Positions 1-64,000 of a stretch of 64,000 nucleotides of DNA are shown in pieces. The notes under the pieces were generated by a model. It had not been told where the DNA came from and did not search any database. It saw only the letters and a program-made list of their open reading frames with translations. The DNA lies in sequence record OQ990040. One strand, 5' to 3'. Numbering within the stretch: position 1 is the first letter of the stretch; each line of letters starts with the position of its first letter. The position numbers and the translations under genes are program-made. Source of the stretch: Escherichia phage SUT_E520.

Positions 1-1
1 T

Positions 2-90
2 TGGCGGAAGAAGTGGGAATCGAACCCACAAGGCTATATTTCAAACCGACAGATTAGCAATCTGCTGCAATACCGTTATGCTATTCTTCC
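2..90 (-). tRNA. tRNA-Ser (anticodon GCU), class II with long variable arm; CCA encoded
   Basis: Reverse complement folds as 7-bp acceptor GGAAGAA/TTCTTCC, 3-bp D stem, anticodon stem-loop with GCT, long variable arm, T arm GTGGG-TTCGATT-CCCAC, discriminator G, CCA. Confidence 0.8.
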
Positions 91-105
91 GAATTTATAA
101 GATAT

Positions 106-134
106 ATTATATTAGAAATTTAGCTTCATAGCAA
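106..134 (-). promoter_or_regulatory. sigma70-type early promoter (TTGCTA-17-TATAAT) driving tRNA-Ser
   Basis: Minus strand reads TTGCTA, 17-nt spacer, TATAAT; member of the repeated promoter module. Confidence 0.6.
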
Positions 135-633
135 GAAAATTTTTCAAGTTTTCGGTAGACATCTCATCCACATCTACGGGAGAAACAAAGCCGTTTAATT
201 TTCTAGCAAATTTTTCACCCGCAGGATCGTTGTCTCCGACAGCTACCAATTTAAAAGGTAATAATTTCAGTTGCTTTAATAACGCTTTTCCTGGAGAAGA
301 ACCTAACATTGCCAGGGCTGGATAACCAGCGTTATGTAGCGCAACTGCCTTAAATACAGATTCAGCGATCAATACTACTTTTTCATCTCCATTGAGAGTT
401 TCTAGTCCCCATACACACTGGGTAGTAGAATAAGTAAAATATTTAGCTTCAAAGGGACACTTACCATGACCTTTTGGAGCAGAAGGATTATACGTCTGAT
501 AGCCTCGCAACATCCCGGAGAAGTCATACAACGGGACTGTTAGCCATCCTTCCGGACTTAACCAGCAATGATATTTATCTGTATCAAATCCTCTGGATAA
601 GAGGTGCTGTGTTAGCTCATCAACATTCATATT
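112..633 (-). CDS. Toprim-domain protein (primase/nuclease-like fold)
   Basis: ORF track 112..681; start moved to MNVDELTQ ATG, which lies downstream of the promoter and behind a GAGAGAGG RBS; conserved Glu (IAES) and DxD (GDNDPAGE) Toprim motifs. Confidence 0.55.
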   Translation of the reverse strand, partial: NMNVDELTQHLLSRGFDTDKYHCWLSPEGWLTVPLYDFSGMLRGYQTYNPSAPKGHGKCPFEAKYFTYSTTQCVWGLETLNGDEKVVLIAESVFKAVALHNAGYPALAMLGSSPGKALLKQLKLLPFKLVAVGDNDPAGEKFARKLNGFVSPVDVDEMSTENLKNFLAMKLNF

Positions 634-660
634 TGGTTCCTCTCTCAAATTTATAGATAT

Positions 661-689
661 ATTATACAGAGAATTTAGCATTCAAGCAA
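661..689 (-). promoter_or_regulatory. sigma70-type early promoter (TTGCTT-17-TATAAT) with ATAAATTTGAGAGAGG leader
   Basis: Minus strand -35/-10 hexamers at 17-nt spacing followed by the conserved leader and RBS. Confidence 0.65.
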
Positions 690-805
690 TCAAATTTTTT
701 AACTTTTTAGAGGAAAATCATAGGGCACTTAAGGGTAGCAGATAAGTGGGGAGGACCAAAATTTGTGACCCCACTAAAAATCCGGGGGCAATTTTTAAAG
801 ACCCC

Positions 806-834
806 TTGACATTTTCGCTGGGGTAGTGTAAAGT
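806..834 (+). promoter_or_regulatory. candidate sigma70 promoter (TTGACA-17-TAAAGT) for the plus-strand cassette
   Basis: Consensus -35 TTGACA, 17-nt spacer, weak -10 TAAAGT about 60 nt upstream of the 897 start. Confidence 0.4.
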
Positions 835-896
835 ATATGTTATGGATGAGTGATCAAAGAGACACACATTTTCTATATACTAGGAGGTGTCAAAAT

Positions 897-1886
897 ATGA
901 CAGAAGAAGTAGCTAAGAGTCCTGAGACCGTCGCTAGCGTTGCAGCAGAACTGCACCGTCACGAGGAATCAGATAAGAAAAAGTGGGAGAAGGTCAGAGC
1001 CTACGAAGAAAAACATCGTGAACACGATGATGAAGAAGAAGATGACGATGATGAACATTGTCATAAATATGGAAAACATAAAATGCAAGAACCAGTAAAC
1101 GTATTCACTAGTGGCTTCCCTGGCCTACTGGGTGGTTACCCAGCAAACGCAGGTGCTTTCGGTGGTGAAGGTATGGGACTATTCGGAGCTATCCTAATCG
1201 GTGCTCTATTAACCGGCGGATTCGGTGGTTTCGGTGGATTCGGTGGACGTGGTGTAGTTGGTGAAGGTACCGCAGTTGATGCAGTACTTCAGAACCAAGA
1301 TACCGCTAGTATTCTAGCAGCTATCAACACTACTCGTACAGAGGCTAACCAGGGTACTGGAGCTGTTTTAAGCGCAGTTAACAATGGTTTTAGCCAGACA
1401 ACCCAAAACCAGAGCCGTGATACTCAGTCTGTACTAACTACGATCTACGGTACAGGTGCTAATCTGTCTAATCAGATCTGCCAGGAAACTCGCAACGTTA
1501 TTCAGGGTCAGTTCGATCTTTCTCGCCAGATTGATCAATCTTTCGCAGCTAACCAGATAGCTCGTGCACAAGATAAGTTTGATTCTGCACAGATCGCTTT
1601 CCAGCAGACTTTACAAACTAATAACCAGTTTGCCGCTGTTCAGGCTCAGATGTGTGCTAACCAGAACTCTCTGGAACGTCAGATCGCTGAATGTTGCTGT
1701 GAACTTCAGACTGCGATCGCTGGTGTAACTACTGCGCGTATCCAGGATGAGTTAGACGCATGTCGCCTACGTGAAGCAATCGCTGCGGGTAGCGGTGCTA
1801 ACGGTCAGGTAATTAATCAAATCGCTTTAAGTCTTGGTGCTATCACTCAGACTCTGGCTGGTCTGCAGGCTAAACTGCCGGCTTAA
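897..1886 (+). CDS. hypothetical low-complexity protein: acidic/His-rich N-terminus, Gly-zipper hydrophobic segment, Gln/Asn/Thr-rich C-terminal region with Cys clusters
   Basis: ORF track 837..1886; ATG at 897 follows RBS TAGGAGGTG; segments HREHDDEEEDDDDEHCH, GLFGAILIGALLTGGFGGFGGFGG, ECCCELQ. Confidence 0.7.
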   Translation: MTEEVAKSPETVASVAAELHRHEESDKKKWEKVRAYEEKHREHDDEEEDDDDEHCHKYGKHKMQEPVNVFTSGFPGLLGGYPANAGAFGGEGMGLFGAILIGALLTGGFGGFGGFGGRGVVGEGTAVDAVLQNQDTASILAAINTTRTEANQGTGAVLSAVNNGFSQTTQNQSRDTQSVLTTIYGTGANLSNQICQETRNVIQGQFDLSRQIDQSFAANQIARAQDKFDSAQIAFQQTLQTNNQFAAVQAQMCANQNSLERQIAECCCELQTAIAGVTTARIQDELDACRLREAIAAGSGANGQVINQIALSLGAITQTLAGLQAKLPA

Positions 1887-1907
1887 TATTAAGGGGAGGA
1901 GCCCATT

Positions 1908-2324
1908 ATGAGTAAATATGGTTTTGTAAATAACGGACTTAATCAAAGTATGGGCTCCCAGCAGCCCATTCCGGGTCTGGATAACCCCTACTTACAACAG
2001 TTGCAACAGCGTTTAGCAGAAGCGCAACAGATGCAGCAACAACTCCAGCAAAACCCTGGAAGTGTGAGTCCTATGCAAATGATGCAGCAAATGAGCGGGC
2101 AGTCGCAAATGCCTCAACAAATGCAGCAACAGGTGCCTCAGCAGCAAGTTCAGCAACAAACCCAACAACCGCAGGTTTCTGCGGAAGGACAGGCAGTACT
2201 AGCCCTTTTCGAAGACTTCGCAAAGACAGAGGATGGGAAACAGCTTGTATCACTTATGGGTAAGTTTAATAGCTTCTGCCAAAGCCAAGTTGCAAAAGCT
2301 CAAAATGGGGGTAGTAACTCCTAA
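1908..2324 (+). CDS. hypothetical glutamine-rich protein
   Basis: ORF behind RBS AAGGGGAGGAG; long Q-rich stretches (QQLQQRLAEAQQMQQQLQQ, QQMQQQVPQQQVQQQTQQPQ). Confidence 0.7.
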   Translation: MSKYGFVNNGLNQSMGSQQPIPGLDNPYLQQLQQRLAEAQQMQQQLQQNPGSVSPMQMMQQMSGQSQMPQQMQQQVPQQQVQQQTQQPQVSAEGQAVLALFEDFAKTEDGKQLVSLMGKFNSFCQSQVAKAQNGGSNS

Positions 2325-2333
2325 GGAGGAAAT

Positions 2334-2528
2334 ATGTGTTGCAGAAAATCTGTTTCGTGCTGCCCAGTGCCTGTAGCACGTTGTTGCTCTCCAGCAATGT
2401 TTACGCAAATACCGGCGTTCAATCCCTTTGCCTTTAAGCCTACTCTTATCCTGCCCCCTAGAGTAGATTTTCAGTCAAGATTGGCCTCCCGTATGGGTGG
2501 TTGCTGTACACCGAGAGTATGGTTCTAA
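2334..2528 (+). CDS. hypothetical small cysteine-rich protein (four Cys-Cys dyads)
   Basis: 64-aa ORF behind RBS TAAGGAGGAAAT; CC dyads at residues 2-3, 9-10, 17-18, 57-58. Confidence 0.6.
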   Translation: MCCRKSVSCCPVPVARCCSPAMFTQIPAFNPFAFKPTLILPPRVDFQSRLASRMGGCCTPRVWF

Positions 2529-2540
2529 ACCAAAAACAAA

Positions 2541-2574
2541 AGCCCCTGCCGAAAGGTAAGGGGCTTTTTCTTTT
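2541..2574 (+). terminator. intrinsic terminator ending the plus-strand cassette
   Basis: GC hairpin AGCCCCT...AGGGGCT followed by TTTTTCTTTT. Confidence 0.7.
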
Positions 2575-2580
2575 GCCTTA

Positions 2581-2619
2581 AATACAGAAAAGCCCGCGCT
2601 CTCGTAGGAAACGCGGGCT
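2581..2619 (-). terminator. intrinsic terminator downstream of the SPFH gene
   Basis: Hairpin AGCCCGCG...CGCGGGCT with a T-run on the minus strand. Confidence 0.6.
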
Positions 2620-2643
2620 TGGTTCGAAGATTACGTGTAACTA

Positions 2644-3591
2644 TTACTTGTTACGCATATCCATGATCATTTGACCATCGTAGCCAGTACCTACCACAGT
2701 CTGAGGTACACCACCTTGATACTTCTGAGCACGGATCATTTCAACTTCCAGTTGTTTCCAACGAATCATTTCAGGAGTAATGGTACGTTGCAATGCGGCG
2801 TTAGCTTCAGCTTCTTTCTTAGCTGCGTACAGTTTAGCATCTGCGTCACGTTCATTAGCAATAGCTTGGTTGTTACGAGCTTCACGATCTGCTTCTGCTT
2901 GTTTAACTTTTTGCTGTGCTTCCTGTTCAACGCGAGCAAGTTCAGCTTTCGCAGCATTAACTTGCTCTTCACGAACTTTGGTATTCTGTACCTGTTCCAT
3001 GATTACTGGCGGCAAGGTAATATCCTGAAGGAATACCTGCTTAACTGTGTAACCATATGGGCGCGCATACTCTTCAACTTCCTGTTGAATTGCAGTTTGC
3101 AATTGAGCCTGAATTTTAGCATCAAATAAATCTTGTGCTTTAGGTACAGACTTACCAAACTCACGAATAGTAGACAGTAATTTTTCAGTTACATACTTGT
3201 CTAGTGCCTGATCCTGAGTACCTGCGTTAATACGGTTAATCGGTGCTTTAGAACCATCAAACTGCAACATAACAGTCAGGTCAACAGTGGATTTAAACTT
3301 ATCCTGGCTAGGAACCTGAAGTTTATCTAATTTTACAGCAATATCTTTTGTACTAAAAGTATCGAAAGATGCAAACGGGTTTACAAGATGGAAGCCCGGC
3401 AATACTGGATTAGGGTCTACTTTACCCAGGAATGTTTGGGTTTTAACCGTACCATCAGAAACAATAGTATATGAATTAAAAGCTAGGATTAAACCTGCTA
3501 AACCAACTACAGCACCAATACCCCAACGTTTAATAGTACGAATTACTTTCTGCTCAGAAGTCAGTTCTTTCATATTTTTAGTAGCAAACAT
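2644..3591 (-). CDS. SPFH/band-7 (prohibitin/HflKC-like) membrane protein
   Basis: N-terminal transmembrane segment (GIGAVVGLAGLILAF), band-7-like core, long charged coiled-coil tail (AKAELARVEQEAQQKVKQAEADREARNNQAI). Confidence 0.6.
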   Translation of the reverse strand: MFATKNMKELTSEQKVIRTIKRWGIGAVVGLAGLILAFNSYTIVSDGTVKTQTFLGKVDPNPVLPGFHLVNPFASFDTFSTKDIAVKLDKLQVPSQDKFKSTVDLTVMLQFDGSKAPINRINAGTQDQALDKYVTEKLLSTIREFGKSVPKAQDLFDAKIQAQLQTAIQQEVEEYARPYGYTVKQVFLQDITLPPVIMEQVQNTKVREEQVNAAKAELARVEQEAQQKVKQAEADREARNNQAIANERDADAKLYAAKKEAEANAALQRTITPEMIRWKQLEVEMIRAQKYQGGVPQTVVGTGYDGQMIMDMRNK

Positions 3592-3625
3592 ATATTTCCT
3601 TTGTTTTAGTTACAGTTAATAAAAT

Positions 3626-3700
3626 TGGCCGAGGTGACAGGATTCGAACCTGCATAAAGGAATTTAGAAGACTCCTGCCTCTCCCTTAGACTACACCCCG
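3626..3700 (-). tRNA. tRNA-Arg (anticodon UCU); CCA encoded
   Basis: Reverse complement folds as acceptor CGGGGTG/CACCTCG, anticodon stem GGAGT/ATTCC with loop CTTCTAA, T arm GCAGG-TTCGAAT-CCTGT, 3' GCCA. Confidence 0.75.
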
Positions 3701-4202
3701 TTTAAGTATTTTTAAGAACTCTCGTAAAAACTCTTAAAAATACAGACGATACCGGGAGAGTCATAAGTCTCACTCATTAAGTATTTCAAGACAAAATACA
3801 GTAACGTCTATTATTTTCCAGTTTAAGTCAGGGTGACTTAGTGGTTATGTCCTGCGGTATATTGAGGACTCGGTTAGGCTTGGGGTCATGACTTCCCACC
3901 TTTTGCTGCTACTCAACAGGAGTTATCGCGAATTACCTGTGCTATTGTGCACCATTAGTGACATCTCTCATGTCAGCATTTCCCACTTTGTGGATAGCTT
4001 GAAAAACTACTCCGATATGGAGAAAGAACTTCACTATCCTAGAATACCTTCTAAAGTTCTTCTTTAGCCTGGACATAGTTAAATCGTAATAAAACTATTC
4101 AGCAGACTGGTTGGTTAGTCTGGAACCAACTACCGCGTGGTTTAGGCAGTGCGCAACTAACCTCGGAAGCTTTTATGTTAAAAGCATCAGTTATCCAGTT
4201 CT

Positions 4203-4274
4203 TACCGACCGTAGGATTCGAACCTACATCTTCCACCAGTTACGGCTTGATAATACCAATTATACTAGGACGGC
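4203..4274 (-). tRNA. tRNA-like element, possibly degenerate; anticodon not resolved (CGU is one possible reading)
   Basis: Perfect T arm GTAGG-TTCGAAT-CCTAC and 6/7 acceptor pairing, but irregular D and anticodon arms and no encoded CCA. Confidence 0.35.
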
Positions 4275-4497
4275 AGTGTTACTACATAAGTGATTTCCAC
4301 ACCCCACTATTTATAAATCAGAGAAGAGTTTAGGGGAGAGGTTTCAGACGCCTCATTTTACACGTTCTAGCCACTAACCGGGATTGCCGCCCCCTGTGTA
4401 CTAGTTTTACAACTAACCCACCGACTCTATTCAATGCGCTCCGGTTGGGATTCTGCACTCAGCGTAATCGGCTCGCTGTTCCCTAATTTATGAATAT

Positions 4498-4526
4498 ATT
4501 ATACAGAATTTATAAGCATTTAGCAA
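4498..4526 (-). promoter_or_regulatory. sigma70-type early promoter (TTGCTA-17-TATAAT)
   Basis: Minus-strand hexamers at 17-nt spacing; transcribes leftward into the tRNA/noncoding region. Confidence 0.65.
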
Positions 4527-4534
4527 ATGAATTT

Positions 4535-4969
4535 TTAGAAAAATTCACTAGCAATCAAAGCAGTTGTTTTACCGTCATAACGTCCGGGAAATTCTGCCTT
4601 AATAGTTTTCATTAATAGAGCTTTGGTAATACCTGGGTTTAATTTAACCAGTTCTGCAAAATACTCACGAATCTGAACCTCAGTCAGTTGACTTGGCTGA
4701 TACTCTTGCAGCATGGAATAAAGCAGTTGCTCATAGTCTACATCAGTAGGAACTTCCATACCAACTTTAATAGCGCGTTGTTTTGCATTTTCTAGAGCCT
4801 TAATCTGAGCTTTCAGATAGGCTACGAACTCGGTTCGAGTAACAATGTCTTTATCAATACGTTGCAGATCACCAATCATGGTCTGAAGATTAAGTGCCCG
4901 TTCCTTATCACCGTGAGTACGTGCTAGACTAAGTAGTCCACGAAGGGTCATTAGAATATTTTCACCCAT
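4535..4969 (-). CDS. hypothetical protein
   Basis: 144-aa ORF; its ATG overlaps the stop of the upstream small ORF (TAATG). Confidence 0.6.
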   Translation of the reverse strand: MGENILMTLRGLLSLARTHGDKERALNLQTMIGDLQRIDKDIVTRTEFVAYLKAQIKALENAKQRAIKVGMEVPTDVDYEQLLYSMLQEYQPSQLTEVQIREYFAELVKLNPGITKALLMKTIKAEFPGRYDGKTTALIASEFF

Positions 4970-5139
4970 TATTTCATCCCCAATGCTTGGTTAAAAGATT
5001 GTTCTGTCATAACTGCTGAGACTTTGGCGAAATCAAACTTTTTAGGGTTCGTAGTTATTTCAGCAACGTTAGAAGTTTTAACAGTTTTCGTAGTACGAAT
5101 ACCGCGAGTGTTAACACCAATAATTACAACTGATTTCAT
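4969..5139 (-). CDS. hypothetical small protein (56 aa, MKSVVIIGVNTRGIRTTK...), absent from the ORF track
   Basis: ATG 8 nt after RBS GAGAGGAAG directly downstream of the 5171..5199 promoter; stop overlaps the next start. Confidence 0.5.
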   Translation of the reverse strand: MKSVVIIGVNTRGIRTTKTVKTSNVAEITTNPKKFDFAKVSAVMTEQSFNQALGMK

Positions 5140-5170
5140 ATTTCGCTTCCTCTCATTAATTTATGAAAGT

Positions 5171-5199
5171 ATTATACAGAAATTTAAGTAGCTAAGCAA
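5171..5199 (-). promoter_or_regulatory. sigma70-type early promoter (TTGCTT-17-TATAAT)
   Basis: Minus-strand hexamers at 17-nt spacing plus CATAAATTAATGAGAGG leader. Confidence 0.65.
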
Positions 5200-5207
5200 G
5201 TAAATTT

Positions 5208-5657
5208 TTAAGTTTTAGTGACAACAGGTTTATAGAATGTATGTCCCTTAATCTTAGTTGTTTTCTTAAACTTCTTTGTCCAGTAAGGTTTATCTTTACC
5301 ACTATGGAAGTATAGTGCTCCATATGTAGGATCTTGTGGTAAATCAACGTAGTATATCACTCTAGCTAAATTCTTAGCGGTTTGCCAAGCCTCATCAGTT
5401 TTATCAACTTTTGGTCTCTTAGATACCCAAGAGAACTGGTTAGACTGATATACTACTTTACAGTAGGAATCTGGGAATTTACCGGAGTTTACACGGTTTT
5501 TAGTAACATGTGCAATCGCCGTCATTCCCTTTATGCCCTCACCACGACTTTCGAAATAGATATTTTTAGCAATGCAATCTATTTCTTTTGCATCGTGCGA
5601 TGCCTGACTACTAAAGCTGAAGGTAAGGGCAGCTACTAAAAGCAAAGCTGCCTTCAT
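5208..5657 (-). CDS. secreted cell-wall hydrolase, SleB/CwlJ family, with signal peptide
   Basis: ORF track start is TTG; the ATG at MKAALLLVAALTFSFSSQA follows RBS AGGAGT; motifs NIYFESRGE, AIAHVTKNRV, VVYQSNQFSW. Confidence 0.65.
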   Translation of the reverse strand: MKAALLLVAALTFSFSSQASHDAKEIDCIAKNIYFESRGEGIKGMTAIAHVTKNRVNSGKFPDSYCKVVYQSNQFSWVSKRPKVDKTDEAWQTAKNLARVIYYVDLPQDPTYGALYFHSGKDKPYWTKKFKKTTKIKGHTFYKPVVTKT

Positions 5658-5662
5658 TCTTT

Positions 5663-5980
5663 TTACTCCTGCCAATCATATTCAACACGATTGGGATTTT
5701 CTTTATACCCTAAGTCAAGCAAATCATTACGCATATTTTGCTTAGCTACTGGGTTCGAGGTTACTAGTACCACTTTCTTTGGTCTCTGCCCAAATTCTAA
5801 GAGTAAACGAAGAATTTGATAACCTTCCATACCATCTACAGCCAAGTCATTATCCATATAAACGAAATGGCCGGTGGTATCAGTTTTATTCAGAAACTCT
5901 ACAGCGGCTTCTGGGGTTCGAATGATAATGTCCATTCCGTGAAGATTACGCACATCATCAATCAAAATATGAAAAGTCAT
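5663..5980 (-). CDS. stand-alone CheY-like response-regulator receiver domain protein
   Basis: 105 aa; ILIDD acidic pocket, FVYMDNDLAVDGMEGYQILRLL matching the phospho-Asp region, VLVTS (Thr/Ser), LGYKENP (Lys); no output domain. Confidence 0.55.
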   Translation of the reverse strand: MTFHILIDDVRNLHGMDIIIRTPEAAVEFLNKTDTTGHFVYMDNDLAVDGMEGYQILRLLLEFGQRPKKVVLVTSNPVAKQNMRNDLLDLGYKENPNRVEYDWQE

Positions 5981-6010
5981 AATAGCCTCGTTTCATCAAT
6001 TTAAAAATAT

Positions 6011-6039
6011 ATTATACAGATAACTTAGTAACTTAGTAA
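6011..6039 (-). promoter_or_regulatory. sigma70-type early promoter (TTACTA-17-TATAAT)
   Basis: Minus-strand hexamers at 17-nt spacing upstream of the receiver gene. Confidence 0.5.
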
Positions 6040-6430
6040 ATTAGCAAATACATTTTTAAATTGTGAAACTAGTAAACCGATAAACAGCCTAGAGGCGCCA
6101 CAGGCCATATCTTATGAGCCATGTACCTTTGATCTAGGGTTTGAATCATCAACGAATACTTTGCATCTTTTAGCTTTAGAAGTTTAGAAGTTTGAGTTCT
6201 TTAAACTTTTCAGCTTTCATACTTAAATGTTGATCTTTGAAGTTGTGTCGGTAATATCAACGACGCTTTGTTCTTACGTGTCAGCTTAAAAGGCTGGTGT
6301 AATAAACATAATCTCCAATAGATTATACTTTATAGTATGGTCAGCGGTCTTATTTAACCCCGTATTTCAACCGCTGCTGCGAGGTAAGATGCTTGGGCTT
6401 TCGTCTACCGATTTACTAGCTTTTAAATTA

Positions 6431-7069
6431 TTACTCTACTTCAATGAAGGTAGAGGCGTTAGACTCGGACAGAACAAAGTCAACATTTGTTGCAAAGTCC
6501 TGGTATTCCTCGTCATGCTGCTTAATCAACTTCTCCAGTTCCAGCGGATCAATCAAGAATGGAGTATTCTTGAGTTCCAGCAGGTTGAGTTGCATTTTAA
6601 CTTCATCTTCGGAAGTTTTCTTATCACGGGTAGCCATGCTATCCTGCAAACGCTCATATTTAGCATCAAACTGTGCTTTCTGCGTATTAAACTTAACCGT
6701 AGCGGCATGGAACTGCTTACGCATGTTAGCCAGCAGTTGAGCTTTAAGCTCCATAGAACGCTTAGCTTCAATTGCTTCCGCAACAGTCATTTTACGAGAA
6801 CCGATCTCAACGATTGTTTCTGCATTGCTCTTAATCAGAGCAGATTTAATACGATCACGCTGAGACATCATATCCAGCAGAGACTGGAAATCAGTCTTAA
6901 TACGAGTAGACAGATCAGCTACTTCGATTGCAGCGCCAACTACAACCTGGTTTTTATCCTTACCTTCACCAACAGCGATCAGAAGCTGCTGTTCAGTAGC
7001 TTTACGGATTTTAGCTTCCAGAGATTTGATAGTTGCTAGAGCGCGAGTTTTAGAAATACGAGTAGTCAT
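6431..7069 (-). CDS. hypothetical protein, predicted alpha-helical
   Basis: 212-aa ORF behind RBS AAGGAAACAAATA. Confidence 0.6.
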   Translation of the reverse strand: MTTRISKTRALATIKSLEAKIRKATEQQLLIAVGEGKDKNQVVVGAAIEVADLSTRIKTDFQSLLDMMSQRDRIKSALIKSNAETIVEIGSRKMTVAEAIEAKRSMELKAQLLANMRKQFHAATVKFNTQKAQFDAKYERLQDSMATRDKKTSEDEVKMQLNLLELKNTPFLIDPLELEKLIKQHDEEYQDFATNVDFVLSESNASTFIEVE

Positions 7070-7122
7070 TATTTGTTTCCTTATATGAGGTTTGAGATTT
7101 GAATTTGTTTAAAGTTGGTCTA

Positions 7123-7305
7123 TTACAGACCAATTGCCAGCAGAGTGCGCAGAACAGTATCGTTACTGTTATCAATTTTAGGATTAGCACGATTTAGCAG
7201 ATCAAAGATTTTCTGGACACCTGATTGACGTTCAGCCATACGACGGATACCCAGATTACGAGTAGCTTTCTTACCATTTTTACGAACATTTTTAGATACT
7301 GGCAT
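7123..7305 (-). CDS. hypothetical small basic protein
   Basis: 60-aa Lys/Arg-rich ORF behind RBS AAAAGGAAAACAAAT, first gene after the 7346..7374 promoter. Confidence 0.5.
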   Translation of the reverse strand: MPVSKNVRKNGKKATRNLGIRRMAERQSGVQKIFDLLNRANPKIDNSNDTVLRTLLAIGL

Positions 7306-7345
7306 ATTTGTTTTCCTTTTATTGTTTTCTCAAATTTATGAATAT

Positions 7346-7374
7346 ATTATACAGAATTTTGGAGCCGGAAGCAA
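7346..7374 (-). promoter_or_regulatory. sigma70-type early promoter (TTGCTT-17-TATAAT)
   Basis: Minus-strand hexamers at 17-nt spacing plus ATAAATTTGAGAAAAC leader. Confidence 0.65.
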
Positions 7375-7375
7375 A

Positions 7376-8077
7376 TCAAATTTTCATTTTTTCGATCATA
7401 GCTGCAACACAATAGCTTTCAACTAAGGCATCAAATGCAGGATCATGCTTAACCGGATAGATCCCATAACGAATGGTGTCCATCTTCTCCATTTTAGCTT
7501 TTGCCCAGCTAATACCTTCAGCCTCTAGATCTTTGTAACTATAATCAGCTTGCATCCAGAGATTACGAAGAGATCGAACATTGCCCAAATTCCAGAATTT
7601 CCACGGAACTACCTCTTCATTGGTTCCAGCATGGAATGTGTTTGCAGAGTAGATAGTCATATCAAACTCTGGGCCATTACCATAATACAAAGCATTTTCG
7701 CCTAGAGCCAACTCCATAATATTTTGAGCCATAGAGAAGGCAGCATAGTTTGAGCCAAATTTATTAGTGCAATGATGTTTACCATTTTGGAAGGCAATCA
7801 GTTTTGGATTACGTTCCTTCATAGCTTCCATAATGTGAATAGCAGACGGGCTATTTTTAGCTTGATCCATCCAGAATGCTAGAGTAGATGCTGTAACTTT
7901 AGCACCAGAATTAAGCTGATCTTGTACATCCAAAGTAACAAATACTAGATCAGGGTCTTTATCAATTCCATGCATAGCCACAAAAGCGAAAGAAGGCATT
8001 GCGATATGAGTAGTACCACAATCTCCTGGAGTTCCCAGAGATTCAATATCTAGCATACCAAATGGTTTTACTTTCAT
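7376..8077 (-). CDS. putative 3'-5' exonuclease (T4 DexA-like, DEDD fold)
   Basis: N-terminal MLDIESLGT resembles the DexA D-x-E motif (DFETMG); FWMDQAKNSPSA parallels the DexA WWKNQSPEA region. Confidence 0.45.
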   Translation of the reverse strand: MKVKPFGMLDIESLGTPGDCGTTHIAMPSFAFVAMHGIDKDPDLVFVTLDVQDQLNSGAKVTASTLAFWMDQAKNSPSAIHIMEAMKERNPKLIAFQNGKHHCTNKFGSNYAAFSMAQNIMELALGENALYYGNGPEFDMTIYSANTFHAGTNEEVVPWKFWNLGNVRSLRNLWMQADYSYKDLEAEGISWAKAKMEKMDTIRYGIYPVKHDPAFDALVESYCVAAMIEKMKI

Positions 8078-8105
8078 AAGTTATCCTTTATTGTGTAGAA
8101 AACTA

Positions 8106-8342
8106 TTAAAGAGCTGTCTCTTTAATAGACTCCCACTTCTTGGGGTCTTTAAAACCAGGGAGCATATCCTCACTGACATCCCAGTTCTCTTCCATAGAGA
8201 AGTCGGGCCATTCATCCCAACTACCTTCCAACTCTTCATAACAGGTATCCATTACCTCATGACTAGAAAGTCGTGTATAATCCCTAGCTGACTTATGGGT
8301 GGTAGCACGGTTAAAATCATTCTTTGCCACAAAATTACGCAT
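8106..8342 (-). CDS. hypothetical small acidic Trp-rich protein
   Basis: 78-aa ORF; C-terminal half is Asp/Glu/Trp-rich (EELEGSWDEWPDFSMEENWDVSEDM). Confidence 0.5.
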   Translation of the reverse strand: MRNFVAKNDFNRATTHKSARDYTRLSSHEVMDTCYEELEGSWDEWPDFSMEENWDVSEDMLPGFKDPKKWESIKETAL

Positions 8343-8357
8343 AGTTTCTCCAAATAA

Positions 8358-8380
8358 GAGGGGCTTTCGCCCCCTGATTT
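8358..8380. terminator. GC hairpin, intergenic terminator or attenuator
   Basis: GGGGC-TTTC-GCCCC hairpin flanked by A/T runs on both strands. Confidence 0.45.
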
Positions 8381-8383
8381 AAA

Positions 8384-8599
8384 TCACTTGCCCAGCAGTT
8401 TAAGGATATTTTCCATAATAGTTTGGGCAGATTTTTCACTCTTGTTGGTTTCAGCCAACTTTAAAGCGAGTTCTTCCTGCTGTTTCTGAATATCAGCTGC
8501 GATTTTTTGATCAGCCTCAATACGAGCTTGAAGCTCATCAGTGATAGTGGTAAAGGAAGCAACGATTTCAGTAACAGAACGTGGTTTCTTAGAGAACAT
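8384..8599 (-). CDS. hypothetical small helical protein
   Basis: 71-aa ORF behind RBS AAGGATATTTTTT. Confidence 0.5.
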   Translation of the reverse strand: MFSKKPRSVTEIVASFTTITDELQARIEADQKIAADIQKQQEELALKLAETNKSEKSAQTIMENILKLLGK

Positions 8600-8663
8600 A
8601 AAAAATATCCTTGATTAGTTAGAGAATTAGTGGATTGTAGGGGCTTCTGCCCCTATTTATCTA

Positions 8664-9179
8664 TTACTTCGCTTTACGCTTGCGAGCTGGTTTAGCAGAT
8701 TTACGAGCAGAATCACCAGTGAACTTAATGCCTACACCGTAACACAGAGCGCGAACATTATCTTTACTATACTCTACGCCAAAGATATTTGGCTTAACAG
8801 AACCAAACTGTCCACGAGTATCGCGCAATACATCTGCTGTTGGTTTACGCTTCTGGTTAACTGCCTTCTCGTAGTCTTTCATAGACATACCATTACGAGA
8901 GAACAATTCAGCCCCAGCGTTGAAACTCAAAGATACTGGGACAGATTTGTGGCCGTAATTTTCTACATACATAACCATTTTGTAGGATTTACGGGTGGCA
9001 TTTTTAGCTTTAGGCTTCTTACGAATCGGAGCCGGATTATTCAATGCTTGCGCAGCCTGAGCATCGGTAGGATGCTTACGCAGGTGACGTTCCAGACGAG
9101 CTTTGCGATTAGCCTCGGTCTGCGGGAAAGTTTTAACTGCCGGGGCTGCTTGAGTTTTTGCGTTTTTCTGCTTAGCCAT
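8664..9179 (-). CDS. hypothetical basic protein
   Basis: 171-aa Lys/Arg-rich ORF behind RBS AAAGGAAAACAAATA, first gene after the 9218..9246 promoter. Confidence 0.6.
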   Translation of the reverse strand: MAKQKNAKTQAAPAVKTFPQTEANRKARLERHLRKHPTDAQAAQALNNPAPIRKKPKAKNATRKSYKMVMYVENYGHKSVPVSLSFNAGAELFSRNGMSMKDYEKAVNQKRKPTADVLRDTRGQFGSVKPNIFGVEYSKDNVRALCYGVGIKFTGDSARKSAKPARKRKAK

Positions 9180-9217
9180 TATTTGTTTTCCTTTTTGTTT
9201 ATCAATTTATGAAGTAT

Positions 9218-9246
9218 ATTATACGAGAATTTGAAGCGTTTAGCAA
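9218..9246 (-). promoter_or_regulatory. sigma70-type early promoter (TTGCTA-17-TATAAT)
   Basis: Minus-strand hexamers at 17-nt spacing. Confidence 0.65.
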
Positions 9247-9254
9247 ATGAATTT

Positions 9255-9704
9255 TTAATTTATTAACTGTAAGCTTCTTTTAATTTCAGACCTTACTTGC
9301 ATCAAAAGGACTCCTAAAGTATTATCCCCGATGCCTCGGCAAACACCCCAATATGTATCTCCCCAGGTATTTCCTTCGATCAAAGTTGCATTTTCTGTTG
9401 CTAACAGTTTATCTCTTAAATCAGGAATTGCAAACTTTAATCGTAAAAGCTCTAGCATTACATCATCTTTTACTTTATCCCAGTCAGAGCGTAGGGTTAA
9501 TTTACGTCCTCTACGTTTAGCAACTCCTGCATTTAGGGAGCGGAGTACATGAGCTACATCATCTTTTTGGTCGGATTTCATAGCCTGAAAAGCATGTTCT
9601 ACAGTATCAGCATGCCATATCTCATTTAGATATTCGAAAGTAATTGGTGATAAATAAAAGTTAGATAAGAAACTATAAGTACCTTTAAATTCAGTAATCT
9701 TCAT
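9255..9704 (-). CDS. NADAR (YbiA-like) domain protein, candidate N-glycosidase / ADP-ribosyl hydrolase
   Basis: FLSNF, W...EHAFQA, LIEGNTWGDTYWG, GDNTLGVLLMQVR match the YbiA/NADAR pattern. Confidence 0.75.
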   Translation of the reverse strand: MKITEFKGTYSFLSNFYLSPITFEYLNEIWHADTVEHAFQAMKSDQKDDVAHVLRSLNAGVAKRRGRKLTLRSDWDKVKDDVMLELLRLKFAIPDLRDKLLATENATLIEGNTWGDTYWGVCRGIGDNTLGVLLMQVRSEIKRSLQLIN

Positions 9705-9985
9705 TTTTTACGCCCCGCATCTTTAGCCTCCTCGGCTGTATAGATATACTGATAAGCCCCTTTGGAGTAGGCTGGAGCAGTACACATTTTCTTACGCTCA
9801 ATCTCTTCTTGAGCTTTTCTTTCGCGTTCCGCTAATTCTTCGTCCAAATAAACTAAACGTTGTTCTGGAGGAGGTGGAAGACGTGTTTCTGGCTCGCCAA
9901 TATTAGCCTTTCTTATTTGACGAGGTGATTGTGCACGTTTTCTCAATGGTTTAAATCCTAATGAATTTGAGTTATAGATCCGCAT
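9701..9985 (-). CDS. hypothetical protein
   Basis: 94-aa ORF behind RBS GAGGAGGG; overlaps the NADAR start by 4 nt. Confidence 0.55.
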   Translation of the reverse strand: MRIYNSNSLGFKPLRKRAQSPRQIRKANIGEPETRLPPPPEQRLVYLDEELAERERKAQEEIERKKMCTAPAYSKGAYQYIYTAEEAKDAGRKK

Positions 9986-10012
9986 AAAGCCCTCCTCACT
10001 TTCAATACGAAT

Positions 10013-10041
10013 ATTATACTAAATTATAGGGCTTTAAGCAA
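10013..10041 (-). promoter_or_regulatory. sigma70-type early promoter (TTGCTT-17-TATAAT)
   Basis: Minus-strand hexamers at 17-nt spacing. Confidence 0.6.
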
Positions 10042-10062
10042 GAGAATTTTTTAATTTATTTA

Positions 10063-10539
10063 TCACATCTCAGCCATTTCAGCTTCAGTAATAACTGTAT
10101 TACATAAGGCGTCTACAGCCTCATTACCACTAATACCAGAATGTCCTTTAACCTTAATAAAGGTAGGGTTAGTATTATGAAAGTTGATATACTGCTGTGT
10201 TAATTTAAATGCTTCCTGCCAAAGTTCTAGATTAAGAGGAACTTCACCATCTGCTTTCTTCCAGCCTTTCCTTTGCCAAGAAAACATCCAACTTTCCATG
10301 CCATTTTTGCAATAAGCAGAGTCAGTATAGATAGCAATTGGTCTATTATCTTTTTTAACAGACCAACGTAGGGCTTCTACGATAGCTGTGAGTTCCATCT
10401 CATTATTTGTAGTTTTAGGATTATAACCAGATTTAGAACCTAAACGATCGTCGTTATCATCATAGACAATAAAACCCCAAGCACCTGGACCTGGATTAGA
10501 CTTACAAGCACCATCTGTGTAAATGTGGAAAACCGACAT
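10063..10539 (-). CDS. rnhA: ribonuclease HI
   Basis: IYTDGAC, ELTA, IYTDS, VKGHSGISGNEAVD motifs; start set at MSVFHIYTDG, giving ATGA overlap with the upstream gene. Confidence 0.8.
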   Translation of the reverse strand: MSVFHIYTDGACKSNPGPGAWGFIVYDDNDDRLGSKSGYNPKTTNNEMELTAIVEALRWSVKKDNRPIAIYTDSAYCKNGMESWMFSWQRKGWKKADGEVPLNLELWQEAFKLTQQYINFHNTNPTFIKVKGHSGISGNEAVDALCNTVITEAEMAEM

Positions 10540-10820
10540 TATACCTCCCAACTAATTTTAAGACCCATGTCTACAAAGGCGGCTTCTCGGTAGTATTGAG
10601 AGAGATGATACCCCTTATCCGATAAGGTTTTTAGTACCGATTTAGCGGCTCCTGGCATTTCTCTAGGATTATATAGCCACCTAGCGTAAGGATTATCTCG
10701 AATAATTACTTCTGTATTTCCAGACTTAGCAGCTTCTACAATCTTTTCTTCTATAAACTTTAGAAAAGCGGGTACTTCTGTTAATCCTGCAAGTTCTTGG
10801 GCTTCTTTGGCTGAAATCAT
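10539..10820 (-). CDS. hypothetical protein
   Basis: 93-aa ORF translationally coupled to its neighbours. Confidence 0.55.
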   Translation of the reverse strand: MISAKEAQELAGLTEVPAFLKFIEEKIVEAAKSGNTEVIIRDNPYARWLYNPREMPGAAKSVLKTLSDKGYHLSQYYREAAFVDMGLKISWEV

Positions 10821-11020
10821 GGCTTTTCACCTTCTGCTACACTTCTGGTTTTTGGTGGGATGGGAGGGTTAGGTTTTATAGCCGCTAATTCCCTATCTAA
10901 GAATTCCTCTATTGCTCTATCTACAAAGTAGTCATAGGGTAAATGATAATGTTCTGATAGAGTAAGAAGTTTGTGCTCTTGGCTTTCTGTTAAATAAACT
11001 TTCTTTCTAAAGAGTCCCAT
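10817..11020 (-). CDS. ribbon-helix-helix (CopG/Arc-like) DNA-binding protein
   Basis: 67 aa; KKVYLTESQEHKLLTLSEHYHLPYDYFVDRAIEEFLDRE fits a beta-strand plus two helices RHH layout. Confidence 0.5.
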   Translation of the reverse strand: MGLFRKKVYLTESQEHKLLTLSEHYHLPYDYFVDRAIEEFLDRELAAIKPNPPIPPKTRSVAEGEKP

Positions 11021-11046
11021 ATGTGTATCTCCAATCTATAAAATAT

Positions 11047-11075
11047 ATTATATTTAAATTTCACTAAATAAGCAA
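11047..11075 (-). promoter_or_regulatory. sigma70-type early promoter (TTGCTT-17-TATAAT)
   Basis: Minus-strand hexamers at 17-nt spacing. Confidence 0.6.
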
Positions 11076-11093
11076 ATGAAATTTAAATATAAT

Positions 11094-11113
11094 AGCCCCG
11101 AAGGGCTATTTAA
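11094..11113. terminator. GC hairpin terminator (AGCCC-CGAA-GGGCT)
   Basis: Short hairpin flanked by AT-rich runs between the RHH unit and thyA. Confidence 0.45.
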
Positions 11114-11114
11114 A

Positions 11115-11969
11115 TTACACAGTGAATGGATATGCAATAGCAGGATGGTGTTCGTAACCACGAACAGTAAAATCATCCTTATTTACCCAGGTCAATACAT
11201 CCTCCAGAGTTCGGATATTTGGATTGATTTCTAGAGTAGGAGGTGCAAAGGGTTCACGATCAAATTGCTTATGCTCCATCAAAACATTATACTGATCCTC
11301 ATAGATATGAAGATTGATAATCTTCTGGCGTGCAATCCCTGGTTTAAGGCCTGTAATCTGTGCCATTAATGCTAGAAGCGTATAGCACTGAACCATGTTA
11401 AATACTTGGCCTAACAGGAAGTCATTAGATCTCTGGAAAGAGTTCAGATATAATGTATCTCCCAAAATAGAGAACTGATGAGTATGCATACATGGACGTA
11501 AGCAACCCTTTGAGAACTCCCCCGGATTCCAGAAGGTTAGAATTTCCCCACGATCATCAATGCCCTTTTTCAGATTATGATAAATCTTGGCTAGTTGGTC
11601 AAACATAAGACCATCGGAATTAGTCCACTGACGTCCTTGAACACCATAGACTCGTCCCATATCATCCTCACCTTTACGGTATGGATTGTCTAGCCAAGCT
11701 AAGTTTTCATTTGCATTAGCATTCCATGTGTTAACACCAATAGCGCGGAATTGTGCTGCTGAATCATACCCACGTAGATACCCAATCATTTCCATTATTG
11801 CTTGTTTTGCAAACGCCTTACGAGTAGTAATAAGTGGGAATTCACCTGCACCTACGTTAAAAGTAAAATCTGCATCAATAATGGTGAGGCAACGAACCCC
11901 TGTTCTGGGATTCGTTACCCACTGACCTTCTGATAGAATACGTTTTCCAACTTCTATATACTGATCCAT
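11115..11969 (-). CDS. thyA: thymidylate synthase
   Basis: [10 protein letters not shown] active-site Cys motif and [13 protein letters not shown] motif; 284 aa. Confidence 0.9.
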
Positions 11970-12502
11970 TAATAAGTAACCAATTCCTGTACAAATCGCA
12001 GGCTGTTATCACTGTTTGCGCCAGTTGCGTAAACTAAACGAGTAGATTCATAGTTGTAATCTAGAATCGTATTATCCAGATATACATCTGCCTCTAGTTT
12101 TTGATTACTAAAGATTGTGGATACAAAAGCACTTTCAATATGACCATATTGATACATTTCTAGAAGAAGGTTAGCACCACCTAGAACTACTGTCTGCTGA
12201 TCTTTCAGAAATGTAGGTAAAGCATCCCCAATCTTAGAAATTGGGGTGTAAATATCATGTGTAATATCATCTGGCAGTGGACGATCAGCACGAATAAATA
12301 GGTCAGAAGCTCCAATCATACGTTCTCTAACGGCGTATGGAAGAGCTAAATAAGTACCCGCACCAATGATGATGTTATCTGGATTCAACACGTCCAGTTG
12401 AGAATAGAAAGCATCTAGTTCTTCTTTGAAGGAACCCCATGGAAGTTTACCGCGGAGGCCGAACTCCCCATTCGGCCCAACTGCATACATTGCTGTAATC
12501 AT
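11969..12502 (-). CDS. frd: dihydrofolate reductase
   Basis: [23 protein letters not shown]-terminal DHFR signature; adjacent to thyA. Confidence 0.8.
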
Positions 12503-13644
12503 AAGAAATCTCCAAATTCATTACCCAGATCTTTCAGAGTATCAGTAGAGGTCTCAGTTACCTGACCTACACGGTAGGCTGCACCAATCTGGATTTCTTG
12601 TGGAGCAGGCTGTAGAGAAGTAGTATCCAACCAGTTCATAATCCACGGAATAGGGTTTTTGGTGATTACTGGTAAATGACTAGGCCATTCTACACCGATG
12701 TGCATAAATGCATTACGTCCCACAAAATACAGATATTCTTCTAGAAGTTCTGCATTCAAGCCAATCAGACTACGACCTTTGAAAATGAAATGACCCCATT
12801 CAATTTCAGTTTTCAGAGTTTTCAGGAGCTGTGCTGGTGCTTTAGCCACTGCTTCATCTACCAGATCTTTGTCAAATTGCTGAAACATAATCTGGATGAT
12901 TGCTTTGGACATCTGAGTGTGCAGAGCTTCATCTTTAGCGATTAATTGCAGATTTTTAGCAATACCTTGCAGAATATCGTTCTCTGCTAATGCAAAGGTA
13001 CATGCAAAGGATGCGTAAAACTGCATTGCTTCCAGACCATAGATCGCAAAGTAAGCGTCTAATAGTTTAGCCTGAGTTTCACGTTTAACTTCAGGGAACT
13101 CAGTTTCTGGATATGTATTGTCGCCACGATGATCGCGTACTGCGATGAAATACTGACCTAACTGGTACAGTTCATCGAATAGTTCAACAGAATCAGCGAT
13201 GCGCGCGAATGCTTCTTGGTTTTTGGTTACAGAATCAATAAATTCTGCTGGATCAGTCAGCACATTACGAATAATATTGCTATAAGCACGACTATGCAGG
13301 TCTTCAAAATAGCTCCACTGTTTGAGCATACCTTCCAATTCTGGACGACTTACAAGCGGCATAATAGCTGCTTCAGGGGCACGACTAATAAAGGAATCAG
13401 TTTGAGTTTGCCATGCTAAGTTCAGGAGTGTAATTTCCTGAATTTCTCGTGGGAGATTAGGCCATTGTTTCTTATCTGCTTCCAGACTGATTTCAGTTTC
13501 AGTCCAAAATTGAGAGCGCTGCAGAAGTGCCAGACGTTCTAGTTCTGGATGTGCTACACGTACATAATCTGCGATACCGAGAGAATCTCCCAGGAAAAGG
13601 TCGGCGTTAGTATGATCCCAATTCAGGTTTAGTAAAGTAGTCAT
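12499..13644 (-). CDS. nrdB: ribonucleotide reductase class Ia small subunit
   Basis: Di-iron ligand motifs including KDEALHTQ; 381 aa; upstream of nrdA. Confidence 0.85.
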   Translation of the reverse strand: MTTLLNLNWDHTNADLFLGDSLGIADYVRVAHPELERLALLQRSQFWTETEISLEADKKQWPNLPREIQEITLLNLAWQTQTDSFISRAPEAAIMPLVSRPELEGMLKQWSYFEDLHSRAYSNIIRNVLTDPAEFIDSVTKNQEAFARIADSVELFDELYQLGQYFIAVRDHRGDNTYPETEFPEVKRETQAKLLDAYFAIYGLEAMQFYASFACTFALAENDILQGIAKNLQLIAKDEALHTQMSKAIIQIMFQQFDKDLVDEAVAKAPAQLLKTLKTEIEWGHFIFKGRSLIGLNAELLEEYLYFVGRNAFMHIGVEWPSHLPVITKNPIPWIMNWLDTTSLQPAPQEIQIGAAYRVGQVTETSTDTLKDLGNEFGDFL

Positions 13645-13675
13645 TGATTTTCCTCTTTCTCACTATTTCAGGAAT

Positions 13676-13704
13676 ATTATAGCAAATCTGGTAGCGATTA
13701 GCAA
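13676..13704 (-). promoter_or_regulatory. sigma70-type early promoter (TTGCTA-17-TATAAT) upstream of nrdB
   Basis: Minus-strand hexamers at 17-nt spacing. Confidence 0.6.
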
Positions 13705-13710
13705 GTAAAA

Positions 13711-14193
13711 TTATAAACTATCAAGCTCCAATAGTTTAGCATCGCGCCATTCTATAGCATCCTCTAATTCTTTGAATGTTTTAGTATGTTTTACACCTTT
13801 TCTAGCAATCTGGACTTGGTAAGATCCGCTTGCTTTTTGGTGTATATTCTTAATACCTAACTTATTGTCTTTGTGCGCTCCGACATTCTTTCCATTGTTA
13901 AATCTATCAGATGCTAATAAATTAATTGCTCTATTATCATGACGTATTCTGTTGTCATGGTCTACTTCTTTTGGAATGTATCCATGAGTGATATAGAATG
14001 CTAGGATATGTGCATAGTATTTTTTACCCCTTACTTGCATTACTATATACCCTGAGCATTTTTCTAGAGAACCTGCTTCTTTGCCAGCAAACTTAGTATT
14101 AAAGGATTTATCTTCTCTAGGTTTGTGGGTAAAGATTCCAGTTTCTGGATTATAGTCAAATAACCCAGCTATTTCTTTATATTTTTCTTCCAT
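13711..14193 (-). mobile_element. HNH homing endonuclease gene inserted between nrdA and nrdB
   Basis: 160-aa ORF with YYAHILAFYITHGYIPKEVDHDNRIRHDNRAINL HNH motif; weak RBS; free-standing between the RNR subunits. Confidence 0.7.
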
Positions 14194-14223
14194 AATCTAA
14201 AATTACAGCTATGATAGGCCTAA

Positions 14224-14247
14224 TAAAGGGGCTTTCGCCCCTTATTT
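14224..14247. terminator. GC hairpin terminator (AAGGGGC-TTTC-GCCCCTT)
   Basis: 7-bp stem flanked by T-runs on both strands. Confidence 0.55.
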
Positions 14248-14248
14248 A

Positions 14249-16582
14249 TTATAATTGACAACCACCGGATGCACATCCAGCAGCAGCTTCTTCACCTGCA
14301 CCTCCACCATTTGCAGTATTGAAGTTTGCATAGTAGAAAGTTTTCCACCCATACTTAACAGCAGTCATGAAATCACGAACTACTACTGGGCCAGGAATGA
14401 TTTCATTCTCAAACTTGGTGTAGTCATAGTACATATTCGTACTGATAGACTGACTGAAGAATTTCTGCATAGTTGCTACCCACTTGATCCACTCGATACG
14501 ATCTACATCATAAGCCAGTTTATAGCTCATTAACGTTTCCCAATCGGTTGCACCTGGAGCAATTGCAATTACTTTATTTACTGCACTACCCTTGATAGAT
14601 ACAATCTTACGAGGTGGTTCGATAGAGTTAGTAACACCTAACAGAACAGAAGAACTTTCTCCCGGCATCTGAGCAGTCAGAACAGAGTTACGCATACCAT
14701 ATTTCAGAATATCTGCACGCAGAGACTCCCAATCCATTTCTAGACCTACGGATACCAGTTCATCAACAGTTTTCTTGTACGTGTCGATTACCAGAATTCC
14801 TTTAGATGGTTTAGTACGATCAAACCACTCACATGCACCCTGTTCTTTAGCTAGGCGTACAGAGGCTTTATGCAGGAAGTAAGACAGTTTTTCAGCCTCA
14901 CGGTGAATCCAGTTACGAGCTTCAATACCTTCATAAGCCAGACCTTCTGCTGCCATTGCACCTGCTGCGTTCATCAGGCCAATACCAACATTACGACGTT
15001 TCTTAGCCGTATATTCCATAGTTGGGAACGGATAATCCTGAATTTCAATAATTGTATCAACGAATTTCAGAAGGATGTAGCAAGTTTTTTCCCACTCAGC
15101 CAGAGATTCCATGCGTCCAAGTACAACACCGCCTAAGTTACACAGAGATACTTCACCAATATCCTCCGGCTTCATTTGATCAAGTTGTTCTTTTGTTTTA
15201 TACAGTTCCGTGATATGATGGAACGGGCGTGTAGGCTGAGTAATTTCAACACAAAGGTTTGTCATACGGATCGGATCAAGGAAGTTACCGTGACGATTAG
15301 ATTCCCCGATGTGATGAGCATACATACGTCCTGTTTCCATTCGGATACGTAGCCAAGTATCTAGGATTTCTTTTGCAGAGACTTTAGGAGCTGCTGGAAC
15401 TGTTTTTCCTTCGTGGTCGATCTTTGTAAGAGATGCCACACGTTTCTCCGCTGCCACGTAGATTTCTTCAAATTTAGCCTCGTCATCACTATAAAACGCT
15501 TCATGAACTTCTGGAGCATAGAAGTATGACATTAGCGTAATATCTTCGTTTTTAAGATAACGTTTTAACAAAAGATTGTTAAAGCTCAGAGAATAGTCCA
15601 TCTTATCGATTTTATTCTCATCTGTAGCACGTTGTTGCTTAACCTGCATCAATTGAATGATTTCAGGGTCGAAGTACGTATAAGACACTGTGGCAGAACC
15701 ACCACGAGTTTGCTGAGTATTGGCCTTTACTGAGCGGTCAATGTGTCGATAATATGGCAGTTTTCCGGAATGCGGGAATGCCCCATTTCGCACCGGATCA
15801 GCAATTGATCGGCTTTCAAGATGATACCCGATTCCCGCTCTGGCTGCGACCATTTTGAAGACGATGTGCTCGGCGGTGTCGATTGAATCCAACGTGTCAG
15901 TGGAATCCACGAGGCAGCAACTAGCAAATCCACGGTCACTAGAGCGCAGACCAACCAGTGGCGGCGTAGGAATGTTGATTTTGTGGAGTGACATTGCGTT
16001 GTAGAGGTCGATTGCATCTAGAATTGTCCAGTTAGGTTGAGATAACATCGCCATTGCCATACCCATGTAGGCAAACTGCGGAGTTTCATAGATTTCACCA
16101 GTGGCTATGTTACGACGGGAATACTTATCAAAGAACTGTTTCAGCCCACCACTAGTAAAAAGACGGTCACGATCATGGTCGATAACCTGATTCAGAGCTT
16201 CAAATTGCTCATCGGTAATCCATGCACTCATGTCTTCCCATGCACCTACGCTAACCATATGGTCATGGAAGAAGCGCAGAGAAGGTGGTTCGAAGGAATC
16301 ATAGAGGCGTTTACGCATTTGCGCAAGACGTAATTCCTTTGCTGGCACATCATATGCTGGATTATCTTTGATAAGACTTTCAGCAGCTTTAATTAATGCA
16401 TCCATCAGAGTGTCGGAATCTACAACCCCTTTAGGCAGAGTTTTTTGAGCAGCCATAGTAATGGCTGACCAACTTACATCAACTGTTTTGCAACCATACT
16501 CCGCCCAACCATTGAGTTTTTCAGGAGCAAAGTCTTCTACAGTACCGTCACGTTTAATTACTTTTTCAATGCGATGGCTCAT
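14249..16582 (-). CDS. nrdA: ribonucleotide reductase class Ia large subunit
   Basis: ORF track 14249..16687; start moved to MSHRIEKVIKRDGTVEDF (ATP-cone) behind RBS AAAAGGAAAG, downstream of the terminator. Confidence 0.9.
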   Translation of the reverse strand: MSHRIEKVIKRDGTVEDFAPEKLNGWAEYGCKTVDVSWSAITMAAQKTLPKGVVDSDTLMDALIKAAESLIKDNPAYDVPAKELRLAQMRKRLYDSFEPPSLRFFHDHMVSVGAWEDMSAWITDEQFEALNQVIDHDRDRLFTSGGLKQFFDKYSRRNIATGEIYETPQFAYMGMAMAMLSQPNWTILDAIDLYNAMSLHKINIPTPPLVGLRSSDRGFASCCLVDSTDTLDSIDTAEHIVFKMVAARAGIGYHLESRSIADPVRNGAFPHSGKLPYYRHIDRSVKANTQQTRGGSATVSYTYFDPEIIQLMQVKQQRATDENKIDKMDYSLSFNNLLLKRYLKNEDITLMSYFYAPEVHEAFYSDDEAKFEEIYVAAEKRVASLTKIDHEGKTVPAAPKVSAKEILDTWLRIRMETGRMYAHHIGESNRHGNFLDPIRMTNLCVEITQPTRPFHHITELYKTKEQLDQMKPEDIGEVSLCNLGGVVLGRMESLAEWEKTCYILLKFVDTIIEIQDYPFPTMEYTAKKRRNVGIGLMNAAGAMAAEGLAYEGIEARNWIHREAEKLSYFLHKASVRLAKEQGACEWFDRTKPSKGILVIDTYKKTVDELVSVGLEMDWESLRADILKYGMRNSVLTAQMPGESSSVLLGVTNSIEPPRKIVSIKGSAVNKVIAIAPGATDWETLMSYKLAYDVDRIEWIKWVATMQKFFSQSISTNMYYDYTKFENEIIPGPVVVRDFMTAVKYGWKTFYYANFNTANGGGAGEEAAAGCASGGCQL

Positions 16583-16661
16583 TTGGCTTTCCTTTTTATA
16601 GTTATCAGGATTTAAGGAATATTCTACTTTATTATCGGTCATTAGGCAAATAAAATTTTCT

Positions 16662-16697
16662 GATAGAAAAGGCCCGAGTATTTTCATACCCAGGCCC
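16662..16697 (-). terminator. intrinsic terminator between phoH unit and nrdA
   Basis: Minus-strand hairpin GGCCUGGG...CUCGGGCC with wobbles, followed by UUUUCUAUC. Confidence 0.55.
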
Positions 16698-16724
16698 TGT
16701 ATATTACCAGTCTAGCTTTTTAGC

Positions 16725-16946
16725 TTATTCAATTACTTTAGCTCTAGCTACTTCTTTTAATAGAATATCTATGGAGGTGCTCAGCTCGTTATAATTGAAT
16801 GGTTTATTTGGATTTGAGGTTACAATTTTCCACGCTAGGGTTGTCTTAGGACTTTCTTCCCCTTCCTTACGTGTAATCATATTAGCAGCACTCAGTGAAG
16901 TACGATGTATTTTAGTTTTACGGCTCAGATGAACGACGTTTCCCAT
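16725..16946 (-). CDS. hypothetical protein
   Basis: ORF track 16725..17015; start trimmed to MGNVVHLS directly after the phoH stop. Confidence 0.4.
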   Translation of the reverse strand: MGNVVHLSRKTKIHRTSLSAANMITRKEGEESPKTTLAWKIVTSNPNKPFNYNELSTSIDILLKEVARAKVIE

Positions 16947-16947
16947 A

Positions 16948-17700
16948 TTACACCTTCCCCATGTCTTTAAAAATATCATAGAATGCTTTAGACTCAACAG
17001 AACGAACGTTATCAATCAATTCGATCATTGAGAATGGGGCATTTTCGTATTTTTCATAGACTTCCATAAGGAGTGCTAGACCTGAGTCACCTTTAATGTC
17101 TTTCTGAGCTATATCTCCGCAGATAATTAAACGGCAGTCTTGTCCTACACGAGTTAGGAGACAAATCATTGCCTCAACGGAAATATTCTGAGCTTCATCG
17201 ACAATTACATAGGAGTTGTTGAAAGTTCTGCCACGAGCATGTTCGACAGCCAAAAATTTAATTTTCTGACGTTCGACATATCCTTTATACGCATGATCGC
17301 CGATGGCCCATTTCATACCATCAGCTATTGGCTCCAACCAAGGCTCTAGCTTTTCCGCTAGATCACCAGGAAGCATACCAAGAGACTTACCTAGAGGTTC
17401 ATTAGGACGTACGAGAATCACTTGCTCAATATCTGAGTGAATGTCTGCGAGTTCCTGAGCTGCAAGAACGGACGGAATAAAGGTTTTACCAGTACCTGGC
17501 TCACCGATACCCACAGTCACTGTGTTGTTCTTGATCATATTGATATATGATTTTTGCTCGCGGTTTTTACCTACTAGGGATTTAGCAACTGGGTTAGCGT
17601 AATCATTAGAAAAATCAGCCTGAATTACGTTATTCTCATATTTGTTGCCACGCTTTCTTGAACCATTACGGTTCTCTCTTTTTTGACGTGCTTTTCCCAT
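16948..17700 (-). CDS. phoH: PhoH-like ATPase
   Basis: Walker A GIGEPGTGKTF and Walker B VIVDEAQN; start at MGKARQ behind RBS AGGAGT. Confidence 0.8.
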   Translation of the reverse strand: MGKARQKRENRNGSRKRGNKYENNVIQADFSNDYANPVAKSLVGKNREQKSYINMIKNNTVTVGIGEPGTGKTFIPSVLAAQELADIHSDIEQVILVRPNEPLGKSLGMLPGDLAEKLEPWLEPIADGMKWAIGDHAYKGYVERQKIKFLAVEHARGRTFNNSYVIVDEAQNISVEAMICLLTRVGQDCRLIICGDIAQKDIKGDSGLALLMEVYEKYENAPFSMIELIDNVRSVESKAFYDIFKDMGKV

Positions 17701-17773
17701 AAATAACACTCCTATAGTGTACTTCGCTAACAGAGGATCAACAAAAAGATCTTGTTTATCAACTTACAAATAT

Positions 17774-17802
17774 ATTATACCAATATATACAGTAAAAAGC
17801 AA
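17774..17802 (-). promoter_or_regulatory. sigma70-type early promoter (TTGCTT-17-TATAAT) for the phoH unit
   Basis: Minus-strand hexamers at 17-nt spacing. Confidence 0.6.
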
Positions 17803-17994
17803 CTACAATTTTAAATAAGCCTATGATATTGCATTTAAATAAAAAATTTGCTTGCTTTTAACGTGAGATGTGTGATACTAGATAATCATTTTATATCGCG
17901 TGCACGAGTGTGTGATTATACAATTTTTAATAGAGATTGGCAAATAAAATTTTTTGACTCAGATCATGTTACAGAACTTTATAGTAAAATATTG

Positions 17995-18023
17995 TTGACA
18001 TCCGCCCTCGAATGAGTTATAAT
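17995..18023 (+). promoter_or_regulatory. consensus sigma70 promoter (TTGACA-17-TATAAT) for nrdD
   Basis: Perfect -35 and -10 hexamers at 17-nt spacing, about 30 nt upstream of the nrdD start. Confidence 0.8.
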
Positions 18024-18052
18024 AGTAGTCTTAGTTAGAGAAGGAGAGTATA

Positions 18053-19927
18053 ATGAATCGCAATGAAGAACTAAAGTATAAAGAAATGCAGGCGTTAATT
18101 AGAAACTGCAAAGAGATTATCGAAGGGTCAGCAGATGAAGAGCTGCTGTTTAATAATGCTAATAAACCCTCAGAACGTTTCCCTACACAAAGGGATATGC
18201 TTGCAGGTGAATTGAGTAAGTATCTGATTCTAGAAGAAATGCCAATTCAGATTCGAAATGCTCATATGATTGGGGATATTCATTTCCATGATGCTGATTA
18301 TGCTGCATTAGGCATGACTAACTGTTGTCTGGTAGCTTTGGAAGATATGTTGAAGAATGGTATGAAGGTTGGTAATGCTGAAATTAGCACTCCAAACTCT
18401 ATCACTACTGCGGCGGCTATTACTGCTCAGATTATCACTCAGGTTAGCTCCCATCAGTATGGTGGTACTTCTGTAGACCGCCTTGATGAAGTATTAGCCC
18501 CTTATGTTCGTAAATCATATGACAAAAATCATGCGTTTGCAAAACGTTGGACTAAGGATGAAGCCAAAGCATCCGTAATGGCTACGGAGATGACTGAAAA
18601 GGAAGTCTATGACGCTTGTCAGGGTTTAGAATATGAAATCAATACCATGTTCAACTCTAACGGTCAGAGTCCATTTATTACCTTTGGTTTTGGTCTAGGA
18701 ACTTCTTGGGAAGCACGTCTAGTACAGAAAGCAATACTGAAAGTACGCATGGATGGTTTAGGTATCAATAAACGTACAGCTATCTTCCCGAAACTGGTAT
18801 TTGTACTTCGTGATGGTGTTAACATGAAACCAGGAGATGTTAATTATGACATCAAGAAGTTAGCTATGAAATGTACTGCTGAACGTATGTATCCAGATTA
18901 TATCAGCTATGACAAAGTTGTAGAAGTTACTGGAGACTATAAAGTTTCTATGGGCTGTCGTTCATTCCTAGCTGCTACAGAAGATGGTGAAACTGCCGGT
19001 CGTAATAACTTAGGTGTTGTTTCTGTAAACTTGCCTAGAATTGCTATCGAAGCTGAAGGAAATATTGACCTATTTTTTGATTTGCTTGAACTGCGTGTGG
19101 ATACAGCGTTAAAAGCATTGGAGTGGAGAGTTGATCGCTTAAAATACATCCAAGCTAAAGCTGCACCCATCCTCTATATGTCAGGAGCCTTTGGGTTACG
19201 CTTGGAGCCTGATGAATATGTATTCGATCATTTCTATAATCGTGCTTCTGTATCTCTAGGGTATATTGGCTGCCATGAAATGCTACAGTTCATGTTTGGC
19301 AAAGATATAGACACAATGTCCGAGACCTGCATCAAGTTTGTTCAGCGTGTATTGCAGTACATGCGGGATAGAGTCGATCAGAAGAAGGAAGAAACTAAGT
19401 TAGGTTATAGCCTGTATGCTACACCATCAGAATCCCTATGTGATCGCTTTTGTCGTCTAGACCGTGAATATTTCCCGGAACATGAAGATATTCTGTCCAA
19501 AGGATACTACACTAACTCTCACCACCTTGATGTGGAACGTAAAGTTGCTCCTAACGTGAAATTTGATTATGAATCTAACTTTACTCCGATTGCTTCTGGT
19601 GGGTGTATTTCCTACGTAGAATTACCGGATATGAAACGATTCCCAGATGCACTGGAATGGGTTATTAATTATGCTGCTAGTAAGGTTCATTACTTCGGTA
19701 TTAATACTCCAGTGGATTCTTGCGGTAAATGTGGATTCTTAGGTGAAACAATAGCATCCGAAGATGGATTTAAGTGCCCTATCTGTGGTAATCATGACCC
19801 CGAAACTCTTGAAGTAACTCGTCGAGTTTGTGGGTATCTTGGAAATCCGGGTGCTCGTCCATTTAACCCCGGCAAACAGCACGAGGTGATGGGCAGAGTG
19901 AAACATCAGGATATTCGAGCTAAATAA
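18053..19927 (+). CDS. nrdD: anaerobic (class III) ribonucleoside-triphosphate reductase
   Basis: 624 aa; C-terminal Cys cluster and glycyl-radical motif TRRVCGYLG; RBS AGAAGGAGAG. Confidence 0.85.
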   Translation: MNRNEELKYKEMQALIRNCKEIIEGSADEELLFNNANKPSERFPTQRDMLAGELSKYLILEEMPIQIRNAHMIGDIHFHDADYAALGMTNCCLVALEDMLKNGMKVGNAEISTPNSITTAAAITAQIITQVSSHQYGGTSVDRLDEVLAPYVRKSYDKNHAFAKRWTKDEAKASVMATEMTEKEVYDACQGLEYEINTMFNSNGQSPFITFGFGLGTSWEARLVQKAILKVRMDGLGINKRTAIFPKLVFVLRDGVNMKPGDVNYDIKKLAMKCTAERMYPDYISYDKVVEVTGDYKVSMGCRSFLAATEDGETAGRNNLGVVSVNLPRIAIEAEGNIDLFFDLLELRVDTALKALEWRVDRLKYIQAKAAPILYMSGAFGLRLEPDEYVFDHFYNRASVSLGYIGCHEMLQFMFGKDIDTMSETCIKFVQRVLQYMRDRVDQKKEETKLGYSLYATPSESLCDRFCRLDREYFPEHEDILSKGYYTNSHHLDVERKVAPNVKFDYESNFTPIASGGCISYVELPDMKRFPDALEWVINYAASKVHYFGINTPVDSCGKCGFLGETIASEDGFKCPICGNHDPETLEVTRRVCGYLGNPGARPFNPGKQHEVMGRVKHQDIRAK

Positions 19928-19933
19928 GCTAAT

Positions 19934-19966
19934 CAGCCGGGTTGCTAGTCGACCTGGCTTTTATTT
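19934..19966 (+). terminator. intrinsic terminator after nrdD
   Basis: Hairpin AGCCGGG...CCTGGCT followed by TTTTATTTTATTT. Confidence 0.65.
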
Positions 19967-19969
19967 TAT

Positions 19970-19998
19970 TTGCTTTCAGCCAAAAATTTATATATAAT
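19970..19998 (+). promoter_or_regulatory. sigma70-type early promoter (TTGCTT-17-TATAAT) with ATAAATTTGAGAGGAG leader
   Basis: Hexamers at 17-nt spacing followed by the conserved leader and RBS. Confidence 0.7.
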
Positions 19999-20026
19999 AG
20001 ATTTATAAATTTGAGAGGAGAAAGGT

Positions 20027-20407
20027 ATGGAATTAAAGCCCTATATAGTTGAGTCTACATGTGGTGGTTTCCATCTTGGCGTAGACGATCTTAGAGAAGC
20101 TATTTTTGCATCTACTGGAGATTATTCCCATCTAGAGGGTATTGGATATTCATCAATTATTGGTGATTGGGTAGAAACAAATCTAGATGTATCACCATAT
20201 AACTCAGATTGCTTGTTTGACGAGGATGAGGATGAAATAAAGTATGATATTGAATTTGTTTATAATAGAGTATTAAAAGTATACCAACGTAATCCCGAGG
20301 GATACGAAGATATTACTAAAGGTATTAAACAGTATCTTAAAGATGTATACTATAATTTTTCTGATGAAGACCTAGAAACAGTTGCAGTGGAGTTTAATAA
20401 TGGCTAA
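20027..20407 (+). CDS. hypothetical acidic protein
   Basis: 126-aa ORF directly after the leader RBS. Confidence 0.6.
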   Translation: MELKPYIVESTCGGFHLGVDDLREAIFASTGDYSHLEGIGYSSIIGDWVETNLDVSPYNSDCLFDEDEDEIKYDIEFVYNRVLKVYQRNPEGYEDITKGIKQYLKDVYYNFSDEDLETVAVEFNNG

Positions 20408-20606
20408 GAATGTAAAACATCTTAAATATCGCTTAATTTACAATGGACGTATGGAAACAGAAGACCTGGCCCAATTAGCTATTAATTCTAACGAGGTTAC
20501 AGTGCGTGCGCTGGCAATTGAAAAGTTGCGTGCCTCTTATGAAAATCGTGTTATGGAACTAGAGGAGAAACTTTATGGCATTCTCGAAGCCGATGCTACC
20601 AGATAA
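20400..20606 (+). CDS. hypothetical protein
   Basis: ORF track 20382..20606; ATG at MAKNVKHL overlaps the upstream stop. Confidence 0.45.
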   Translation: MAKNVKHLKYRLIYNGRMETEDLAQLAINSNEVTVRALAIEKLRASYENRVMELEEKLYGILEADATR

Positions 20607-20796
20607 GGGTTTAAACGCCGCTTTGGAAAACGCATTAATGCAGCACTGGGAAACTGGCTATAAGGATGGTGTTGAATCCTGCGCTACTATGCTAGAAGTT
20701 ATTGCTAATACCTTAATGGAGAAAGGCAATAAAGAATTAGCTGAGCTATTAGACAGTATTGGGCAAAACTTCAGAGAACAGGTGAAAAATGCGTAG
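20575..20796 (+). CDS. hypothetical protein
   Basis: 73-aa ORF behind RBS GAGGAG. Confidence 0.5.
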   Translation: MAFSKPMLPDKGLNAALENALMQHWETGYKDGVESCATMLEVIANTLMEKGNKELAELLDSIGQNFREQVKNA

Positions 20797-21604
20797 ATTA
20801 ATTGTTATTAGCGGTGCAGGTTTGAGTGTTGAAAGTGGTGTACGAGCTTTTCGTACTGATACTGCTAGTGGTAAAGCATTGTGGGATGATTATGATCTAG
20901 AAGAAGTATGTAATATTCATGCCTTTCGTGGTAATTTTTATCATAAAACCCATATGTTTTACAACAAGCGTCGTGAAGAGCTAAAAACTGTTGAACCCAA
21001 TCTTGCGCATTTGCGTATCGGTGAATGGTATAAACAATATCCAGGTCAAGTAGTAAACTTGACTACCAACGTTGATGACCTTATTGAGCGTTCTGGCGTT
21101 CCACATAATGACATTCTACACATTCATGGATATTTAAAAGAGGTTGTTGTAGCTGATAGCTACAATAGTAGCAATAAACGGATTATTGATGTAGGATACA
21201 ATTCTATTGATCCAGATGATTATAAATGGGTTAAACCTAATGTAATCTTCTTTGGAGAGCATGCTCCAGCATATGCGGAGATGTACAATGTTTTTGATGG
21301 TATTACCAGTCAAGATATGATCATTGTGGTTGGTTGCTCTAACCAAGTAATTAACTTCTACTGGGAATTATTTCCTGTTCTTAATTTGACTGCTGCCAAG
21401 CTAATGGTTGTTAACTACTATGATAGTGCCCTAGCGGCGGAACCGAGCTATCAAGGTATGACTCGTAGTGAGATGTACCAGCTGGAAGAACGCGGTATCC
21501 CTTACTGGGGTAAAGGTGCGGTAGATGCTTTCAGTGATCCTGATTTTATTGCTCGTGTAGAAGCTCATTTAGGGGGTAGACCTTATGTGTCAGGAAATAA
21601 GTAA
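20789..21604 (+). CDS. Sir2-like (sirtuin-family) NAD-binding protein without Zn-ribbon
   Basis: GAGLSVESGVRAFR, TTNVDDLIERSG and catalytic-His HIHGY motifs; no CxxC pairs in the expected region. Confidence 0.65.
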   Translation: MRRLIVISGAGLSVESGVRAFRTDTASGKALWDDYDLEEVCNIHAFRGNFYHKTHMFYNKRREELKTVEPNLAHLRIGEWYKQYPGQVVNLTTNVDDLIERSGVPHNDILHIHGYLKEVVVADSYNSSNKRIIDVGYNSIDPDDYKWVKPNVIFFGEHAPAYAEMYNVFDGITSQDMIIVVGCSNQVINFYWELFPVLNLTAAKLMVVNYYDSALAAEPSYQGMTRSEMYQLEERGIPYWGKGAVDAFSDPDFIARVEAHLGGRPYVSGNK

Positions 21605-22097
21605 TACTCCAATTATTTTTCTAGACATTGATGGGGTGCTCAATTCGAGCATCTCCCACTATCATGCACCTGATGATGAAAAGATTTTCTTTGGAAGTGA
21701 TTGGGTTTTCAAACCGCTTCTCAAGGCTTTTCAGGACTTTATTCGTCCTTCTCCAATAATGATTGTTGGAGTATCATCTTGGTTCTCTGTCAGAAATGAG
21801 ATGGAGAACGTTCAGATTATGACCGGATTAGGCCTTATCGATCGTTTTCTTGGTACAACGGATTTTACTGGTGGTGGATTATCTAGGGGTAATTCTGTTC
21901 TTCGCTTCGTTGAAAAGCATAAGCTCAAACATTGGTGTGTGCTTGATGATGCGGGTGCTATGATGTATCAGTATCCAACGGTTATAGTCAACGGTAGGAC
22001 TGGTATAAATCTTCAAGATTTAAAAGCTGTTAGCTATATGCTAGAATTTAGCCCAGATCTTGAAATGTGTAAATCCTTACAACAATTTAAGGTGTAA
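21585..22097 (+). CDS. HAD-superfamily phosphatase (possible 5'-deoxyribonucleotidase)
   Basis: HAD motif I IIFLDIDGVLN near the N-terminus; overlaps the Sir2-like stop. Confidence 0.45.
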   Translation: MCQEISNTPIIFLDIDGVLNSSISHYHAPDDEKIFFGSDWVFKPLLKAFQDFIRPSPIMIVGVSSWFSVRNEMENVQIMTGLGLIDRFLGTTDFTGGGLSRGNSVLRFVEKHKLKHWCVLDDAGAMMYQYPTVIVNGRTGINLQDLKAVSYMLEFSPDLEMCKSLQQFKV

Positions 22098-22099
22098 AT

Positions 22100-22528
22100 A
22101 TGTTCAATAATGTATTCTCTAAAGAAGCTAACCCAATTTTGGTTAACTTTTGGCGTACTCTTCCAGCTAGCCTGTATAATGAGGCTATTAACTCTTTGAA
22201 AATATGGTGTGAGAATAACGAAATCTACTTTGCTTTTAAAGATGATATTGATGAAGCCCCCTGTATTGGTTTAATTGTTCAGGTAGAGGAGGGTCTTGAA
22301 GAGATTGTCGGCTGGAAAGAGTTAGATGAAATGGGCTTAGTTTTTGCGTTAAACTATAAGCTGTTTATGCCTGCTAAGCATCGCCTCGTTGTTAACTATA
22401 AAACTAGTGAATCTCCTGGTTTTCAAGTTAATGAACGTTACGGTTGGTCTTACTCACCAGAAGAAGTGAATGATGGTATCCAAAAACTTCGCCGTTTCGG
22501 GTATATGATCCCAGGTTTAACTGCTTAA
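22100..22528 (+). CDS. hypothetical protein, paralog A of a tandem pair
   Basis: 142-aa ORF behind RBS AAGGTG; shares PCIG and ELDEMGLVFALN with the next ORF. Confidence 0.6.
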   Translation: MFNNVFSKEANPILVNFWRTLPASLYNEAINSLKIWCENNEIYFAFKDDIDEAPCIGLIVQVEEGLEEIVGWKELDEMGLVFALNYKLFMPAKHRLVVNYKTSESPGFQVNERYGWSYSPEEVNDGIQKLRRFGYMIPGLTA

Positions 22529-22537
22529 GGAGGCAGA

Positions 22538-22927
22538 ATGGAACAAGTATATTGGCGTCAGATTGACCCTAGTTTGGTGAAACGTGCGGAGAAGCTGCTA
22601 CAACGTTGGTTGGGGGTAAGACAAGCCTCCTTCACTTTTCCTGAGCAGCAAATAGATGATCCATGCATTGGCGTTTTCCTGTCTGGATACGCCAGGGAAT
22701 GGGAACTGGATTGGAATGAGTTGTCTGCTATGGGTTTAATTGTTGCCCTAAATTTCTCTTTGTTCCATCCACGTGGTTTTGCCATATGTCGTGTGCCGGA
22801 TGATGGTTGTTCGCCCCATCTTTTACAGGTGGAAAATGATATTTGGGAGTACACTCCAGATATTCTCAAAGAAGCTAAAGAACAATTAAACCGTGTTGGG
22901 ATATATGTTCCGGGATTAAATGACTAA
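22538..22927 (+). CDS. hypothetical protein, paralog B of a tandem pair
   Basis: 129-aa ORF behind RBS TAAGGAGG; shares PCIG, ELSAMGLIVALN and C-terminal VPGLND with the previous ORF. Confidence 0.6.
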   Translation: MEQVYWRQIDPSLVKRAEKLLQRWLGVRQASFTFPEQQIDDPCIGVFLSGYAREWELDWNELSAMGLIVALNFSLFHPRGFAICRVPDDGCSPHLLQVENDIWEYTPDILKEAKEQLNRVGIYVPGLND

Positions 22928-22953
22928 TGATTTTTATTAGCTGAACTCTGATT

Positions 22954-22980
22954 ACCGAGTCATTTTGGCTCGGTTTTATC
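22954..22980 (+). terminator. intrinsic terminator
   Basis: Hairpin ACCGAG...CTCGGT followed by TTTTAT. Confidence 0.6.
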
Positions 22981-23011
22981 CGTACTCAAGACCAATGATA
23001 GCACCATCCGG

Positions 23012-23040
23012 AAAATTTTACTTGCAGGATGCTCAAAATC
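23012..23040 (+). promoter_or_regulatory. sigma70-type promoter (TTGCAG-17-TATAAT) with ATTGAATTGAGAG leader and no adjacent ORF
   Basis: Hexamers at 17-nt spacing; next plausible start codon is about 500 nt downstream. Confidence 0.55.
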
Positions 23041-23549
23041 TTGATATAATATTTATATTGAATTGAGAGATATTAGTAAAAATTGATTTTGCTAATTTTT
23101 CTTGTTTACAATCCGCGATACGGAACAGTTAGGCTGCCCAATTAAGGGTTGTTTTAACTGTTACGTGTTAGTTTTTAAACAAATAGTTAATAGAATACTT
23201 AGCGATCTGCGTCCCGTAGGAACCCTGGTAAGGCCTCGAAGCAACCTAGATAGAGGTGGTTGTGAAGTGAGACGGGAGGAGTGAAAAACTCCGAGACGTG
23301 ATTCTGTAAGTTATATTGCATCTAGTATGAGCTAGTACATGAAGCATTAGGTGAGCAAATCTGGCTTAGCGGCCATCCTCAAGGATTTGTGCGGTATAGC
23401 AAAGCAGCAGCGCAGCGTGAAAGTGGAAGTTGCCACCCCACTTCAGTATTTGCGATTAATTTGTTGAGAAATTGACAGTAACAGTTGTTCTATTCTTTCT
23501 GAATAGTCCTAAAGAAAACTTATTTCATTTCCAACACAGGAGTATTGTT

Positions 23550-26339
23550 GTGTTCTCAATCCTACAAGGTCATGCAGGATTTCATCGCGATTTAGCCACA
23601 GGCAATTGGCGAGAAGTTAAAGCAGAAGACTATCTTTTTGCTAAAAGATTTTCCTCAAAGCATCCTGAAGGTAAACCAGCTTCAATGCCCTTCAAGTTTG
23701 ATGTAATTGATGAAGTTGATCCTCAAACCCTAGTAGAAATGCTTCCTCTTATGAGACGTTTAACGTCTGACCCTCATATCGTTGCGGTACGAGGTCGATG
23801 TCTTACACCTAAAAATAATGTGCGACGTAAGAAGGGCAACTTTAATGTATCTAACCCAAGTCATATAATTGCAATGGACGTGGATGGTATTGTAGATACA
23901 GGTGGTTGCAACAAGTTTGATCTTGTTGGCATGGCTCGACATATTATTAGAATGTTAAATAGTATTAGTGAGGATATGTTTCCTCTTGATGCAGGGTTTA
24001 TCGCTCATGCATCGTCTTCGGCTGGGCTAAAACCAGGTATCCGAATGCACTTAATACTAGAATCTAATGTTAAAGTAACTCAGGGTCAAATCAAATTCTT
24101 ATTTACATCTATCAACGAAAGTAGTAGACAAAAGTATGGCTTTGATATTGCCGACTTAGCTTATTACTCTTCCGTACAGCTCCACTATTTTGCAGATCCG
24201 TTATTTACCGATGGTATAGTAGATCCGTTTAAAGCGGAGGGTGCTTCACGTCTGGTATTTGTTAAGGGTTCTAAAGTAAATTTACCCAATAATCTGGTTG
24301 ACTATGAAACAACTAGAGGTGAGTTTAAGGAGGAGTTTTACTCTTTACTCGATCAAATTAAAGGTAAAAAAGCTGCCTCTGATAAAGTAGAGGAAACTAT
24401 CAGCGAACTAGAAGAAGCTGAGGATGGAGTGTATCTACGTATCATACCTAAACTCTATCACAGAGCCTTAGAGGATGGTGTTGATTTTGCATGGCTAGAA
24501 AAAGAAATCCGTCCAGCCTTATCAGAATATATTGCAACTAAAGATAACAGTCGCAATATTCAAGATTACTTTAATAACGGTCGTAAACAGGCTCTGAAAG
24601 CATTTGTTAATAATTCTAAACGTGATATACCTGATGTTTTAAAGGGTATTCCACTTAAAAAGCTAGAAACTAATTCTCTAGAAACTGATAACTTCTTGAA
24701 ATTAAATACTGTACCACCAGAAGGTTATATGACTTTTGTAAAAGCAAGTCTAGGTACAGGTAAAACTACAGCGGTTGTGCGTTGGTTAGATTCAGGAGTT
24801 ATTAAAGGTAATTTCTTAGCAATTACCAATACTAGAGCACTGGTATCTTCAAATGCCAAGAAATTTAGTGCAGGACAATATGATAAGTCTGTAGATATGC
24901 TTAATTTTAAGCGGGGTGCTATTGACCGTATGTCCACAACTATTCACTCTTTGCATAAATTCAAGAGTTTTATTGGTCAAATTGATGCAATCTTTATCGA
25001 TGAATGTGATGCAGTAATGAATGACCTATTATTCGCCCCGGTTGTTAAACAACGTCGCGAGTGTATTCAGGTTCTTCGGGATATTCTTGCAACTGCAAAA
25101 ATCATTATATTATCTGATGGGGATATTAGTGCAGAAACAATTGAAGCATATGGTTCTTTGATTGAGTTTGATAAACCAGTAGCATTTTATAACCATCACC
25201 GTAAAATGCTATCAAAAGCTCATGCTTATGAGTTCCCGGATGAATCCAGTATTTGGGTTGCACTTCAGACTTCTCTAGAGATGGGTGAGAAATCTATCCT
25301 AGTATCTGACTGTGGGCCGGATGAACTGAATGAGAAGGGTATGGCATTGCGTCGTAATACGGGTGCGTTAGTTAAGGAAATCCACTCAAATTCTACATCC
25401 GATGTAGATATTCGACGTATTCTGGATTACACAACTAATGAGCTAATTGATCAACAAATTGATTGCTTATTATGTAGTCCATCCGTAACAAGTGGTGTTG
25501 ACTTCAACTATTTTGATAACGTATTCGTTATTACTAGAACCAGCAACCAAGCGCCAAACATGCGTTTCCAAGCAATCAGGCGCGACCGTGGCGCTCAGAA
25601 CATTTATTATTTTATTGATAAATCTACGAGTGGATTCTCCGCAGGTTCTGAGCAATATAACATTGACGAAGGTTGGCTGGAGTTAGCACAACAATTATAC
25701 GCACGTCGTAGAGAGCTGGAATCTAGGAATTATACTAGTACTTTACGTTATTACTTGCTTGATCAGGGTGCAACTATTGATATTTTCAGTGAAAGCTGGG
25801 GAACTATCGAAGGTGCTGGGAAGGAATATACGGAAGAGCGAATCAAAGCTATTTTATATTCAACTCCTGATTATTGTGCTCCACGTCATGCTGATGCGTA
25901 TGAAGCTAAACTACTTCTTGTTCGCTACTATCATCTTGAGTCTATTAAAGATGTAACAGTTGAGCATGTTGAACAATATATCAAGGATAAACCTAATGAT
26001 CGAGCGGCATTCTTCCATAAAATGCACGAGATGTTCTGGGAAGATATTAAGAAGTGTTCAAATGTCACTATCAAACCATTCATAGAAGCTCTGAAAGGTA
26101 AGAAGAAAGATTTCTTCCTTAAAACAGGTCAGAGTGCTAACCCAAAATATGCCAGAATGTATCTTGGTATGATGGGTATTGGTAAGGATATGAACACTGA
26201 AAATATTGTAGACTGGTACAGAACCTATTGTAAAATCGAGTGTATGCCAATCCCCTATAAGTTTATGACTGATGAGGAGAAACATATGCATGATGAAGCA
26301 ATGGCAGAGCTAGGTGCTAGAAATGACAGTGAAGAATAA
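23550..26339 (+). CDS. large replication-associated protein: N-terminal AEP/PrimPol-like domain plus P-loop NTPase (helicase-like)
   Basis: ORF track 23472..26339; GTG start at 23550 behind RBS CAGGAG; DxD (IIAMDVDG), sxH-like (GIRMHLIL), Walker A ASLGTGKTT, Walker B IFIDECD. Confidence 0.6.
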   Translation: MFSILQGHAGFHRDLATGNWREVKAEDYLFAKRFSSKHPEGKPASMPFKFDVIDEVDPQTLVEMLPLMRRLTSDPHIVAVRGRCLTPKNNVRRKKGNFNVSNPSHIIAMDVDGIVDTGGCNKFDLVGMARHIIRMLNSISEDMFPLDAGFIAHASSSAGLKPGIRMHLILESNVKVTQGQIKFLFTSINESSRQKYGFDIADLAYYSSVQLHYFADPLFTDGIVDPFKAEGASRLVFVKGSKVNLPNNLVDYETTRGEFKEEFYSLLDQIKGKKAASDKVEETISELEEAEDGVYLRIIPKLYHRALEDGVDFAWLEKEIRPALSEYIATKDNSRNIQDYFNNGRKQALKAFVNNSKRDIPDVLKGIPLKKLETNSLETDNFLKLNTVPPEGYMTFVKASLGTGKTTAVVRWLDSGVIKGNFLAITNTRALVSSNAKKFSAGQYDKSVDMLNFKRGAIDRMSTTIHSLHKFKSFIGQIDAIFIDECDAVMNDLLFAPVVKQRRECIQVLRDILATAKIIILSDGDISAETIEAYGSLIEFDKPVAFYNHHRKMLSKAHAYEFPDESSIWVALQTSLEMGEKSILVSDCGPDELNEKGMALRRNTGALVKEIHSNSTSDVDIRRILDYTTNELIDQQIDCLLCSPSVTSGVDFNYFDNVFVITRTSNQAPNMRFQAIRRDRGAQNIYYFIDKSTSGFSAGSEQYNIDEGWLELAQQLYARRRELESRNYTSTLRYYLLDQGATIDIFSESWGTIEGAGKEYTEERIKAILYSTPDYCAPRHADAYEAKLLLVRYYHLESIKDVTVEHVEQYIKDKPNDRAAFFHKMHEMFWEDIKKCSNVTIKPFIEALKGKKKDFFLKTGQSANPKYARMYLGMMGIGKDMNTENIVDWYRTYCKIECMPIPYKFMTDEEKHMHDEAMAELGARNDSEE

Positions 26340-26556
26340 AAAATGGGAAACAAGGAAGTTTCCAGTAAAAGAACGTAAAGTTCCTGTTTACGACACTTCG
26401 GAAAAGCTATGTAGGGTGGTACCGCATAGATTAGCTGGCATCCCTAACATATCCGAGTGGTTACTTAAACAACGGAAAACAAACGTGTCTCTTCGTATCG
26501 GCTTTGAATTAGATAAAGTCTATGCTGAACTTGCTTCTTTACTCAAGGAATCGTAA
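26323..26556 (+). CDS. hypothetical protein
   Basis: ORF track 26314..26556; ATG at MTVKNKKWE overlaps the end of the large gene. Confidence 0.45.
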   Translation: MTVKNKKWETRKFPVKERKVPVYDTSEKLCRVVPHRLAGIPNISEWLLKQRKTNVSLRIGFELDKVYAELASLLKES

Positions 26557-26564
26557 AAATTTAT

Positions 26565-26593
26565 TTGCATAGTGCAAAAAATTTCTGTATAAT
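26565..26593 (+). promoter_or_regulatory. sigma70-type early promoter (TTGCAT-17-TATAAT) with ATAAATTTGAGAGAGGAG leader
   Basis: Hexamers at 17-nt spacing followed by the conserved leader and RBS. Confidence 0.65.
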
Positions 26594-26624
26594 AGATTCA
26601 TAAATTTGAGAGAGGAGTTTAAAT

Positions 26625-27329
26625 ATGGCTGGTTCTCGTAGAAAGAAACATATCCATGAAATCCCGGATGAAGTCTTTAAAAAGGTTATAGAGCATCTGG
26701 AGAACGGTGGTACCAAGAAAGCAGCATGTGAAATGCTCGGCGTATCATCCAATCCAACTATGGAAAGGATGATTGAAGAATGGCAAGACCGCCAGATTCA
26801 AGTGGCTGAAATGAAGAAAAAGAAACGTGGCACACTCATTGAAGGCATTGAGTTAGCTAACGTTATTGAACAGTATTTGTCTGGTGATTCTTTTGAAGAA
26901 ATTGCCGATCGTAATTACCGCTCTGTAGCAATGGTTAAATCTGTTCTGGAACGATATGGTGCTCTGCTTCGTTTGAATGATATTGTAGATCCATTGAATC
27001 CTCCAATTATTCCTGATGATGCTGTAGCAGAAGAATTTGCAGTTGGTGAGCTTGTTTGGGTTCCTGGATACCAGTGTATCGGTGAAATCAAAAAAGCAAT
27101 GGATAACCCTGTTGGTTGTTACCGTGTATGGCTTCTATCAGAAGGCAAACAACAGAACGTTCATTATATGAATTACGAGCTGGCTTCTGTTAAACATCTG
27201 GAAAAGTTAGGGGTAGACGTAAAATCTCTAGGATATAAGTGGACTCGTGAAGAAATTATTACGTTGATTAACGAAGCTGTTAAGGCTGCCCTGAAACTTG
27301 ATAAAGAAAAAGGAAAACGCCGTGAGTAA
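26625..27329 (+). CDS. hypothetical protein with N-terminal helix-turn-helix
   Basis: 234 aa; GGTKKAACEMLGVSSNPTMERM resembles an HTH. Confidence 0.55.
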   Translation: MAGSRRKKHIHEIPDEVFKKVIEHLENGGTKKAACEMLGVSSNPTMERMIEEWQDRQIQVAEMKKKKRGTLIEGIELANVIEQYLSGDSFEEIADRNYRSVAMVKSVLERYGALLRLNDIVDPLNPPIIPDDAVAEEFAVGELVWVPGYQCIGEIKKAMDNPVGCYRVWLLSEGKQQNVHYMNYELASVKHLEKLGVDVKSLGYKWTREEIITLINEAVKAALKLDKEKGKRRE

Positions 27330-27573
27330 GCTAACAGATTTGCTTAAAGATGGGGAAGTAAAAACTCTATATCGTAGAAGCTGGGATAATGACAATAATG
27401 GCTTAGTGTTACTAACTTTAGACGCTGACTCAGATGTAGTTACCCAACATACCTGGGTAGCTGGTAATTATCCCTATAGTGAGGTTGTTACGTTAACAGT
27501 ATGCGAAGCTATTGCTGACGATTGGGAGATTGCCAGCATTGATGATATGCTTGCTGTTGGCCTGGTGGAGTAA
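27320..27573 (+). CDS. hypothetical protein
   Basis: ORF track 27298..27573 (TTG); GTG at 27320 behind AAGGAAAACGCC chosen; start uncertain. Confidence 0.4.
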
Positions 27574-27590
27574 CTACAGAAAAATTTCAG

Positions 27591-27619
27591 TTGCTTAATC
27601 CTATAATTCTTGATATAAT
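27591..27619 (+). promoter_or_regulatory. sigma70-type early promoter (TTGCTT-17-TATAAT)
   Basis: Hexamers at 17-nt spacing upstream of the 27677 gene. Confidence 0.65.
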
Positions 27620-27676
27620 ATTCTCATAGTTTGAAAGAACTATTCTGTTTAATTCTTAATTAAGGAAATATAAAAT

Positions 27677-28087
27677 ATGACTACTCCAACTCAGTGGACT
27701 GATGAACTGTTCGAAAAAATGTCTTCCGAATACGTTGCTCGTATGGAGCAATTCCCAGAGGATGAACGTCCGGGTGTTAGCATGGAAATTGTTAGCGAAA
27801 TTGCTCAGGAAAATGGTGTAACTCCGAACGGTTTTCGTATGAAGTTGACCAAAGCAGGTGTATATATCAAGAAAGCTGCTGGCTCTGCTTCTAAATCTAG
27901 TGCATCTACTGGAGAAAAAGCTTCTGGTGGTTCTCGCACTTCCAAAGCCCAAGCTCATGCCGATCTTCGTTCAGCATTCTCTGATGCTGGCCTAGCACCA
28001 GATTTTCTGGATGATGCAATTATCGACAAACTGACCGGTAAAGCGGCTGCTCATCTGGCAGAAGCAATCCGAGCTATCACTAAGTAA
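27677..28087 (+). CDS. hypothetical protein
   Basis: 136-aa ORF behind RBS TTAAGGAAAT; preferred over the overlapping minus ORF 27656..27958. Confidence 0.6.
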   Translation: MTTPTQWTDELFEKMSSEYVARMEQFPEDERPGVSMEIVSEIAQENGVTPNGFRMKLTKAGVYIKKAAGSASKSSASTGEKASGGSRTSKAQAHADLRSAFSDAGLAPDFLDDAIIDKLTGKAAAHLAEAIRAITK

Positions 28088-28123
28088 TTTTTAGATAAAT
28101 CCACCAACAAAAGGAACACAGTT

Positions 28124-28420
28124 ATGACCAAAGCTGAAATTATCGCACAATGTGAAAAATTTGGTGAGTTTTATCTTCATTACGAGAAACTTCGTCAGAA
28201 AGGAACCACGTACCTTCAGGGTACGATGGAATTTGATCCAGCCCAAGATAAATATCTGGCTGAGCGTATTAAACGTGAACGTATTCGTAAAGCGAAAGAT
28301 GATGAGATCCTTGTCTTCTCTCGTACTAATGATAGCTTCCGTTTTATTCCTGTCGAGAAAGTCCGTCGTGTGACTAGCCTCCAATCAGAGTTAGATCGTG
28401 CTTCTCCAGTAGGCCGATAA
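28124..28420 (+). CDS. hypothetical protein
   Basis: 98-aa ORF behind RBS AAAAGGAACA, followed by a terminator. Confidence 0.6.
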   Translation: MTKAEIIAQCEKFGEFYLHYEKLRQKGTTYLQGTMEFDPAQDKYLAERIKRERIRKAKDDEILVFSRTNDSFRFIPVEKVRRVTSLQSELDRASPVGR

Positions 28421-28430
28421 GAAACCAATT

Positions 28431-28452
28431 AGCCCCTATATGGGGCTTTTTG
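28431..28452 (+). terminator. intrinsic terminator
   Basis: Hairpin AGCCCC-TATAT-GGGGCT followed by TTTTTG. Confidence 0.65.
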
Positions 28453-28470
28453 TGTATTTGGGATATGTAA

Positions 28471-28779
28471 ATGAGCGAACAGGTAAATCAAAACTATGAA
28501 GGACACGTTGATGACCAGTCCATCATACTTTGGGAGAAGGAGGGGGAACAAGTAAGATTAACAGTATCTGAATTTCGTGGGAATCTATACATGGGTATTC
28601 GTTACTGGCTTCTTGATATTAATGATGAATGGTTTCCAACGAAATCTGGCTTCTCTTTTCCTTACACCCTAGAAACAACATCACAGCTTTTCTATGCGTT
28701 TACACAGATTCTTAGCGAATCTGAGGTTTTACATGAAGTACAGAAACGAGCTGAAGAACTCAAAGCCAAGAATGCCTAG
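28471..28779 (+). CDS. PC4-like ssDNA-binding protein
   Basis: 102 aa; LTVSEFRGNLYMGIRYWLLDINDEWFPTKSGFSFP parallels the PC4 C-terminal domain pattern; a PC4 homologue is described for phage T5. Confidence 0.6.
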   Translation: MSEQVNQNYEGHVDDQSIILWEKEGEQVRLTVSEFRGNLYMGIRYWLLDINDEWFPTKSGFSFPYTLETTSQLFYAFTQILSESEVLHEVQKRAEELKAKNA

Positions 28780-28796
28780 TTCTTGGCTTTTTCTTT
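28765..28796 (+). terminator. intrinsic terminator overlapping the PC4-like stop codon
   Basis: 8-bp hairpin GCCAAGAA...TTCTTGGC followed by TTTTTCTTT. Confidence 0.7.
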
Positions 28797-28806
28797 ATAA
28801 ATGTAT

Positions 28807-28835
28807 TTGCTTTCAACTCAGTTTTGTTATATAAT
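28807..28835 (+). promoter_or_regulatory. sigma70-type early promoter (TTGCTT-17-TATAAT)
   Basis: Hexamers at 17-nt spacing with TAAATTAATGAGAGGG leader. Confidence 0.65.
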
Positions 28836-28865
28836 ATTTATATAAATTAATGAGAGGGTTGCAAA

Positions 28866-29138
28866 GTGAAAAAGATAAGTATAAGTACACTTAAACCTTT
28901 CCCGTACATCGGACAGCCTCTTATACTTATGTGGGAGGGGAAGATTAATGGAGAAAAGTATACTAAAACTAGAAGTGGGTATAAGCTGATTTCACTTCAT
29001 TACGAAAAAGAAGTATTAGTAGCTGAAATATACTCTCCGTTGTCAGATAGGCTAGTAAAAACTACATATTTGCATCTTTGCAAAAATTATACATGGCACG
29101 GATCCACTAGACAACCCACATACTATGAGGCAGAATAA
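28866..29138 (+). CDS. hypothetical protein immediately upstream of the ligase
   Basis: 90-aa ORF with GTG start behind RBS GAGAGGG; stop abuts the ligase start. Confidence 0.45.
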   Translation: MKKISISTLKPFPYIGQPLILMWEGKINGEKYTKTRSGYKLISLHYEKEVLVAEIYSPLSDRLVKTTYLHLCKNYTWHGSTRQPTYYEAE

Positions 29139-30110
29139 ATGACCAATGTAAAAGACTTTATTAAACGTTGCCAAGAAGCATATTATCAAGGTATGTCTTT
29201 AATCTCTGATGAAGAGTATGATTGCCTGGTAAAACGCTTTCCGTTAGAAGAAGAGATCGGACCTAAGGGCGATATTCCACATCTGTATCGTATGTATTCT
29301 TTACAGAAAGTTTATTATAATCGTGGAGATAAACCTCCGTTTAACCCGTTAGGTCAAGTAGAAACTGATAAGTTAGATGGTTGTGCAATTTCTCTGTTAT
29401 ATATTAATGGCGAATTTGTTCAAGCACTAACTCGTGGTAATGGTATTCTAGGGAATGATGTCACAAGCAACGTAAGATTGCTGAATATCCCTAAAAAGAT
29501 TTCCCAAAAAGTACCTACTCAAATCACTGGTGAAGTTCTAATTACAAAAGAAGTAGAAAATAAACGTAACTTTGCCTCTGGTGCTATTAACCTCAAAGAT
29601 AGTGATGATTTTGTACAACGTATCGGAGAAGGTGGTTTAATCTTCGTTGCATATGGTATCCAGTGTTCTGCTGAATCTGTAGGTATTACAGAAGCATATT
29701 TAAAAGATATGCTTTGGCTGGAGAATGAGAACTTCTTAACAGTTGTTAATGTGCGTTCCTTCTTTAAATGGATTCCGACGGATGGTAAAGTTGTTCGTAT
29801 TAATGACAACAACAAATTCTTCCGTGAAGGCTGGACTAATAAATTCCCTCGTGGAGCATTCGCTATTAAAGAGGATGAAGAAGGCGAGGTTACAACTCTT
29901 ACTAAAGTTGAATGGCAGGTAGGGGCTTCTGGTAAAGTAACTCCAGTTGGTTATTTCGAACCGGTAATTATTGATGATGCTACAATTGTTAAAGCGACTC
30001 TTAATAACGTTGATTATATTAACTCTCTTGATCTAGAGATCGGTTGCCAGATTCGAGTGATTCGTGCTGGTGGTGTAATCCCGTGCATAGTAGAGCGAGT
30101 ATACGAGTAA
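29139..30110 (+). CDS. ligA: NAD-dependent DNA ligase, N-terminal part (adenylation and OB domains)
   Basis: Catalytic lysine motif ETDKLDGCAISLLY and TRGNG; ends before the Zn-finger/HhH/BRCT region. Confidence 0.8.
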   Translation: MTNVKDFIKRCQEAYYQGMSLISDEEYDCLVKRFPLEEEIGPKGDIPHLYRMYSLQKVYYNRGDKPPFNPLGQVETDKLDGCAISLLYINGEFVQALTRGNGILGNDVTSNVRLLNIPKKISQKVPTQITGEVLITKEVENKRNFASGAINLKDSDDFVQRIGEGGLIFVAYGIQCSAESVGITEAYLKDMLWLENENFLTVVNVRSFFKWIPTDGKVVRINDNNKFFREGWTNKFPRGAFAIKEDEEGEVTTLTKVEWQVGASGKVTPVGYFEPVIIDDATIVKATLNNVDYINSLDLEIGCQIRVIRAGGVIPCIVERVYE

Positions 30111-30253
30111 TACATAACCCTTTGCTACCCATCTACCATATCGGAATTATAAAGTGGTTATTGACATTTTCGCCGCTTAGGTATATACTAGTATCATTCA
30201 GTTGAGGGATAGAAAGTTATGGCGAGGGTAAGCAAAGTTAGTTAAAATTGTAG

Positions 30254-30282
30254 TTGCTAAATGCTTAAATACTTGCTATAAT
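30254..30282 (+). promoter_or_regulatory. sigma70-type promoter (TTGCTA-17-TATAAT) between the two ligase halves
   Basis: Hexamers at 17-nt spacing; a second TTGACA-17-TATACT candidate lies near 30162. Confidence 0.6.
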
Positions 30283-30309
30283 ATTTATATAAATTGATAA
30301 GGAAGAAAT

Positions 30310-31083
30310 TTGATGAAAATCGAAATTCCAACACAATGTCCCTCTTGTGGTTCTAAGCTAGATCTTGTCAACGGACAATTATTTTGTCGGAATAAGTCCA
30401 ACTGTCCAGCGCAATCAAGTAAGTTAATTGAGAACTTCTGTACAAAAATGAAGTTAAAGGGTTTTGGTCCAAAAACTATTGAGAAGCTGGAGCTGACGAA
30501 GATTTCAGAACTATTTTACCTAACCGAAGAAGATTTGGTTAGAGCCGTGGGTAGCAAGGTTGCCGCTAAGTTAATTAGCGAATTAAATACTAAAGTTCGC
30601 GGAGACATTGACTTTGGTTCAGTTCTCGGTTCTTTAGGAATCCCTCTAATTGGAGAGGTTGCAGCAAAGAAATTATCCCAAAATTGCACTAGCTTCCACG
30701 ATGTGAAGGCTGACGGCAAGGCTGGAGAAAATTATAAAGCCTGGCTAAATTCCCCACAAGGCAAGGATGTTATCGAATTACCGTGGAAATTCTCAACTGG
30801 TGCTAAAGCTAAAACCGTCGTTACTGATGATTTAGTTGCCCAGCCAAATGGAATCGCGGTATGTATTACCGGATCTTTGCAAGACTTTGCAAATCGAACG
30901 GATGCAACAAACTATTTAGAAGGTCTAGGATATACGGTTAAGAAATCTGTTACCAAAGACGTCAAATACCTAATCTGTGAGGATGAATCGAAGCGTTCTT
31001 CCTCATCTTATAAGAAAGCCGAAACGAATGGGATAGAAATCCTGTCGATTAAAGAACTATTGGAGAAAAATAATAATGTCTAA
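30310..31083 (+). CDS. ligB: NAD-dependent DNA ligase, C-terminal part (Zn-finger, HhH, BRCT)
   Basis: Cys4 motif CPSCGS...CRNKSNCPAQ, HhH-like GFGPKTIEKL and GIPLIGEVAAKKL, BRCT-like C-terminus. Confidence 0.75.
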   Translation: MMKIEIPTQCPSCGSKLDLVNGQLFCRNKSNCPAQSSKLIENFCTKMKLKGFGPKTIEKLELTKISELFYLTEEDLVRAVGSKVAAKLISELNTKVRGDIDFGSVLGSLGIPLIGEVAAKKLSQNCTSFHDVKADGKAGENYKAWLNSPQGKDVIELPWKFSTGAKAKTVVTDDLVAQPNGIAVCITGSLQDFANRTDATNYLEGLGYTVKKSVTKDVKYLICEDESKRSSSSYKKAETNGIEILSIKELLEKNNNV

Positions 31084-31843
31084 ACTGAACTGGAACGTAG
31101 AAGGTGTAACCGAGTCTCTGAAAGCAAAAGCCACTGCTCTGGGTGTTTCTGTAATCTCTCAAGAACAAGTAGCCGCTATCGCCGCTGAACTGGCTGCTGA
31201 AACTGGCAAAGATGTTACCGCTCGCTCTGTTGGCTCTAAACTGCGTAAAGAAGGTTTTGAAGTACAGAAAGCTAACGAAGTACAGAAATCCCCGTGGACT
31301 CCTGAGCAGGAAGCTGAACTGGTTGATTTCCTGAACGCTCATGCTGGTCAGTATACCTATGCTGAAATCGCTGCTGCTGTAGCTGGTGGTCAGTTCGGTG
31401 CTAAGCAGGTACAGGGTAAGATTCTGAGCCTGGAAATGACCGCTTCTGTTAAACCAACTGAAAAAGCTGCTGCTGTTCGTTCCTTTACTCCGGATGAAGA
31501 AACTGATTTTGTTAATCAGGTTGTTGCTGGTGCTACTATTGAAGCTATCGCTGCTCACTTCGGTCGCAATATTAAGCAGATCCGTGGTAAAGCTCTGAGT
31601 CTGCTTCGTGAAGGTCGTATCGCTGCTATGCCGGTACAGGAAACCTCAAGTGCTAAAACTCGTGAAGATCTGTTAGAAGGTCTGGATCTGGTTAACATGA
31701 CTGTTGCTGAGATCGCTGAGAAAACTGGTAAATCTGAGCGCGGTGTTAAATCTATGCTGTCTCGTCGTGGTCTGGTTGCTAAGGACTATGATGGTGCCGC
31801 TAAGCGTGCTAAACTGGATGCAAAAGCTGCGGCTGCTGAATAA
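31076..31843 (+). CDS. hypothetical Ala-rich protein with three internal HTH-like repeats
   Basis: 255 aa; repeats YAEIAAAVAGGQFGAKQVQGKILSL, IEAIAAHFGRNIKQIRGKALSL, VAEIAEKTGKSERGVKSMLSRRG; E. coli-optimal codons. Confidence 0.6.
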   Translation: MSKLNWNVEGVTESLKAKATALGVSVISQEQVAAIAAELAAETGKDVTARSVGSKLRKEGFEVQKANEVQKSPWTPEQEAELVDFLNAHAGQYTYAEIAAAVAGGQFGAKQVQGKILSLEMTASVKPTEKAAAVRSFTPDEETDFVNQVVAGATIEAIAAHFGRNIKQIRGKALSLLREGRIAAMPVQETSSAKTREDLLEGLDLVNMTVAEIAEKTGKSERGVKSMLSRRGLVAKDYDGAAKRAKLDAKAAAAE

Positions 31844-31858
31844 TCTGGTAAATTAAAC

Positions 31859-31893
31859 CTAAGGGGAGGGGGCTATGCTCCTTCCCCTTTTTG
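31859..31893 (+). terminator. intrinsic terminator
   Basis: Hairpin AAGGGGAGGG...CCTTCCCCTT followed by TTTTTG. Confidence 0.65.
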
Positions 31894-31925
31894 CATTTAG
31901 AAGGCACGAAAGCGTGCAAAGGAGA

Positions 31926-33398
31926 ATGACCTTGTTTAACGTGCAAGCTGTAGTGTTGAAGATGCTTCTAGCTTCCGAACAGAAGCAAATAGCATTGGAA
32001 ACATTCTCAAAACTGCATAAAGATCATTTTAATGACGCTTTCTCCTCAATTTACCAAGCCGTCCAGAATTATTATAAAAAATATAACACAATGCCGTCCA
32101 TTGACGCACTTATGCTTGAAGCTAATAGGAACGCCCGCCTTTCTCAAGCCCTAGTCGTCTTAGCTAACACTCAAATTCCAGAAGTGAGCATGGAACAGGC
32201 ACTTGAAGTCCTAGAGGCCGAGTATACACAGGATTTATTCCTGAAGCTTCTAGAAACAGACGTGCTTCAAGATTTAACAATGCTGGATCAGGGAGAAATT
32301 CTCAACCGAGTTGCCTCCCTTCACTTAAAATTAGAAGAGAAAGTAACGAATACTGGAAAAGTATTCAACGCAGATAACATGCGTATTTTCCAGAGAGAAG
32401 AAGATACCAAACTGAACTTAATCGCTCTTGGTATTTGTAATGAGTTCGATGCTCAAATTGGTTTAGCTCGCACAGAAACGTTACTGCTTGGTGGTTGGCG
32501 TGGTACTGGTAAATCCATTATCTGTTCAAACATACAGGTTCAGCAATATTTGAATGGAGATATTGCTCCATACTTCTCAATTGAGATGAAAGAACATGAA
32601 GTATTTAGACGTAATCTAGCCATGTTAGCCGGGGTATCAGCACTAGCAATGCGTAATAATACTCTAGAAGGTGCAGCTCTATTGAGATTAGCCAGAACTA
32701 GAGCTAGAATGTTCAACGGGGGTGAAGAGCTTTTCGATAACTTCGTTAAACAGTATACAATGGCTAAGATGAGTGATTTCTACGATATGGAGAGTAAGCT
32801 AATAGAGGGGTATGAACTACATACTCCTATGATTATCGTTTATGACCCTGAACTGTCCATTACAACAGTTGACGTAGAATTAAATAAATTAGTTGCTAGA
32901 TATGGTGATAAAGTTACAGTAGCTTTACTGGACTATATTAACCAAACCCGACTTCCAGATTCTAAAACCATTGATATGTATGACTGGAAGGAACAGATGG
33001 TTGTTAGCTCGTCTTTCAAATCCATCTGCCAGAAACATAACGTGGCTGGCGTAGCTCCCTACCAGATCGATCAAGATGGTAGAACACGTATGTCAAAGGG
33101 GATTCTTGATTCCGCAGACATGGCTGCTAATCTTAATGCTGCTAAAGCTGATAATGGTCAAGGTGCTATTATGTTTGACTTTGTTAAGACTCGTTCTTCT
33201 GATAGCGTGAAGTTTATGCCTAAAATGAATTGGGAAACTCTGCGAATGGATAATACTACCAACCTAGCAATGGAAGATATATCTCAAATGGAAGCTGAGT
33301 TCGTTATCCCTATTGAGAAGGATAAGCCGGCTCAACCTAAACGTGCTAAGAAAGACAAAACTGAAAATTCAACAGGTGAACAGGCCAGCGATATATGA
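31926..33398 (+). CDS. replicative DNA helicase (DnaB-like, RecA fold)
   Basis: ORF track 31875..33398 runs through the terminator; start placed near MTLFNVQ; Walker A LLLGGWRGTGKS. Confidence 0.55.
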   Translation: MTLFNVQAVVLKMLLASEQKQIALETFSKLHKDHFNDAFSSIYQAVQNYYKKYNTMPSIDALMLEANRNARLSQALVVLANTQIPEVSMEQALEVLEAEYTQDLFLKLLETDVLQDLTMLDQGEILNRVASLHLKLEEKVTNTGKVFNADNMRIFQREEDTKLNLIALGICNEFDAQIGLARTETLLLGGWRGTGKSIICSNIQVQQYLNGDIAPYFSIEMKEHEVFRRNLAMLAGVSALAMRNNTLEGAALLRLARTRARMFNGGEELFDNFVKQYTMAKMSDFYDMESKLIEGYELHTPMIIVYDPELSITTVDVELNKLVARYGDKVTVALLDYINQTRLPDSKTIDMYDWKEQMVVSSSFKSICQKHNVAGVAPYQIDQDGRTRMSKGILDSADMAANLNAAKADNGQGAIMFDFVKTRSSDSVKFMPKMNWETLRMDNTTNLAMEDISQMEAEFVIPIEKDKPAQPKRAKKDKTENSTGEQASDI

Positions 33399-34285
33399 GT
33401 AGAATAACAGAACTACTTGATCTGAAAGGCATTGAATATAAAGACACAGGTGGGGACATCCTCATCTGTTGTCTCAATCCAGATCATGACGATAAACACC
33501 CAAGTTTGCGTATTGATCCTGAAACAGGTATTATGCACTGCTTGAGTTGTGGCTTCGGTAAAGGTATACCGAGCATTTACCATTATTTTAATGAGACTCA
33601 GTACCGACAGTCTCCAAGACTATCGCAGGTACGTAAAAAGATTTCAGAGATTAGGAATGGATCTACAAATCTTGCAATTCCTGAATCTGCTTACCTTTTC
33701 GAAGGTGATTTCCGAGGTATAAGTTCTAAGACCTTGAAGAAATACTTTGCTTTCCAACACCAAGCAGACTGGGAAGGCAGAATTGTATTCCCAATCACAG
33801 ATGCTGTTGGACGCAATATCCTATTTTTGGGTCGTTCTATAAACAGTTCTGCCCCTCCTAAATACTTAGTAAAACCAAAACAAGTTTCACCACCGATTTT
33901 CCCTGTACGATATAATACTCCAGTTCTTATTCTAGTTGAAGGTATCTTTGATATGCTGAACCTAGAGGATAATGGTATAGACTATGCTTCTTGCTGCTTT
34001 GGTACACATCAGTTTACTTCAGATAACATTGCAGATAAGTTTAGCCCTTATATTATTGCTGGTGTAAAAGTTGTTGTTATCTTACTAGATAATGATGCTT
34101 CTGGTAATAAAGCTGCACAAGCGTTGGCCAAGCTAATTCGTACAAAAACGCGTTTAACACCTGTAGTGGCTAACTTTCTTCTACCCGAAGGTAAAGACCC
34201 TGGTGACTTAAATAAAGAAGAAATTGATATGTTAGCAAAACGTATTGAAATTTTAGTTGCTGAATCGCTTAAAGATTTGGTATAA
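33395..34285 (+). CDS. DNA primase (CHC2 zinc finger plus Toprim)
   Basis: Zn-finger CCLNPDHDDKHPS...HCLSCGFGKG; Toprim VEGIFD and LDNDASG; ATGA overlap with the helicase. Confidence 0.7.
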   Translation: MSRITELLDLKGIEYKDTGGDILICCLNPDHDDKHPSLRIDPETGIMHCLSCGFGKGIPSIYHYFNETQYRQSPRLSQVRKKISEIRNGSTNLAIPESAYLFEGDFRGISSKTLKKYFAFQHQADWEGRIVFPITDAVGRNILFLGRSINSSAPPKYLVKPKQVSPPIFPVRYNTPVLILVEGIFDMLNLEDNGIDYASCCFGTHQFTSDNIADKFSPYIIAGVKVVVILLDNDASGNKAAQALAKLIRTKTRLTPVVANFLLPEGKDPGDLNKEEIDMLAKRIEILVAESLKDLV

Positions 34286-34286
34286 T
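34257..34286 (+). promoter_or_regulatory. sigma70-type promoter (TTGCTG-18-TATAAT) at the end of the primase gene
   Basis: Hexamers at 18-nt spacing followed by an inverted repeat TGGTAAGT...ACTTACCA and RBS AGAGGAG. Confidence 0.5.
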
Positions 34287-34347
34287 ATATTGGTAAGTTA
34301 GAGAAGAAACACTGAAGTTATACTTACTTACCAAGAGGAGATTAAAT

Positions 34348-36784
34348 TTGAAAATCGCAGTAGTTGATAAAGCTCTAAATAACACTCGTTACGATAAACA
34401 TTTCCAGCTATACGGCGAGGAAGTTGATGTATTTCATATGTGTAACGAGAAGTTATCTGGTCGTTTGCTTAAAAAGCACATTACTATTGGAACACCAGAA
34501 AATCCATTTGATCCGAATGATTACGATTTTGTTATACTAGTAGGTGCTGAACCTTTCCTGTATTTCGCAGGTAAGAAAGGCATTGGTGACTATACTGGTA
34601 AACGTGTAGAATATAATGGATATGCTAACTGGATTGCAAGTATCAGCCCAGCCCAGTTACACTTTAAGCCTGAAATGAAACCAGTTTTCGATGCAACAGT
34701 AGAGAATATCCACGATATTATCAATGGTCGTGAAAAGATTGCAAAAGCTGGTGATTACCGTCCTATTACTGACCCTGATGAGGCGGAAGAATATATCAAG
34801 ATGGTGTATAATATGGTTATCGGACCTGTCGCATTCGACTCCGAAACCTCAGCACTATACTGTCGAGATGGTTATCTGCTTGGTGTTTCTATATCTCACC
34901 AAGAGTATCAGGGTGTATATATCGATTCTGATTGTCTCACAGAGGTTGCAGTATATTATCTCCAGAAAATTCTGGATAGTGAAAACCACACTATTGTTTT
35001 TCACAACTTGAAGTTTGATATGCACTTTTATAAGTACCATCTGGGACTTACTTTTGATAAAGCACATAAAGAACGCAGGCTCCATGATACAATGTTGCAG
35101 CATTATGTTCTAGATGAGCGTCGTGGTACTCATGGCTTGAAATCTCTAGCAATGAAGTATACCGATATGGGTGACTATGACTTTGAACTAGATAAGTTCA
35201 AAGATGATTACTGCAAAGCACATAAAATCAAGAAAGAAGATTTCACCTATGATTTAATTCCGTTTGATATTATGTGGCCTTACGCTGCAAAAGATACCGA
35301 TGCCACCATACGCTTGCACAACTTCTTCTTACCAAAAATTGAGAAGAATGAAAAACTTTGCAGTCTGTATTATGATGTTCTAATGCCTGGTTGTGTATTT
35401 CTCCAGCGTGTTGAGGATCGTGGTGTACCAATTTCTATTGATCGCTTGAAAGAAGCTCAGTATCAGTTAACTCATAATCTGAATAAAGCTCGTGAGAAAC
35501 TATATACTTATCCAGAAGTCGTTCAGCTAGAAAAAGATCAGAATGAAGCGTTTAATCCAAACTCTGTTAAGCAGCTACGTGTTCTTCTGTTTGATTATGT
35601 TGGCTTAACTCCAACAGGTAAATTGACGGATACTGGAGCAGACTCTACAGATGCAGAAGCTCTGAACGAACTGNNNNNNNNNNNNNNNNNNNNNNNNNNN
35701 NNNNNNNNNNNNNNNNNNNNNNNNNNNNNNNNNNNNNNNNNNNNNNNNNNNNNNNNNNNNNNNNNNNNNNNNNGGGTATCGTGTAATCGCATGGGACTTA
35801 ACAACTGCGGAAGTTTATTATGCTGCTGTTCTATCTGGGGATAGAAATATGCAACAGGTATTTATCAATATGAGAAATGAACCTGATAAATACCCGGACT
35901 TCCACTCTAACATCGCACACATGGTATTTAAACTCCAATGCGAGCCTCGTGATGTTAAAAAGTTATTCCCAGCTCTGCGTCAGGCTGCTAAGGCAATTAC
36001 CTTCGGTATTTTGTATGGTTCTGGCCCAGCTAAAGTAGCTCATTCTGTTAACGAAGCTCTTCTGGAACAGGCTGCTAAGACAGGAGAACCGTTTGTTGAA
36101 TGTACTGTTGCGGATGCGAAGGACTATATCGAAACTTACTTCGGTCAGTTCCCACAGCTTAAGCGTTGGATTGATAAGTGCCACGATCAGATTAAGAATC
36201 ATGGATTTATCTATAGTCACTTTGGTCGTAAGCGTCGTCTGCACAATATCCACTCCGAAGACCGTGGTGTTCAGGGTGAAGAAATTCGTTCTGGATTTAA
36301 CGCAATCATTCAGTCTGCTTCCTCTGATAGCCTCCTTTTAGGTGCTGTAGATGCAGATAATGAGATCATTTCTCTTGGCCTAGAACAAGAGATGAAGATT
36401 GTTATGCTGGTTCATGACTCCGTGGTTGCTATTGTTCGTGAGGATTTGATCGACCAATACAATGAAATCCTGATTCGTAATATTCAGAAAGACCGTGGTA
36501 TCAGTATTCCTGGCTGTCCGATTGGTATTGATTCAGATTCTGAAGCTGGAGGTTCTCGTGACTATTCTTGTGGTAAGATGAAGAAACAGCACCCATCAAT
36601 CGCTTGTATTGATGATGATGAATATACTCGTTATGTCAAGAGTGTATTACTTGATGCAGAGTTCGAGTATAAGAAACTAGCTGCAATGGATAAAGAGCAT
36701 CCAGATCATAGCAAATACAAGGATGATAAGTTTATTGCTGTATGTAAAGATTTGGATAACGTAAGAAGGATTCTCGGTGCTTGA
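34348..36784 (+). CDS. DNA polymerase, family A, interrupted by the unresolved gap 35674..35773
   Basis: N-terminal part MKIAVVDKAL (TTG start) with 3'-5' exonuclease region, then after the N-run YRVIAWDLTTAEVYYAAVLSGD (motif A-like); frame shifts across the gap. Confidence 0.8.
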
Positions 36785-37274
36785 TTTCAAATTGCCCGTC
36801 TATACGTTACGGGCGTTTGTATCAATTGAGCAAGAAGGTGATTATTCCGTAATTACAACAAGATATAATAAATATGTGCTAGATAACAGGAAGTTGCCTG
36901 GCACGTTTTCTCAACGTAGGCTCATTCTATTTGAGAAACGGAAAGAATTACCGTACAAGCTCTATCCTATTAGAGGTAGAATATCAATGTTGTCCCAATT
37001 AGTTGGGTCAAAGCGTAGCCAATTTATAGATTCTGATGGAAATCTTATTAATTGGAAGAAAACTACGTTCTATGATGTTGTTACCTCTAAAGTTTTGAAT
37101 TCAGCTAGAATTTATAACGGAAAATACCAATGCTATGTAGCTAAAGTTCCATACCCATTTGTATTATCCTATGTTCCAGCTTATATAAGCTATATTCTGG
37201 TAAATAATAGCCCTGTTATTTATCAAGTCCATCAAGAGGAGCCTGAAATTCCTAGACTTAGAATAAAATTATGA
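36777..37274 (+). CDS. hypothetical protein
   Basis: 165-aa ORF with GTG start overlapping the polymerase stop. Confidence 0.45.
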   Translation: MLDFKLPVYTLRAFVSIEQEGDYSVITTRYNKYVLDNRKLPGTFSQRRLILFEKRKELPYKLYPIRGRISMLSQLVGSKRSQFIDSDGNLINWKKTTFYDVVTSKVLNSARIYNGKYQCYVAKVPYPFVLSYVPAYISYILVNNSPVIYQVHQEEPEIPRLRIKL

Positions 37275-38623
37275 AGGTTGTTATATCTAATAAAGCCTAT
37301 TTCAAGCCCGATGATGAACTTTGGGATTATTGTAGTAAGCAAACCACTTATCACATAGAGACAATGACTAGTAAATACCCTATTATGTATAAGAATAGTG
37401 GTGTTGTTGCTAAAGAGATTAAGTGGATTCCTATCACGCGTCTGGATTTATTAGATGCTAAAGGAGTAAAATACGAATTAGTAGATAAACGTACATTAGC
37501 TCCGGTAGATATACCAAAACCTAAGTTCAAGCTGCGTGAAGAAGACCAGCTCCCAATATATGAAGAGTGCGATGATACCTGTATTATTAATGGTAAGCCT
37601 GGGTTTGGTAAAACTATCCTAGCCCTTGCACTTGCGTATAAATTTGGCCAGAAAACTTTGGTAATCTGTACGAATACATCCATTCGTGAAATGTGGGCAG
37701 CAGAAGTTCGTAAATGGTTTGGGTTTGAACCGGGCATTATAGGTTCTGGGAAATACAATATTGATCCACCAATTGTAGTCAGTAATATTCAAACAGTGAA
37801 TAAACATGCGAATAATCTTTCTAAAGTATTCGGTACTGTTATAGTTGATGAAGTTCACCATTGTGTGGCTACAACTTTCACCAACTTCCTAGAAATATCA
37901 TGTGCTCGCTATAAGATTGGACTATCTGGAACATTAAAACGGAAAGATGGTCTACAAGTTATGTTCAAAGATTTCTTTGGATATAAGATCTTTAGCCCAC
38001 CGGTTAATAATACTGTTGCACCTACAATCCATAGGTACTCCGTGCCTGTTGAGTTATCAGGAAACCAAAACGTACCATGGGCATTACGTGCTAATGATGT
38101 GTATAACCATCCTGAATATCGAGAGACTATTATAAACTTAGCACACTTATACGTGAATATGGGGCATAAAGTACTCATTGTAAGTGACAGAACAGAGTTA
38201 ATCCAAACAGTACTAGAAGCTCTCGCACAGCGTGGTGTTACAACATATGAAATTATAGGGGCAACCCACTTGGATGACCGATTAAAAATTCAGGAAAATA
38301 TAGCAAAAGGTGGGCCTTGTGTACTTGCAGCAGCTCAAAGTATCTTCTCTGAAGGTATTTCCCTTAATGAGCTATCTTGTTTAATAATGGGGAGTCTCAT
38401 TAATAATGAATCTCTCATTGAACAGCTTGCAGGACGTGTTCAACGTATTGTCGATGGTAAACTCGACCCTATTGTTGTAGATCTAATTATGAAAGGTGGC
38501 ACTGGACTAAGACAGGCTTCTGGACGTATGGCAGTATATCGTAACAACGGGTGGAAAACTATTACCATGACTCCTGAGAAAGCAGTTCAATTAGCTAAAA
38601 TTGCATTTGGCAACAGCTCATAA
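37271..38623 (+). CDS. SF2 DNA helicase (DExH box)
   Basis: Walker A GKPGFGKT and DEVHH box; C-terminal helicase domain. Confidence 0.7.
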   Translation: MKVVISNKAYFKPDDELWDYCSKQTTYHIETMTSKYPIMYKNSGVVAKEIKWIPITRLDLLDAKGVKYELVDKRTLAPVDIPKPKFKLREEDQLPIYEECDDTCIINGKPGFGKTILALALAYKFGQKTLVICTNTSIREMWAAEVRKWFGFEPGIIGSGKYNIDPPIVVSNIQTVNKHANNLSKVFGTVIVDEVHHCVATTFTNFLEISCARYKIGLSGTLKRKDGLQVMFKDFFGYKIFSPPVNNTVAPTIHRYSVPVELSGNQNVPWALRANDVYNHPEYRETIINLAHLYVNMGHKVLIVSDRTELIQTVLEALAQRGVTTYEIIGATHLDDRLKIQENIAKGGPCVLAAAQSIFSEGISLNELSCLIMGSLINNESLIEQLAGRVQRIVDGKLDPIVVDLIMKGGTGLRQASGRMAVYRNNGWKTITMTPEKAVQLAKIAFGNSS

Positions 38624-38705
38624 ATGATGTATAATATATACATAAATTTGAGAGAGAAAGTTTCGGATTGATAAGAAAGTCCGAAGCAGAAAAATAAAAA
38701 TTTTA

Positions 38706-38735
38706 GTTGCTAAATTCTCTCGAAATCTAGTATAA
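38706..38735 (+). promoter_or_regulatory. sigma70-type promoter (TTGCTA-18-TATAAT) with ATAAATTCGAGGAG leader
   Basis: Hexamers at 18-nt spacing; an upstream TTGGCA-17-TATAAT candidate lies at 38607..38635. Confidence 0.6.
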
Positions 38736-38843
38736 TATATACATAAATTCGAGGAGAAAACAAAAATTAAATTCTTCGATTATGAAAAGCTATACTTACT
38801 AGCTAGAGGAAATTCCGACCTAATTATCAAGCTATTCAAAAGA

Positions 38844-39128
38844 ATGCTTACAGAGCCTGATGCTCATCAATTATTGGTCGGTTCCTCATTCATTTTGAAT
38901 GAATCAACAATAGTTGATAATCCAAATAAATTGTCTAATAGACAACTGGCAGAATATCTAGGAATTTTAAGTCTACGAAATTATGCCGAATACAAGTTTA
39001 CAAACGATCCTAGTTTGGACATACAATATGTTCCAGTATGGATACCACGTTTAGTAATCGACACTAACCCACTAATCGCAATTAACAAATCGAAATTAAT
39101 CTTTAAAGAGGAAATAAAATATGGCTAA
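38844..39128 (+). CDS. hypothetical protein, start uncertain
   Basis: Frame is open from 38730 with an in-frame ATT at 38766; first ATG at 38844 has no RBS; stop overlaps the next ATG. Confidence 0.35.
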   Translation: MLTEPDAHQLLVGSSFILNESTIVDNPNKLSNRQLAEYLGILSLRNYAEYKFTNDPSLDIQYVPVWIPRLVIDTNPLIAINKSKLIFKEEIKYG

Positions 39129-39887
39129 GTCTTGGGGCGAAACTACTGGCGGTTCTAACGATAAAATCGAATTCCTGAAGTTCAACAACGGTATCACTCG
39201 TGTTCGTATCGTTTCTGGTGTTCTTCCACGTTATGTCTATTGGCTGACTAATAAAGAGGGTAACGTAGCTCCTTTCGAATGTCTCCGTTTTAACCGTGAC
39301 AAAGAGAGCTTTGTTCGTGGTAAAGCTGATCCGGTTCATGAGATGGGCTTCTTCGAGAAAGAGCTGGATAAAGATGGTAATCGTGTTCCGCTGAAACCGA
39401 AGAAAAACTATATCGCTTTTGTTATCGACCGTTCTGATAACAAACTGAAAGTAATGGAAGTCAAGGCTACTATTCTGAAAGGCATCCAGTCTATCATGAA
39501 GCAGCTGAGCCTGGCAACTCCGTTTGATATTGATATTTCTATCGAGAAAAAAGGTAAAGGTTTCGATACTGAGTATGATGTACAGCAGATTGCTGCTATG
39601 CAGTTCCAGATTAAGCTGCAAGATCCTAACAGTGCAGAATCTAAGCAATATGCTGCAGATGTAGATCTGATCGGTGAAGCTATGTGTGATGAAGATGGCG
39701 ACATCATTAAGTTCGAAAAAGTTCCTTCTCTGGAACAAACCTATCCGGTTCCTACCTATGAAGAGCAGAAAGAAGCAATTCTAGCCTTCATGGAAGGTCG
39801 TGAGAATAAAGATGATGATGCCAAATCTGGTAATAGCAATGCAGGCTCCCAGAAAGGTATTGACACAGAAGCTGCAAGCGATCTGGA
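39121..39887 (+). CDS. putative ssDNA-binding protein (OB fold, acidic C-terminal region); 3' end lost in gap
   Basis: Strong RBS AAAGAGGAAAT; MAKSWGE...KIEFLKFNNGITRVRIVSG; Asp/Glu-rich region before the N-run; E. coli-optimal codons. Confidence 0.4.
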
Positions 39888-39987
39888 NNNNNNNNNNNNN
39901 NNNNNNNNNNNNNNNNNNNNNNNNNNNNNNNNNNNNNNNNNNNNNNNNNNNNNNNNNNNNNNNNNNNNNNNNNNNNNNNNNNNNNNN

Positions 39988-40905
39988 GAATGGCAGAAGC
40001 GTCGCTTCCTGATGCTAGGAGAACGGTTAAATGATATATTCCATAATCATAACTGTGATCTTCATATTGCTGGTGGTGATATACTTGATGTTGCCGACCC
40101 GTCGTCAGAAGAAATAGAACTGCTTGAACAGTTCATGTCAAGACTTGACCATCCAGGCAAAATCTTTACTGGAAATCATGAAATGTTAACGAAAACCATT
40201 TCATGTCTATATCATTATGCAGGAGTTATTAATAAAGTAACGAGTGGTAAGTGGGAAGTAATTACCAAACCATATCGTTCCCCTGAATTTGATATTGTTC
40301 CATATGACGAAATCCATAAATCTAAGTGGAAACCATCTGAATCAAAACTATGTTTCACGCATGTTCGTGGTGAAATCCCTCCACATGTAAAACCAGAAAT
40401 TGATCTAACTAAGTACAACTGTTATGATACTGTAATTGCTGGCGATTTACATTCTTATACTAATAGCCAGACTATCGGATCTACTAGACTCCTCTACCCA
40501 GGGTCTCCATTAACTACATCGTTCCATAGAGAACGCACAAAAGGTACAAATGGTTGCTTTATCGTTGATACCGACACATTAAAAGTAGAATGGATTGAAC
40601 TCGGTGATTTACCACAACTGATTCGTAAAACAATCGGAGCTGGTGAAGAGATGGAACCTAGTGATTATGATCGTGTAGTCTATGAAGTTACTGGTGACGT
40701 TGTTCAATTAAAGTCTATCAAAGACTCTGATTTATTAGATAAGAAGATTAACCATCGAGTTACTAAAGACGCTAAGTTAAATCTTGTTGATCTTGATATG
40801 TTAGGCGAACTTGAACTTTACTTCCGTGAAGTTGAGAAGCTATCTCAAGGCGACATTGATAGAATCTTGGCTAGAGCTGCGAAATATGTCAAAGATTACA
40901 ATTAA
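39988..40905 (+). CDS. SbcD/Mre11-like nuclease (calcineurin-type phosphoesterase); 5' end lost in gap
   Basis: Motifs GGDILD, GNHEM, GDLH; the ORF track fuses it to the upstream gene through the N-run. Confidence 0.65.
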   Translation, partial: EWQKRRFLMLGERLNDIFHNHNCDLHIAGGDILDVADPSSEEIELLEQFMSRLDHPGKIFTGNHEMLTKTISCLYHYAGVINKVTSGKWEVITKPYRSPEFDIVPYDEIHKSKWKPSESKLCFTHVRGEIPPHVKPEIDLTKYNCYDTVIAGDLHSYTNSQTIGSTRLLYPGSPLTTSFHRERTKGTNGCFIVDTDTLKVEWIELGDLPQLIRKTIGAGEEMEPSDYDRVVYEVTGDVVQLKSIKDSDLLDKKINHRVTKDAKLNLVDLDMLGELELYFREVEKLSQGDIDRILARAAKYVKDYN

Positions 40906-43255
40906 GACACTAAAATTTAGTAACGTTATGTCTTACGGTAAGGACATCGTAATTCATCTCGATAAGAATCCCGTTACTCAACTAATCGGGGGCAATGGGC
41001 TAGGGAAATCTACAATTGCTACTGTTATTGAAGAACTATTCTATAATAAGAACTCACGCGGTATTAAGAANNNNNNNNNNNNNNNNNNNNNNNNNNNNNN
41101 NNNNNNNNNNNNNNNNNNNNNNNNNNNNNNNNNNNNNNNNNNNNNNNNNNNNNNNNNNNNNNNNNNNNNNAATGGGCTAGGGAAATCTACAATTGCTACT
41201 GTTATTGAAGAACTATTCTATAATAAGAACTCACGCGGTATTAAGAAAGATGCTCTGTTCTCTTGGTCTTCTCCGAAAAAAGAATACGATATGCACGCTT
41301 ATTTCTCGAAAGATGAGGATGAGTATGAACTGCATAAAGTAGTTAAGTCAACTGCTAAAGTAACTCTTATTAAGAATGGGGAAGATATTAGTGGACACAC
41401 GGCAACCCAAACATACAAGATGATTGAAGAAATTATGGGTGGTGACTTCCAAACATTCACCAAACTGATTTATCAATCGGTGGGCTCCAATCTAGACTTT
41501 CTAAAAGCAACGGATGCAACACGTAAGGCTTTTCTTGTTAACTTGTTCAATCAAGAACAGTATAAAGAAATGTCAGAAACTATTAAGGCTGACCGTAAAG
41601 AAATAGCAAATACCTTAAACAATTTGCAAGGCCAAATGGCTGTAATTACGAAAATCCTTAATGGAAAGAATAATCTAGGAACTCTACAGGAACCTGTAGA
41701 AGTACCGGAGTTTGATGAAGAACCATTAGCACAAGAACTTACTGAATCGAAAATTAAGGCGGCATTAGCCAAGTCTCAAGAGGCTAATATTACTAAATTG
41801 CGTAATTTGGACAAAGCTGTACAAGTTGCCGAACAATCTTTCGAACCTTTCAAAAATTTACCCGCGCCCACCGACCAAAACGAAGAGATCTCAAGTGTTA
41901 CGCGTGACCTAACGATTGTGACCTCACGTGCTGGTGAAGTTAAGAAACGTTATCAGAAGTTCAAGCAAGAGGCTTCAAATACTGAATGTCCTACTTGTGG
42001 TACTCATCTGGANNNNNNNNNNNNNNNNNNNNNNNNNNNNNNNNNNNNNNNNNNNNNNNNNNNNNNNNNNNNNNNNNNNNNNNNNNNNNNNNNNNNNNNN
42101 NNNNNNNNNNNNGAAGTTAAGAAACGTTATCAGAAGTTCAAGCAAGAGGCTTCAAATACTGAATGTCCTACTTGTGGTACTCATCTGGATACAACTGCCG
42201 CTCAAAAAGCAATGGATATGGCTAGAACAGAATATGATCCTCTGTTCAAAGAGAAGCAATCTCTTGAAGCTAAGCTAGAACAGTTGAGGAAAGAACAACT
42301 TGAGTACGTTGCGTATATTAGAGCAAAGGATGCCTTGGATAAAGCAGTGGTAGCTAGGGACGAGTTCAAAAATTCAATGAGTGATGCTTCTTTTGAAGAA
42401 CTCAATGTGCAAATCCTACAGGTGCAAATCCGACAATTAGAACAGGAAATCGCTGATGGNNNNNNNNNNNNNNNNNNNNNNNNNNNNNNNNNNNNNNNNN
42501 NNNNNNNNNNNNNNNNNNNNNNNNNNNNNNNNNNNNNNNNNNNNNNNNNNNNNNNNNNNGATGCTTCTTTTGAAGAACTCAATGTGCAAATCCTACAGGT
42601 GCAAATCCGACAATTAGAACAGGAAATCGCTGATGGACGTTCTAAGGTTGCAATTGCCAAAGAGCATAATGCAAATGTCGAATTAGCCAATGCAAAATAT
42701 AAAGCGAAACTAGAACAGATTGAGAAAGCTGAAGCAGAAATGTCCGAGATTACTTCCAAATTAAATGAAGTATCAGAAGCTGTTGCTGATCTCGATATTC
42801 TGATTGCTGCATTGAAGAATTTAGTAGGATATAAACTAGAGCATAGTGTGAAAGTATTTGAAGAACTAATTAATAAATACCTTTCTATTATGACTGGCGG
42901 TAAATTCGCACTTGGATTTGAACTTGATGAAACAAAATTACAAGTAGTAATCTTCAATGATGGAAATCGTACCAGTATGGAGAACTGCTCTACTGGTCAA
43001 CAGAGTCGAATTAACCTAGCAACCCTGTTAGCTATTCGGATGCTGTTAACATCTATTAGTAAAGTTAATATTAATCTTCTATTCCTTGATGAAGTAATTA
43101 GCTTTATTGATACGAAAGGACTTGACACTCTTGTTGAATTATTAAACGAGGAAGAAAGTCTAAATTCTATCATTGTTTCTCATGGGCATACGCATCCACT
43201 AGCTCATAAGATTACTGTCAAAAAAGATGCAGAAGGATTTTCCTACTTAGAATAA
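40886..43255 (+). CDS. SbcC/Rad50-like ATPase; contains three duplication/N-run artefacts
   Basis: Start MSKITIKTLKF overlaps the SbcD stop; Walker A GGNGLGKST, long coiled coil, C-terminal LLFLDEVISFIDTKG; real length about 612 aa after removing three 177-nt insertions. Confidence 0.7.
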   Translation: MSKITIKTLKFSNVMSYGKDIVIHLDKNPVTQLIGGNGLGKSTIATVIEELFYNKNSRGIKXXXXXXXXXXXXXXXXXXXXXXXXXXXXXXXXXXNGLGKSTIATVIEELFYNKNSRGIKKDALFSWSSPKKEYDMHAYFSKDEDEYELHKVVKSTAKVTLIKNGEDISGHTATQTYKMIEEIMGGDFQTFTKLIYQSVGSNLDFLKATDATRKAFLVNLFNQEQYKEMSETIKADRKEIANTLNNLQGQMAVITKILNGKNNLGTLQEPVEVPEFDEEPLAQELTESKIKAALAKSQEANITKLRNLDKAVQVAEQSFEPFKNLPAPTDQNEEISSVTRDLTIVTSRAGEVKKRYQKFKQEASNTECPTCGTHLXXXXXXXXXXXXXXXXXXXXXXXXXXXXXXXXXXEVKKRYQKFKQEASNTECPTCGTHLDTTAAQKAMDMARTEYDPLFKEKQSLEAKLEQLRKEQLEYVAYIRAKDALDKAVVARDEFKNSMSDASFEELNVQILQVQIRQLEQEIADXXXXXXXXXXXXXXXXXXXXXXXXXXXXXXXXXXDASFEELNVQILQVQIRQLEQEIADGRSKVAIAKEHNANVELANAKYKAKLEQIEKAEAEMSEITSKLNEVSEAVADLDILIAALKNLVGYKLEHSVKVFEELINKYLSIMTGGKFALGFELDETKLQVVIFNDGNRTSMENCSTGQQSRINLATLLAIRMLLTSISKVNINLLFLDEVISFIDTKGLDTLVELLNEEESLNSIIVSHGHTHPLAHKITVKKDAEGFSYLE

Positions 43256-43258
43256 AAC

Positions 43259-43918
43259 ATGGCTGTAGATAGTAGAGAGAAAGGTAAACGTGGTGAATAT
43301 CAGGTAAGAGATATTCTACGTGAGCGTACAGGTCTTGAGTGGGAACGTGTTCCTGGCTCTGGTGCTTTTGGCCAGAGCCACGGACTGAAAGGTGACATCT
43401 ANNNNNNNNNNNNNNNNNNNNNNNNNNNNNNNNNNNNNNNNNNNNNNNNNNNNNNNNNNNNNNNNNNNNNNNNNNNNNNNNNNNNNNNNNNNNNNNNNNN
43501 NCGTACAGGTCTTGAGTGGGAACGTGTTCCTGGCTCTGGTGCTTTTGGCCAGAGCCACGGACTGAAAGGTGACATCTACCTTCCACCACAAAGCGGACAC
43601 ATTAGTAAATACTGCTTCGAAGTTAAGTGGTATAAAGATGATAATATATCAAGTAATTTATTTAATGTTGGTGAATCCACTCTAGAGAAGTGGTGGCAGC
43701 AGTGCTCACGTGAAGGTGAGCAGATGAACTCCAAACCTGCATTAATATTCAAAAAAGACAGAGGACAGTGGTTAATAGCTTTGGATAGCTCAGACCCAAT
43801 GGTTGACAACTTAATGAGTCGTACCCATATGGTGTTAAATAAGAAAGACATGGAAATCGTAATTGGTTTATTTGAACCGTGGCTACATCATGCATCTGTT
43901 GAGGACTTAATTAAATAA
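43259..43918 (+). CDS. hypothetical protein (possible nuclease fold); contains one duplication/N-run artefact
   Basis: Real length about 160 aa; GKRGEYQVRDIL...GDIY...EVKW pattern is only suggestive. Confidence 0.45.
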   Translation: MAVDSREKGKRGEYQVRDILRERTGLEWERVPGSGAFGQSHGLKGDIXXXXXXXXXXXXXXXXXXXXXXXXXXXXXXXXXXRTGLEWERVPGSGAFGQSHGLKGDIYLPPQSGHISKYCFEVKWYKDDNISSNLFNVGESTLEKWWQQCSREGEQMNSKPALIFKKDRGQWLIALDSSDPMVDNLMSRTHMVLNKKDMEIVIGLFEPWLHHASVEDLIK

Positions 43919-44970
43919 TGAGTAAATCCTGGGGAAAATTTATTGAAGAAGAGGAAGCTGAAATGGCTTCCCGTCGTAACCTAATGATTGTCGATGGAAC
44001 TAACTTAGGCTTTCGCTTCAAACATAACAACAGTAAAAAACCATTTGCCTCAAGTTATGTTTCCACTATTCAGTCTCTAGCAAAATCTTATTCTGCTAGA
44101 ACTACAATAGTTTTAGGAGATAAGGGGAAGTCTGCATTCCGCTTAGAGCATTTACCTGAGTATAAGGGTAATCGAGATGAGAAATACTCTCAGCGTACGG
44201 AAGAGGAGAAAGCGTTAGATGAGCAGTTCTTCGAGTATTTGAAAGATGCTTTCGAGTTATGTGAAACTACATTCCCAACTTTCACTATTCGGGGTGTAGA
44301 AGCAGATGATATGGCNNNNNNNNNNNNNNNNNNNNNNNNNNNNNNNNNNNNNNNNNNNNNNNNNNNNNNNNNNNNNNNNNNNNNNNNNNNNNNNNNNNNN
44401 NNNNNNNNNNNNNNNTTGAAAGATGCTTTCGAGTTATGTGAAACTACATTCCCAACTTTCACTATTCGGGGTGTAGAAGCAGATGATATGGCAGCTTATA
44501 TTGTTAAACTGATCGGGCATCTATATGATCACGTTTGGCTGATTTCTACTGATGGTGACTGGGATACTTTATTAACTGATAAAGTATCTCGCTTCTCTTT
44601 CACAACACGTCGTGAATACCATCTTCGTGATATGTATGAGCATCATAATGTTGACGATGTAGAGCAGTTTATCTCCCTGAAAGCAATTATGGGTGATTTA
44701 GGGGATAATATCCGAGGTGTTGAAGGTATTGGGGCAAAGCGCGGGTATAATATTATTCGTGAATTTGGTAACGTTCTGGATATTATTGATCAGCTTCCAC
44801 TGCCTGGAAAACAGAAATATATACAGAATTTAAATGCTTCGGAAGAATTGCTTTATCGAAACCTAATTCTGGTTGATTTACCTACCTACTGTGTGGATGC
44901 TATTGCTGCTGTAGGTCAAGATGTATTAGATAAATTTACAAAAGATATTTTGGAGATTGCAGAACAATGA
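43918..44970 (+). CDS. flap endonuclease / 5'-3' exonuclease; contains one duplication/N-run artefact
   Basis: MSKSWGKFIEEEEAEMASRRNLMIVDGTNLGFRF N-terminus and H3TH region GDLGDNIRGVEGIGAKRG; about 291 aa after removing the 177-nt artefact. Confidence 0.85.
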   Translation: MSKSWGKFIEEEEAEMASRRNLMIVDGTNLGFRFKHNNSKKPFASSYVSTIQSLAKSYSARTTIVLGDKGKSAFRLEHLPEYKGNRDEKYSQRTEEEKALDEQFFEYLKDAFELCETTFPTFTIRGVEADDMXXXXXXXXXXXXXXXXXXXXXXXXXXXXXXXXXXLKDAFELCETTFPTFTIRGVEADDMAAYIVKLIGHLYDHVWLISTDGDWDTLLTDKVSRFSFTTRREYHLRDMYEHHNVDDVEQFISLKAIMGDLGDNIRGVEGIGAKRGYNIIREFGNVLDIIDQLPLPGKQKYIQNLNASEELLYRNLILVDLPTYCVDAIAAVGQDVLDKFTKDILEIAEQ

Positions 44971-45413
44971 TTAAAATTAAATTAACTCATCCAGATTGTA
45001 TGCCTAAGATTGGTTCCGAAGATGCCGCAGGTATGGATCTGCGAGCATTCTTTGGTACTAATCCTGCCGCAGACTTACGCGCTATTGCACCAGGCAAATC
45101 TCTTATGATTGACACCGGTGTCGCGGTAGAAATTCCGCGAGGTTGGTTCGGTTTGGTAGTTCCTCGTAGTTCTTTAGGTAAACGCCATTTGATGATTGCA
45201 AATACCGCAGGAGTGATTGACTCAGACTATCGTGGAACTATTAAGATGAATCTGTTTAACTACGGTTCTGAAATTCAAACTCTGGAGAATTTTGAAAGAC
45301 TTTGTCAGCTAGTAGTAGTACCACACTACTCAACTCATAATTTTGAAATCGTTGACGAACTAGGGGAGACTGATCGTGGGGAAGGTGGATTTGGAAGTTC
45401 AGGAAGCAAATAA
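44967..45413 (+). CDS. dut: dUTPase
   Basis: Motifs AAGMDL, PRSS, GVIDSDYRG; 148 aa. Confidence 0.85.
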   Translation: MIKIKLTHPDCMPKIGSEDAAGMDLRAFFGTNPAADLRAIAPGKSLMIDTGVAVEIPRGWFGLVVPRSSLGKRHLMIANTAGVIDSDYRGTIKMNLFNYGSEIQTLENFERLCQLVVVPHYSTHNFEIVDELGETDRGEGGFGSSGSK

Positions 45414-45429
45414 TTTTACTGATCCTAAT

Positions 45430-45639
45430 ATGATAGGTATTGATACTAATATGTTAACTTATCAGATTAAAACTGCTGAACCAGAAACGTTTGTGCTAAA
45501 AACAGATAAAGAAGGTAATGTTACTTTCTGGGACCCTGAAGGTTTTGTAGAGCTTTGTACTAATACGGATAATGAGCATTTAAAACTACTATTAGCTATT
45601 TATAATCTTGGTATTATAGAAGGTTGTAGAAGCAAGTAA
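45430..45639 (+). CDS. hypothetical protein
   Basis: ORF track 45376..45639 (GTG); first ATG is MIGIDTNM; start uncertain. Confidence 0.35.
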   Translation: MIGIDTNMLTYQIKTAEPETFVLKTDKEGNVTFWDPEGFVELCTNTDNEHLKLLLAIYNLGIIEGCRSK

Positions 45640-45642
45640 TAG

Positions 45643-45680
45643 AAAAACCCCGGTGGATTTTGTCCACCGGGGTTTCTTTG
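45643..45680. terminator. bidirectional intrinsic terminator between the early plus block and the late minus block
   Basis: 9-bp hairpin CCCCGGTGG...CCACCGGGG flanked by an A-run upstream and a T-run downstream. Confidence 0.75.
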
Positions 45681-45695
45681 TACTATGTATATGTA

Positions 45696-48464
45696 CTATG
45701 AGTTATCTGGCTTAATAAGCTCGCTAACAAGTTTCTTCAGTTCGGTTAATTCTTGCTCAAGTTTGTTAACTTTATCAGCTTGATAACGAAATGCGCAAGC
45801 TAGATCTGCCATAATGACGTTGTTATCAAGTGCTAATGTGTCATCTGCTTTGTCAACAACAATTTGGCGGTCTACATATTCTTCACCGTCATCGTTAACA
45901 CCTATAACATCTGCAAAAATATCTCCACCAGGAATTAATTTTACATATTCCGGGTCTATTTTTAGAAGGTCTTGGGCTATTAAGCCAAATCGCTGTATGT
46001 TGCTTCCATTGTATTTAAACATTGTCGGAAGCCACTGCATAACGCGATCATAGCTTTCTTTTCCATCTGTATAGATTATATCGTGCTTTAAATCTCTGTC
46101 AGAGTTAGCGGCCTTTTGAAAAATGAAGTTTCCATTTGATGACCATGTGGTTATATCGTTTGAGGCTGGTTGAAACTGGAAGTTACAGAAAAAATTACCA
46201 TCACCACGAAGTCTTAACGAGCAAAAAGGCCAAGCATTATTTCCCTGTGGGATAAGACCCCAAGTTGCACGAATTGGATAACCACCAGTTGATTGTGTAC
46301 CCCATGAAAGGCCAGGCGCCCATCCACCATCATTGTTAGGAATAATCTCGCCCCAAACAAGAGCATTACCCCAATAGTTAGGATCATCCCAGCCCATTTG
46401 TTGGGTTTTGCCAGTGTATTGAGCAGAATGAGTTCTGCCGTCAGGGTAAAACTTGTGCATATAGGACTGTATCCCTGCTTGATACAATTCTATTCCAAAA
46501 GATTCAACGTGTGTGTCGCCTCTTCTGATTAAACCAGCGATAGCGTAATCGTCATACCAGTTGTAACGACTTACACCAGTCCATGTGTTTATTGGTGGAT
46601 TCATGATTGAGAATAGTTGTGACGCATTGCGTTCATTCCCGTCTGCATAAATACCAGCCCCAGGAGCTAAGGAAATACTTTTCGCTCCCGAAAAAGTACC
46701 ATTTTCATTAAACTGATAATACTGTGCTAACCCATTATGAAATACGCCTATTGTATGCTTTCCTACGCCTACTTGAGTCTCAAAATACGACTGAGAAGAA
46801 CCAATATCTTCGCCTTGGGTATTCTTTAGTTTTGAATGGTATATACCTGCGTTTGCAGTAACTGCATTTTCCGTTTCATTTTCAACATTAAGACTAAGGA
46901 ACTTTGGCGCATGTTTCTCACCAAGCCCTATATTATTTCTGATACCATTCGCATCCTTAGCACCTGTACCACCAAATTGAATACCTAGTGGTAGCCATTG
47001 ATCGGTGGTAGCATCATAAACGCCCCAATGATCCCCGTCAGCTGGAATGGTTAGATACTTGTTTTTATTTGGAGAATATAAAACTGTTTCTACAGAATTC
47101 TGAAACAGCCTATCAACTCCTAAATTATATCTAGCACCTTCAGGAGTATCTGCTCCTGTACCCCCAGCCGCAGTTGATAATGGAAGAGTTTCCCATGAAA
47201 TTCCGTCACCTGTTGCATTTCTCTGAAGTACAATAAGACCATCATCTCTAATAACAAATCTATATAATCTATTATGTGAATATAAAAAAGTATGAACCCC
47301 ATCTTGCACAAGTGAGTCTATAAGGAGTGTCTGACGAGAAGCATTGATATCCAACAGATCTGAAAGATTATTTTCTTTTAATAACGATTTACTAATGATA
47401 CCTTCAGCTTTTCCAGCAGCCACTTCCGCGCGCCCAGCGTCTGTAGATGCGCTTTGTGCGCTACCAGCAGCATTGCTAGCTTGTTGTCCTGCTTCGATAG
47501 CGCTATTGCTTGCTTGTGCAGCGGAAGCAGCAGCAGCATCTTTTAGCGTGGTAGTTTCGGACACAGCAGCGTCCTTAATTCCCTGTGTGTCTATTTTTAG
47601 CTGCTCAACGTCTGATTTTAAAGCTACTGTCTCTGCTACTGCAGTATCCTTAATACCTTGTGTATCTATTTTTAGCTGTTCAACATCTGATTTTAAGCCT
47701 TGAATAGTAGTTACTGATTGGCTAGCTGAGGCTGCGGAATGGGCTGCATTGGTTTCACTAGTTTTTGCATTGGTTTCACTAGTTTTTGCATTGGTTTCAC
47801 TAGCTTTTGCATTAGTTTCCGAGGTTTTTGCAGCGGATGCTGATGCGGCGGCTTGTGCAGAGAATATTTCTGCCCCATCTCTATAGCCTTTAGAATCCGA
47901 AGCAGAAGCAGCAGCATTAGTTTCACTAGCCTTTGCCTTATCTTCACTAGTCTTTGCTGCAATAGCAGAAGCAGCAGCATTAGTTTCACTAGCCTTTGCC
48001 TTATCTTCGCTAGCCTTTGCATTAGTCTCACTAGTTTTTGCGTTAGTCTCACTAGTTTTTGCATTAGTTTCACTAGCCTTTGCCTTATCTTCGCTAGTTT
48101 TAGCATTAGTCTCAGATATTTTAGCTGCAGCTGCTGATTCCTCCGATTTAGTAGCTGATGCAGCAGATTGAGTAGCAGATGTAGCGGACTGAGTGGCAGA
48201 GGCTTCAGAAGCTCCAGCAGAAATAGCAGCTTCCTGTTCAGAGTTCTTAGCATTAAGCTCCGAAGTTTTAGCCGCTATCTCAGAATCTTTTGCAGCTGCA
48301 GCAGACTTAGCTGCAGCCTCAATAGAAGATACTAACTCACTTGCAGTAATAGAGCTAATAGAATTACCTAGAGTTACTGTATATCTAGGAAACTTACTAG
48401 CAGTAGCTTTAGTATCATCAATATTTAATATTTGTTGTACAATAATTTTAGTAGTTACTGCCAT
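45696..48464 (-). CDS. L-shaped tail fibre protein (pb1-like) with C-terminal intramolecular chaperone (peptidase S74-like)
   Basis: 922 aa; Ala/Ser/Thr-rich repeats (KTSETNA units), C-terminal block SDRDLKHDIIYTDGKESYDRVMQWLPTMFKYNGSNIQRFGLIAQDLLKIDPEYV. Confidence 0.7.
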   Translation of the reverse strand: MAVTTKIIVQQILNIDDTKATASKFPRYTVTLGNSISSITASELVSSIEAAAKSAAAAKDSEIAAKTSELNAKNSEQEAAISAGASEASATQSATSATQSAASATKSEESAAAAKISETNAKTSEDKAKASETNAKTSETNAKTSETNAKASEDKAKASETNAAASAIAAKTSEDKAKASETNAAASASDSKGYRDGAEIFSAQAAASASAAKTSETNAKASETNAKTSETNAKTSETNAAHSAASASQSVTTIQGLKSDVEQLKIDTQGIKDTAVAETVALKSDVEQLKIDTQGIKDAAVSETTTLKDAAAASAAQASNSAIEAGQQASNAAGSAQSASTDAGRAEVAAGKAEGIISKSLLKENNLSDLLDINASRQTLLIDSLVQDGVHTFLYSHNRLYRFVIRDDGLIVLQRNATGDGISWETLPLSTAAGGTGADTPEGARYNLGVDRLFQNSVETVLYSPNKNKYLTIPADGDHWGVYDATTDQWLPLGIQFGGTGAKDANGIRNNIGLGEKHAPKFLSLNVENETENAVTANAGIYHSKLKNTQGEDIGSSQSYFETQVGVGKHTIGVFHNGLAQYYQFNENGTFSGAKSISLAPGAGIYADGNERNASQLFSIMNPPINTWTGVSRYNWYDDYAIAGLIRRGDTHVESFGIELYQAGIQSYMHKFYPDGRTHSAQYTGKTQQMGWDDPNYWGNALVWGEIIPNNDGGWAPGLSWGTQSTGGYPIRATWGLIPQGNNAWPFCSLRLRGDGNFFCNFQFQPASNDITTWSSNGNFIFQKAANSDRDLKHDIIYTDGKESYDRVMQWLPTMFKYNGSNIQRFGLIAQDLLKIDPEYVKLIPGGDIFADVIGVNDDGEEYVDRQIVVDKADDTLALDNNVIMADLACAFRYQADKVNKLEQELTELKKLVSELIKPDNS
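47745..48125. repeat. tandem 21-bp repeats (plus a roughly 63-bp direct duplication near 47560..47700) within the tail-fibre gene
   Basis: Units like GCATTGGTTTCACTAGTTTTT repeated with variants, encoding KTSETNA-type heptads. Confidence 0.7.
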
Positions 48465-48886
48465 TATTTAGTTACCCCATCACTGATAAATACTTTACCC
48501 TCCATTATACGAAAGGAGCTAATTGCAGATCCTATAACATCTCTAGTCATAATTATATCATAGTATCCTGCGAATCGCTGACGAGGGTTATATTTATCTC
48601 TATCTTTAGATGCTCTAGCCCCTATATTTTCCACAGATTCTACTGGCAAACTTATAGCTACAGCCCCTTGAGCAGCATCAATAATATTAGTAGTAAAGGA
48701 TGCTAATATCTCCGCATTCTCATCTAGGCTATTTTTTATAGTACCCCTTAGAGAATACCCGGTTAAGTTAACGGGGGTATTTGTAGGTGGATAAGTACTA
48801 TCATCAACATCTAAGAACTGCATCATTAAACCATATGGTACTTTCTCATCTATTACTAAATCTATAACTCTATTTTCAGTACTCAT
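48464..48886 (-). CDS. putative tail collar protein (T5 p132-like)
   Basis: 140-aa ORF between the fibre and baseplate genes; size and position match T5 p132. Confidence 0.45.
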
Positions 48887-48889
48887 TAT

Positions 48890-51469
48890 TTACCTTATAT
48901 GGATGTACCCGTTTTGCAGGTCTATCTTCATTCTGTAATAGGCTTCCGGNNNNNNNNNNNNNNNNNNNNNNNNNNNNNNNNNNNNNNNNNNNNNNNNNNN
49001 NNNNNNNNNNNNNNNNNNNNNNNNNNNNNNNNNNNNNNNNNNNNNNNNNACCATTGCTGGGTTAACCCAACCGGAACCATTCCATTGACGAGTAAATGCA
49101 GATTGCGGAGCATTACTATTAAACTCTGTCAATACATCATATCTAACTGGAGGACTACCAAAGTTATTCTGGAAGAAGGCATTAGCCTGCCCATCATCCC
49201 AACCACCAAGACCAGGAATACCTAAGGAATACATTCCAGGACCACGTTGTCCATCATGTCCTATAGTACCTTCAGTACCACTCCACTGAACTACATCAGA
49301 CCAGCTAGTACCTGCAAGTAGCTTATTAGTAACTGGGTCAAGTGTACCCGTAGTCGCATAGATATTTTGTGTCATATCTGTACGATTAGGTGGAGTTTTT
49401 GACCAACCAGGAGGCGGATAATCTTGTTCTAGTGGCTTTGCTGGAAGTGCAGTTGATATCTTATAAACAAATACTGTTTGCTTGCCCTGTATACCTGTTT
49501 GGATATCTACATCGCCATTTGGTGTTCCAATTACTACTCCACTAGAAATACGTAGTACATCACCATCATAACGAATCCACTGTGTGGCATTACCAATGTC
49601 TAACTTAGCTTTGGCAGAGGTATTATCCATGCCCATCCAAATACCGGAGTTATTATCCCCCCAAGATTTACCTTGAGTGTAAATTGCTGGATTATCCTTA
49701 CCGGATAAGTTAGTCATGATAAAATTCGCAGCATTAATATCTCTAGTAATTACTTTACCATCAACGTTAACAACACGGTTTATAGGATCAAAAGAAATAG
49801 GTGCTTTTCCCTCTTCATCTAGCAGACCAATGTTAATAGCACCAGTAGCTGCATCGATTAAGAATGTCTGTCTCCAGATTTCTCCATCTTTCATGCTGCC
49901 CTTAATAAAGGCATAGTTAACATCAATACCAGTCTCATTGACAAAGCTGTTATCTAGAGGAGTATCTTCATTCAATATAAATGTTACAGGAGCTGATTCT
50001 GTTATATCTTGTTTATTTGGTCCCCAGGCAATTGATGATACCTTAAAGGTATGTTCAACTTTCCATGGGAATGATATAATTGTTGCAGCTCTGGCAGCAC
50101 CAACGTTTATCTTTTGNNNNNNNNNNNNNNNNNNNNNNNNNNNNNNNNNNNNNNNNNNNNNNNNNNNNNNNNNNNNNNNNNNNNNNNNNNNNNNNNNNNN
50201 NNNNNNNNNNNNNNNNACCTTAAAGGTATGTTCAACTTTCCATGGGAATGATATAATTGTTGCAGCTCTGGCAGCACCAACGTTTATCTTTTGAGCTTTA
50301 GCCCAGCCAGTCTTAGCGTATTCTTCAGAATTTATATATGTAACCAAGAACTCACGAACATTAGCACCACCACCGCGTTCCCAATCCCACTCAATTCTAA
50401 CATCATATCGTTCTTTACCATCAGCAATTCGTGCAGCTTTAAAAACAATATTGATAGGTGCAGTAGGAGGAACAAAATTATAAGCTACTGTTAAAATATT
50501 AGGGAATTCATAGTACCCAGAAGAATCAACTGTAACACCATCAGGCATAGTTACTTGACCAGATATTCTGATCTTATAATCTCCGATAGGAACTCCACCA
50601 AATTTAATAGTAGNNNNNNNNNNNNNNNNNNNNNNNNNNNNNNNNNNNNNNNNNNNNNNNNNNNNNNNNNNNNNNNNNNNNNNNNNNNNNNNNNNNNNNN
50701 NNNNNNNNNNNNNACCATCAGGCATAGTTACTTGACCAGATATTCTGATCTTATAATCTCCGATAGGAACTCCACCAAATTTAATAGTAGAACCTAAAGC
50801 CCCAATGTAATACTTAGTCCAAGGACTGTCTTCAGTAGCTGTACTTTTTAACTCAATAGTACAGTAGCTTGCTTCACCAGTTGTTTCTACGACAACTATC
50901 GGTGCACCTACCCCAACATCCACAGGTTCTGATTCAGATCTTGCTGCAACAATTATTGGCTTCTCTTTTGTCCTAAAGTTAGTCTCATTAGAGAGATTGA
51001 TACCAATCTTAGCCTCTAGCAGTTCAGAATCAATAATAGAGTCGTAGAAAGCCCCTTGAATCTCGTAAGAGGTTGAAGGGGTCAGGTTATTAATCATTAT
51101 GAAGAAAGTATCTATACCAGTATAATCACGTCTATCTATACTTTCTCCTGTCTTTAACCAAAAAGATCTACCAATAANNNNNNNNNNNNNNNNNNNNNNN
51201 NNNNNNNNNNNNNNNNNNNNNNNNNNNNNNNNNNNNNNNNNNNNNNNNNNNNNNNNNNNNNNNNNNNNNNNNNNNNNGAAGAAAGTATCTATACCAGTAT
51301 AATCACGTCTATCTATACTTTCTCCTGTCTTTAACCAAAAAGATCTACCAATAACGTCATAGTCAGTATATATAGAGTGCTGGACATATGCCATTGTATA
51401 TCCAGTCATTATACTATTTAAGACCATTTTGGCTGGTGCATTATTCGAAATCATTAAATGGATGCCCAC
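48890..51469 (-). CDS. tail tip / central fibre protein (T5 pb4-like); contains one unresolved gap and three duplication artefacts
   Basis: Large beta-rich ORF; real length roughly 650-690 aa once artefacts are removed; position matches pb4. Confidence 0.5.
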   Translation of the reverse strand: MGIHLMISNNAPAKMVLNSIMTGYTMAYVQHSIYTDYDVIGRSFWLKTGESIDRRDYTGIDTFFXXXXXXXXXXXXXXXXXXXXXXXXXXXXXXXXXXIGRSFWLKTGESIDRRDYTGIDTFFIMINNLTPSTSYEIQGAFYDSIIDSELLEAKIGINLSNETNFRTKEKPIIVAARSESEPVDVGVGAPIVVVETTGEASYCTIELKSTATEDSPWTKYYIGALGSTIKFGGVPIGDYKIRISGQVTMPDGXXXXXXXXXXXXXXXXXXXXXXXXXXXXXXXXXXTIKFGGVPIGDYKIRISGQVTMPDGVTVDSSGYYEFPNILTVAYNFVPPTAPINIVFKAARIADGKERYDVRIEWDWERGGGANVREFLVTYINSEEYAKTGWAKAQKINVGAARAATIISFPWKVEHTFKXXXXXXXXXXXXXXXXXXXXXXXXXXXXXXXXXXQKINVGAARAATIISFPWKVEHTFKVSSIAWGPNKQDITESAPVTFILNEDTPLDNSFVNETGIDVNYAFIKGSMKDGEIWRQTFLIDAATGAINIGLLDEEGKAPISFDPINRVVNVDGKVITRDINAANFIMTNLSGKDNPAIYTQGKSWGDNNSGIWMGMDNTSAKAKLDIGNATQWIRYDGDVLRISSGVVIGTPNGDVDIQTGIQGKQTVFVYKISTALPAKPLEQDYPPPGWSKTPPNRTDMTQNIYATTGTLDPVTNKLLAGTSWSDVVQWSGTEGTIGHDGQRGPGMYSLGIPGLGGWDDGQANAFFQNNFGSPPVRYDVLTEFNSNAPQSAFTRQWNGSGWVNPAMXXXXXXXXXXXXXXXXXXXXXXXXXXXXXXXXXXPEAYYRMKIDLQNGYIHIR

Positions 51470-54303
51470 TCCACAGACTGTTCTCCATCATCTCCTTCTG
51501 CTCTAATACGAAAATATAGTTTTCTATTTATTCCTAGAGCATCACTGTTATGAAGAGCAAAATCTGCCTTATTATACATTAATAAATAGTCATAAGTATA
51601 CTGATTTTCAATACGTACACTTCTTAGCATTCTATTCTGGGAGTCATAGATTTCCAGAGTATAGAATATACTTTCTATTATATCTTCTTCTGGTATCCTA
51701 TCCCAAGCTAGTTTTACATCTGGGCCTACAAATTCAGTTACATCCCCAGAAGCCGTATTAGTTACCCTAAAATTAGATACTACACTTAGGTTTTTAGCAG
51801 AGTTAAGTTCTATAGATAAGGTTACTGGAGAACTTCTTCTACCATTTATATCCACAGCCCTTATTTCAAATATCGCTAAGCCTGCAGGCTCTCCAATTAT
51901 CTCTTGGATCATGCGTTCATTGGGATTTGTTTCTAGTTGCTGCACAATATAAGGCTCAGCATGCCCGGAATGCACGATAGAGTAATAAACTACGTTATTA
52001 GTTAAGCTTGGAAGCCAAGATAACTCACCATTTTTTCCTATAGAACCAACTAAACCACCGGGTGTAGGAGTATATTTAAAATCTCTAGGAGGAAGAACGT
52101 TGTTACTAATATCTGGTATATCATTACCACTATTATCTACTTGATCAGAGTTGATAAATACATCTTCCCCATACTCCTGTAGAGTAACATTTATCTTTCC
52201 TTCTCTAGAGTTTTCGACTTCATCTACTAAAAAGTACTTCTTATCCCATCCGTAACGGTCGTATGTAAATGCAATAGCATCGTTAGGCTCAATACCAATG
52301 AATTGATATGGTAAAGAAAATGAGAGGGTTCTAGAATACCTAGATTTCTTAAGTTCTCTGTCTGCAAAACTTCTAGCAGTATAGTAGTTAGTTATATTTG
52401 CAAAAGATAATTGTAATTTTTTATCTAAATTTTTATCCTGCTCTTTATATTTAGAGTTATAAAAGGTAATAGAGTTAGTTTTCCAGCTAAGAGCTGGGTC
52501 TACTATGGATGCTTGAACTGAGTTGAATTTATTTCTACCAGTAGTATCTGATAGCTCTAAATCACCATAAGTATCCAGAAAATTAATCTCTAATGGAGTA
52601 TTAGAATATTTTTCTACAGTAATCCTATATTGACCAGATAAGTTGTTAATAGCCCCACCGTAGGATTCTAGTAAACCTTGCACATTTTTAAATACTGATT
52701 CAGATGTATCTAGAATAGTATTCATTTGTACTATTTGTCTATTTTCTGCTAATGGATCAGTCCACCCAACATATCTCCAGTATGGCTGCCAGGATACTTG
52801 GTAAGATTCATCTATAATATCTAAGATAGCAGCTTCTTGTACCAATTGTTGTAGGGGGAACTGATCAATAGCAATGTTTGCACCATACCTATCTGAAGTT
52901 AAGTAGTCAAGTGTTTGCCAAATACCATTTAAACTAGTACTATTAGCAGTTACTCTACCATCAGGATGATAGATTTTTATCTTCTTACCCTGAATCTCAG
53001 CACTAACTTCTGGAATCTCAGTTCTATTTTCATTAATAGTAAAGCGTACTACCGCGTATGCAGTATCTAATAATTTATATCTAGTATCCCAGTACTCAGG
53101 CCCATTACCGTTCATATTTTGGAGATAGAACCCACGTTCCTTCGCTATATTTACTAATACTTCAGAAGCCGTTTGATCAGCTTTTCCATGATAAGTCCAA
53201 ATCCTTATATCACCATTACCATCATTATATTTATATTCCTGACCGTGCACAGAAGGACTACTAGAAGATATTCCTGATGCTATTCTTTGCATGGTGTCTC
53301 CTGCTACTTTTTTAACACCGAAACAGGTTCTAGCAGAGCTATCATTAGAGTCCATACAAATCATAGGGTTATCCCCAAAGGAAAAGTCAAGAAAACCGTC
53401 TATCTCTCCTTCAGCAAAAGCGTATACTACGTAAACTATATTAGGATTGTGTAATTCCGTATCCGCAAAAATAGGTATTCCCGGTATTTTCTGTACACCA
53501 TAAACTACTGGTATATACTTAGCAGCAAGGTTAAAATCTATATCTACTTCTTTAGTAACAGTCTCATAATACTTTTTAAGACTATAACTTCTAGATAGTC
53601 CAAATAGCTTTTTCTTAGACTTTAGCTTGTATCTTTCTTCCTGTACCTGATACTTTGCTAGAATAGAGATACTTTTATTGGCATGAAAGAACCCATAATC
53701 TTCCTGGTATTCAAGTCTTTTAGCCCCGTTAGATGGAACTAATTGTCCTGCTACAACCTCAAGCCCTCTATGAGAAGCATCATCAGTAAACCTACCGTTA
53801 ACCCTATCAAAATCATAGAATTGGTTAGAACAATTCCAAGTAATTGTAGAGGTTCCAACCCCAGAAGTACTAATGTTGTCCTTAATACCTCCACCAGTAA
53901 TTCTCCCTCTAAAGTATAATAAAGGGCCATTTGTGTCTGGGTCTACAGGTAAAATAGAACCATCCTCTGTAATAATTGCTTGGTGGATTGATACTAGTCT
54001 ATCTAAAAAGGATACACCATTCTGCACTAATTTCAGTACTTCATCCTGTGCTGTACCTGTAATAGTAAAAGATAGGCTGCCAATAGATAAATCTCTATTT
54101 TGTTTATGTGTGCTAATAGACTTAACTTTACCGGCCTGGTACAAAATACCATTATATAGTACATCTCTAAAATAGTCAGTTAAGTAAATAAAAGCAGTAC
54201 TAGTACCTGTAGAGCCGGGTAATTCTAGAGAAATTAGACTAGCAGTTTTTATTCTGCTATTATTTTTTAAGTAGTTTCTAGCACTATCTAATATTTTTTT
54301 CAT
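51454..54303 (-). CDS. baseplate hub protein (T5 pb3-like)
   Basis: 949-aa ORF downstream of the distal tail protein gene, as in T5. Confidence 0.6.
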   Translation of the reverse strand: MKKILDSARNYLKNNSRIKTASLISLELPGSTGTSTAFIYLTDYFRDVLYNGILYQAGKVKSISTHKQNRDLSIGSLSFTITGTAQDEVLKLVQNGVSFLDRLVSIHQAIITEDGSILPVDPDTNGPLLYFRGRITGGGIKDNISTSGVGTSTITWNCSNQFYDFDRVNGRFTDDASHRGLEVVAGQLVPSNGAKRLEYQEDYGFFHANKSISILAKYQVQEERYKLKSKKKLFGLSRSYSLKKYYETVTKEVDIDFNLAAKYIPVVYGVQKIPGIPIFADTELHNPNIVYVVYAFAEGEIDGFLDFSFGDNPMICMDSNDSSARTCFGVKKVAGDTMQRIASGISSSSPSVHGQEYKYNDGNGDIRIWTYHGKADQTASEVLVNIAKERGFYLQNMNGNGPEYWDTRYKLLDTAYAVVRFTINENRTEIPEVSAEIQGKKIKIYHPDGRVTANSTSLNGIWQTLDYLTSDRYGANIAIDQFPLQQLVQEAAILDIIDESYQVSWQPYWRYVGWTDPLAENRQIVQMNTILDTSESVFKNVQGLLESYGGAINNLSGQYRITVEKYSNTPLEINFLDTYGDLELSDTTGRNKFNSVQASIVDPALSWKTNSITFYNSKYKEQDKNLDKKLQLSFANITNYYTARSFADRELKKSRYSRTLSFSLPYQFIGIEPNDAIAFTYDRYGWDKKYFLVDEVENSREGKINVTLQEYGEDVFINSDQVDNSGNDIPDISNNVLPPRDFKYTPTPGGLVGSIGKNGELSWLPSLTNNVVYYSIVHSGHAEPYIVQQLETNPNERMIQEIIGEPAGLAIFEIRAVDINGRRSSPVTLSIELNSAKNLSVVSNFRVTNTASGDVTEFVGPDVKLAWDRIPEEDIIESIFYTLEIYDSQNRMLRSVRIENQYTYDYLLMYNKADFALHNSDALGINRKLYFRIRAEGDDGEQSVEWASI

Positions 54304-54914
54304 AGACTTTCCCGTAAATTTAGTGAGATGTTGGAGTATGTTCCGTTATTATTTAGTGTAGATCCAAAAGCATCACCATTCATGAGTTTTGTTCTAAATA
54401 GGATTCCATTAAATACTGGCTTCTCCGCTCCAGTAGTAGTTATAAATAAATCAGGGTATAAGTTTATAGACCATGTATTACCTGATTTGTTAAATGATGT
54501 TATTTTATATACTTTTGGGTGGTTAGACAGCTTAAATAGATCCCCCGGTTTTGGGGTACCTGTAAGAAACCCTTTTGTATCCATAGTTATATTAGAACCC
54601 TTCTGTCCAGCAGGTATATTTACTAGACTAGTATTACCTCTAACTCTAAAAGCTTCGTATTGGGGTAATATAACATCTATATAACCACCAGTCCTTTTGT
54701 ATTCTAGAATAAAAGCATCTAGAACACTATATTCATCTGGAAATAATTCTGGATAAGAAATATTTATACCCCAGTATTGAGCAGATACCTTAACTTCGTT
54801 AACTTTACCATTTGGTAACTCATCACGAATTACTGGGTCATTATCAATCAGGTTAACACTTTCGAATCCTAAGCCTGAAAGTTCTGGATTCGTGTATGGG
54901 TCTGGTAATCTCAT
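54300..54914 (-). CDS. distal tail protein (T5 pb9-like)
   Basis: 204-aa ORF immediately downstream of the tape measure gene. Confidence 0.55.
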   Translation of the reverse strand: MRLPDPYTNPELSGLGFESVNLIDNDPVIRDELPNGKVNEVKVSAQYWGINISYPELFPDEYSVLDAFILEYKRTGGYIDVILPQYEAFRVRGNTSLVNIPAGQKGSNITMDTKGFLTGTPKPGDLFKLSNHPKVYKITSFNKSGNTWSINLYPDLFITTTGAEKPVFNGILFRTKLMNGDAFGSTLNNNGTYSNISLNLRESL

Positions 54915-54983
54915 AGTTAATTTCTCCTCTTTAATAACAATATTATAATAGTATTAGAAAATTTTATCAAGAAATTTTTATTT

Positions 54984-55016
54984 TTCCATAAAGAAAAGGA
55001 GGACTCAAAGTCCTCC
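54984..55016 (-). terminator. intrinsic terminator after the tape measure gene
   Basis: 7-bp hairpin GGAGGAC...GTCCTCC with a T-run on the minus strand. Confidence 0.6.
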
Positions 55017-55023
55017 TCCAGTT

Positions 55024-58000
55024 TTAAGAATTTCCTAATGTTTTCAGACTAGCACCGTTCTCATTCAGAGCTAATTCTACTGCGTCTCTTAGAGCACTAC
55101 TATTACTAGAAGCAAACTCTCTAAAACTTGCAGCATCCATAGCACTAATATTCAAGATGATAGGTCTTCCTGAAGTTGAGTTAGATGAAGTTTTTAGCTC
55201 ATCATTAGGTGTAGCTTTCATAGGAATCATAGGGGTAACTACTTCTGTACCATGCTCACCCATTTGATAGCTAACCCCAGGGTACATATTACCACCCTCA
55301 GCACGAGGAACGAAAGAGTTAGCGCTACCTATACCTTGATCGCCACGAATATAAGACAGTTCACCTGCATTAGCAGACATGGACACATCTATATTCTTCT
55401 GACGTTCTCCTAAGGTTAGGTAACTAGTTGTATCCGCTCCAGAATCTGCAATACTTGACATACCAGATGCAGAAGATGCTTGAGCAAGAGCTAAGGCACC
55501 TGCCAAACCTGCCGCCACCATCAAAGGAATAGAGAACGGGTACGGTACAGCTGTCGCCGCTTGCATTACAGCTACTGCAGTTTGGATGATGATCTGCTTC
55601 TTAGCTGCGTCTTGTTGAATCTTCAACTTTTCAGCTTCTAGTTTCTTCAACTTAGCTTTAGATGCTTCTGATTTACCATCACGTTTCTGCTCTGCTGCAA
55701 TAGCCTGATCAATTGCACTAACCTGTTGACTAGTACTATATTGAATCATAGAGGCCACAGTCTGCATACCTGCTGCGATCGTGGAAGTAGTGTCTAAAGA
55801 CCCCATAGAGAACTGAATCATAGCATTGGTTAAATTACCCATGCTTTGAGCTACAGCAGTTGCTTCGGAATTTAACTCAGATAGTTTAGAAATTGCCTGA
55901 TCATAAGAAGCCATTCTATTTCCCATATCAGCAAAATCTTTATCTTCTCCAGATAGTCCAGTTGTAGGAGTGTACACAGCACCTAAAGAAGATCCAACAG
56001 AAGCTTGCATCTCCGCATTTCTCTGTGCCCTTAAACCTGCTAGTTGTGCCCTAGTTTCAGCTATCTTTTTATTATATTCCGCTTGTGCCGCAGCATTACC
56101 TAATGTTTTCTGCTTTAAGTCTTCATATAATTTTAGCTGTTCCTGTAAGCGCTCCGCATTTCCCATTAATGGTTTAGCAGTAAATTGTCTTTGCTGTTCT
56201 TCCTCTCTACCAGCAGCCATTGAAGCAATCTGATCTTGGCGGAATTTCCAGATTTCACGTTCAATTTGGGCTTGAGCACGTCTAGACTGTTCCGCCTCTT
56301 TCTGTTTATCAGCTTGTTTTGTATACCATTCGTACTTCTCTTTTTCAATGGTCAATTCAAGATTTAACTGTGCTAAACGATACTGAGTATCTGTCATAGT
56401 ACGGTTATTTAAGAGAGCTATCTCACGGTCTACACCCAGAATTTTATCTGTATAATCCTTAACTTTCTTCTGAGCTTCCATACCCTGATTGGTAAGCTTA
56501 AGTTTCTCCAGCTGAATTTTTTCAATCTCTTTCTCAACAGCTTTATTTCCCTGATTAGTTTGAAGTACACGGCGTAAAGCAGCCTCTTGCTCTTCTAACT
56601 GTTGGAGTTCTAAACGCCTACCGGCTTCCTGTGCTTTTTCTTTATCTTTAGTTTGGTTGTATACGTCAGCTATCTTCTGTTGAACTGCTAACTGGTTCTT
56701 AGTCTCATTACCGGTTAGTTTAACGTACTCAGATAAGGCCTGAGACGCAGTTTTCATTTCAGACAGAGTATTATAGCCTAGGTTAAGGTTTTTAACATAC
56801 TCGTCTGCACTTTTACCAGTACCTTGAGATAGTGATTCTATATTTTTTATAGCATCTGCTAAAGTAGCACTAGTCTTAGCAGCAGTATCTGTATTCTGAG
56901 CAACGTTCTGTATATCATTAGCTAAGTCACTAGCAGTTTTCTTAGTCTGATTATATGCCTTTTGTTGTTCAGTTAGTCCTTTTAATACAGTAGAGTTAAA
57001 ATCGTATACAGCATCAGGATCAGTAGTATCTCTCTGTAGATTAATCTGTTTCTGAAACTCTGGATTAGCTTTTGCAGCAGCAGCTCCAGCAGCCTGATAA
57101 GCTGATTTCCAAGCATTGAGGTTCTCTGTAGAATCCTCTACTTCCTTACCGAGTCTAGTTACTTGTAGACCCATAGCTGCGGTTTCTTCTACAAACTTTT
57201 TATTAGCTTCGGAAGCACCCGCGGCTGCAATACCAACAGGAATACCTTCACCAACTTGACGTATAGCTAGTTTTGTATAGAAATCTGCTTGTTCCATTCG
57301 TTTATCGAACTCAGATTTTAGCTTATTACGCTTATCAAGAGATTCCTTATACATATCTAGAGCTTTATTATAGCCTTCTTCAGAAGCAGCTAAACTTAAA
57401 GCAACAGCACCAACGTTGGTAGGGTCTATCTGTCTATTAGTTTTTTCTTGAGCTCTAGCTGCCTCAGCAGATATAGAAGCCTGAGATGTATAAAATACTG
57501 TGTTGATAGCATCAATTACTGGCCCTAAATACTTAGCAGCAGCTTGTTGTATTTTTCTTAGTGCAGCATCTGCATTAGCAGCAAATTGCTCCCATGGAGT
57601 TGCACGTAGTACTTCATCTAGATAGCCAAACCGTTTAGTAGATTCAGCAATTACTGCATTAGCATATGCTTGTTGCTTCTGGAAAGTGGTAAGACTATTA
57701 ACATTATATGTTATACCTGTGTTTGCAGCATTTAACTGTTTAACATAATCAGCGTATGCGTCATTAAGACGGATAGTGACACCAAGTTCATCCAGAAGTT
57801 CGATTTCTTGTTTAGATACGCCCTTAATTACACGGTTAAGTGCATCAGTCATATCAACGCCAAGAACAGCAGCCGCACGACGAGCTACTAAACCAAATTT
57901 ATTAAGTTGTTCAGCATCAAATCCATAAGCAGATGCTGAAGATGCCTGTCTCATTGCTTCCTCAAAAGAAATAGCATATCCAGCAGCTTCTTGTAGTGAT

Positions 58001-58704
58001 CTAGCAAGGGTCTGAACAGGAGTACCTGTCTGAGTACCTACTATAACACCAAATTTTTCTAGACGATTTAGCTGATCACCTAGTTTAAGTTGTTCAAATG
58101 CTGATTGCAAAACGAAGATGTTGGAAGCAAGAGCTGCGTACATAATAGGTAGACTACCACCGATCTTAGCCATTGCCGCAAAATCACGAGTTGCACCACG
58201 TGCTGAACCAGAGGTATTACCAATAGCTCTAGAAGCTCTACCAGCGGCACCAGCAGTGTCGTTAAAACCTCTAGCTGTACCACCTAATGCTCTATTAGTA
58301 TCGTATAATCTATCCTGGACTTTTTCTGTTGCAGCTGCAACATCATTACCCATTGTTTTAACAGATCTAGAAACTCCATCAAATCCAATTTCTAGTTTAT
58401 CTGTTACTTCAATAAGTTGGATAGCCAGGTAATCTAGCTTATCACCAATACCATCAATGGATTTAGTAATACCAGCCATACCCCTACTAGCTTGCATTTT
58501 AGTAAGACTTTTCGCTGCTCTGTCTGCTGCCCTCTCAATGGAATAAAGAGTTCTGGGCATTTTACCTAACTGCTCATTTGTCAGTTCGGAAGCAGCAGCA
58601 GCATTTTCCAACGCATCAGATACGTTTTCAATAGACTTTGCAGTACGAGTTGCCCCCTTCTGTTTAACGTCTATTAGTAATTCTCGTATTAGCTTATCAG
58701 TCAT
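55024..58704 (-). CDS. tail tape measure protein (T5 pb2-like)
   Basis: 1226-aa ORF with long coiled-coil regions and hydrophobic Gly/Ala-rich segments. Confidence 0.8.
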   Translation of the reverse strand: MTDKLIRELLIDVKQKGATRTAKSIENVSDALENAAAASELTNEQLGKMPRTLYSIERAADRAAKSLTKMQASRGMAGITKSIDGIGDKLDYLAIQLIEVTDKLEIGFDGVSRSVKTMGNDVAAATEKVQDRLYDTNRALGGTARGFNDTAGAAGRASRAIGNTSGSARGATRDFAAMAKIGGSLPIMYAALASNIFVLQSAFEQLKLGDQLNRLEKFGVIVGTQTGTPVQTLARSLQEAAGYAISFEEAMRQASSASAYGFDAEQLNKFGLVARRAAAVLGVDMTDALNRVIKGVSKQEIELLDELGVTIRLNDAYADYVKQLNAANTGITYNVNSLTTFQKQQAYANAVIAESTKRFGYLDEVLRATPWEQFAANADAALRKIQQAAAKYLGPVIDAINTVFYTSQASISAEAARAQEKTNRQIDPTNVGAVALSLAASEEGYNKALDMYKESLDKRNKLKSEFDKRMEQADFYTKLAIRQVGEGIPVGIAAAGASEANKKFVEETAAMGLQVTRLGKEVEDSTENLNAWKSAYQAAGAAAAKANPEFQKQINLQRDTTDPDAVYDFNSTVLKGLTEQQKAYNQTKKTASDLANDIQNVAQNTDTAAKTSATLADAIKNIESLSQGTGKSADEYVKNLNLGYNTLSEMKTASQALSEYVKLTGNETKNQLAVQQKIADVYNQTKDKEKAQEAGRRLELQQLEEQEAALRRVLQTNQGNKAVEKEIEKIQLEKLKLTNQGMEAQKKVKDYTDKILGVDREIALLNNRTMTDTQYRLAQLNLELTIEKEKYEWYTKQADKQKEAEQSRRAQAQIEREIWKFRQDQIASMAAGREEEQQRQFTAKPLMGNAERLQEQLKLYEDLKQKTLGNAAAQAEYNKKIAETRAQLAGLRAQRNAEMQASVGSSLGAVYTPTTGLSGEDKDFADMGNRMASYDQAISKLSELNSEATAVAQSMGNLTNAMIQFSMGSLDTTSTIAAGMQTVASMIQYSTSQQVSAIDQAIAAEQKRDGKSEASKAKLKKLEAEKLKIQQDAAKKQIIIQTAVAVMQAATAVPYPFSIPLMVAAGLAGALALAQASSASGMSSIADSGADTTSYLTLGERQKNIDVSMSANAGELSYIRGDQGIGSANSFVPRAEGGNMYPGVSYQMGEHGTEVVTPMIPMKATPNDELKTSSNSTSGRPIILNISAMDAASFREFASSNSSALRDAVELALNENGASLKTLGNS

Positions 58705-58715
58705 GTTTTATTTTT

Positions 58716-58752
58716 CCCAATAAAAAAGGCTCTGGGCAAATCACCCAGAGCC
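58716..58752 (-). terminator. intrinsic terminator with conserved CCCAATAAAAAAGG flank
   Basis: Hairpin GGCTCTGGG...CCCAGAGCC with T-run on the minus strand; same flank as the element at 63736. Confidence 0.6.
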
Positions 58753-58787
58753 AAGCCTCATCGTGGAACGCCCATTGGAGGAAACTT

Positions 58788-59156
58788 TTACCGTGCACGA
58801 GATCTAGCATGTGGCTTAACGTTAGGAATCCTTCCGTTTTGCGGTTTATGCTGCTCAGCACGCTTACGTGCAGCATCTACAGCTTTAGCATCAAATATAT
58901 TGATAATGTGTAGAACGAATTCTTTTTCTATAGGATCAGTAATCCCATAAATATCAAATAAAACACCTAATGCAGCCTTATCCTTACCTATAAAAATAGG
59001 GAAGTCACCCGGTATGAAACAGTCAATTAGACTGTTATAAATATTCATACTAATAGATACAATAGGTGGAAAATCTTCGAGTTCAACGGGCATAGCCTTA
59101 GGATCAGGCTCTATACCCATTGACTCGCAAAGTATTAAATATTGTTGTTTAGTCAT
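58788..59156 (-). CDS. hypothetical tail-region protein (possible assembly chaperone)
   Basis: 122-aa ORF between the tube/collar genes and the tape measure gene. Confidence 0.4.
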   Translation of the reverse strand: MTKQQYLILCESMGIEPDPKAMPVELEDFPPIVSISMNIYNSLIDCFIPGDFPIFIGKDKAALGVLFDIYGITDPIEKEFVLHIINIFDAKAVDAARKRAEQHKPQNGRIPNVKPHARSRAR

Positions 59157-59217
59157 TTTAGATGCTGAGCTTTTAATACATTTGTCTGCAAAATCAGCAA
59201 CAGCATCTAGGAGTTCT

Positions 59218-59622
59218 TTACGCTTTTGGGCTACGAAAAGTGTCTAAGTGGAACACTGTTTGGTTGATCCAAGAATCAAACGCAGCAGAGTTCTGCATAA
59301 GCATTACAGCATTATCGCGGCTAAAAGGAACTTCAGTAGCGGGATCAGCATCTGTTTCAATCAGCATCAGTTTTTCAACGTCACCTACAGTCAAACCAGT
59401 CCAACCTTTAATAGCTGCGTCAACAAATGCTTCAATGAACTTATCATCATCCTGCACTTGTATCAGTGTACCATTAACCCATTCGTCACGTTTAGCAGAA
59501 GAAATAACACGTTTAGAGGTAGCGCGAGACATATAGTTAAGTTCTAGTTTAAAGTTTGGCATACCTGGGTAGGAAAGAGTAATAGTACGAGTATCAAGAG
59601 TAATATCTTTTAAATTAATCAT
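59218..59622 (-). CDS. hypothetical tail-region protein (possible assembly chaperone)
   Basis: 134-aa ORF; 4-nt overlap with the upstream gene. Confidence 0.4.
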   Translation of the reverse strand: MINLKDITLDTRTITLSYPGMPNFKLELNYMSRATSKRVISSAKRDEWVNGTLIQVQDDDKFIEAFVDAAIKGWTGLTVGDVEKLMLIETDADPATEVPFSRDNAVMLMQNSAAFDSWINQTVFHLDTFRSPKA

Positions 59623-60518
59623 TTTTTAATTTCTCCAAAGAAATCTATTCTCACTGGGTCTGAAGAAGCAGTAGGTATAATATCCCACTCAACTCTATAC
59701 ACATCTGAGAAATCTAGGCGTTTTGTAATACGTGCTGAAGGAAAATCTATAGAAATATTATTATTTCTTATATTTAAAGGTACATCTACCTCTGGTTCGA
59801 CATTGTAAACCATATCTCCTGCAAAACGTTTTAAGTAATATAGAGAAATAGTTGCCGAAGCATTCATTTCATTTACATAAGCTCTTTTATTATTATAGAT
59901 TTTATTTATATCAAAAACACTCTTATCTTCTCTCCAAGAGCACTGCTGCTGGAAAGATAAAGAGGCAGAGATAAGACCTGGTAAGACGCTACCATTAGTA
60001 GAAGCTATTACTGGGCTATAAGACATTACTTCACCCTGTATAATAGAACCTGCTTCTCTATATGTAGATACTTCGGAAAATTTCCCCGATTCAATACCAA
60101 CATTAAGAATTGGTATGTTCTTATCTAAAGAAAAATCTACCGTAGATACATAACAGTTTTCAAAATATACACAGTTATTATCTTTATTTACTATATAGAT
60201 ATTGAACATAATAGGTTCAATATTATTACTATATAGTGGGAGTAAGAAAGTATTACCTTTTCTATCAAAACCTAACCATTCAAAGAAGTTAGCCTCAGTA
60301 AGAGTATTACTGAAATTTACTGCTAGAGAGATAGAAGAGGGGGTTTGAGCATTTATAATAGAGTCTGCATAGTTAGTTCTACGATGAACAGTCCTACGAA
60401 GAGTCTTGAATTCCTCGTAGGAAGTCTGTATATCATAGTTTGATAGGGCATCAAAATGAAATGCCCTACCATCATACTCAACTATAACTTTTGACTCTCT
60501 CATTAGAGAGTAGTACAT
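59619..60518 (-). CDS. tail collar / baseplate ring protein (T5 p140-like)
   Basis: 299-aa ORF directly downstream of the tail tube gene. Confidence 0.45.
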   Translation of the reverse strand: MYYSLMRESKVIVEYDGRAFHFDALSNYDIQTSYEEFKTLRRTVHRRTNYADSIINAQTPSSISLAVNFSNTLTEANFFEWLGFDRKGNTFLLPLYSNNIEPIMFNIYIVNKDNNCVYFENCYVSTVDFSLDKNIPILNVGIESGKFSEVSTYREAGSIIQGEVMSYSPVIASTNGSVLPGLISASLSFQQQCSWREDKSVFDINKIYNNKRAYVNEMNASATISLYYLKRFAGDMVYNVEPEVDVPLNIRNNNISIDFPSARITKRLDFSDVYRVEWDIIPTASSDPVRIDFFGEIKK

Positions 60519-60522
60519 TTAA

Positions 60523-61929
60523 TTAGCCACCAGCAGTAACTGTAATGCTCTTAGTACCTTCTACACCAGAACCGTCTTTAGCTACAGCTTTGACAGTAAC
60601 AGAACCTGTCTTAGTAGTGTCCGCAGTTAATAAACCAGATTCTGGATCAATTGTAGCTGCATCACCACTAGAAATAGACCAAGTTACAGCACTATTAGTA
60701 GCATCTGGCGGAGTTACTTCAACAGACATCTGTAGAGTATTACTGTTCTGTACTGAAGTAGCATTACCAACAGATTTAACTGTGATTGATTCAACTAGTT
60801 TTGGTGGAGTTTTAGCTCCATCTCCTGTAGCAATCAGATTAGCCACAGTGGTTTTAGTATACTTGTTAGAGAAACCAAGATAACCTTCATCACCAGTATC
60901 CAAATCTGTAGGGATAGCTTTAAACTCTACTGAAGTACCAAGTACATCATCAGTCTCAATAGTAGGAATGTTAACGTGAGCCTGTTTAGCAACCAGCACA
61001 GCTGCCGGACGTTCATCATCGTATTCACCACCAAGGATAAGTGCGATTTCAAACTTGTTAACTACCTTCAAGGTTTTGATAAGATCTTTGTACAGTTCCA
61101 TAGAACCAAGAGATTTATCATTTAGATAGGCAGTTAGTGAACCAGTTAATTCAAATGCACCAGTAAATGAACCGATCGGAATATTTACACGGGACATAAT
61201 ATTCGGGGTTAGGTACGTGATGTTGTTATTAATGGTGAAAGTACCACCAGTAATAGGGATATCATATGCCTTATCAGAATCCATATCCTTAATTTTCAGG
61301 ATAGTCAGTTTGTTCTTAATATAAGAACTCTGAATAGTCATATAAGTTTCATCATCAATACCTACAGTATCAGGATCAAATGGTTGCTCATCCAAAGGAA
61401 TAAGCTGGTTACCATTACCTGACCAAGTTACACGACCAATATCCTCAATATCAACGTTAACTTCTGCCTGGTTGATCTGGCAAGAGTCGATGTAACTCCA
61501 TGCTTTGTCAGTCAGGATGTAGATATGCAGCATTGCCAGTTCGTGGTACGCGTTATCTTTAAAGTTAACCATAAAATTGGTTTCGTTATTATGTGCTCCT
61601 GTGTCACCTTCTAGGTTAAGAGCTTTACCACTAGAAAGAGCGTGCCATAACATATAGTCAGGAACAATCTGTTTGTTAGTAGTTTTATCTTTATACGGAA
61701 GGATATAAGTAGAGAAACTCCACTCAGCCGCGTTTAAAGAGTCATTAAAACGTTTAGAACCACGAGTTGGACGCGGACCAGCTTCATTAACAGTAATATC
61801 TGTTGAGTTACTGTCCTGACCCCAAGAAATATCATCCTGAACTAGAATCTCTTGCGTGTTGGTCTTATTATGACCAGTCTTAACCGTAGACACGAAGATT
61901 CGAGTATTACGTAATAGTTGTAAAGACAT
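60523..61929 (-). CDS. major tail tube protein (T5 pb6-like) with C-terminal Ig-like domain
   Basis: 468 aa; C-terminal Ig-like segment KSVGNATSVQNSNTLQMSVEVTPPDATNSAVTWSISSGDAATIDP. Confidence 0.7.
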   Translation of the reverse strand: MSLQLLRNTRIFVSTVKTGHNKTNTQEILVQDDISWGQDSNSTDITVNEAGPRPTRGSKRFNDSLNAAEWSFSTYILPYKDKTTNKQIVPDYMLWHALSSGKALNLEGDTGAHNNETNFMVNFKDNAYHELAMLHIYILTDKAWSYIDSCQINQAEVNVDIEDIGRVTWSGNGNQLIPLDEQPFDPDTVGIDDETYMTIQSSYIKNKLTILKIKDMDSDKAYDIPITGGTFTINNNITYLTPNIMSRVNIPIGSFTGAFELTGSLTAYLNDKSLGSMELYKDLIKTLKVVNKFEIALILGGEYDDERPAAVLVAKQAHVNIPTIETDDVLGTSVEFKAIPTDLDTGDEGYLGFSNKYTKTTVANLIATGDGAKTPPKLVESITVKSVGNATSVQNSNTLQMSVEVTPPDATNSAVTWSISSGDAATIDPESGLLTADTTKTGSVTVKAVAKDGSGVEGTKSITVTAGG

Positions 61930-61955
61930 TTAATTATTTTCTCCTAATCTGTAAC

Positions 61956-62441
61956 TTATCTGCGAAGTGACCTACGTGGAGGCTGATACCTCACTGTTAC
62001 ATTTATTTCTGCTAAACCATATGGGGCCAGTAGACCCTCATCTGTACTAACTGATGTAATGATCATATCAGTTGCCTCACATGGGAAGGTCGATCCATTA
62101 GGTTTACTAACAGTATATTCTAAATTTCCACCTGTGTCAATAACGGTTTTTATATCCGCTACGAGTTTTTCAAGTTGCTCTTGAATGTCTGTTTTCTCTT
62201 TATCGTACACCAGGATTGGAAGTTCTAAAAACATCCACTGTTGGCCTGAAGGAAGATACTGCCCAGTTTCAGTTCCGATATGAACTGCCACATAAGGAAA
62301 CTCTCGTATTTCCTCAAATTTATAAGTTTGACGAGAAACGTTTCCATATAGGTTATTAAAATATTCGTCAGGTTGAGAACCGTCCAACTGTTTAGATATA
62401 CGGTCAACCAGAGCTTGTGCAATACTTGTTCTATGATCCAT
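61956..62441 (-). CDS. tail terminator protein (T5 p142-like)
   Basis: 161-aa ORF immediately upstream of the tail tube gene. Confidence 0.5.
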   Translation of the reverse strand: MDHRTSIAQALVDRISKQLDGSQPDEYFNNLYGNVSRQTYKFEEIREFPYVAVHIGTETGQYLPSGQQWMFLELPILVYDKEKTDIQEQLEKLVADIKTVIDTGGNLEYTVSKPNGSTFPCEATDMIITSVSTDEGLLAPYGLAEINVTVRYQPPRRSLRR

Positions 62442-62444
62442 TTA

Positions 62445-63212
62445 TTAGGTTCCTTGATTAACCTTGATTTTATATCTAGAGTGAATCAGGTCTCTTGCAG
62501 CTTTTGCTATAGCCTCACCAATAAGTTTTTGTGGGTTTCTAGCACCTGGGTAGGGTCGTAAAGATAATCTTCTATATGTAGATACTGCTGGATTAAATAC
62601 AGAATATGGACGTACCATATAATTATACGTCACGTTTAGTTCGGGGGCACCTTTACTAGTCTCTGCATCCCTAAGCATAACATCTTTAATTTTTAGAGAA
62701 TTTGCAAATCTACCAGTTCTAAACTTTAATGGCGCTCCTGCCTTTTTCATATCTTTTATCAAATATTCCTTAGCAACTATTTCAAGAATAGTACGCATAT
62801 TACTATTTGATACAAAACGACCGGAAGCACCTGTTACTGCACCAGAATAACCATCTTCCACATCTCTAGGATCACCGAAGTTTACCTGTACTCTACCTGT
62901 AGAACGTTTTTTACCTACAGCAGATTTTTTACCAGCGGTTGCTTGTATTAAGTTCTCTAGAGCACCTAAATCTCCCGAAAGATCTAAACTAGAGGATACC
63001 GCTTTTAGTATAGAGGCTGTTCTAACATCAAGAAGATCTTGTGATACGGGTTTTGAAAACTTAAAAGATACTTGAGCAACAGTACCATCTCTGGTAGGAT
63101 CTTTTAACCCTGTCTCAACAGAGTACACAACAGTATTCTTATTATTTTCAGATCGTCCTGCAGTATCTAGCTGCTCTTTAATAATTTGTTTAGCTAGATC
63201 GGAAAGAGACAT
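62445..63212 (-). CDS. tail completion / head-tail joining protein
   Basis: 255-aa ORF in the head-tail junction position. Confidence 0.4.
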   Translation of the reverse strand: MSLSDLAKQIIKEQLDTAGRSENNKNTVVYSVETGLKDPTRDGTVAQVSFKFSKPVSQDLLDVRTASILKAVSSSLDLSGDLGALENLIQATAGKKSAVGKKRSTGRVQVNFGDPRDVEDGYSGAVTGASGRFVSNSNMRTILEIVAKEYLIKDMKKAGAPLKFRTGRFANSLKIKDVMLRDAETSKGAPELNVTYNYMVRPYSVFNPAVSTYRRLSLRPYPGARNPQKLIGEAIAKAARDLIHSRYKIKVNQGT

Positions 63213-63724
63213 TATACTCTCCTGTATACTTCAATAATAGTACGAATATGCTCTGGAATACCAGACTTAGTGCTATTGAAGGTTACTGTTTCACCACCAA
63301 TTGTTTTAGCTTGGCGATAATCTTGTTTATGCCAATGATCTACTAGCATACACGCTGCTAACTTAAGATCTTCAGGCACTGGGTTAAATCCACCTTGTGT
63401 ATACGCTACGTCCATATAACCTTCTGGAGGATTAAATTTGAGAAGGATAATACCGTCAGAGTATAGTTTATACTGCTCTGGGTCAATCTCATTATCATTA
63501 ATCGTCACTTTAGTTACGGAGGTAGCAGATGGTGAACTCAGAAAATATTTCCTACGTGTAGGTTTTGTATTGATTAACTGGTCTACCGCATCAGCATCAT
63601 CCATGCCTAGAAGGCTCGTAATCAGCGCATTGGCAGCAGTAATCATCATTTCTACACCGGATTCTAGTTCAGGTCGCTTTAAGCTACCATATAATCTATA
63701 ATCTTCGGCTGTAATGATTTGCAT
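63212..63724 (-). CDS. head-tail connector / head completion protein
   Basis: 170-aa ORF with ATGA-type overlap to the downstream gene. Confidence 0.4.
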   Translation of the reverse strand: MQIITAEDYRLYGSLKRPELESGVEMMITAANALITSLLGMDDADAVDQLINTKPTRRKYFLSSPSATSVTKVTINDNEIDPEQYKLYSDGIILLKFNPPEGYMDVAYTQGGFNPVPEDLKLAACMLVDHWHKQDYRQAKTIGGETVTFNSTKSGIPEHIRTIIEVYRRV

Positions 63725-63735
63725 TTATTTTTCCC

Positions 63736-63762
63736 CAATAAAAAAGGAGAGCCGAAGCTCTC
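63736..63762 (-). terminator. intrinsic terminator with conserved CCCCAATAAAAAAGG flank
   Basis: Hairpin GGAGAGC-CGAA-GCTCTCC with T6 on the minus strand. Confidence 0.65.
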
Positions 63763-63785
63763 CTTATCGGCTGAAAAGCCTGTAT

Positions 63786-64000
63786 TAAGATGCAGCGTAA
63801 GCACCAGATACAACGCCGTTATTAAAGTAACGTTGCAGGTTAACACGCTGAGTAACGTAGTACGCATCACGCTGTTTACCAGCTTGGCGCTCACGTTCAA
63901 CAGTAACAGCACGCTGACGCGGCATTACGAAGTTATCTTTATAAACAATAACTGCGAACTCTGCAGAGTTAGCTTTAGCCGGGAAGAACTCAGAAACTAC
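63786..64000 (-). CDS. 3' end of a structural gene (partial; continues beyond window)
   Basis: Open minus-strand frame ending ...NNGVVSGAYAAS stop, with E. coli-optimal codons, followed by a terminator. Confidence 0.5.

Follow-up and report, generated by a model that had tools for sequence, protein, structure and literature searches.

Several described systems share features with the locus considered here. In two-component spanins such as lambda Rz/Rz1, the i-partner has a single hydrophobic segment at its N-terminus and, after it, a long helical domain with cysteines, and it lies N-in/C-out with its coiled coil in the periplasm. The o-partner, encoded nearby, is a small, proline-rich, cysteine-bearing protein recognized by a signal peptide with a lipobox (L-x-x-C), and both genes adjoin the holin-endolysin cassette. 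Class III holins and antiholins (T4 T with RI/RIII; T5 C1, which is T5.041) combine a large single-pass protein with small soluble partners, and the T4 r genes are accessory and dispensable. Adjacent cysteines bind a soft metal in MerF/MerT and ArsD and form interchain disulfides in the C-terminal cystine knot of collagen III. Phage morons, classically prophage genes, are autonomous promoter-genes-terminator units on the opposite strand. Genes of anti-defence islands (rad and the T5 tRNAs) are patchily distributed and horizontally transferred.

We analysed a 64,000-nucleotide window from the T5-like Escherichia phage SUT_E520 (OQ990040). It contains a cassette of three genes, which we call p1, p2 and p3, in a stretch that is 100% identical to T5_ev212; these are the orthologues of T5.077–T5.079, and the cassette is orthologous to those of T5, BF23 and phage 5. 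The operon itself is not newly seen, as GenBank AJ604531 already annotates promoter P12, an 'ORF 327aa', an 'ORF 138aa', an 'ORF 64aa' and a bidirectional terminator, ter1. T5 is a model phage, yet these genes have stayed 'hypothetical' ever since their sequencing, and a genome-wide T5 study lists all three as unknown. What is new here is the p1 family of about 187 clusters, with a Gly-rich head, a stalk of about 200 residues and an invariant CCC. We propose, with a probability of roughly 0.35, that p1, p2 and p3 form a complex, anchored in the inner membrane and linked by thiols or a metal, whose target is the host envelope.

The cassette is a self-contained accessory operon made up of one promoter, three translationally coupled genes and a terminator. 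The initial annotation, made from this sequence alone, had described three plus-strand genes in an otherwise minus-strand block, with their own TTGACA-type promoter, strong ribosome-binding sites and terminator, and it was right on each count. All ORFs of at least 110 aa between positions 112 and 17709 are on the minus strand besides the cassette and two exceptions (2671-3129 and 6389-7039), both of which overlap minus-strand ORFs. The genes p1 (897-1886), p2 (1908-2324) and p3 (2334-2528) follow the sigma-70-type promoter P12 (T5P21; 806-834, plus strand), which reads TTGACA-17-TAAAGT and agrees with 10 of 12 consensus positions. It is the sole site of its type found within 600-2750. AY587007 lists the P12 region as a putative early promoter. 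The promoter is 96-98% identical to Epseptimavirus, and distant orthologues at two loci (L005 and L006) have identical hexamers and spacing upstream. Ribosome-binding sites annotated in AJ604531 precede p1 (AGGAGG, 882-887), p2 (GGAGGA, 1895-1900) and p3 (AGGAGG, 2324-2329), all on the plus strand, and such sites recur in distant relatives, where each gene starts 1-3 nt from, or overlaps, the preceding stop. The intrinsic terminator ter1 (2538-2574, plus strand) folds as RNA into a 13-pair hairpin followed by a T-run, and an equivalent plus-strand terminator directly follows p3 at L006 and L007. The terminator of the convergent SPFH gene T5.080 (2590-2620, minus strand; 12-pair stem and T-run) forms the operon boundary and is outside the operon proper. 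AY587007 puts the T5 'major nick 3, 32.6%' within this hairpin.

Comparative evidence shows that all three ORFs are real coding genes and that each evolves as coding sequences normally do. We regard p1 and p2 as coding because of their low dN/dS (0.06-0.17 for p1 and 0.15-0.25 for p2), which points to purifying selection across the range 0.06–0.25, and p3 because it is exactly 64 codons long, with all eight cysteines retained, in 25 of 25 T5-like loci. It is also full length in 220 of 221 tblastn records. A different view would be that p3 is untranslated, that the operon has two genes and that the conserved 3' region is an RNA or DNA element (a structured 3' UTR, or terminator or nick-site context). 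This view draws on an unusually high nucleotide conservation (14 of 64 third positions vary in p3, vs 65% in p1 and 52% in p2), a modest third-position bias (7, 9, 14), pairwise dN/dS values of 0.2-1.3 on very few changes, a folding z-score of -3.8 for region 2325-2580, and the fact that most GenBank records leave p3 unannotated. However, the terminator hairpin is included in that score, and an Rfam search of the p3 region matched no family. A consensus ribosome site precedes p3, the alternative frame over it is open for only 33 codons, and the reading frame is retained across hypervariable residues 59-62, between a conserved CC and WF. Moreover, ORFs of 60-69 codons that start with M-C-C directly follow p2 in three lineages with highly diverged DNA (L005, L006 and L007/KPP23), one of them at 56% G+C, and these carry paired cysteines and an NPF-like motif. 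We consider an untranslated p3 improbable.

The start of p1 is at 897, which gives a protein of 329 aa, because the ribosome site and all orthologues place it there; the start at 837 taken from the longest ORF was wrong. The features of p1 described below are all on the plus strand. The N-terminal amphipathic helix (aa 12-44, positions 930-1028; pLDDT 90-96) carries the motif 'AELxxHExxDKK', which is conserved among long-form relatives. The acidic, His-rich N-terminus that had been claimed for p1 was found as a tract at aa 37-62 (1005-1082) of variable length (alignment A1), and distant members of the family also carry His-rich extensions at the N-terminus. The Gly-rich hydrophobic module (aa 73-118, 1113-1250) has the core GMGLFGAILIGALLTGGFGGFGGFGG followed by R; the hydrophobic segment is GLFGAILIGALLTGGFGGFGGFGG, and its best 19-residue Kyte-Doolittle window scores 1.72. 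Several glycines and leucines of the module are invariant or nearly so (alignment A1), and its conservation is at the level of sequence, beyond mere composition. A Gly-rich segment is present as first described. p1 matched none of the Pfam glycine-zipper families Gly-zipper_YMGG, Gly-zipper_Omp and Rick_17kDa_Anti, or class IIc bacteriocins, at E up to 1. Likewise, 24 family members gave no glycine-zipper family match at E up to 0.01. Given the conserved hydrophobic module, insertion of p1 into a membrane is plausible.

The remainder of p1 is predicted to be a helical stalk (aa 126-326, 1272-1874). The AlphaFold2 model, built from a 74-sequence alignment (mean pLDDT 69), places helices at residues 126-132, 135-166, 172-276 and 279-326, with a pLDDT of 81-91 over residues 180-270. 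The term 'low-complexity' does not do p1 justice, since the model gives its stalk long, ordered helices. The 'CCC and CxxC clusters' attributed to p1 proved half right: CCC is found at residues 266-268 (1692-1700, in the motif Q-I-A-E-C-C-C-E-L), CxxC is absent, and the other cysteines are singles at 55, 195, 253 and 289. The C-terminal helix (aa 279-326, 1731-1874; ...NGQVINQIAxSLGAITQTLAxLQ...) is nearly invariant in the T5-like and KPP23-like members of alignment A1 and missing from its single short-form member. This helix may be where p2 and p3 dock.

The 138-aa p2 protein (1908-2324, plus strand) consists of a conserved N-terminal helix, a Q/P-rich linker and a C-terminal domain, EGQAVLALFExFAKTEDGKQLVSxxGKFNSFCQS, which is conserved and has one invariant Cys (alignment A3). 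Its glutamine content is 27.5%, in keeping with the 'glutamine-rich' label; however, this richness sits in the linker, whose length varies from about 0 to 50 residues, and therefore does not define p2. In some records p2 is mis-named 'cAMP-dependent protein kinase'. The p3 protein (2334-2528, plus strand) is basic and Pro-rich, and had been correctly described as 64 aa with four Cys-Cys dyads, which lie at residues 2-3, 9-10, 17-18 and 57-58. The M-C-C start is invariant in four lineages, in all of which p3 is basic (+3 to +7, with at most one acidic residue). Composition analysis revealed no hydrophobic N-terminus in p2 or p3. As in MerF/MerT, ArsD and collagen III, the cysteines of the p3 pairs and the p1 CCC are adjacent rather than spaced as CxxC, but these proteins have no sequence relationship to p1 or p3, and the chemistry proposed here is putative. 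Metal or disulfide chemistry is plausible because the CCC is invariant in the aligned members and the cysteines of p3 occur solely as adjacent pairs. Such use of cysteines as pairs and triplets alone has no described counterpart among phage proteins.

An exhaustive profile search places p1 in a family of about 187 representative clusters, and it indicates that p1 defines a phage CCC-stalk family covering PHROGs 8119, 9288 and 16490 (matched by 19, 15 and 12 of 24 members, respectively). The family signature is a Gly-rich hydrophobic head, an N/Q/S/T-rich helical stalk and a CCC within Q-x-A-x-C-C-C-E/D-x-K/Q, and p1 has all three. The CCC forms the sole invariant columns of the 24-sequence family alignment, is invariant or nearly so across the 74-sequence alignment and is carried by most listed relatives. 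The three genes are conserved as a unit across distant phages and travel as such between unrelated ones. The three-gene layout recurs at L005 and L006, where p1 is about 40% identical, and in Pseudomonas phage KPP23, a non-T5-like phage of 56% G+C whose annotation contains a wrong frame. Members on very low-G+C contigs (26-33%) have neighbours that match the XkdW, YopX and AgrB families, which presumably points to hosts without an outer membrane. These results show that p1-p3 are more than compositional noise.

No characterized family had been recognized for the three proteins, and our searches of Pfam, NCBIfam, PADLOC, PDB sequence profiles and Foldseek likewise gave nothing significant. In PHROGs, p1 and p2 fall in families of listed unknown function (8119 and 7894), and p3 falls in none. 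The best PDB sequence match of p2 was ZntR (E = 0.9), and p3 had no Pfam match at E up to 1 and no NCBIfam match. For the p1 stalk, Foldseek found nothing significant in PDB or BFVD; the top match, Vipp1, of the PspA/Vipp1/ESCRT-III fold, reached only E = 4.8 with a probability of 0.12. Known metal and redox families (MerT/MerF, ArsD, metallothionein, thioredoxin-like) were rejected, since p1 lacks CxxC and p3 has no profile match. We take the 'HE' helix motif of p1 to resemble XhlA (PF10779); however, p1 and 10 long-form relatives were unmatched at E up to 1, and XhlA has an N-terminal coiled coil and then a C-terminal transmembrane helix, an order that differs from that of p1. No holin family was matched in Pfam or PHROGs, and to our knowledge holins have no unifying sequence signature. 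Weak PDB profile matches of p1 were to HA2, reovirus sigma-1 and keratin.

The cassette is accessory and dispensable for growth on laboratory hosts. About 220 phage records carry it, vs about 429 with an SPFH neighbour at least 90% identical, and it is present in about half of close T5 relatives; BF23 carries it, and phage MSP1 has lost it. CRISPRi-ART scores the cassette genes 'Not Fit', but this is weak evidence: lys, ltf, nrdA and D10 receive that score too. The cassette adjoins the anti-retron gene rad, beside a deletable 'anti-defence island' of about 8 kb. It resembles a moron in its layout, and island genes in its patchy distribution, horizontal transfer and position beside proven counter-defence genes, but it has no known defence target.

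Based on these observations, we propose a model in which p1 is the scaffold. The Gly-rich hydrophobic module would insert into the inner membrane, and the stalk of about 200 residues would most likely be cytoplasmic and oligomerizing. Two observations bear on this topology. Among 98 relatives, the N-side flank of the Gly-rich segment is acidic and the C-side flank has about one K/R; in 50 short-form relatives, the N-terminal tail has 0.6 K/R vs 2.3 D/E, again with about one K/R after the segment. By the positive-inside rule, the short-form flank charges therefore predict a stalk in the cytoplasm. In addition, 38 complete CCC proteins have neither a hydrophobic segment nor a signal peptide, and the CCC domain can therefore fold in the cytoplasm. 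We propose that p2 and p3, which lack export signals, serve p1 as lineage-specific partners and bind to its conserved last helix; their physical interaction with p1 is suggested by co-inheritance alone. Adjacent thiols (the p1 CCC, the p3 Cys-Cys pairs and the invariant Cys of p2) may hold the assembly together via a soft metal or a thiol-linked cluster. During infection, the complex would alter the host cytoplasmic membrane or envelope with a conditional benefit, such as shutting out rival phages, counteracting a defence that acts at the membrane or adjusting lysis. Several observations argue against this model. The stalk is charge-poor and rich in N, Q, S, T and A, a composition found more typically in extracellular or fibre coiled coils than in those of the cytoplasm, and its weak PDB matches are to extracellular or fibre-type proteins. 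A cytoplasmic stalk would put the charged 70-residue N-terminal region of T5-type p1 outside, or require a re-entrant hairpin. The invariant CCC would equally suit interchain disulfides in an oxidizing compartment, and distant family members adjoin endolysin genes.

The main rival to the envelope complex is a lysis-linked membrane protein, which we consider unlikely. Here the p1 family would belong to phage lysis cassettes, either as a large single-pass protein akin to a holin or antiholin or as a membrane-perturbing 'fusion-peptide plus coiled-coil' device, with the stalk outside the cytoplasm and cross-linked by CCC disulfides; the cassette would be an optional module for lysis timing or envelope disruption in T5-like phages, and p3 a cationic, cysteine-rich peptide acting after the holin opens the membrane. 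A peptidoglycan hydrolase lies 0.75-1.3 kb from the CCC-family gene in 4 of about 12 independent phage contexts (VanY at L003, Amidase_3 with a holin-like 88-aa protein at L014/L021, Peptidase_M15_3 at L015 and Phage_lysozyme at L023), for which a rough binomial estimate of random placement gives p ~0.015. A SleB-like hydrolase is found 2-4 kb from the cassette in T5-like phages. However, in small genomes closeness to lysis genes is also closeness to tail genes, and T5.041 (holin) and T5.040 (endolysin) are about 18 kb from the cassette in T5, so that adjacency to a holin-endolysin cassette is seen in some distant members only. The annotation of one T5-like phage identified no spanin (PMC12630848), which favours a lysis role. 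The basic charge of p3 and the extracellular-type stalk composition favour it as well. The parallel with Rz/Rz1 extends to the segment-then-stalk order of p1, to small, proline-rich p3 and to the nearby endolysins of distant relatives; however, p3 starts with M-C-C and lacks a hydrophobic region, a signal peptide and a lipobox, and a scan of all ORFs up to 3 kb from 16 family loci turned up no lipobox. The flank charges favour an orientation opposite to that of an i-partner, the 38 members without a segment or signal speak against a lysis role, and the family also occurs on the 26-33% G+C contigs. As about half of the close relatives do without the cassette, outer-membrane disruption cannot depend on it alone. 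Class III holins and the T4 r genes offer a similar likeness in architecture and dispensability, but there is no sequence or profile similarity to them. The influenza HA2/HEF2 profile matches (E = 0.002-0.3, about 21 bits, alignment A4) align a Gly-rich fusion peptide (GLFGAI...), a Gly/aromatic turn and a long N/Q/S/T-rich helix in the same order. With a second profile (A5) they fall to E = 0.4-1, Foldseek gave no such match, and T5-type p1 has no C-terminal transmembrane anchor or cleavage-activated N-terminus; we treat the likeness as an analogy.

Somewhat more doubtful is a cytoplasmic counter-defence or host-takeover factor, in which the Gly-rich segment would serve as an oligomerization or low-complexity 'sticker' and the cysteine cluster as a binding site for a metal or a host target; like the island genes around it, the cassette would neutralize a bacterial immune system. 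The position beside rad and next to tRNA genes that cancel PARIS and retron toxicity argues for this, as do the patchy distribution, the transfer to a Pseudomonas phage, the essential absence of the family from bacterial genomes and the Gly/Tyr-rich N-termini that replace the hydrophobic segment in members that lack it. However, the core LFGAILIGALL matches a transmembrane helix in hydrophobicity, none of p1-p3 matched a PADLOC model, and a retron screen traced activity to other fragments of the island, namely to rad, tRNA-Tyr and two further ORFs, with no anti-defence activity mapped to the cassette genes. A virion or genome-ejection protein, that is, a fibre-like, membrane-penetrating component of the particle, is very improbable. 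The fibre-like stalk with its fusion-peptide-like segment would fit such a role, and short-form relatives lie after tail genes (eiAU gp08) or among the tail-fibre genes of a crAss-like contig. However, 18 proteins of purified BF23 virions identified by mass spectrometry include none of the three, and in KPP23 a neighbouring gene is labelled as encoding a virion protein but ORF072-074 carry no such label. Moreover, the cassette belongs to the early region and is preceded by a sigma-70 consensus promoter, and the phage particle is viable without the cassette.

We also entertain, as a long shot, a broader reading. The p1 family may be an unrecognized class of phage membrane-active proteins, with a fusion-peptide-like Gly-rich head on a long helical stalk that a triple-cysteine knot or metal site would lock, which in T5-like and KPP23-like phages acts with two dedicated partners, one of them a peptide with cysteines in adjacent pairs alone, in an unassigned envelope step, for example the disruption of membranes by phages that lack spanins, or exclusion of a new kind. 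In this reading the family is shared by virulent phages of widely differing hosts, among them T5-like, crAss-like and eiAU-like phages and phages of low-G+C hosts. The cassette adjoins proven counter-defence genes and its distant relatives adjoin lysis genes; its role, once resolved, could reveal a new envelope-acting mechanism or a new counter-defence. Should the function prove to be a minor accessory one, the databases would still gain a missing third gene, a corrected frame in KPP23 and the removal of a spurious 'protein kinase' name.

The three plus-strand genes at 806-2578 form a compact operon, as the initial annotation had proposed. All other ORFs of at least 110 aa between 112 and 17709 lie on the minus strand, except for two that overlap minus-strand ORFs. 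The promoter, strong ribosome sites and terminator that had been described are present: a sigma-70-like promoter, TTGACA-17-TAAAGT (806-834, plus strand), is the only such site in 600-2750; an AGGAGG-type ribosome site can be read on the plus strand before each of p1 (897-1886), p2 (1908-2324) and p3 (2334-2528), the plus-strand orthologues of T5.077, T5.078 and T5.079; and a plus-strand hairpin with a T-run (2538-2574, by RNA folding) ends the unit. p1 starts at 897 and not at 837, where the ORF has its first ATG. A second terminator hairpin lies outside the cassette on the opposite strand (2590-2620). The genes are already catalogued, with their function listed as unknown; GenBank AJ604531 (phage 5 tRNA gene region) marks the promoter as P12 and the terminator as ter1 (bidirectional), gives three ribosome sites, and names the genes 'ORF 327aa', 'ORF 138aa' and 'ORF 64aa'. 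From 700 to 2640 the sequence is the same as in Escherichia phage T5_ev212 (100% identity), and this stretch has matches in 380 phage records, almost all T5-like. The promoter hexamers and the back-to-back terminators are kept in distant T5-like relatives, and a contig resembling Pseudomonas phage KPP23 also has a terminator 3' of p3. Thus, the cassette is an autonomous transcription module. The 'major single-stranded nick 3, 32.6%' of AY587007 (T5 ATCC) maps to ~2596-2603, inside the minus-strand hairpin, and so a T5 nick site coincides with the terminator stem just outside the cassette.

The first product, p1, has 329 aa. It consists of an N-terminal helix (residues 12-44, pLDDT 90-96 in AlphaFold2), a variable acidic/His tract, a conserved PVNVF motif, a hydrophobic, Gly-rich segment with GGF repeats and an Arg after it, and long helices predicted by AlphaFold2 at residues 135-166, 172-276 and 279-326, which we call the stalk. 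The model reached a pLDDT of 69 with 74 sequences, compared with an unusable 48 with 17. The composition of all three proteins had been described correctly, except that p1 has no CxxC clusters; its cysteines are instead a CCC triplet (Cys266-268) and four single residues. An exhaustive profile search placed p1 in a family of 187 representative clusters. The only invariant columns in a 24-sequence alignment are the three cysteines of Q-x-A-x-C-C-C-E/D-x-K/Q, and these are invariant or nearly so among 74 sequences. The hydrophobic module is conserved in sequence and not merely in hydrophobicity (P-V-x-V...N-D-G...G-x-L-L-I-G-A-L-L-F-G-G-G). Most relatives have 240-290 aa and start directly at this module, and His-rich N-terminal extensions recur. 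Thirty-eight complete members carry the CCC stalk without a hydrophobic segment or signal peptide, and their N-termini are often Gly/Tyr-rich instead. A sister group (P0059, P0081, P0084, P0115, P0139 and P0140) has the p1 N-terminal helix, PVNVF and the Gly-rich module without CCC, and several of its members have in common another C-terminus (...ATNQAINIGSGT...NTNVR). Thus, the head and the stalk end of p1 look like separable modules. Only one short MAG contig was matched among 185,579 bacterial genomes with a narrow search pattern; this suggests that the family is limited to non-integrating phages.

The glutamine-rich part of p2 is a linker, about 0 to 50 residues long. Both of its flanks are conserved: a helix (NPYLQQLQQRLxEAQ) on one side and, on the other, a C-terminal domain of ~45 residues with one invariant Cys. 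In the AY587007, ESCO40, EH3 and UTK0010 records p2 is labelled 'cAMP-dependent protein kinase catalytic subunit (kapc)'. As no kinase domain is detectable in p2, this name most likely derives from the glutamine-rich linker. Purifying selection on these two predicted proteins, p1 and p2, is clear: pairwise dN/dS lies at 0.06-0.17 in p1 and 0.15-0.25 in p2, and in both genes the third-position bias is strong.

The third gene, p3, lacks annotation in most GenBank records, and one could suppose that it is not translated. Its product would be basic (8 K/R and 1 D/E), with 14% proline and no hydrophobic stretch. Among 25 T5-like loci the DNA of p3 shows about twice the conservation of p1 or p2 DNA, with variable third positions in 14 of its 64 codons (22%) compared with 65% in p1 and 52% in p2, which hints at an extra RNA or DNA constraint or a recent recombinational sweep. 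We do not count this conservation against coding because other stretches of the cassette equal the 93-97% identity of p3 DNA. The argument that low dS proves p3 to be an RNA is weakened by the same identities and by the retention of the ORF in diverged lineages; Rfam has no family over p3. The same 25 loci all keep exactly 64 codons and all eight cysteines. Residues 59-62 (2508-2519), which have the last CC before them and the terminal WF after them, are hypervariable (TPRV, NKSI or NQRV); 6 of the 12 bases differ between alleles, and the frame is kept. An ORF of 60-69 codons also follows p2 directly, at its stop or within 3 nt, in three distant lineages: Pseudomonas phage KPP23 (56% G+C), which is unrelated, and two metagenomic contigs of T5-like type with ~40% identity in p1. 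This ORF always starts with M-C-C, has cysteines only as adjacent pairs and contains an NPF-like motif. In the window the competing frame stays open over just 33 codons. Because of the constant length, the cysteines, the frame kept across the tetrapeptide, the M-C-C ORFs and the short competing frame, we conclude that p3 is in all probability translated and consider an untranslated p3 improbable. A p2-p3 read-through fusion, in frame in the window, was dropped because it is out of frame in the three distant lineages. Three features appear to be undescribed so far: the signature that p1 shows at the level of its family, the module of three genes with its conservation and its transfer to a Pseudomonas phage, and the restriction of p3 cysteines to adjacent pairs.

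No known family, fold or system accommodates p1, p2 or p3, in agreement with the earlier statement that no characterized phage family is recognizable. For none of the three did Pfam, NCBIfam or PADLOC return an informative match, and the PHROGs matches (families 8119, 9288, 16490 and 7894) are all of 'unknown function'. PDB sequence profiles returned nothing for the close p1 alignment or for p2. With a broad p1 profile, influenza HA2 matched at the borderline (E = 0.002-0.3, ~21 bits), aligning its Gly-rich fusion peptide, Gly/aromatic turn and long helix to the p1 family; with a second profile it fell to E = 0.4-1, beside keratin and reovirus sigma-1 coiled coils. We take the likeness as an analogy of architecture and no more. 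Foldseek searches of the p1 model against PDB and BFVD yielded nothing significant, only generic long-helix matches, all with E > 0.1; Vipp1 and vimentin, the best, had E > 4. An XhlA-like reading of the helix motif found no support from the profile. Literature searches of main texts returned nothing on T5.077-079, and those on glycine zippers and toxicity screens turned up nothing relevant.

The cassette is accessory: p1 and p3 are encoded in ~220 phage records, compared with ~429 that have an SPFH neighbour at least 90% identical. This convergent downstream neighbour, T5.080 (2644-3591, minus strand), is an SPFH/Band 7 membrane-scaffold protein; 711 phage records have a homologue, among them records of Klebsiella, Aeromonas, Vibrio and Proteus phages. 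In one distant T5-like contig its place is taken by another protein, 190 aa long and hydrophobic at the N-terminus. Phage MSP1 has lost the cassette in a natural deletion (~2910-3760); of p3 just the 3' half is left, and a gene for an HNH homing endonuclease separates this remnant from the SPFH gene. In T5 ATCC (1529-2553) and in another T5-like genome (L033), p1 is split or truncated, its frame meeting a first stop after 135 and 112 aa; either a mistake in sequencing or a genuine loss in laboratory stocks could explain this. All three genes scored 'Not Fit' by CRISPRi-ART, which we have downgraded from proof of dispensability to weak evidence because lys, ltf and nrdA score the same.

Taken together, the data support a unit of three proteins that relies for its function on clustered thiols and on the conserved hydrophobic module. 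The pivotal question is the topology of the p1 stalk. A cytoplasmic stalk is favoured by the acidic N-tail and the basic residue after the segment (98 relatives), by the signal-less soluble CCC proteins, and by the fact that p2 and p3 lack export signals. An extracytoplasmic stalk is favoured by the N/Q/S/T-rich, charge-poor composition, by a weak likeness to extracellular coiled coils, and by the endolysin neighbourhood of distant relatives. Given this conflict, we rank highest, at a probability of about 0.35, a complex that would be anchored by p1 in the inner membrane, face the cytoplasm, be linked through thiols or metal, and act on the envelope for a conditional benefit. It is followed, in order, by a lysis-linked membrane protein, a counter-defence factor, an untranslated p3 and a virion protein.

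That p1 is a lysis-linked membrane protein is unlikely. In its favour, a peptidoglycan hydrolase lies 0.75-1.3 kb from the short-form CCC gene in 4 of ~12 independent contexts, and the SleB-like cell-wall hydrolase T5.083 (5208-5675, minus strand), which is separate from the main T5 endolysin, lies past the SPFH gene at a distance of 2.7 kb and is kept near the cassette in two distant T5-like contigs. Against it, the T5 holin and endolysin are ~18 kb away. A classical spanin was excluded because the lipoprotein partner is missing, with no lipobox-bearing ORF within 3 kb of any of 16 family loci. We consider a cytoplasmic counter-defence factor rather more doubtful. The divergent upstream gene (112-681, minus strand), Toprim/primase-like and orthologous to T5.076, is the anti-retron gene rad of the CRISPRi-ART supplement, within an 8-kb deletable 'anti-defence island', and weakly matches the PADLOC 'RTasDnaG-like' DRT model (6e-7). 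A virion protein is rejected, and very improbable, on published proteomics of purified BF23 particles, where none of p1-p3 is among 18 proteins. The initial observation is confirmed and its caution was justified; the cassette is an unknown of a model phage that is well defined and can be tested, as yet without sign of an unusual mechanism.

Short-form relatives, which start at the hydrophobic module, have other neighbours. A conserved ~100-aa protein with no family match almost always comes next, often with a DUF7841 protein, and the two form another set of partners, distinct from the first, for this one scaffold family. The ~100-aa protein adjoins the CCC gene in eight of the nine metagenomic short-form loci that extend past that gene (L003 2016-2321, L014 4365-4664, L015 12303-12599, L018 6679-6978, L019 6612-6905, L020 6660-6968, L021 6608-6910 and L023 6647-6934). 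Other short-form genes come after tail genes (eiAU) or among crAss-like tail-fibre genes. Hardly any of the genes next to distant homologues carry an annotation, and several family contigs have 26-33% G+C.

In KPP23, ORF072 is annotated at 5938-6132 in a GTG frame that overlaps the conserved M-C-C frame (5936-6118); the latter is common to T5-like phages and Pseudomonas phage RSP, whose p3-type protein carries the odd name 'alpha/beta hydrolase like'. A tRNA-like element at 4203-4274 (minus strand) reaches 35.5 bits with the tRNA model of Rfam, with no call from ARAGORN; AY587007 has a pseudo-tRNA in a roughly corresponding region, between tRNA-Arg and ORF076.

What the first reader, a model, noticed from the sequence alone, without database searches (positions are those of the whole stretch)
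2644..3591. SPFH/band-7 membrane protein in a phage early region
The protein has an N-terminal transmembrane anchor, band-7-like core and a long charged coiled-coil tail, resembling HflK/HflC and prohibitins that scaffold membrane microdomains and modulate FtsH protease. A phage copy could alter host membrane proteostasis or superinfection behaviour. It is co-transcribed with the tRNAs.
Basis: partly seen in the sequence, partly recalled or inferred. Interest (0 to 1): 0.45.

Follow-up and report, generated by a model that had tools for sequence, protein, structure and literature searches.

The report
Phage T5 SPFH membrane-scaffold protein T5.080
The gene is a real SPFH (band-7) membrane-scaffold protein of a T5-like phage, already annotated as such in public phage genomes and wrongly called "lipoprotein" in many of them; what it does for the phage has not been studied.

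Summary
Window 2644-3591 (minus strand) encodes a 315-aa protein. It has an N-terminal membrane anchor (about aa 23-42), a Band_7/SPFH core (Pfam E=2e-17, 64 bits against a cut-off of 23.6), a 75-residue helix, a second helix and a conserved C-terminal motif. The AlphaFold model matches erlin, prohibitin, HflK/C, stomatin and QmcA, all of which form cages.

The window is a T5-like phage, and the gene is the orthologue of T5.080. It sits in its own unit: early promoter, RNAX/tRNA-like region, tRNA-Arg, gene, two terminator hairpins.

The SPFH identity is already in GenBank and in a 2006 paper on T4-like phages, so this is not new. What I add:
- The common "lipoprotein" label is wrong, because the protein has no cysteine.
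- It is not HflK, HflC or an NfeD-linked stomatin. It belongs to a separate stand-alone SPFH subfamily.
- Charge distribution predicts that the domain faces the periplasm.
- The subfamily is shared at 72-80% identity by T5-like, T4-like and 7-11-like virulent phages, and has chromosomal relatives in Morganella and Providencia.
- One natural isolate carries an in-frame deletion of the gene, so it is dispensable.

Any effect on FtsH remains speculation. Interest is low to moderate.

The parts
4498..4526 (-). sigma-70-like early promoter (TTGCTA-17-TATAAT), equivalent to T5 promoter P16-17
   Evidence: This is the only minus-strand promoter-like site between 2200 and 4700. The surrounding window 4480-4672 aligns to T5 L002 8563-8755, which overlaps the annotated P16-17 promoter. 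The same roughly 55-nt element recurs at several places in the related phage NG_S8.
4203..4274 (-). tRNA-like element inside the region equivalent to T5 'RNAX' (stable RNA of unknown function; window about 3701-4484)
   Evidence: Rfam tRNA model, 35.5 bits (gathering 29), E=1.2e-4. ARAGORN does not call it. It is annotated tRNA-OTHER in MM-1 and lies within rnaX in T5.
3626..3700 (-). tRNA-Arg (anticodon TCT), 34 nt upstream of the SPFH start codon on the same strand
   Evidence: ARAGORN. Rfam tRNA, 49.3 bits. Annotated tRNA-Arg in T5 and MM-1.
3597..3602 (-). Shine-Dalgarno AAAGGA, 5 nt before the ATG
   Evidence: Read directly from the sequence.
2644..3591 (-). CDS, 315 aa, SPFH/Band-7 protein, orthologue of T5.080 (YP_006908.1)
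3466..3525 (-). codons 23-42: single N-terminal transmembrane anchor, preceded by a positively charged N-terminus (6 K/R and 2 D/E in aa 1-22)
   Evidence: Hydropathy and charge counts. The AlphaFold model has a helix at 12-38.
3010..3462 (-). codons 44-194: SPFH alpha/beta core
   Evidence: Pfam Band_7 covers aa 52-225. The model has strands at 41-111 and 181-192 and helices at 113-179. Foldseek matches SPFH structures.
2782..3009 (-). codons 195-270: long charged helix (CC1, wall helix of SPFH cages)
   Evidence: Model helix at 195-270, pLDDT about 74-90. The stretch is 70% A/E/K/Q/R. Length differences among homologues are exactly 11 or 22 residues.
2722..2775 (-). codons 273-290: second helix (CC2)
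   Evidence: The conserved motif LQRTITPEMIRWK spans the CC1/CC2 junction (aa 267-279).
2647..2721 (-). codons 291-315: conserved C-terminal motif Y-x-G-G-V-P-x-T-V-V-G...Y-x-G-x-M-I-M-D. It is unstructured in the monomer model and is a candidate oligomer cap segment.
   Evidence: Conservation. pLDDT below 50 in the monomer model. The cap role is inferred by analogy with solved SPFH cages.
2590..2620 (-). GC-rich hairpin plus T-rich tail, 24 nt after the stop codon. It contains the GCGC motif that maps to T5's major 32.6% single-strand interruption.
   Evidence: Terminator scan. Coordinate mapping to the T5 misc_feature at L002 6747/6748.
2532..2569 (.). second hairpin flanked by an A-tract and a T-tract, equivalent to T5's annotated efficient bidirectional rho-independent terminator. 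It separates the SPFH unit from the convergent plus-strand ORFs.
   Evidence: Sequence read. T5 annotation L002 6679-6721 maps to window about 2535-2577.

Best explanation
The gene encodes a stand-alone SPFH-family scaffold made early in infection.

Shown:
- It is a bona fide SPFH protein with every module that solved SPFH cages use: N-terminal anchor, SPFH core, long wall helix, second helix and a conserved C-terminal segment.
- It is transcribed in its own short unit, behind an early sigma-70-type promoter and a tRNA-Arg, and is closed by terminators.
- It is an accessory gene. It is nearly universal in E. coli/Salmonella T5-like phages, shared by horizontal transfer with unrelated virulent phages, and dispensable in at least one natural isolate.

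Inferred:
- The protein inserts with its N-terminus in the cytoplasm and its SPFH domain in the periplasm, the orientation of HflK/C.
- It self-assembles into a homo-oligomeric dome that fences off a patch of the host inner membrane.
- By enclosing host inner-membrane proteins it alters or preserves membrane proteostasis and integrity once the phage has shut host gene expression off. FtsH is the textbook client of such cages, but it is only one candidate.

My estimates:

| Claim | Probability |
|---|---|
| SPFH membership | about 0.98 |
| Homo-oligomeric cage or ring | about 0.75 |
| Periplasmic orientation | about 0.7 |
| FtsH is the client | about 0.2 |
For: SPFH identity:
- Pfam Band_7, E=2e-17, above gathering.
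- AlphaFold model, mean pLDDT 77, with the canonical order of elements.
- Foldseek hits with probability 1.00 to erlin1/2 (1e-14), prohibitin (4e-13), HflK/C (7e-12), stomatin and QmcA (7e-11), over 270-310 aligned columns, i.e. nearly the full length.
- CC1 length varies among homologues only in steps of 11 or 22 residues, as expected for a periodic helical wall.

Stand-alone gene:
- No NfeD, no second SPFH gene and no conserved neighbour in T5-like, Slopekvirus or Aeromonas T4-like contexts.

Orientation:
- All 24 family members carry 1-6 K/R before the anchor. The window protein has net +4 before it and +1 after it.

Early unit:
-.

Accessory but selected:
- 725 phage records carry it. Counts for Salmonella and Escherichia phages (273 and 139) match those of the T5-type tail tube protein (270 and 130).
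- It is 72-80% identical in T4-like Slopekvirus/Karamvirus-type phages and in 7-11/SE131-like 90-kb phages.
- Chromosomal homologues in Morganella and Providencia (57-59%) and in methylotrophs (31-41%) sit in non-prophage contexts.
- Phage NG_S8 keeps only a 55-aa in-frame remnant (aa 1-18 fused to 278-315).
Against: - Nothing here demonstrates oligomerisation, membrane insertion, topology or any client. Only a monomer could be modelled, and its last 24 residues are low-confidence.
- The positive-inside argument is weak for two members with short N-termini (P0117 and P0119) and for the distant bacterial relatives.
- Sequence similarity to HflC is marginal (E=2.6e-3), and the best PDB sequence match is QmcA, which faces the cytoplasm (the QmcA orientation is from my own knowledge of Chiba et al. 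2006).
- Dispensability in NG_S8 shows the function is not needed for plaque formation.
- No published experiment on T5.080 was found.
Confidence: 0.55

Rival explanations
1. Superinfection exclusion. An early, periplasm-facing inner-membrane assembly blocks DNA entry, or channel formation across the inner membrane, by secondary phages. This would be analogous in outcome to T4 Imm/Sp or P22 SieA, and would complement T5's receptor-blocking lipoprotein Llp.
For: - Early expression and the predicted membrane/periplasm location.
- It is spread by horizontal transfer among unrelated virulent phages that compete for the same enterobacterial hosts.
- It is dispensable for growth in the absence of competitors.
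- Early phage membrane proteins often have this role (my own knowledge).
Against: - No known exclusion protein has an SPFH fold.
- Chromosomal homologues in non-prophage contexts in Morganella and in methylotrophs argue for a general membrane function rather than a phage-specific block.
- PADLOC defence models give no hit.
Confidence: 0.18
2. Control of membrane integrity or lysis timing. The scaffold stabilises the energised inner membrane, or restrains holin raft formation, until the programmed time of lysis. This would be a structural counterpart of lysis-inhibition functions.
For: - In Slopekvirus KpCCP1 the gene follows the rI 'lysis inhibition protein' gene and its neighbour. In an Aeromonas T4-like phage it lies about 3 kb upstream of the lysis-inhibition gene.
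- Bacterial SPFH proteins are linked to membrane-stress protection, for example B. subtilis YdjI, which recruits PspA (PMC8581546, listed).
- T5 and T4-type phages shut off host gene expression, so the host cannot renew its own membrane-maintenance proteins (my own knowledge).
Against: - The tk-rI region of T4-like phages is a hyperplastic region full of unrelated accessory genes, so adjacency is weak evidence.
- In T5-like phages the gene is not near the lysis cassette. Its neighbours are tRNAs and unrelated ORFs.
Confidence: 0.2
3. Counter-defence. The cage sequesters or neutralises host membrane-acting abortive-infection effectors or membrane-embedded sensors.
For: The accessory, horizontally mobile, early-expressed and dispensable profile is typical of anti-defence genes.
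Against: - There is no direct evidence.
- Very high conservation across phages and hosts (62% mean column identity), and housekeeping-like bacterial homologues, are unlike the rapid turnover usual for anti-defence genes.
Confidence: 0.07

Closest known systems
Phage T5 gene T5.080 (YP_006908.1) and its orthologues in Tequintavirus and Epseptimavirus
   Same: It is the same gene. The region is 93% identical in nucleotides to T5 over most of its length (91-93% in the aligned blocks) and the protein is 99-100% identical to many deposited phages. Position is the same: promoter P16-17, RNAX, tRNA-Arg, gene, nick, terminator. Several records already call it an SPFH/band-7 protein.
   Different: Nothing substantive differs. 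The T5 record and PHROG 200 call it 'lipoprotein', which the sequence does not support because it has no cysteine.
SPFH ORFs of T4-like phages (RB43ORF139c, 44RRORF098c, Aeh1ORF064c; Nolan et al. 2006, PMC1524935)
   Same: Same subfamily. Identity is 75-80% to Slopekvirus-, Karamvirus- and RB43-type proteins, about 60% to most Aeromonas T4-like phages, and only about 35% to the most divergent (PX29). Architecture is the same.
   Different: Different phage family and genomic context (the tk-rI region rather than the tRNA region).
E. coli HflK/HflC-FtsH complex (PDB 7VHP/7VHQ, 7WI3, 9CZ2)
   Same: SPFH fold, N-terminal anchor, CC1/CC2 helices and (predicted) periplasmic orientation. Foldseek E=7e-12.
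   Different: About 17-18% identity. The profile E-value to HflC is only 2.6e-3 and there is no NCBIfam hit. There is one gene rather than a heteromeric pair, and no evidence of FtsH binding.
E. coli QmcA-YbbJ (SPFH-NfeD, PDB 8Z5G)
   Same: It is the best sequence match among solved structures (E=1.3e-7) and has a similar length and module order.
   Different: About 20% identity. There is no NfeD partner gene. The positively charged N-terminus predicts the opposite membrane orientation to QmcA (the QmcA orientation is from my own knowledge).
Prohibitin and erlin cages (PDB 8RRH, 9O9Z, 9VVJ)
   Same: These are the top structural matches (E=1e-14 to 1e-12), aligned over nearly the full length. 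Some records label the phage protein 'prohibitin family' or 'PHB domain'.
   Different: They are eukaryotic organellar hetero-oligomers, with 16-19% identity.

Membership tests
SPFH / Band 7 superfamily (Pfam PF01145) | Significant match to the Band_7 profile above the curated cut-off | tested here: met
   E=2e-17, 64.2 bits against 23.6, aa 52-225. All listed homologues carry PF01145.
SPFH / Band 7 superfamily (Pfam PF01145) | SPFH alpha/beta fold followed by long coiled-coil helices | tested here: met
   AlphaFold model, pLDDT 77. Foldseek probability 1.00 to erlin, prohibitin, HflK/C, stomatin, QmcA and flotillin.
SPFH / Band 7 superfamily (Pfam PF01145) | Membrane attachment through an N-terminal hydrophobic segment | tested here: met
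   Single hydrophobic segment at aa 23-42, conserved in 24 of 24 homologues. This is prediction only. Physical membrane association is not testable here.
SPFH / Band 7 superfamily (Pfam PF01145) | Assembly into large ring- or cage-shaped oligomers | not testable with these tools
   Only monomer prediction is available. The C-terminal 24 residues are low-confidence in the monomer.
HflK/HflC modulators of FtsH | Match to the HflK or HflC family models, or close sequence similarity | tested here: not met
   NCBIfam gave 0 families. The family profile against HflC gives only E=2.6e-3 with no stretch passing on its own.
HflK/HflC modulators of FtsH | Two paralogous genes (hflK and hflC) encoded together and forming a hetero-oligomer | tested here: not met
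   There is a single SPFH gene. The neighbours have no Band_7 domain. The same holds in T4-like and bacterial contexts.
HflK/HflC modulators of FtsH | SPFH domain on the periplasmic side | tested here: inconclusive
   Charge bias (net +4 before the anchor, +1 after it) predicts N-in/C-out. There is no experimental topology.
HflK/HflC modulators of FtsH | Physical binding and regulation of FtsH | not testable with these tools
   No computation available here addresses it, and no literature was found.
Stomatin-NfeD operon proteins (QmcA-YbbJ type) | Adjacent NfeD-family partner gene | tested here: not met
   Pfam and PHROG scans of ten neighbouring ORFs show no NfeD. None is present next to the bacterial homologues.
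Bacterial lipoprotein (the label in the T5 record and PHROG 200) | Lipobox with an invariant cysteine at the end of the signal peptide | tested here: not met
   The protein contains no cysteine at all. 20 of 24 homologues also have none. 24 of the 32 bacterial homologues examined have none, and none shows a clear lipobox.
Known anti-phage defence proteins (PADLOC) | Match to a defence-system protein model | tested here: not met
   0 families at E<=0.01.

The most novel reading that the evidence does not exclude
The protein is the prototype of a virus-encoded SPFH nanocompartment. It would be a homo-oligomeric, periplasm-facing cage that large virulent phages (T5-like, T4-like, 7-11-like) exchange among themselves. 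They would deploy it early to capture a specific host inner-membrane target, such as FtsH, a holin, an incoming phage's DNA channel or a membrane defence effector. This would give a viral function to a protein fold so far studied only as a cellular housekeeping scaffold.
Probability: 0.2. Interest if true: 0.65.

Novelty: already known. Interest (0 to 1): 0.3.

Why it matters
SPFH cages have become structurally well understood only since 2022, and their clients in bacteria are still debated. A small, single-gene SPFH protein that phages express early, and that can be deleted, would be a convenient handle on what such cages do. It appears to work without a partner in E. coli, whose genome showed no close homologue in the genome scan. 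The gene is kept in nearly all E. coli/Salmonella T5-like phages and is traded between unrelated virulent phages, which argues for a real fitness benefit. As a sequence finding, however, it is ordinary: the domain assignment is already in public annotation. The practical contribution here is correcting the 'lipoprotein' label and ruling out HflK/C and NfeD-type membership.

Tried and rejected
- **Lipoprotein** (T5 and PHROG label): rejected, no cysteine.
- **HflK/HflC orthologue**: rejected. No NCBIfam hit, marginal profile similarity, single gene.
- **Stomatin-NfeD operon**: rejected, no NfeD neighbour in phage or bacterial contexts.
- **Defence-system component**: no PADLOC hit.
- **Co-transcription with several tRNAs**: only tRNA-Arg and a tRNA-like element share the unit. 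tRNA-Ser at 2-90 lies beyond the two terminator hairpins and the convergent ORFs.
- **Bacterial homologues as prophage remnants**: not supported. The Morganella copy lies among decarboxylase, permease, TetR, ADH and HlyD/ABC-exporter genes, and the Methylophagaceae copy among trpFBA-accD-folC genes.
- **Conserved partner gene across phage lineages**: none found.
- **Literature on T5.080 or phage SPFH function**: five searches and several full-text look-ups found only annotation-level mentions.
- **Oligomer modelling**: not possible, because the structure tool takes a single chain only.
- **Representative search**: the HMM search of 1.84 billion representatives carries no names. It showed only that the subfamily is small, with 1943 hits at E<=1e-3.

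Full report
**What is there**

The window is a T5-like phage. A 3-kb stretch around the finding is 100% identical to Escherichia phages SUT_E420, EC148, T5_ev212 and others (Tequintavirus, Demerecviridae). Over most of its length it aligns at 91-93% identity to phage T5 itself.

The ORF at 2644-3591 lies on the minus strand and encodes 315 aa. It starts at an ATG preceded by AAAGGA five nucleotides upstream. It is the orthologue of T5.080 (YP_006908.1). The T5 record annotates that gene as 'lipoprotein ... contains single transmembrane domain' and as similar to Aeh1ORF064c and 44RRORF098c.

**Checking the observation**

- Pfam Band_7 (PF01145) matches aa 52-225 at E=2e-17, 64.2 bits against a gathering score of 23.6.
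- The only hydrophobic segment is at aa 23-42.
- Residues 200-270 are 70% A/E/K/Q/R.
- An AlphaFold2 model built on a 24-sequence alignment has mean pLDDT 77. It shows a helix at 12-38, strands at 41-111, helices at 113-179, a strand at 181-192, one uninterrupted helix at 195-270, a second helix at 273-290, and a low-confidence tail at 292-315.
- Foldseek against the PDB returns only SPFH assemblies at the top, over 270-310 aligned columns: erlin1/2 (1.4e-14), prohibitin 1/2 (4.5e-13), HflK/C (7e-12), stomatin, QmcA (6.8e-11), flotillin and major vault protein.

The description 'N-terminal anchor, band-7 core, long charged coiled-coil tail' is accurate.

**Transcription unit**

On the minus strand the only promoter-like site between 2200 and 4700 is TTGCTA-17-TATAAT at 4526-4498. 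By alignment it falls on T5's annotated promoter P16-17. The same roughly 55-nt element recurs at several places in a related phage, as T5 early promoters do.

Downstream of the promoter, in order:
- the region that T5 annotates as stable 'RNAX', which contains a tRNA-like element at 4203-4274 (Rfam 35.5 bits);
- tRNA-Arg at 3626-3700;
- 34 nt later, the SPFH start codon;
- 24 nt after the stop codon, a GC-rich hairpin at 2620-2590;
- a second hairpin at about 2569-2532, flanked by A- and T-tracts, which corresponds to T5's 'efficient bidirectional rho-independent terminator'.

Beyond the terminators are three convergent plus-strand ORFs (837-2528). The window's other tRNA (tRNA-Ser, 2-90) is therefore in a different unit. 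'Co-transcribed with the tRNAs' should read 'co-transcribed with tRNA-Arg and the RNAX region'. This is inferred from layout and from the T5 annotation; it was not measured.

**What it is not**

- Not a lipoprotein. The protein has no cysteine, so it cannot have a lipobox. 20 of 24 diverse homologues also lack cysteine, and so do 24 of the 32 bacterial relatives examined. The label in the T5 record, in PHROG 200 and in many derived annotations is a propagated error.
- Not HflK or HflC. NCBIfam returns nothing. The family profile reaches HflC only at E=2.6e-3, against 1.3e-7 for QmcA and 8.6e-5 for prohibitin-2. There is one gene, not a pair.
- Not a stomatin-NfeD module. None of ten neighbouring ORFs has an NfeD or a second Band_7 domain. 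The bacterial homologues have no such neighbour either.
- Not a known defence protein. PADLOC gives no hit.

**A distinct, phage-travelling subfamily**

tblastn finds the protein in 725 phage records.
- Counts for Salmonella (273) and Escherichia (139) phages match the counts obtained with the T5-type tail tube protein (270 and 130). The gene is therefore close to universal in E. coli/Salmonella T5-like phages.
- The same protein occurs at 75-80% identity in T4-like phages of Klebsiella, Enterobacter, Cronobacter and Citrobacter (including RB43ORF139c), and at about 60% in most Aeromonas T4-like phages.
- It occurs at about 72% identity in the 90-kb Salmonella phages 7-11 and SE131.
- It also occurs on uncultured contigs of roughly 78 to 154 kb.

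A profile search of 1.84 billion representatives finds only 1943 proteins at E<=1e-3 and 343 at E<=1e-10. That looks small for so widespread a superfamily (my judgement).

Chromosomal homologues exist in Morganella and Providencia (57-59% identity) and in methylotrophic Gammaproteobacteria (31-41%). Their contexts are ordinary, not prophage:
- Morganella: decarboxylase, permease, TetR and ADH upstream; HlyD and a C39 ABC exporter downstream.
- Methylophagaceae: trpF-trpB-trpA-accD-folC upstream.

The species-representative genome scan produced no E. coli or Salmonella chromosomal hit. The phage therefore appears to bring an SPFH type that its host lacks.

**Structural detail bearing on mechanism**

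The most conserved blocks are VPSQDKFK, EFGKSVPKAQDLF, PYGYTV..VFLQDITLP (the classic end of the SPFH domain), ANERDADAKLYAAKKEAEAN, LQRTITPEMIRWK and Y.GGVPQTVVG..Y.G.MIMD.

Six of 24 homologues have insertions in the long helix, and each is exactly 11 or 22 residues. That is three or six helical turns, as expected if the helix is a periodic wall element whose register must be kept.

All modules used by solved SPFH domes are therefore present. The conserved, hydrophobic C-terminal motif is disordered in the monomer model. It is the natural candidate for the segment that closes the dome in an oligomer. This is an inference by analogy with the structures found.

**Orientation**

Every family member has K/R residues before the anchor (1-6). 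The window protein has 6 K/R and 2 D/E in aa 1-22, against 2 K/R and 1 D/E in the 15 residues after the anchor.

By the positive-inside rule the N-terminus stays in the cytoplasm and the SPFH domain is exported. This is the HflK/C orientation and the opposite of QmcA (orientation of the E. coli proteins is from my own knowledge of Chiba et al. 2006). I put this at about 0.7. The signal is weak for two members and for the distant bacterial relatives.

**Dispensability**

Epseptimavirus NG_S8 (LC788711) retains only a 55-aa ORF in which residues 1-18 are fused in frame to residues 278-315. The anchor, the SPFH core and CC1 are deleted. A phage isolated from sewage thus lacks the protein, so it is an accessory function.

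**Literature**

Nolan et al. 2006 already listed SPFH/Band 7 Pfam hits for 44RRORF098c, Aeh1ORF064c and RB43ORF139c (PMC1524935). Several GenBank records of T5-like phages call this protein an 'SPFH domain-containing protein'.

[quoted passage not shown] A 2026 paper says the reason SPFH genes occur in phage genomes 'remains unclear' (PMC13239085). I did not check whether either of those two proteins belongs to this subfamily.

I found no functional study of T5.080.

**Most likely mechanism**

I commit to the following. An early-made, stand-alone SPFH scaffold inserts N-in/C-out. It assembles into a homo-oligomeric, periplasm-facing dome. It encloses a patch of host inner membrane together with whatever host proteins are in that patch. 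This changes or preserves inner-membrane proteostasis and integrity after host gene expression has been shut off.

| Step | Status |
|---|---|
| Fold and module content | shown |
| Early unit | shown by layout and T5 annotation |
| Accessory but selected status | shown |
| Orientation | inferred |
| Oligomerisation | inferred |
| Client | inferred |

FtsH is the best-known client of such cages, but nothing here points to it specifically (about 0.2). Rival explanations that the data do not exclude:
- lysis-timing or membrane-stabilising role (0.2). The only hint is proximity to rI in T4-like phages, and that is a hyperplastic region;
- superinfection exclusion (0.18);
- counter-defence (0.07).

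**Verdict**

The HflK/C-FtsH interpretation is an untested analogy, and the feature is already in public annotation. Interest is 0.3: it is an ordinary finding attached to an open, and now structurally tractable, question.

Noticed in passing
window 2590-2620: The first hairpin after the SPFH stop codon contains GAGCGCGG. By alignment it coincides with the site that the T5 record marks as the major 32.6% single-strand interruption (consensus Pu-GCGC). The nick site therefore sits in the stem of a terminator-like hairpin.
   Followed up: partly
window 837-2528 (+): Three convergent ORFs have no Pfam match and correspond to T5.077-079. One is a 349-aa protein with an acidic stretch, a GGFGGFGGFGG glycine run and a Gln-rich C-terminal half (phrog_8119). 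One is a 138-aa protein very rich in Gln (phrog_7894). One is a 64-aa ORF with three CC pairs, eight cysteines in all. Function is unknown.
   Followed up: partly
window 5208-5675 (-) and 5663-5980 (-): An early-region 'endolysin' is in fact a SleB-type Cell Wall Hydrolase (Pfam Hydrolase_2, E=4e-25) with an N-terminal signal-peptide-like segment. The gene just upstream, whose 3' end overlaps it by 13 nt, encodes a cREC_REC (cyclic-phosphate processing receiver) domain protein (E=4e-15). It is a second predicted periplasm-directed early product, about 1.6 kb from the SPFH gene.
   Followed up: partly
window 4203-4274 (-) and 3701-4484: A tRNA-like element scores above the Rfam tRNA gathering score (35.5 bits) but ARAGORN does not call it. 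It lies inside the stretch that T5 annotates as the stable 'RNAX' of unknown function. Relative to T5 the window has about 150 extra bases at 4328-4479 and lacks about 65 bases.
   Followed up: partly
L066 (Escherichia coli phage NG_S8, LC788711) 2962-3129: A natural in-frame deletion of the SPFH gene fuses aa 1-18 to aa 278-315 and leaves a 55-aa remnant. A 66-aa ORF not present in the window sits between tRNA-Arg and the remnant.
   Followed up: yes
L005 (Flagellimonas marina NZ_JBHSCL010000010.1, 178,077 bp contig); P0028 (named 'plasmid' of Klebsiella pneumoniae, 174 kb): Contigs the size of T4-like phage genomes carry the phage-type SPFH gene (74-78% identity) but are filed as bacterial chromosome or plasmid sequence. 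They are probably phage genomes co-assembled with, or contaminating, bacterial assemblies.
   Followed up: no
window 6431-7069 (-) and 6389-7039 (+): A 212-aa ORF (phrog_1491, labelled 'tail fiber protein', no Pfam hit) lies in the early region. It is almost fully overlapped by a 216-aa antisense ORF, which is probably a chance ORF.
   Followed up: no
window 4535-5139 (-): The ORF labelled 'tRNA amidotransferase' matches only the YqeY-like family, weakly (E=3e-3, below gathering). The adjoining 56-aa ORF is a DUF7616 protein (E=5e-33). Both lie just upstream of the promoter of the SPFH unit.
   Followed up: no

Follow-up and report, generated by a model that had tools for sequence, protein, structure and literature searches.

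The region between an early promoter and a tRNA-Arg gene of Escherichia phage SUT_E520 probably encodes a structured non-coding RNA of ~790 nt, which forms the first part of an RNAX - tRNA-Arg(UCU) - SPFH transcription unit and is the counterpart of the rnaX gene of phage T5. The analysis covered a window of 64,000 nucleotides (sequence record OQ990040), in which gene order and sequence identity mark positions 4491-3701 of the minus strand as the ortholog of T5 rnaX; the RNA is referred to here as RNAX. It is composed of a chain of modules, namely a 5' domain and a long helix with a tRNA-like element as its cap, then a hairpin and a middle module, followed by a core domain of 180 nt with the palindrome AGUCAUGAC and an AT-rich hairpin, and the pattern of base changes indicates that this chain folds under selection for base pairing. 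The order of the modules is conserved across Demerecviridae, with exchange of peripheral hairpins and of entire domains. The RNAX locus was already known; its structure is described here for the first time. The features, in the order of transcription, are as follows.

4535..4969, minus strand: gene of a YqeY-fold protein, homolog of T5.081 (PHROG 1460; weak Pfam YqeY match)
4498..4526, minus strand: sigma-70 early promoter TTGCTA-17-TATAAT (consensus scan)
4313..4491, minus strand: 5' domain (RNAalifold, 9 sequences)
4291-4307, minus strand: conserved motif AGUGGGGUGUGGAAAUC before the 5' strand of the long helix
4275..4294, minus strand: 5' strand of the long helix, extending the acceptor stem (alignment A2 and RNAalifold)
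4203..4274, minus strand: non-decoding tRNA-like element (Rfam tRNA)
4186..4202, minus strand: 3' strand of the long helix, AGAACUGGAUAACUGAU (covariation)
4169..4185, minus strand: hairpin GCUUUU-AACAU-AAAAGC, immediately 3' of the long helix (compensatory variants)
3993..4168, minus strand: middle module (alignment; module identities)
3812..3992, minus strand: conserved core domain of ~180 nt (alignment A1 and RNAalifold)
3706..3743, minus strand: AT-rich hairpin of ~15 bp, GUAUUUUUAAGAG...AGUUCUUAAAAAUAC, 5 nt upstream of tRNA-Arg (seen in the fold)
3626..3700, minus strand: tRNA-Arg(UCU), CCA encoded (ARAGORN with anticodon tct; Rfam, 49.3 bits)
2644-3591, minus strand: gene of an SPFH/band-7 lipoprotein (Pfam Band_7; T5 annotation)
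2590-2620, minus strand: intrinsic terminator 3' of the SPFH gene, ending the transcription unit (terminator scan)

Region 3701-4497, read on the minus strand, is bounded by the promoter (4526-4498) and tRNA-Arg(UCU) (3700-3626), as the first-pass annotation had proposed. The promoter matches the consensus at 10 of 12 positions and is the same as P16-17 of T5, the block 4494-4534 being 100% identical to its T5 counterpart, and the tRNA is called by both ARAGORN and Rfam. Transcription of RNAX would start near 4491, as placed from the position of the promoter, and its 3' end would coincide with the 5' end of tRNA-Arg, where RNase P is expected to cleave. Downstream of the promoter, the first intrinsic terminator found by the scan is that at 2620..2590. 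The earlier statement that no plausible protein gene is present was borne out: the longest ORF overlapping the region in any frame has 60 aa, and each of the six ORFs (42-60 aa) is interrupted by stops or frameshifts or is absent in diverged relatives (tblastn, 13 relatives). Protein coding was rejected on this ground, and the region thus reads as non-coding. The window is identical in this region (100%) to the T5-like isolates T5_ev212, EC148 and ECOP18.

In T5, rnaX is annotated as RNAX (locus T5s08, misc_RNA, NC_005859 40848..41566; also AY734508), and the RefSeq note on it in NC_005859 reads 'stable RNA with unknown functions', with no structure or function given. The T5 records place it between promoter P16-17 and tRNA-Arg, and the gene order is shared with the window, with T5.081 upstream, followed by P16-17, the RNA and tRNA-Arg(UCU). 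Since the annotated ends of T5 rnaX are the promoter and the tRNA, these boundaries may themselves have been inferred. It was found that window 4330-3816 is 91.5% identical to T5 and window 3838-3591 is 98.8% identical; module by module, the shared parts are 86-100% identical. The two RNAs differ in that T5 lacks the ~150-nt insert which the window carries in the 5' hairpin (4331-4479), whereas the window lacks an insert of ~90 nt and a hairpin duplication present in T5 near 3815. The deletion of T5 st(0) (33667-41891) takes in rnaX and T5 st(0) is viable; tentatively, the function of RNAX might be accessory rather than essential. No paper describing RNAX was found in the literature searched. 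Models R1 and R2 detected no second RNAX in the remainder of the 64-kb window or between 28 and 50 kb of T5, and the matches of R1 in these sequences were rejected as RNAX copies, being ordinary tRNAs at <=17 bits.

The 5' domain is closed by a 13-bp helix (4491-4479 with 4325-4313) around the ~150-nt insert, which holds the hairpin CAGCGAGCCGAUUACGCUG (4478-4460) and the junction motif GAAUAGAGUCGGUG (4432-4419). RNAalifold showed the closing helix to be paired in almost all of the nine sequences, with alternation of U-A and U·G and of A-U and G·U. In T5, the same helix ends in a 4-nt loop (36-nt form), and in Epseptimavirus, Sugarlandvirus and phiR2-01 the domain reaches 363-478 nt.

The next module is a long irregular helix, built from the flanks of the tRNA-like element and capped by it. 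In alignment A2, this flank helix comprises 12 pairs, which are 100% paired, five of them with compensatory changes, and the flanks extend the acceptor stem by ~14 further bp. For the element itself (4274-4203), a perfect T arm and an irregular anticodon arm had been noted from the sequence, and both traits were confirmed. Its Rfam tRNA score of 35.5 bits lies above the gathering threshold of 29 (E 2e-5); ARAGORN made no tRNA call at 4274..4203 in the window. The acceptor stem has 7 bp, including G1·U72 and U5·U68, the D arm carries a GG loop and the T arm is canonical (GUAGG-UUCGAAU-CCUAC); the T arm and the acceptor stem covary. The 'anticodon' arm of the window has a stem of 3-4 bp and a 6-nt loop, and its form varies by lineage (hexaloop, pentaloop, GCGAA loop or long hairpin): it has 5-6 bp and a loop of 3-5 nt in DU_PP_V, 6 bp with a GCGAA loop in phiR2-01, and is a long hairpin in Sugarland and L056. 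Among the orthologs it never has 5 bp and a 7-nt loop, being built of 3-6 bp with a loop of 3-6 nt or of a long hairpin. The element therefore keeps the acceptor stem, T arm and D-loop/T-loop elbow of a tRNA and has no usable anticodon loop. When it is measured against canonical decoding tRNAs, the cloverleaf score is reached, but there is neither a 5-bp/7-nt anticodon arm with a conserved anticodon nor a free acceptor end with single-stranded leader and trailer and a 3' CCA, as the flanks pair and CCA is not encoded. As both ends of the element pair within the longer helix, it is a tRNA mimic and not a decoder. No tmRNA was found by ARAGORN or Rfam, and a tRNA-like domain formed by the RNA ends together with a tag frame was not seen. 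A similar flanking helix around the genuine tRNA-Arg was considered and rejected, since the 27-36 bits given by R1 are due to the tRNA itself and its flanks are unpaired. The hairpin that follows the long helix (4169..4185) occurs in compensatory variants among relatives (GCUUAU/AUAAGC, GCUUC/GAAGC, GGUUC/GAACC and GCGUA/UACGC).

The middle module contains the hairpin GUUGGUU-CCAGACU-AACCAAC (4130-4109), which is conserved where the module is present. The inverted repeat pointed out near 4110 in the first-pass annotation corresponds to its 7-bp stem (GTTGGTT/AACCAAC), although the final base had been given wrongly (T, not C). No covariation was seen for this hairpin in the alignment, because the sequence diversity of the middle module is low. 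An H-type pseudoknot at 4130-4100 was dropped, as it is not kept in bastian and its loops would have too few nucleotides. In EPS7-type phages, the middle module is swapped for a different one.

The core domain is closed by pairing of GUGG (3986-3983) with CCAC (3844-3841) and contains hairpins at 3975-3959 and 3869-3849. The latter is the GTCCT...AGGAC repeat that had been listed near 3850; it is a genuine hairpin, the two strands of which change in a compensatory manner (GUCCU/AGGAC, GUUCU/AGAAC and GCACU/AGUGU). The loop of a core hairpin contains the invariant palindrome AGUCAUGAC (3893-3885), which occurs only once in the 64-kb window and takes the equivalent relative place in relatives. 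The hairpin AAGUCA-CCC-UGACUU (3839-3825) follows, and then AAACUGGAA. The core is ~90% identical to that of Epseptimavirus, against 75-86% for the flanking CDSs. The AT-rich hairpin, the most widely retained element of RNAX, is ~90-93% identical in Sugarland-type phages and Pectobacterium phage DU_PP_V.

Base pairing was assessed in three alignments. In A1 (core), 98.6% of the cells are paired and eight pairs show compensatory changes; none of 500 shuffles reached the observed covariation, and slid controls gave 0-1. In A2 (tRNA-like element and helix), the corresponding values are 98.8% and 12 pairs. In A3 (a wider set of 28 sequences, including DU_PP_V and phiR2-01), which was fitted to the model and thus favours pairing, 21 of 36 pairs are compensatory. 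For several modules the sequence diversity was too low for the pairing test. Pairs of the G·U type outnumber A·C pairs by 39:2 and 91:1 (130:3 in total), which assigns the fold to the minus-strand transcript. The minimum free energy of the whole length is not unusual (z = -1.1, not significant). On searching Rfam with cmscan (the window region at E <=10; 16 related loci at E <=0.1-0.5), only the tRNA family was found; weak matches to Hrs13 (19 bits), mir-3167 and GlsR5 lie far below the thresholds and were rejected. The covarying helices, the orthology to rnaX and the conserved core are at odds with an unconserved spacer devoid of structured RNA.

The module order recurs across the Demerecviridae genera examined (Ermolyevavirinae left out), with domains swapped or replaced, and the motifs are collinear among relatives. 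Distant relatives were reached by covariance model only, namely phiR2-01 (106 bits), DU_PP_V (94.6 bits), PM135 (60 bits) and PSTCR5 (58 bits). The tRNA-like cap is absent in EPS7-type phages, PM135 and PSTCR5, and HNH genes take the place of the 5' domain in some phages. As modules are gained, lost and replaced, the family can do without any single one of them, even the tRNA mimic. RNAX makes up ~0.7% of the genome. Pattern scans of IMG/VR returned 28 and 30 loci, and all those examined (>20, extracted or modelled) hold the conserved RNAX modules of the T5-like isolates; a metagenome scan gave eight contigs, which are T5-like. A further 16 matches in 185,579 bacterial genomes were rejected as chance, none being confirmed by R1. 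Linkage to tRNA-Arg(UCU) was observed in all genera examined, with one or two ORFs intervening between the RNA and the tRNA in several phages.

The gene upstream of the promoter (4535..4969) reaches 18 bits with Pfam YqeY, for which the cut-off is 27, and its profile matches 1ng6 in the PDB (E 0.0012). A single-sequence AF2 model had a pLDDT of 63, which was too low, and the prediction was rerun with an alignment, giving a pLDDT of 90. Foldseek ranks six crystal structures of YqeY proteins highest for this model (TM up to 0.70), and the predicted fold places the protein in the YqeY / GatB C-terminal domain family. A YqeY homolog is found upstream of the RNA in DU_PP_V, phiR2-01, PM135 and PSTCR5; Sugarland-type phages have RNAX without this adjacency. 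By synteny only, the YqeY-fold protein is a candidate partner of RNAX.

Four other explanations of the region were weighed. A cis-acting leader, in which the structure controls only the processing, stability or expression of tRNA-Arg and the SPFH mRNA and has no role in trans, would account for the lack of a terminator from the promoter to the SPFH gene, for the constant linkage to tRNA-Arg(UCU) and for the wide retention of the AT-rich hairpin 5 nt from this tRNA. It is unlikely, however, given that 790-1600 nt with several covarying domains far exceed what known processing signals need, that ORFs part the RNA from the tRNA in several phages and that the T5 curators list a stable RNA. The region might instead be functionless debris of decayed tRNAs and homing-endonuclease scars in the tRNA region of T5, as it is highly mosaic with HNH insertions, dispensable in T5 st(0), and its tRNA-like element is annotated as a pseudo-tRNA in AY587007. 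This explanation is strongly disfavoured and very improbable: at least 29 pairs are maintained by compensatory substitutions, the asymmetry of G·U and A·C is strong, the core is better conserved than the neighbouring genes and the architecture is kept in distinct subfamilies and genera.

It is still harder to believe that 4274-4203 is a working tRNA, for example a tRNA-Ser or suppressor, with the remainder as spacer. Its Rfam score is above threshold, and orthologs are labelled tRNA-Ser, tRNA-SeC or tRNA-Leu by ARAGORN and some GenBank records; yet the anticodons that ARAGORN calls in these orthologs are discordant (ACT, TCA, TAG and CGA), and the irregular anticodon arm, the pair at position 1/72 (G1·A72 or G1·U72), the missing CCA, the ~14 further paired positions of the flanks and the loss of the element in EPS7-type phages, PM135 and PSTCR5 all count against decoding. 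An element that acts as DNA, for instance a replication origin, a nick site or palindromes bound by a protein, is equally hard to credit; GTCATGAC and AGTCA-N3-TGACT are indeed invariant DNA palindromes without covariation, but the 130 G·U pairs against three A·C pairs mean that pairing was selected on one strand only, and a strong promoter stands directly in front of the element. The first-pass annotation had suggested degenerate tRNAs or unknown small RNAs. Its view of the region as non-coding and as the site of a degenerate tRNA and further RNA structure was supported by the orthology to rnaX, the lack of a conserved ORF, the non-decoding tRNA-like element and the covarying helices. It is refined in two respects: the region looks like one long modular RNA, co-transcribed with tRNA-Arg, more than like several small-RNA genes, and the element is no free-standing pseudogene, since it caps a long helix.

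For the preferred reading, a structured RNAX at the head of the unit, the following course is proposed. The strong early promoter would drive RNAX as the leading part of a joint transcript with tRNA-Arg and the SPFH mRNA. The cut of RNase P at the 5' end of tRNA-Arg would free RNAX; RNase P or RNase III might also cut at the capped helix, and the freed RNA would accumulate as the 'stable RNA' of the T5 record. It might then act in trans, as a folded RNA, alone or in an RNP, on factors that handle tRNAs, conceivably the upstream YqeY-fold protein or host enzymes of tRNA processing or tRNA-targeting defence, and the palindromic loop could perhaps add self-association.

T5 is a classical model phage. 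Recent work has traced counter-defence functions to its deletable tRNA region, such as a tRNA-Lys of T5 by which PARIS is neutralised (PMC11464382) and viral variants of tRNA-Thr, which counter OLD (bioRxiv 10.64898/2026.07.10.737580). RNAX has a strong early promoter there, a structure conserved in the Demerecviridae genera examined and no Rfam family. With the secondary-structure framework, the tRNA mimic at a helix tip, the invariant palindromic loop and the syntenic YqeY-fold protein supplied here, a 'stable RNA of unknown function' becomes directly testable by experiment.

Stable non-tRNA transcripts that are processed with tRNAs are a familiar part of phage tRNA clusters, as in species 1 and 2 (RNA C and D) of T4 and RNA I/III of T5. 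The annotation of T5 has RNAI, RNAIII, RNA1, RNA2, RNA2H, RNAIV and RNA3. The T4 species and the T5 stable RNAs have 70-170 nt, whereas RNAX is 5-10 times larger. The bacterial Y-RNA-like YrlA also carries a tRNA-like module with a T arm, a D arm and an acceptor-like stem, which does not decode. The two differ in geometry: in YrlA, the long helix to which protein binds starts on the anticodon side, and it is the acceptor end that is closed, whereas in RNAX the long helix prolongs the acceptor stem and the closed tip is formed by the anticodon arm; no Rfam match to YrlA was found in the RNAX region.

RNAX has in common with GOLLD and ROOL that they are large (>500 nt), multi-domain phage RNAs beside tRNA genes, supported by covariation. 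Some GOLLD and ROOL RNAs carry internal tRNAs; they have conserved and variable parts and are non-essential RNAs to which no function has been assigned (PMC12286853). RNAX differs in its confinement to Enterobacterales phages of one family, and as it has no match to the GOLLD and ROOL Rfam models at E <=10, homology is unsupported. The only hint of a homo-oligomeric cage like those of GOLLD and ROOL is the loop GUCAUGAC, which is invariant and self-complementary. It is possible, though doubtful, that RNAX founds a new Demerecviridae class of large 'ornate' RNAs analogous to these, which would be abundant early and would self-associate by way of the palindromic loop and/or form an RNP with the YqeY-fold protein. 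Its tRNA-mimic and T-loop modules might then sequester or shield factors that handle tRNAs, for instance by acting as a decoy for anti-phage nucleases that attack tRNAs. To the large phage RNAs beside tRNA genes, RNAX adds a case from a lytic phage of Gram-negative bacteria.

The SUT_E520 window derives from a T5-like phage; in megablast searches, positions 3500-4700 were matched by 441 phage records, with 100% identity to Escherichia phages T5_ev212, EC148, ECOP18 and others. Two T5 records, NC_005859 (RefSeq) and AY734508 (from the Ksenzenko laboratory), carry at the corresponding stretch a misc_RNA, 'rnaX' (719 nt, locus tag T5s08), between 'promoter P 16-17' and tRNA-Arg, annotated as 'stable RNA with unknown functions'; in a further record of T5, AY587007, nothing but a pseudo-tRNA is marked at this position. 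Since the gene is annotated in T5, the present finding is a rediscovery and not a new discovery. No description of rnaX was found in the literature searched, and Rfam holds no family for it. The genes at the locus of its counterpart in the window (RNAX) are all on the minus strand.

Features of the RNAX locus in the window
4535-4969, minus strand: YqeY-like gene (T5.081 homolog), directly upstream of RNAX
4526..4498, minus strand: sigma-70-type promoter, TTGCTA-17-TATAAT, 10/12 consensus positions
4491-4479 with 4325-4313, minus strand: closing helix of the 5' domain, 13 bp, tip size differing by lineage
4274..4203, minus strand: tRNA-like element, Rfam tRNA 35.5 bits (threshold 29)
4185-4169, minus strand: hairpin after the long helix, RNAalifold consensus
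3992-3812, minus strand: 3' core domain, aligning across Tequintavirus and Epseptimavirus (19 distinct sequences)
3700..3626, minus strand: tRNA-Arg(tct), called in the window
3591..2644, minus strand: SPFH/band-7 lipoprotein gene, downstream of tRNA-Arg
2620..2590, minus strand: intrinsic terminator after the SPFH gene, the first downstream of the promoter

A terminator scan found no intrinsic terminator between the promoter and 2620..2590; hence, the promoter, ~790 nt of non-coding sequence, tRNA-Arg and the SPFH mRNA form one unit. Transcription would begin at about 4491, and RNAX would be released by an RNase P cut at the 5' end of tRNA-Arg. The first-pass annotation had described the stretch between promoter and tRNA-Arg as poor in ORFs, and this was borne out: the longest ORF is 60 aa and none is conserved, each of six ORFs of 42-60 aa having stops or frameshifts, or being absent, in the more distant of 13 relatives. 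The promoter block (4484-4537) is a ~55-bp repeat common to several T5 early promoters (e.g. L001 3158-3211 and 3999-4051), called 'repeat c' in AY587007, and is a plausible substrate for the recombination behind deletions and mosaicism of the region.

The tRNA-like element, which the same annotation had placed at 4203..4274, was recovered by Rfam. Among relatives, its T arm shows compensatory changes (GUAGG/CCUAC, GCAGG/CCUGC, GUGGG/CCCAC), the acceptor stem covaries (4:69 from G-C to C-G; 7:66 from C-G to U-A; 5:68 as U·U, A-U or U-A) and the GG of the D loop is kept. The 'anticodon' arm is unlike in each lineage, with a 3-4 bp stem and 6-nt loop in the window, 5-6 bp and a 3-5 nt loop in Pectobacterium phage DU_PP_V, 6 bp and a GCGAA loop in Yersinia phage phiR2-01, and a 5-bp stem, internal loop and second covarying stem in Sugarland-type phages and one metagenomic Tequintavirus; the anticodons called by ARAGORN differ accordingly (ACT, TCA, TAG, CGA). 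The element encodes no CCA, and its pair 1:72 consists of G·U or G·A. On sequence grounds, the element is a mimic rather than a decoder.

RNAalifold analysis of a MAFFT alignment of 20 sequences showed that the 5' flank (4294-4275) pairs with the 3' flank (4202-4186), in a ~14-bp extension of the acceptor stem that is interrupted by conserved mismatches and an AACA/A internal loop. Paired cells make up 98.8% of this alignment, and 12 pairs are changed on both sides, values reached by 0 of 500 shuffles (slid controls, 1-2); pairing is complete (100%) in the flank helix, where 5 of 12 pairs are compensatory. A covariance model of the element and helix built from it (R1) detected the element in phages beyond the reach of BLAST alignment, scoring 106 bits in phiR2-01, 94.6 bits in DU_PP_V (Mccorquodalevirinae), 60 bits in Proteus phage PM135 (Novosibvirus) and 58 bits in Providencia phage PSTCR5 (Priunavirus). 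With the phages found by R1 added, 21 of 36 pairs are compensatory in a model-fitted alignment, which favours pairing. EPS7-type Epseptimaviruses, PM135 and PSTCR5 keep the long helix and the next hairpin, with another structure of 20-45 nt in place of the tRNA-like cap; therefore, it is the helix that is constant, the tRNA mimic at its tip being optional. PM135 and PSTCR5, both without the cap, have T-arm-like hairpins inside the 5' domain of their RNAX homologs (CUGGG-UUCAACU-CCCAG, L087 ~3330-3360, and GAGG-UUCGAUU-CCUC, L086 ~3640-3670, respectively).

In the consensus fold of the core, a GUGG/CCAC closing helix encloses several hairpins, and the hairpin AAGUCA-CCY-UGACUU comes after it. 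Its alignment has 98.6% of cells paired and 8 compensatory pairs, matched by 0 of 500 shuffles (slid controls, 0-1). One core hairpin with a covarying stem bears the invariant loop AGUCAUGAC, with the self-complementary centre GUCAUGAC, through which RNAX may self-associate. The 9-mer occurs once in the 64-kb window and keeps its relative position in T5, Epseptimavirus, phiR2-01, Sugarland-type phages and DU_PP_V; in PM135, the 8-mer GUCAUGAC sits upstream of the long helix instead. Between genera, identity is ~90% in the core, 75-78% in the YqeY-like gene and ~86% in the SPFH gene. Among the proposed pairs, the ratio of G·U to A·C is 39:2 in the core and 91:1 in the capped helix; it is in the minus-strand transcript, and not in duplex DNA, that pairing is under selection. 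Both inverted repeats named in the first-pass annotation are present (3849-3869 and 4109-4130). At 4100-4130 (minus strand), the loop CCAGACU of a GUUGGUU/AACCAAC hairpin is complementary to AGUCUG just after the stem, giving an alternative hairpin that is not conserved in phage bastian.

All loci examined from Markadamsvirinae, Sugarland-type phages and DU_PP_V have their landmarks in one and the same order. The tip of the 13-bp 5' helix measures 4 nt in T5 and ~150 nt in the window; Epseptimavirus, Sugarland-type phages and phiR2-01 have ~330-440 nt there. The junction sequences CAGCGAGCCGAUUACGCUG, GAAUAGAGUCGGUG and GUAAACUCUUCUCU are conserved and the intervening hairpins exchanged. T5 has an additional ~90-nt hairpin (L007 ~1986-2075, equivalent to window ~3815) and a duplicated AGUCACCUUGAC...AAACUGGAA motif, which flanks it as AGUCACCUUGAC(U/A)UAAACUGGAA; this resembles either a domain duplication or an insertion that duplicated its target. 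In Salmonella phages 2-3 (L019 1406-1888) and S147 (L009 1373-1870), an HNH_3 homing-endonuclease gene directly 3' of the promoter replaces the entire 5' domain, and the tRNA-like element, core and tRNA-Arg are retained. Conserved junctions, variable peripheral helices and optional domains are typically the pattern of large structured RNAs. Several Epseptimaviruses and phiR2-01 have a ~169-aa ORF between the AT-rich hairpin and tRNA-Arg (L009 276-785; L023 276-785; L018 ~4450-4960; L085 ~1843-2360), for which no Pfam match was found. In Klebsiella phages Sugarland and GlastoCabaret (L011 and L024, ~1200-2010), five to six small hypothetical CDSs, probably gene-caller over-predictions, are annotated over sequence homologous to structured RNAX modules.

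Rfam gave tRNA matches only, in the window region (E up to 10) and in 16 related loci (E up to 0.1-0.5), and none to GOLLD, ROOL, tmRNA or Y-RNA-like families in either. R1 and R2, a second covariance model of the locus, found no RNAX paralog in the rest of the window or the T5 tRNA region. Pattern scans yielded 28-30 loci in IMG/VR and 8 in JGI/ENA metagenomes, and the part of these examined by extraction, alignment or covariance-model search carries RNAX modules; of 16 pattern matches in 185,579 bacterial genomes, R1 confirmed none.

The upstream T5.081 homolog carries the PHROGs label 'tRNA amidotransferase'. By sequence, its assignment to YqeY has weak support (Pfam 18 bits, cut-off 27; profile against B. 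subtilis YqeY 1ng6, E 0.0012). The AlphaFold model (19 homologs) has a pLDDT of 90, and its six best PDB matches are YqeY crystal structures, with TM up to 0.70. In GatB, the YqeY domain is C-terminal and binds tRNA; in Deinococcus GlnRS, it is an appended domain with affinity for tRNA. A YqeY homolog lies upstream of the RNA in DU_PP_V (41% identity), phiR2-01, PM135 and PSTCR5, and is absent from this position in Sugarland-type phages. In DU_PP_V, the YqeY gene and the RNAX promoter are separated by an inserted gene for a DUF4326 protein (L084 5029-5301, minus strand); in the window, a 56-aa DUF7616 protein is encoded upstream of the YqeY-like gene (4969-5139, minus strand). The T5 st(0) deletion (33667-41891) takes out rnaX, tRNA-Arg and neighbours and leaves the laboratory phage viable; therefore, the function of rnaX is accessory. 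The tRNA region of T5 is known to be an island prone to deletion, with counter-defence tRNAs (PMC11464382; PMC12483538; bioRxiv 10.64898/2026.07.10.737580).

Comparative sequence analysis has thus shown window 4491-3701 to be the ortholog of T5 rnaX, a non-coding, strand-specific, multi-domain RNA gene that is supported by covariation and kept throughout the Demerecviridae genera examined. The suggestion of degenerate tRNAs or small RNAs here is supported by the non-decoding mimic, the covarying helices and the orthology. Specific findings contradict each of the readings as 'junk', a 'real tRNA', a 'small protein' or a 'DNA element'. The chief alternative is that RNAX acts solely in cis, as a leader for tRNA-Arg and the SPFH gene, which follow it in the same unit; in several phages, the RNA and tRNA-Arg are separated by an ORF. 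The preferred reading is a putative trans-acting RNA or RNP, whose tRNA-like and T-loop features would engage proteins that handle tRNA. The structural description, helix-capping tRNA mimic, family-wide conservation and YqeY synteny appear to be undescribed so far, and they make an old 'unknown stable RNA' experimentally tractable. GOLLD and ROOL are large phage RNAs beside tRNA islands, of unknown function (PMC12286853); homology with them was supported by no test, and on the preferred reading RNAX would be analogous to them in kind.
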